12,731 nt of DNA from Oopsacas minuta (taxonomy: Eukaryota > Animalia > Porifera), in NCBI GenBank assembly GCA_024704765.1, contig JAKMXF010000151.1, forward strand, positions 1 to 12,731, in the 5' to 3' direction. The first letter of the stretch is position 1. Each line of letters opens with the position of its first letter. Below the pieces are notes generated by a model, which ran no database searches, had not been told where the DNA came from, and was given only the letters and a program-made list of their open reading frames with translations. Positions 1 through 12,731 of this stretch are shown piece by piece. The position numbers and the translations under genes were made by a program.

Positions 1-253
1 CCTTGGGTACGATTCCCCATATGTCAATAATATAGTTTAATACGTTATCTAGTACCCTAATACCTACTTCCAGGTTTTAGCCATTTCGTGCCACTGTGGA
101 AAGTGGCCATGTTTTCGAATAATGGTATATTTTAAGCTGTGGCTAGAGTATCGGTGTCATATTTCTCAATTATCAAATTCCCCCAATATTATTTTTTTCA
201 TGGGGGAAAAAGAATGCAAGAATTTTCCCCTCAGTGAAGAATAATGCGGTACA

Positions 254-601
254 TAGTATTCTTTCCGCCCTATCCCATTTTACACTATTTCTAGTCCATT
301 AGTACAAAATAGCAGATAATTCTACATCTAATTTGAATTGAAAAGAACGAAAGAATCAATGCGGATCAAATGCGAAAAATCCGAAAATATGAATAAATGA
401 AAACACGAGAAAACAGCCTCAAATTAATTCTAATAAAATTCACAAACCATCAAGTAGAAAAATTGACAACTAATATGAAACAAAAGCTCTTATCTCCTGT
501 AAATTAGACATAACAAGTACCATTGACACCAATCGACAATTTGTTTTTGGATAGGTGATACTTTACCACACATGATAAATTTCCCTCAGGGAAGAATACT
601 A
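254..601. repeat. Possible small non-autonomous element (MITE-like) bounded by 13-bp imperfect inverted repeats
   Basis: TAGTATTCTTTCC (254-266) matches the reverse complement of GGGAAGAATACTA (589-601) at 12/13. A similar copy of the right end (AATTTTCCCCTCAGTGAAGAATA) lies at 221-243. No coding content seen. Confidence 0.25.
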
Positions 602-1684
602 TAGGGTGTCTCAAAAGTTTTTCCTCTTCTGAATCCCACTATAATTTAGAATTTCTTAGTTAGATTCATCCAATTATTTGACCATAGATTCACCATTAAG
701 TTTTACGCATATAATTATTCGACCTGGCATCCCATCAAATTAAATTCTTAGGTCTCGAGGGGCTAATCCTATTCCATGTTTTGCAAATATTTTCCAGCTG
801 TGTTAAATTTGTAGCGAGCTTTCTCTTGCCTAGTTCTGCACTGCTTGCAAAATAGATGATGGAATTTACATCTGGAGAGTTACTAGGCCAAACACCTTTC
901 TCCCAAAAGCCAGCTAGATGCTCTAAAAGCCATTTCTGGGTCCTTATGGCTGTATGGGCAGGGGCACCATCCTGCATGAAAATTGTGTCGGACTTCTTTC
1001 GACAGATTTTCCTTTGGGTAAGTGGGGGCTAGCTATCTACGGTTAAAGGTAGTGAGACAACAGTTCTCCAAGTTTTCATTAATATAGTATTCACCATTCA
1101 CTGAGCGTTTTGGGGGGGATGAAGTGTAGTTCTGATAGCCCTGACCGGCTCATCATTCCCCAGACCATCATTTTCGGGAGGTTTTTGACTGATTCAACTT
1201 AGGTAATGTTGTGCGTATTAATGTCCCAAACATGATCCTTCTTCCTATTAGTCGGATGGAAAAGCTCAAAAGGGCTTTCATCACTAAAAGGAACTCTTTC
1301 CCAATCATGACAATCCCATGTTTTGCGTTCCTGACAGAATTCTAGCCTCTTTAGCTTCTGTTTTTCGGTCAATTTCGGGTATTATGGTCTTATAGAGATT
1401 TCACTCCGATTGTGTCGTGGAAAATTGTAAATGAGGGTGAATTGTGTCATTACTAACGCACACCAACCTAGACAAGATATATTCCGCAAGTTTTCAGATT
1501 GAATTGTAGCGTTTCCCGATTGATTTTCTTATTATAACTTTCGGGACCCCGGAAAGTTTCGTTGGACATCCAGACCGGGGCTTGGCATCGAGCAAATATT
1601 CAGCTTTATGCCTTCTACATCAGTTTCGAACTGTCCGAATTGTGACTCTACGAATATTTGTGACTGTTTTCTATATCCCATCTA
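602..1684 (-). mobile_element. IS630-Tc1-mariner element remnant, DD37E (TRT/ITmD37E)-like; 5' end missing or interrupted by the maT element
   Basis: TA (600-601) precedes the TIR-like TAGGGTGTCTCAAAAGTT at 602. A decayed transposase runs on the minus strand up to the maT insertion at 1686. No partner TIR was found to the right of 3002. Confidence 0.85.
674..1684 (-). pseudogene. Degenerate DD37E-type transposase (several stops and frameshifts)
   Basis: Manual translation across frames: ..AKPRSGCPTKLSGVPKVIIEKSIGKR.. (HTH), PKLTEKQKLKRLEFCQERKTW, FSDESPFELFHP (D1 at 1280-1282), PKMMVWGMMSRSGLSELHFIPP, FMQDGAPAHTA (D2 at 969-971), FWEKGVWPSNSPDVNSI, NLIDGMPGRIIICVKLNG..VK* (TAA at 674-676). 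37 residues separate D2 from the expected E position, but the ENLW segment holding that E appears deleted. Confidence 0.85.
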
Positions 1685-1685
1685 A

Positions 1686-3002
1686 CAGGGTGCCTCAAAA
1701 GTTCTGCAACAGAATTTACATGTAATTCTTGTGCATTTAAAGCATATAACCAGACAATATTTGGTTAAGAAAATGCTATTATGTTTAACTATCATATACG
1801 AAAATATTTTGGCTCTACTTGTTTTCAAATCTATTCTCTCGGCCTTCAGACAATCTTTAAGTCTGGACAGAAATAAATTGCAGCCTCGAGCGACCTCATC
1901 CTGATCTAACTCACACCAAGCTTTCTTTAACGCTCGTTTTAGTGCTGGAATGCTGTTGTGGGATCTATTGTTTGCTAGTGTCTCTAGTCTTCCCCACAAA
2001 TAATAATCACAAGGGTTTAGGCCAGGACTTGAAGGCGGCCATTGGTCACGGTTAAAAAACCCTGGGATCTTACTTGACAACCAATCTTGAGATATTTTAG
2101 CGATTGAGCTAGTGTACCATCCTGTTGAAATAGCCATGCATTGTTTTCATGAAGGTCAAACCTATTGCTAAGACATGTTTCTCCAGTATAAGATCTTCGT
2201 ATACCTGAGCATTACCTTTGTAGTTTCGGGTATGAATACTAATGGAGTTTTCCCAAAAAACTGAAATTCCCGCCCAAACCATAATACATCTGGGGTGTTG
2301 TGATTTTTGAACACTTCCTAAGTTTTCTGGGATGTCATTACGTGTTAAGGAATAAACCCGCGAATATTGAGAGTTCCACTTCTCCCCAACACAGAAGATC
2401 TTCTCGTTCGAAAATACATTTGAATCACTGTTGACATTTTTGAGTCGATCCAGCAGTCTACGACATCTTTGGATTCTCTTTTAATTACCTGCCCATTAAG
2501 AGATCTACTCTACTTCGTTTGAAATATTTCATACCTAAGTCTTTCTGATTATTCGTCGAGCAGATTTCTTATCTATTCCCACCTTTGAGGCGACTTTCGG
2601 TGGGACATCGTGGGCCGACGAGTTAAAATCTGAGGAACCTTTTTCTTGTTAGCAGGAGTCCTAATTGTTCTTGCCCGACCTGATCGTTGCTTATCTACGA
2701 AATCGCCTGTCTCAATATATCGTTTTATCTTGCGGGATATCAACGATGGTGAAACTTTCGGTGAACCAAGGGCTTCGAGAATTTGATTCTGCTTCTTACC
2801 ATTTAAAATAAATGAATAATAGGAGACCTCTTCGGTTGTAGTTCAGATATACCAGGCATAACAATAGACTAGAATTGAACTATCACAACATATTGAATAT
2901 CTTATATAGCCTTGTTCATTGTATGAAGTTTACAGCAGTTGAATTATGGTTGATGTAAAAAATTGGTGTAAAAATTAGTTAGAGAACTTTTGAGGCACCC
3001 TG
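1686..3002 (-). mobile_element. Full-length (1317 bp) DD37D maT-family (Bmmar1-like) transposon, inactivated
   Basis: Perfect 20-bp TIRs: CAGGGTGCCTCAAAAGTTCT (1686-1705) and AGAACTTTTGAGGCACCCTG (2983-3002). TA follows at 3003-3004; the left flank reads TAA (1683-1685). Length is typical of mariner/maT elements. Confidence 0.93.
1815..2859 (-). pseudogene. Degenerate DD37D (maT) transposase
   Basis: ATG at 2859: MPGISELQPKRSPIIHLFLNG..RYIETGDFVDKQRSGRARTIRTP.., VFSNEKIF (D1 replaced by N, 2406-2408), MVWAGIS, WLFQQDG (D2 at 2119-2121), WPPSSPGLNPCDYYLWG (D3 at 2006-2008). D2-D3 spacing is 110 nt, i.e. 37 codons minus a 1-nt deletion. The likely original stop TAG is at 1815-1817. A late frameshift makes the listed ORF 1682..2137 read through the TIR. 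Confidence 0.9.
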
Positions 3003-4503
3003 TACACATCCTCAATCCCGAAGACAACAAGCCATATCTATATGGTCCGGGTTTAAAGTGCTAAGATGTACCAAATGTGACTGATCCCCCATCAGCGATG
3101 TAAAGAATTGTACAGGTGTGCTGAGGTTAGTTCTTTCATCTTTTTTAGTTGTTTAACTTGATGCCTTCCCTAAATTCTGCACATCGATCCACAAACTCAT
3201 TCATTTTTTATATTTTTGGCCCATGATTGGCTTGTCTGTATATAAATTTCGTCCTATCGATTGGTTAATTACTCGATAATCTCCATGTTGTACCCCGTGC
3301 TGACTGAAGGTTATCACATCCGTTGATTGCGTTTTTATTGTTTGCGAAAAATCAAACGTGTAGAGGTGTCTTGAGACAAGACTAGCATAACTAATGATTC
3401 CTATCCTCGACGAAACACCACTAGTTGATATTATACATCTAAATAATTCTACCATATTCTATTTCCGAAATTATCTCAAACAAGGTTTTCTAAACAAAAA
3501 CTAAATTCTTTACACTAGTAATGTTTGATTTAGCTCTTTGAACCTTTACAGAGTGATTCTTATATTGTTTTCTAATTTCTGGACTATAATTAGGATGATC
3601 GAATTAATATTTATCATTTTACAATGGATTTTTTATGTCAAACCCCGTGATACTGGTTCTTTGCTATAGGCGTAATCAATTGTTCATAACTTTTTATTCA
3701 GCTGTTAACCAATTCTCACTGTAGTATAGAAATAAAAGTTTTTGATTTTTCTTTACTTAGTATTCGTTCTTTATCCAATTCACCTTTATTTCATCAATAT
3801 TACGTTGTTACTTATCATTCCTTTTTTGTTCTTCAGATTTTTGTTGATATGATGTCATCGCTGGGTGTGGCTGTCGTTTCGATCTGGTCTCGTGCATCCA
3901 TTTATTTGGAAATTTTTATTACTGATACCAAATAAGCCATCCTGATATATATAGTAACAGACATGGCCAAATGTTACCAAACGTTTTTGTTATCATGATC
4001 ATAATCCTTAATTTTCATAATAGTTATTAAAATATCCTAGTCTAGTACATTTTAATAACTCATATATTCATGTAGATTATCATGTCTATTATTATTTATT
4101 TATTTAGCTAACTTACCACAGCTACTTTTAATACAGACAATCATCGCTATTTTTATTTCAACTTATCTTTCAATAATTCAACTGGCATTGTCCTCTTCTA
4201 ACTGAAATGTGTAGCACTTACTTATACTAGATTAAGCCTCATCATGATAATTTACTTCAACAAGTAGTGTGAACTTAACTAAATCCATTCTAATGACAGT
4301 ATAATTTTATTGTATACTTATTGCGAATACGCATTCGCTGAGTTATACACAGAGTACCTGGAGCTCACACGCAATACCCTTTTTGATAATATCATAGCCA
4401 CAGAAACTTCCATAAAATCGTATTAATCCGTGTTCCAATCAATTTGGTATTTTTGGTTCTTGAATTATTGACTACTAAACTGTATTTTCTTCATGTTTTA
4501 TAG

Positions 4504-6477
4504 TATTTTACAAATTTTTCCGATATCATTACGGCTTCTATCCCTCTTCAAGATCATTCAGGGTATGCTATACTAGTTGTGAATTCTTACACTCACAAAT
4601 CTAGTAAGTATCCTACAATTCATGGATCTACTTATGATGAGAAACTCCTCAAGAATTGTTTAATTGAAATTGGTTTTCATGTTGTTTCTCTTTTAGATGC
4701 TAAATCTAGTGATTTCGAAAAAATAATTCAGAATCTGGAACATTTTTCTAATTCCTCACGGTATACATGTATATTTTTTATTTTTAGCGGATATCAAGCA
4801 GATGGTCGATTAATTTTTGAAGATGAAATCGGCATTGATTACCAACATATCTTTGACATTTTGGTCGACCCCTTGAAGGTTTTTGGAAAAATTCCAAAGA
4901 TCATAATCGTAAATACATATAGACCATCTCGTTTTGGGGTTAAATCATTTTTTGGAGTCAAATCGCAAGATATACCTTTTTGTAAATCTCCCTACTGTCT
5001 CACAATGCAGATCGTCCATGCCCTGGGTGCCGCGGAAAAACGTGGACCTTTGATACAGGATACATTTGTTTCAAAATTTATTTCTGAACTTCGCCTATCT
5101 AATTCTCCTATATCAGAGGATATAAAATCTATACATGACTTTAGCACAATTCTTAGGCACGTCTATCATTCAATCTCTAGTGAATCAAAGCTTTTTAAAC
5201 TAAACTTGCTTGTTAAGATCGATGATCAATTATTTAATTCAATTTCCTTCCCACATTGTCGAGCAATTCGAGATGATTTAGTTTCTTCGCCACCCCAAAC
5301 TCCTCTGAATAACTTCCAATCTACAAATAATATTGTGAACGATCTTAGAAATGTTAGTTGGTTCCATGGTGGACTAACGAGAGATCAATCTGAAGAACTG
5401 TTGGAATATGAAGGTGACTTCCTCGTTCGCCAGAGCTTTTCTGGTAACAATTATGGTCGATTTATACTCTCAGTTTTTTATCGCAATTTACTTTATCACA
5501 TTCCACTTGTTCTCTCTCCTTCGGGTATCTGTATTCTGTACGAACCTGTTTTTCAGTCTTTAAACGATTTTGTGCTATATTATTTAGATAATGGACGTCA
5601 TATTCCTACTCATGAAACCTTTGTTCAACTTAAACGTCCTATTAAATATCAAGCTAGGCCAAATATTGAAGCTATGACCTCTCCTAGCAGTATTGACCAA
5701 AGTTGGATGCATGGCAGAATTCCACAAGAACATGTTCAGATATATCTCAAAGATGAAGGTGACTTTCTCGTATGGCAAAGAGATTATGAATATATTCTAA
5801 GCTATGTATACAATGGTGAGATCCAATCGATATTTGCTAGTAAAAGTAACGAAGAATATTTTACTACTGACCTGATTGCTGGAAATTTTGATGACATTAC
5901 TGATCTTGTCCAGCATCTGATTTTACATCATTCATATTATCGAGGTGTGTATTTAAAGACTCCAATTGGAAAACATATCCAACATACGCATTCTTTACGT
6001 AGTGATGTTCGTGATATTACGGCCTCTCCTCAAGTACTAAACATATCACCTTCTATGGATTCAACAACTGATCCTTTTTGGTTTAGAAGGAGTGAAACTC
6101 ATGACAAATTGATTGACTTGTCAATTTCCCTTACAGAACAAAGATGGTTTTCTAAATCGATCACTTATGACCTTTCAAACGCTGTATTAAAGAAAGAAGG
6201 AGATTTTCTAGTACGTACAAGCCAATCAAGACCAGGACATTTGTCACTCTCTGTAAGGGTTGGAGAAGATATCCAAACATTTGGTGTATTTATTTCAGGC
6301 AAACCTTGTAGGTATTCTCTAGATCCTCATTCAAAAACCACTTTTGGCAATGTGGTTGAACTAATTAACCATTATCTGCAGACTAAGCAACCATTACCTG
6401 GATCTTTATACCCAAGTGCTTTTTTACTCAACCCAATAAATGTTCAATCAGCTTTGAACTCCCTCAAATATTGTTAA
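4504..6477 (+). CDS. Pseudo-caspase (Peptidase C14/caspase-fold) plus 3x SH2 domain protein; 5' end incomplete (probable upstream exon)
   Basis: The frame is open from 4504 (after TAG 4501-4503) to TAA 6475-6477. The track start at 4579 is a GTG, and caspase beta-1 strand GYAILVVNS begins before it at 4561. Caspase motifs: HGSTYDEKLLKNCLIEIGFHV, CIFFIFSGYQ, KIPKIIIVNTYR, p10-like TFVSKFISEL..LFNSISF. Three SH2 repeats begin WFHGGLTR..GDFLVRQS, WMHGRIPQ..GDFLVWQ and WFSKSITY..GDFLVRTS. Confidence 0.9.
   Translation, partial: YFTNFSDIITASIPLQDHSGYAILVVNSYTHKSSKYPTIHGSTYDEKLLKNCLIEIGFHVVSLLDAKSSDFEKIIQNLEHFSNSSRYTCIFFIFSGYQADGRLIFEDEIGIDYQHIFDILVDPLKVFGKIPKIIIVNTYRPSRFGVKSFFGVKSQDIPFCKSPYCLTMQIVHALGAAEKRGPLIQDTFVSKFISELRLSNSPISEDIKSIHDFSTILRHVYHSISSESKLFKLNLLVKIDDQLFNSISFPHCRAIRDDLVSSPPQTPLNNFQSTNNIVNDLRNVSWFHGGLTRDQSEELLEYEGDFLVRQSFSGNNYGRFILSVFYRNLLYHIPLVLSPSGICILYEPVFQSLNDFVLYYLDNGRHIPTHETFVQLKRPIKYQARPNIEAMTSPSSIDQSWMHGRIPQEHVQIYLKDEGDFLVWQRDYEYILSYVYNGEIQSIFASKSNEEYFTTDLIAGNFDDITDLVQHLILHHSYYRGVYLKTPIGKHIQHTHSLRSDVRDITASPQVLNISPSMDSTTDPFWFRRSETHDKLIDLSISLTEQRWFSKSITYDLSNAVLKKEGDFLVRTSQSRPGHLSLSVRVGEDIQTFGVFISGKPCRYSLDPHSKTTFGNVVELINHYLQTKQPLPGSLYPSAFLLNPINVQSALNSLKYC
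4561..5250 (+). other. Caspase-fold domain (p20- and p10-like halves) with catalytic His and Cys positions both Tyr
   Basis: FIFSGYQ aligns to the F-x-F-S-G-H-G motif of meta/paracaspase-type C14 domains (Tyr codon 4792-4794). KIIIVNTYR aligns to PKxFxx(D/Q)ACR (Tyr codon 4918-4920). Alignment by eye. Confidence 0.8.
5359..5643 (+). other. SH2 domain 1 (SHC-like, canonical pTyr pocket)
   Basis: WFHGGLTRDQSEELL..GDFLVRQS..GRFILS..FQSLNDFVLYYLDNGRHI..VQLKRPI. Both alphaA2 Arg and betaB5 Arg are present. The C-terminal part resembles the SHC SH2 end (YHMDNHLPI..LCLQQPV). Confidence 0.92.
5704..5967 (+). other. SH2 domain 2 (degenerate, FLVW)
   Basis: WMHGRIPQEHVQIYLKDEGDFLVWQRDYEYILS..FDDITDLVQHL..YLKTPI. 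betaB5 Arg is Trp (TGG at 5773-5775) and the alphaA2 position is Gln. Confidence 0.85.
6145..6438 (+). other. SH2 domain 3
   Basis: WFSKSITYDLSNAVLKKEGDFLVRTSQSRPGHLSLSVR..FGNVVELINHYLQTKQPL..LLNPI. The FLVR Arg is retained; the alphaA2 position is Tyr. Confidence 0.9.
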
Positions 6478-8051
6478 TTCATATTGTACTTGTTTTTCCA
6501 CTTTTTCCTAGAATTCATCACACGCACATACAATCAATCTATCATTATTGCTTGCGTTCTTCGTTTGCTAGCTCGCTGCTTGATAGCACTATGCATCGAT
6601 TGGGGTTGGTATACAACAGCTAAATTCCTCGTAATGCTTTTGCCGTCAGCCTGCTCAATCTACTCGACATGAGTTAAGAAAATAGGGAAAAATTTAGAAA
6701 ATTCTATCCATGTCCAATCTGAAAGAATTATTATTGCCTTCTGTCTTCCCACTTGAAGTAACTACGCAAGTTTTTCATATGAATCTCGGTGCTACGTCCC
6801 TCGATTGATATCAAATTGTTTATATATCGAAATTTGTTAAATTTTCAATTTTGAAGGATGATTTTTAATACTCCTTTGTGAAAATTCATTTGTCAAAGTT
6901 ATGGCTTTATTATATTTGGCATATAGAGCTGTGCCTGTGATAAAAACTTCAATTTTTTTCTTCGCTGAGCAGAGGTTATATACGATGGGCTTTTTCAAAA
7001 ATCCAGAAAGGTTAACATTATCTCATAATTTAGTCATAAGTATGAATTTTGTTTAAAATTAGAACTAGTCCGAATCGGACACAAATACCCTTGTATGCCA
7101 AAATCATCTTTGGGTCTTCCAGTTTCTTCAATCAATTCCGAACATGCAAATACCTATGTTGTTAATATACAATGAATCTGTTTCTACTATATACGTACAT
7201 ATGTATGTAGACATTAACCGTGCAATAGTCATTCAACACCACTAAATAAGCAATTTCGTGTTTTCTAGACCCTATGGTCATTATTTGCGAATGCTTACTT
7301 AATTCTAAGTGAAACAACTATTTAACCATGTTTGTATACATGGTTTGGACTAAATTTATGAAAGTTTTATCAATTATGTATTTTCTACCAAAGATTATCC
7401 TCAGTAATTCGATAATGACTATTTATTCAATGTTATTATGACATGATCAATTCTGATGGCATATTTCTACTGATCCGAGAACCTCAAATGATTTCATATT
7501 GTATCCCTTTGTTTCAAATATTCCACTAATGTGTCACTTCTGCTACACCTGGCAAAAATTATGATACAATGAAAACTCTACATTAATTGCTTTTGACAAG
7601 TCAAAATTTTCATAATTAGTTTAATTATCACTAATATTATAAGTTGTACTTGGTTACCAATTATGAGTAAGGAATCTACTCAGCATGTACTTAGTACAAT
7701 AATTATATTTTCTTTGGAATAGCACTTCGTTTCACATCGTCTCATTATAGTGATCTTTTCCAATAAAGTATATACGTATCTACAAATCACAGTAGTGATA
7801 AATTGATAATTATAAAATATGTATATTCACTTATCAATTATTATCTAAGGTACTTACCAAAAAGTACTATTCTGTTCTACAAATAGTTTACTTAATTGTT
7901 GAATATTTATGTATTACTATATGGTTTAGAATTCCCTTTAATTTATCCAAAGAACTTAGTTGATATTAAATTAGTATCCTTTAGAAGAAGTGATCGACCG
8001 AAGATGAATTTTGCCGAATAACCTGTATTCTGCAGAATAATATCAAATTAT

Positions 8052-9048
8052 TACTTAGGGCATTCAAAATGTTCCCATCTTTGTTTAATATCTTGTCACT
8101 ATAACAACTTACTAATCAATTTTCTACATAAAGTGTTCAAAATACTCTCCCTCTACATCTATTCATAGTTGTAGCCTTTCAACCCACTTAGAAAATGTTT
8201 TTTATACTCGTCTCTGTCTAAGGAATTGAGGTAGTGGTAAATTTCGTTTCCTAGCTAAGGTCAGGTATGAAATAGCCGTCCTTCGAGATGTTTTTCAGCT
8301 CATGAAATAGTCCGAAATCACAAGGCGATGGATCTAAGGAATGCGGAGGGTGTTCCATCGTTTCAAACCCGATATCCTCACTGACTTTTCTTTCGTATTT
8401 TGAAACATGAGTCCTGGAATTATCGTGGAGAATTTAATTCCTCGAATTCCTGTACGCGGACGTCGTGTTTTTAGACTTTCTCGACTTCTCTCAGGGTATT
8501 TTTCTCCATGAAATTCTCCATTGACTTGTTCTCCATTAGGCACAGGTATTTGAGCCACTGGCCCATATGGATCAAAAAATATGTTGTAGAGAACCTTATC
8601 GTCCAATAGTTCAACAATTTCAGAGGCAATTTCAGGGATTTTAGCGGGAAATGGACTTCCGGTCCCAGGGACATGTTCAATACTGCCCCCTACCAGCCTT
8701 GAATTTACATGCTCATTCCTTCAGAGTGGGATACGCTAGAGCTTCCCCATGATAAACGATGACGAGATCCTTATTTATCTGGAGTGGTCTATCGCCGAGT
8801 ACGACACGAATCTTTATGTACGCTCGTTGTTCTGTTTGCTGATGTGTTTTGAAGCCATAAAAAGTTAACTCTCGAAAATAGGTAAAATTGAGAGAAGGAT
8901 AGATCAAGATATGTGATAGCTAGAGTGAATTGCTCAACAGCATTGAATAGGTTATCGATAGGACTATAGGATATACTATGCTTTTCATTTAATCCAGCAG
9001 AGTATGGTTGCTCTAAACTAAATATGGGAACTTTTTAATCCCCAAGTA
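8052..9048 (-). mobile_element. Internally deleted DD34D mariner (about 1.0 kb) inserted in the hAT 3' region
   Basis: Degenerate TIRs: TACTTAGGGCATTCAAAATGTTCCCATCTTTG (8052 onward) versus reverse complement TACTTGGGGATTAAAAAGTTCCCATATTTAG (ending 9048). TA follows at 9049-9050. Confidence 0.88.
8124..8858 (-). pseudogene. Degenerate mariner transposase with a large internal deletion
   Basis: TEQRAYIKIRVVLGDRPLQINKDLVIVYHGEALAYPTLKE* (HTH1), then ..EIVELLDD joined to KVLYNIFFD at about 8597/8598. Further motifs: RRPRTGIRGIK, LHDNS (D at 8422-8424), HPPHSLDPSPCDFGLF (D at 8317-8319; exactly 34 codons between), KWVERLQL*IDVEGEYFEHFM*. The WVPHEL linker and first catalytic D are absent. Confidence 0.9.
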
Positions 9049-9119
9049 TAATTGATTAATAAACTGTTATGTTTAATTAATCTGATTAACCTAAACAACA
9101 CAATCGATCATTGCAGAAT

Positions 9120-10725
9120 TTATAGTAGATAATTGAAATTGATAGTGCTCACTTTTTCTCTGCAGAATACTGCAGAAAACTGGTTTCTAGTAATAGCCTG
9201 TTCTTTTAGGTGTAAAGATTTCTCCAGCAGTTGAAAATATATTTCAACCTCAGTTAAAGTCGGTGTCGGTGTCAGATATCTAACTGTTCAGGAACGTAGT
9301 TTATCCTGATTCTTGTTACGCTGAATGTATGAGCTTCAAATTTTATGCAGCTCTCTGTAACTGGTGCATTTAAAAATCTGTTTTCTCTATACCCCCAGGA
9401 CACTTTTCCATCGCTCATTTTCGAGAATGTTACATCCCCATTATTCCTAGATCATTGGATGTCATATCAAGTGACCTCATGATGGTAGTTACAAAAGGGA
9501 TGGTTGAACTTATACAAGCTTCTTTGAATGACTAATGCTTTGTTGCTTGTTCAAATGAGCTTTAATAACTGTAAAACTTTTTCACAAAGCAACCAATCGT
9601 TATTATTAATATTAACATCAAGATGGGGAATTCTAATAATGTGAAAGTAAATCAGATCTTTTCTACTCAGAACTTTACTTCAAGGAAGAGAAGCAAATGG
9701 ATAGTTTCAGCCGAGTTGGGTTATTCCAGGACGTAGAAACAAGATGGAATAGCAAGTATTATATGTTGGAATAAATAAAATTTCTCAAACAAGCAATTGC
9801 TGCCACATCTGCAGAGTTTCCTACATAACTGGACCAAAGGTTCCACCGATTTCAAAGATAACAATTCATCCTTAATAACTAGTTGAAGTGTATGATTAAA
9901 ACAAAGAACTGATGATAAAGAACAAGTTGATATATTAAACGCAGCTTTCATGTTTGCAGCATTATCATGTAAACAAACACAAACATTTACTATAATATTT
10001 CTGTTAAGAAAGACTGATTCAAGACTTAAATAAATATTTCAGCAGTATGGTGTACATCAAAAGGGGCACATGCAAGAGTGAATACCTTTCGAGACCTTTT
10101 GAATATATAATGAATCACAATTCCCATATATCCATGATGGTAAGCTGACCAACAATCGAGGGAAATTGTGACTTGAGTGGGATTTTTCACTACCCAAAAT
10201 TTGCTTCTATTGCTTGAGTATTTTGGTATATGTGGGGTTTAGCATGTCCCTATAGTATTTCTCTGAGGCTAATTCAAACTGTCAACCATTCGTGCGTGAT
10301 GGGGAATGATTCCTGGATTGTTTATAGTTGACCATGGTAGAAGATCTAGAACAAGCATCTCGAATATTGATTCGTGGCCCTTTTTGAGCTTTCTCACTAT
10401 TAAAATCCCAAACTGAGTTGTTTTCTACCCTTCCTGGAATAGTAGTGCTTATTTATTCGGATATTTTTGGCTGTAATGTCGAAAAGTTGAAACAATAGCA
10501 GAAGATCTTTTATTTGAGTGGTAAGAATACAAAAGGTTTTGATTAATTTGATTGAATTCTTCCCATGATTTGTTTTCAAATGTAACTTCATTGAATATGT
10601 GTTTATTTTCTAGCAAGAGTAGATCCACAAGCAATTCGTTTATTACATAAATTGCAAATGGCATACTTTGAGTCAATCTCGCAAACGGATAATATTTTCC
10701 AGACAGGGGAACGATATCTATTCAT
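9120..10725 (-). pseudogene. Degenerate hAT transposase with BED zinc finger (ZBED4-like organisation)
   Basis: ATG at 10725: MNRYRSPVWK..YAICNLCNKRI..LHLKTNHG (BED finger), DLLPWSTINNPG, SLDCWS (D at 10155-10157), HTAE, HDNAANMKAAF, CFNHTLQLVIKD (CxxH, about 9870-9903), DWLLCEKVLQLLK.FEQATK, RYLTP.PT.TEVE.IFSTAGEIFTPKR (E at about 9243-9245), LFCRE..NFNY. Many stops and frameshifts, and a probable deletion before the dimerisation domain. Confidence 0.92.
9635..9812 (+). other. Inverted internal segment of the hAT transposase
   Basis: The plus strand reads SDLFYSELYFKEEKQMDSFSRVGLFQDVETRWNSKYYMLE*IKFLKQAIAATSA (TRWNS at 9739-9753), while the flanking transposase parts lie on the minus strand. 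Confidence 0.85.
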
Positions 10726-10753
10726 GATGAAATATTTAAAAGGAGAATTTATA

Positions 10754-11532
10754 CAAGGGGGTTCAAAATAGAATGTACCCGAACATATTTTAGACTGCCC
10801 AGCCTCAATATCTTGTATAACCAATAGTCATTTTTAGATATGTTAGATACATCCCTTGTTGAAAAGAGAAATAACAAATGGACCCTCGAGATGAGAACCT
10901 TCTGTACTGTATAGTATCTGGAGTGTCACTGCTTCTAGACAGAAACAAATGAATTCCAGACAAAATTTGGGACCAATAAAGCCCCGTAAAATCTTTGATA
11001 TTCTTGTGCGTGTGGAAGTTGAGGACTGAAGAGAAGCTCAGCAACCTCAGACCAAAGACCCCTGTACATGGGGTCTACTCAGGAAGGAAGAAACTGTGTG
11101 ACACGGCCGTTAAAGAGCAGATCCGAAATTATGTTATCGCATCTCCCAGCCGATCGATCAGAAAGAGGAGTCAAGCACTCGTTATTCCACGAGCATCGCT
11201 AATGAGGGTTATGAAGGAAGACATCCACTTACTCCGAACACATGAGCAGCTGAAAACGAATATTGTGCTAGAAATCGCAGTAAAAGCAAAGATTTTCTGA
11301 AGTCAGTTTTCCAGAATTTCGCGTTGCGACTCAAAAATGTCCAAGAATGTAATGGCGTCCATATCGAGCACCTCCTCTAAACCCGAAAGTTTTCAAGCTA
11401 GAGACCTGGTATTCATGGGATAAATATCGAATTATGTTACTATCATATATTAATAATTTCATTGCTTTAACAAAAATATTGCTTGAACAGTTGGGGAAAG
11501 AATTTGGTTGCAGTCTATTTTGGACCACCCGG
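10754..11532 (+). mobile_element. Internally deleted Tc1/mariner-superfamily element (rosa/DD41D-like by flanking motifs) inserted in the hAT 5' region
   Basis: TA at 10752-10753 and at 11533-11534. TACAAGGGGGTTCAAAATAGAATGTACCCGAA versus reverse complement TACCGGGTGGTCCAAAATAGACTGCAACCAAA matches 24/32 including the TA. Element length is 779 bp. Confidence 0.85.
10879..11380 (+). pseudogene. Transposase remnant lacking the whole catalytic domain
   Basis: WTLEMRTFCTV*YLE..FQTKFGTNKAP, YSGRKK, ASPSRSIRKRSQALVIPRASLMRVMKEDIHL joined at about 11230-11235 to RTHEQLKTNI..FLKSVFQNFALRLKNVQECNGVHIEHLL* (TAA at 11378-11380). The subfamily cannot be confirmed by DDD spacing because that region is deleted. 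Confidence 0.8.
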
Positions 11533-11777
11533 TACTTGTAAATTCGATTTACGTTCATGTTTTACAATTTATCGTACTTCATCCTGGAATATTCATAATT
11601 ACACCATATGGCTTTCATTGTGTGAATATATCATTTGCTAGAATTAGAAGTGCCTAATTGCTTATGTATTGTGGATTTATACTGTGAAATATTTCGTAAT
11701 TGGTCAATAAACTTATAATACATAATAATTGTCATAGTATATTTACAGAAACCAATATTCGGTTGGATTTCACTTGC

Positions 11778-11828
11778 TAACCCTTGACAAGCATTTGAAA
11801 TTTCGTTTCAAATGCTTGTCAAGGGTTA
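11778..11828. repeat. Perfect inverted repeat, 23-bp arms with a 5-nt spacer
   Basis: TAACCCTTGACAAGCATTTGAAA (11778-11800), then TTTCG, then TTTCAAATGCTTGTCAAGGGTTA (11806-11828). Confidence 0.97.
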
Positions 11829-12154
11829 TTAGGTGTGTAGACCATTTTTCACATTTAAAAACTCTCACTCACTGGTGAATCATATTATTTAGCATTTTTT
11901 GACTCCTCTTTGCACATATTTCAAATCAATGCTGGATATTTGATTTCAAAAGGTTAGACAGGGGGAGTTGCAATATCAATATTCGGAATCTTCTCCATAT
12001 GATTTGAGGATATAACCTGAGGTACAGTAGCAACCTGATACTATCCGATATTATGATTATCAAAACACCTTGGTATTGAATTTAACCTGAAATATTTCTC
12101 AGATCCATATCTGGGAGCCTAATATCATGCGGAAAGTGATCAAGAGCGGCGTCA

Positions 12155-12185
12155 GGGCAAATTTGGTGGGCTCAAGCCTCCTTCG
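12155..12185. repeat. Degenerate inverted copy of the GC-palindrome motif at 12626-12670
   Basis: GGGCAAATTTGGTGGGCTCAAGCCTCCTT resembles GAGGCAAAATTTGGGGGGCTTAAGCCCCCCCTT, the reverse complement of about 12639-12671. Confidence 0.45.
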
Positions 12186-12418
12186 TATTTCGATAGTCCT
12201 CCTCCGAACCCTTCCGTAATTTTCAGCAGATAAAATTTCGAAATTTTTCACCTAACTTGCTTCGTCTTTGCTTTGTTTGTTTCGAATTTTTTTCTTTTTC
12301 AAAGTACATGTATTTTTGTTGAAGTTGTTTTTCTAGATGCCTACTCCAGCAAATATTTCTCCCACTGCTTCGAGCCTCTTGTTTCTCACTCAGTTTATGA
12401 ATCGTTTTATCTATTTAA

Positions 12419-12625
12419 CATTTTAGTGAAGCTCCTATAGGGAGATGACCTAATAGCATGGACGATGTGCGACGTCCGTCGTCCCTCCATCCGTCCGAAT
12501 GTCCCCGCGGCCGTGGGAACTTAGCTGACCAATTAACCTTAAAATTGGCATACATATACATTTTTGGTCGGAGATTTGCACCTCGGGTATGATTTTTTCT
12601 AAAGTGAATATTTCACACCTTTTTG
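12419..12625 (+). mobile_element. DINE-1/HINE-like (Helentron-associated) non-autonomous element, 5' part
   Basis: T-rich start, a degenerate subterminal hairpin (TAGTGAAGCTCC..GGAGATGACCTA, 8/12 match), a GTCC-type microsatellite (GACGTCCGTCGTCCCTCCATCCGTCCG, about 12471-12497), then AAAATTGGCATACAT. This order matches the DINE-1/HINE layout; recognised by eye. Confidence 0.5.
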
Positions 12626-12731
12626 CATAGCCGTAGACAAGGGGGGGCTTAAGCCCCCCAAATTTTGCCTCATCAATTCCCGAAAATTCTTGAAAACATA
12701 TGTGAAATTATGCTTTATTAATAATTAATAA
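12626..12731. mobile_element. Left end of a MITE-like non-autonomous DNA element running off the window
   Basis: CATAGCCGTAGACAAGG followed by the perfect 18-bp palindrome GGGGGGCTTAAGCCCCCC (12642-12659). The partner end is not in the window. Confidence 0.45.

Follow-up and report, generated by a model that had tools for sequence, protein, structure and literature searches.

In every characterised animal pathway that we know of, caspases are recruited through death-fold domains. The caspase-8 regulator cFLIP-L (CFLAR) is composed of two DEDs followed by a pseudo-caspase domain, in which a Tyr occupies the position of the catalytic Cys. To our knowledge, cFLIP is the only well-studied full-length pseudo-caspase, and it is recruited by death-fold domains too. 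A different layout, closely spaced SH2 domains together with an enzyme-type domain, is found in SHP-2/SHP-1 (PTPN11/PTPN6), Syk/ZAP-70, PLC-gamma, and p85.

Here, we analysed a gene of the glass sponge Oopsacas minuta in which elements of these systems are combined. Like cFLIP-L, its predicted product has a full p20 and p10 fold without catalytic residues and carries recruitment domains in the same chain. However, the recruitment domains of cFLIP are N-terminal DEDs, whereas those of the sponge protein are three C-terminal SH2 domains, and Pfam matched no DED or CARD in the whole frame at E values up to 1. The two proteins are about 12% identical in sequence, and the sponge protein lacks a conserved inter-subunit Asp of the kind processed in caspases, no Asp being conserved in the linker at aa 141–164 of the orthologue alignment. 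With the animal caspases (MEROPS C14A: caspase-3/-6/-7/-8, CED-3) it shares predicted fold, topology, and a PF00656 match, and a colinear alignment sets the sponge SGY on SHG and NTY on QAC, but Tyr replaces both His and Cys and the Arg of R-x-G appears to be missing. With the tandem-SH2 proteins it shares a multivalent phosphotyrosine-reader layout, predicted for the sponge protein, and its third SH2 domain is most similar to those of SHP-2. In contrast to them, it has no phosphatase or kinase domain in Pfam, its enzyme-type domain is N-terminal and dead, and its middle SH2 domain lacks the betaB5 Arg. The earlier note knew of no characterised protein joining a caspase to three SH2 domains; full-text literature searches likewise found no description of a caspase–SH2 architecture, but the protein is not unique, as paralogues with two SH2 domains occur in the same genome.

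A conserved single-exon gene for a dead caspase-like domain and three SH2 domains

The window analysed was an entire contig of O. minuta (12.7 kb). As the earlier note had stated, one uninterrupted frame runs through the locus: 657 sense codons at 4504–6474 on the forward strand, followed by TAA at 6475–6477, the next longest open reading frame (ORF) of the contig encoding 151 aa. The proposed coding sequence is 4531–6477 (+), a single exon of 648 codons plus TAA, and the orthologues measured from the equivalent site are 644–662 aa long; residues of the Oopsacas protein are numbered here from position 4504. Scanning the whole frame against Pfam returned three SH2 domains (E 8e-30) and Peptidase_C14 (E 8.6e-8). 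We read the locus as one real single-exon glass-sponge gene, encoding a catalytically dead caspase-shaped domain and three SH2 domains. Two separate genes were ruled out because the frame is continuous in ten loci, and an ORF arising by chance was rejected too.

Intact single-ORF orthologues were present in seven other assemblies, with 42%–54% identity to the O. minuta protein (54% for the closest); the relatedness of these ENA assemblies to O. minuta rests only on gene order around the two-SH2 paralogue. For unsaturated pairs (dS 0.28–0.72), dN/dS was 0.12–0.21 in the caspase-like domain and 0.13–0.29 in the SH2 domains, compared to 0.74–1.02 in the long linker and 0.7–1.1 in linkers overall. 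By these estimates, all four folded domains are shown to be under purifying selection while the linkers drift.

The DNA around the gene has terminal inverted repeats and multi-copy depth, and the only Pfam match among the flanking ORFs was a weak one to the BED zinc finger. The elements adjoining the gene, read as decayed in the earlier note, are probably transposon remains. A Tc1/mariner reading of the flanks is based on by-eye motifs, the inverted repeats, and the multi-copy depth. AATAAA occurred at the locus no more often than expected by chance.

The pseudo-caspase domain (4561–5238, +; aa 20–245) scored 35.4 bits with PF00656, above the gathering cut-off of 21.4 bits, over profile positions 2–128 of 233 only, which correspond to the p20 half. 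AlphaFold2 (AF2) modelled aa 1–249 with a pLDDT of 85.5 and a pTM of 0.86, in the order b1-a1-b2-a2-b3-a3-b4 | b5-a4-a5-b6. In Foldseek comparisons, in which the matches covered aa 17–249, the best 50 PDB matches were all caspases (caspase-3/-6/-7/-8, CED-3, and Sf-caspase-1; E 2e-10 to 1e-8, about 232–262 aligned columns, TM 0.6–0.8), and the best 30 SwissProt matches were all caspases or cFLIP. Modelling and structural matching confirm a predicted caspase fold that includes the p20 as well as the p10 half, in agreement with the original description of the domain as complete. In addition, the profile of the three-SH2 family retrieved true C14 proteins (E 1e-8 to 1e-3). A search with the alignment A3 returned unnamed caspase-like proteins only, and ESM Atlas returned caspase clusters only, with a score of 0.82, which is a lead at most; none of its clusters combined C14 with SH2.

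The reading of the fold as dead was also supported by its sequence. Tyr97 (4792–4794, +) stands at the catalytic His position, within FSGYQ compared to FSGHG in the closest active relatives, and Tyr139 (4918–4920, +) at the catalytic Cys position, within VNTYRP compared to IDACRG or QACRG. Both are invariant in eight orthologues, in all of which the His–Cys dyad (SHG ... QACxG) is absent. An alignment to caspase-3 by HMMER was offset by one residue, placing Gly96 at the His position, and neither alignment has a His there. As judged from sequence alignment, the R-x-G Arg that follows beta1 and belongs to the Asp-specific S1 pocket of caspases appears to be absent as well (T-I-H-G-S), and Arg180 in GAAEKRG may be equivalent to the Arg of the caspase SWR motif. 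With Tyr in place of both His and Cys and the R-x-G Arg apparently missing, the caspase-like domain is not expected to be a peptidase. An active protease was excluded for want of the dyad.

Each of the three SH2 domains reported downstream exceeded the Pfam cut-off of 21 bits when the pieces were scanned separately. SH2-1 (5353–5643, +; aa 284–380; 48.2 bits) is of the canonical type: Arg293 (alphaA2) and Arg309 (FLVR) do not vary among the orthologues, and its best PDB match was the Shc SH2 domain (E 9e-11). SH2-2 (5701–5964, +; aa 400–487; 27.3 bits) is degenerate: the invariant Trp424 (5773–5775) replaces the FLVR Arg to give FLVW, and the alphaA2 Arg is also absent; nevertheless, with 36% of its positions invariant, it is better conserved than either SH2-1 or SH2-3. 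A linker predicted to be disordered (5965–6123, +; aa 488–540) follows, with pLDDT below 50, dN/dS of 0.6–1.1, and only 6% of positions invariant. SH2-3 (6124–6438, +; aa 541–645; 42.3 bits) is again canonical, with FLVRTSQSRPG and the invariant Arg571, and matched the SH2 domains of SHP-2 and Fer in the PDB (E 1e-10 to 4e-8). The assumption that the SH2 domains read phosphotyrosine is supported in part: two of the three, SH2-1 and SH2-3, keep the FLVR Arg and look able to bind it, but SH2-2 does not.

A proposed phosphotyrosine-recruited adaptor and a second family with two SH2 domains

The reading that we favour, at somewhat better than even confidence, is a non-catalytic adaptor of glass sponges, about 648 aa long, recruited by phosphotyrosine and translated from ACG at 4531. 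From the arginines that they keep, SH2-1 and SH2-3 would tether the protein to tyrosine-phosphorylated sites, either one or two of them, while SH2-2, with its FLVW, would have a conserved role without phosphotyrosine. The pseudo-caspase domain would act as a protein-binding module that binds a peptide or partner where the active site used to be, pairs with another caspase-fold domain, or does both. Holding a partner or pairing is suggested by where conservation is highest, namely the loops of the groove (L1, the former dyad positions, and the L3 motif GAAEKRG) and the beta6-equivalent strand. Within the loop matching caspase L3, a wall of the former substrate groove, conservation peaks at GAAEKRG (5026–5046, +), and the L3 segment at aa 175–186 is 67% invariant, the highest value of all segments. 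Conservation is concentrated in L1, beta4, L3, and beta6, the strand matching that of the caspase dimer interface, while alpha2 and L4 vary freely. The short contig, the transposon-remnant flanks, the 54% identity to the closest orthologue, and a weakly skewed polymorphism speak against the favoured reading.

Alternatively, as the earlier note proposed, the protein might act in the manner of cFLIP, the dead domain heterodimerising with an active sponge caspase and the SH2 domains, in place of DED or CARD, bringing the complex to tyrosine-phosphorylated receptors. Mouse CFLAR was the third-ranked match among AlphaFold-SwissProt models, beside caspase-8 (E 1.8e-9), and the beta6-equivalent strand is 50% invariant. 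Among active proteins, the nearest relatives are caspase-like proteins of a single domain (FSGHG / IDACRG), but they are just about 20% identical. Moreover, the former substrate groove is conserved at least as strongly as beta6, which heterodimerisation alone leaves unexplained. We regard this scheme as unlikely though worth keeping in view, and caspase regulation of the cFLIP kind by the sponge protein, like the link to caspase or immune proteolysis suggested in the earlier note, as speculative.

A second family with a dead caspase and two SH2 domains was found in the same genomes (P0043 in O. minuta, P0011, and P0044–P0047). Like the three-SH2 protein, its members carry a dead caspase-like domain (IGYS / DTFD) at the N-terminus and SH2 domains after it, and they were retrieved by the N-domain profile of the three-SH2 family (E 5e-8). 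They differ in having two SH2 domains, an ATG start, and an N-terminal domain that falls under the Pfam C14 cut-off, and they evolve more slowly, with the O. minuta member 60%–77% identical to the others, compared to 43%–54% in the three-SH2 family. Their neighbourhood is conserved (LRR, COMM, Ssl1, paralogue, adaptin). P0043 is mis-named PTPN11 in NCBI and has no match to a phosphatase family in Pfam.

The start codon and the deposited gene model

The frame opens just after an in-frame TAG (4501–4503), and its first ATG is codon 168. Translation therefore most probably begins at ACG 4531–4533 (+), which lies in the good Kozak context ATT ACG G, with A at −3 and G at +4. Six lineages have ACG-GCT-TCN at the equivalent site and three (L001/L011, L002, and L014) have ATG-GCT, with a Kozak-like context in every lineage, and ATG and ACG were switched at least two times on the tree. 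We consider a conserved non-AUG start likely. In L004, a TAG lies four codons 5ʹ of the ACG. L009 has a TGA in frame, three codons 5ʹ of the ACG and with no AG in between, so that an upstream exon cannot feed the frame. The N-terminal half shows a dN/dS of 0.12 for the pair L004–L009, both without ATG before codon 168, and at this value it must be translated in these lineages although they lack an ATG.

The deposited NCBI model, LOD99_11314, is 432 aa long and starts at the first in-frame ATG (M168; 5005–5007, +). The model contains no p20 half, and a GT..AG 'intron' of 174 nt (5414–5587, +) takes the FLVR core out of SH2-1. This 'intron' is probably an annotation artefact, since its sequence is both coding and conserved (dN/dS of SH2-1, 0.10–0.24). 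Truncation of the gene by gene callers would be accounted for by the apparent ACG start.

One could take the deposited start at face value, such that only a C-terminal product, a remnant like p10 plus the SH2 domains, is made from ATG 5005 and the upstream 167 codons stay untranslated. The same Met is the first in L004, L012, and L009 (the first Met in MQIVH), and in L010 the first Met comes slightly earlier. However, the upstream 150 codons are open in ten loci and under strong purifying selection, even between orthologues that lack an ATG. Furthermore, the upstream and downstream parts form one caspase domain in the AF2 model, and an isolated p10 half would be without four of the six core strands. 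We consider a C-terminal product alone very unlikely.

The O. minuta copy could also be a recent pseudogene that lost its start (ATG to ACG) and was left amid transposon remains, the orthologues having kept their function. Besides the missing ATG, the short contig, and the repeat-rich flanks, this would fit the weakly skewed polymorphism within the species (4 synonymous vs 6 non-synonymous changes, pN/pS about 0.4), in which G318C affects a residue that is otherwise invariant, and the gene was found in no RNA run in searches of sequencing runs. The runs that contain it look like genomic DNA, with a single colinear contig (3314–6792) and flat depth in a read comparison of 5,901 letters. Against a pseudogene, five further lineages share the ACG and have intact and constrained ORFs, and, at a G+C content of about 35%, 657 open codons cannot last long without selection. 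In addition, the second haplotype in the read sets differs by 10 SNPs with the ORF still open and no indel, and run X5, which represents a relative at about 96% identity, shows no indel across the covered part. A recent pseudogene is thus highly improbable, and the earlier statement that the ORF is intact amid decay holds insofar as it is open and constrained in its domains, but only with a non-AUG start.

Directly 5ʹ of the ORF lies a pyrimidine-rich tract ending in AG (TTTTCTTCATGTTTTATAG; 4485–4503, +), whose last three bases are the TAG that bounds the frame; the tract may act as a 3ʹ splice acceptor, as a trans-splice acceptor, or as plain 5ʹ UTR. Spliced-leader trans-splicing has been reported in the glass sponge Aphrocallistes vastus (PMC10282587). 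That the AUG comes from a coding exon further upstream, or from a spliced leader, joined at AG 4503, leaving ACG 4531 a plain Thr, would agree with this tract and with the D-x-I right before T-A-S common to L005 and L006, but is the least probable reading of all, given the stops 5ʹ of the ACG in L009 and L004, the ATG at exactly the ACG codon in three lineages, and, from DNA evidence, at least 1 kb 5ʹ of 4504 that is colinear with genomic contigs and has no obvious exon.

Implications for glass sponges and caspase-fold proteins

For annotation, the public gene model is wrong in omitting p20 and the SH2-1 core, and the paralogue carries the wrong name; other glass-sponge genes may be truncated likewise by ACG starts. 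More broadly, glass sponges might have a recruitment system for caspase-fold proteins without death-fold domains, in which the two conserved pseudo-caspase–SH2 families couple tyrosine-kinase signalling to the control of active caspases, the three-SH2 member being made from ACG. We hold this wider scheme to be quite unlikely; if it were true, SH2 domains would take over the role that DED and CARD have in other animals, and the three-SH2 member would be a rare gene dependent on non-AUG initiation alone. The gene offers a natural test of the role of the caspase fold after catalysis is lost, and, with a conserved dead caspase placed on predicted phosphotyrosine readers, it suggests that in early-branching animals the caspase fold came to be combined anew, with tyrosine-kinase signalling.

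Open frame and caspase fold of the three-SH2 gene

A single plus-strand frame of the window runs for 657 codons without a stop (4504–6474) and ends at TAA (6475–6477), while the second-longest ORF on both strands is 151 aa; G+C ranges from 29% to 40% across the window. Pfam matched Peptidase_C14 and three SH2 domains in this frame, and every piece scanned singly scored above the curated cut-off (35.4 bits for Peptidase_C14, and 48.2, 27.3, and 42.3 bits for SH2-1, SH2-2, and SH2-3, respectively), which bears out the proposal of one uninterrupted frame joining a caspase-like domain to three SH2 domains. Among PDB sequences, SH2-1 matched the Shc SH2 domain and SH2-3 those of SHP-2 and Fer. The best protein match of the window was NCBI 'hypothetical protein LOD99_11314 [Oopsacas minuta]', from a glass sponge (Hexactinellida).

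As the Peptidase_C14 match spans the p20 half only, the remainder of the caspase fold was tested by structure. From a 27-sequence alignment, AlphaFold2 gave a model of the N-terminal domain (pLDDT 85.5, pTM 0.86) with six strands and five helices in caspase order. The best 50 PDB matches found by Foldseek were all caspases (caspase-3/-6/-7/-8, CED-3, and Sf-caspase-1; E 2e-10 to 1e-8, about 232–262 columns, TM up to 0.8), and the best 30 SwissProt models were caspases together with cFLIP, covering residues 17–249 (numbered from position 4504). When 1.84 billion representative proteins were searched with an N-domain profile built from seven family members, the family itself came first, followed by true C14 proteins (E 1e-8 to 1e-3). 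Against PDB sequences the E values of a family profile were weak (0.008–0.15), yet 60 of the 60 listed matches were caspases and colinear. The earlier note's complete fold, with p20- and p10-like parts, therefore holds in the predicted structure.

Constraint, lost catalysis, and three unlike SH2 domains

Orthologues were present as uninterrupted ORFs on long contigs in seven other ENA assemblies, at one copy per sample barring near-identical second contigs. Full-length relatives share 42%–54% identity and measure 644–662 aa from the common start site. Upon estimating dN/dS from pairs with unsaturated synonymous divergence (dS 0.28–0.72), we found values of 0.12–0.21 for the caspase-like domain, 0.13–0.29 for the SH2 domains, and 0.74–1.02 for the long linker, as expected of a functional protein with several domains; the suggestion that the gene is functional is thus supported by constraint in its domains. 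Within the caspase-like domain, invariant positions were most frequent in L3 (GAAEKRG...D, 67%), beta1 (57%), beta4 including the former Cys site (56%), beta6 (50%), and the L1 loop (47%), whereas helix alpha2 (0%) and L4 (8%) were free to vary. From this distribution, selection appears to retain the former substrate groove together with the strand of the caspase dimer interface. In one ENA assembly (L006), two 668-aa gene copies (caller's start) lie head-to-head about 1.9 kb apart at 462–2468 (−) and 4345–6351 (+), an inverted duplication. In a more distant relative (L014, a Logan contig of SRR2064712), the ORF loses its match to the family directly behind ...LTSP, where a canonical donor, CCAG|GTAACC (808–815), is located; this is the p20/p10 boundary, which suggests an intron there in that species.

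Sequencing runs X1–X4, which contain the sequence, gave one colinear contig across 3314–6792 at flat depth, which is the behavior of DNA. Run X5 contained about 31% of the words sampled from the ORF, together with a single 548-nt contig that shows 21 differences without a gap, which fits a relative about 96% identical. A second haplotype (X2/X3) carried 10 SNPs in the ORF, four synonymous and six non-synonymous, with no indel; its pN/pS of about 0.4 rests on numbers too few to decide anything.

In alignment, the family has FSGYQ and VNTYRP against FSGHG and IDACRG in its nearest active relatives, so that Tyr97 and Tyr139 occupy the catalytic His and Cys positions and are invariant across all orthologues. 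HMMER alignment with caspase-3 moves the first site one residue, onto Gly96; His is absent from that position in both alignments. By alignment, the family also lacks the Arg of the S1-lining R-x-G motif, and the inter-subunit linker has no Asp conserved among orthologues. By these residues the N-terminal domain is catalytically dead, as the term pseudo-caspase had implied. The nearest active relatives (P0012 and P0016–P0036) are short single-domain caspase-like proteins of about 240–300 aa with FSGHG and IDACRG; in most of them L-x-G-T replaces the R-x-G-T of classical caspases, and their S1 pocket may therefore lack specificity for Asp.

SH2-1 retains Arg293 and Arg309 (FLVR), and SH2-3 retains Arg571 within FLVRTSQSRPG, a motif resembling SHP-2. 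SH2-2 reads FLVW, with an invariant Trp424 and without the alphaA2 Arg, and is the most conserved of the three (36% invariant positions). Given these residues, SH2-1 and SH2-3 are likely phosphotyrosine readers, and SH2-2 likely has another conserved role.

Translation start and deposited gene model

The ORF opens immediately 3ʹ of an in-frame TAG (4501–4503) that ends a pyrimidine tract plus AG, and its first in-frame ATG is M168. Around 4531–4533 the sequence is ATT ACG GCT TCT. Loci L005, L006/7/8, L004/L012, L009, and L010 carry ACG-GCT-TCN from the homologous codon onward, preceded by A at −3, and L001/L011, L002, and L014 carry ATG-GCT; the L014 start (ACA ATG GCT) is one base from the ACA ACG GCT of L004, L009, and L010. 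ATG and ACG switched at least twice on the family tree, and purifying selection on the N-domain persists between L004 and L009, both without ATG (dN/dS 0.12). The simplest reading of these codons is a conserved ACG initiation codon at 4531–4533. C-to-U editing could instead create the start codon. A 5ʹ exon could supply it in some species; however, L009 has an in-frame TGA three codons upstream of its ACG with no AG between them, so no upstream exon can provide the start there. The ACG of L004 is likewise preceded by a stop, a TAG at a distance of four codons. Spliced-leader trans-splicing has been reported in another glass sponge (PMC10282587). The AG at 4503 might serve as an acceptor for it, which would still leave a start needed inside the exon. 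An out-of-frame ATG at 4493 opens an upstream ORF of 27 codons (4493–4576) that overlaps the proposed ACG start and stops at a TAG among the opening codons of the caspase-like domain; this upstream ORF might affect which start site is chosen.

The deposited LOD99_11314 model joins 5005–5413 to 5588–6477 and begins at M168. The 174 nt that it splices out encode the FLVR core of SH2-1. As this segment is both conserved and under constraint, the model very probably arose as an artefact of the missing ATG.

Paralogues, surroundings, and proposed function

A second family came up with the N-domain profile: P0011 (547 aa) has two SH2 domains and a more degenerate dead caspase domain (IGYS/DTFD). At NCBI the O. 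minuta orthologue of P0011, namely P0043 (551 aa; 8001–9656 of JAKMXF010000266.1), bears the name 'Tyrosine-protein phosphatase non-receptor type 11' despite having no phosphatase domain; the name stems from SH2 similarity only. Both loci share the gene order LRR, COMM, Ssl1, two-SH2 gene, and adaptin, which links at least the ENA sample of P0011 to an O. minuta relative.

Upstream of the three-SH2 gene, an element of about 1.3 kb (1685–3003) is bounded by 33-nt inverted repeats (85% complementary), and reads cover it at up to 25-fold the single-copy depth. Its minus-strand ORF fragments show Tc1/mariner-like motifs by eye, unconfirmed by Pfam; the element is probably the decayed remnant of a DNA transposon with many copies. 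Downstream, read depth rises about 30-fold or more at 7113–7300 in all four of four runs and loose ends of many contigs gather at 7111–7115, marking the boundary (~7113) of a very high-copy repeat. The three-SH2 gene has remains or genes of hAT/ZBED5-type transposases (BED finger, DUF4371, and FAM200-ZBED5 RNase-like) at a distance of a few kb or less, both in the window and at several orthologous loci: a weak Pfam match to a BED zinc finger at 10606–10824 (−) of the window, L001 10629–11324, L004 12534–13968, L011 6267–6962, and L012 1–1428. This proximity may reflect a shared neighborhood, or it may be chance where transposons are abundant.

The protein thus joins a dead caspase fold to two canonical SH2 domains, each of them constrained. 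We infer that the SH2 domains would dock on tyrosine-phosphorylated partners and that the pseudo-caspase domain would serve as a binding or pairing module; by analogy with cFLIP, its pairing with an active caspase would be an attractive but speculative sub-case. Full-text literature yielded no paper or named family with a caspase-SH2 architecture, in line with the view that no such three-SH2 protein had been characterized, and no large cluster of the ESM Atlas shows it. Within the reach of the searches, the three-SH2 pseudo-caspase architecture is lineage-restricted. Caspase-like and SH2 domains are both familiar, and adaptors with a pseudo-caspase are known; it is their combination that appears new.
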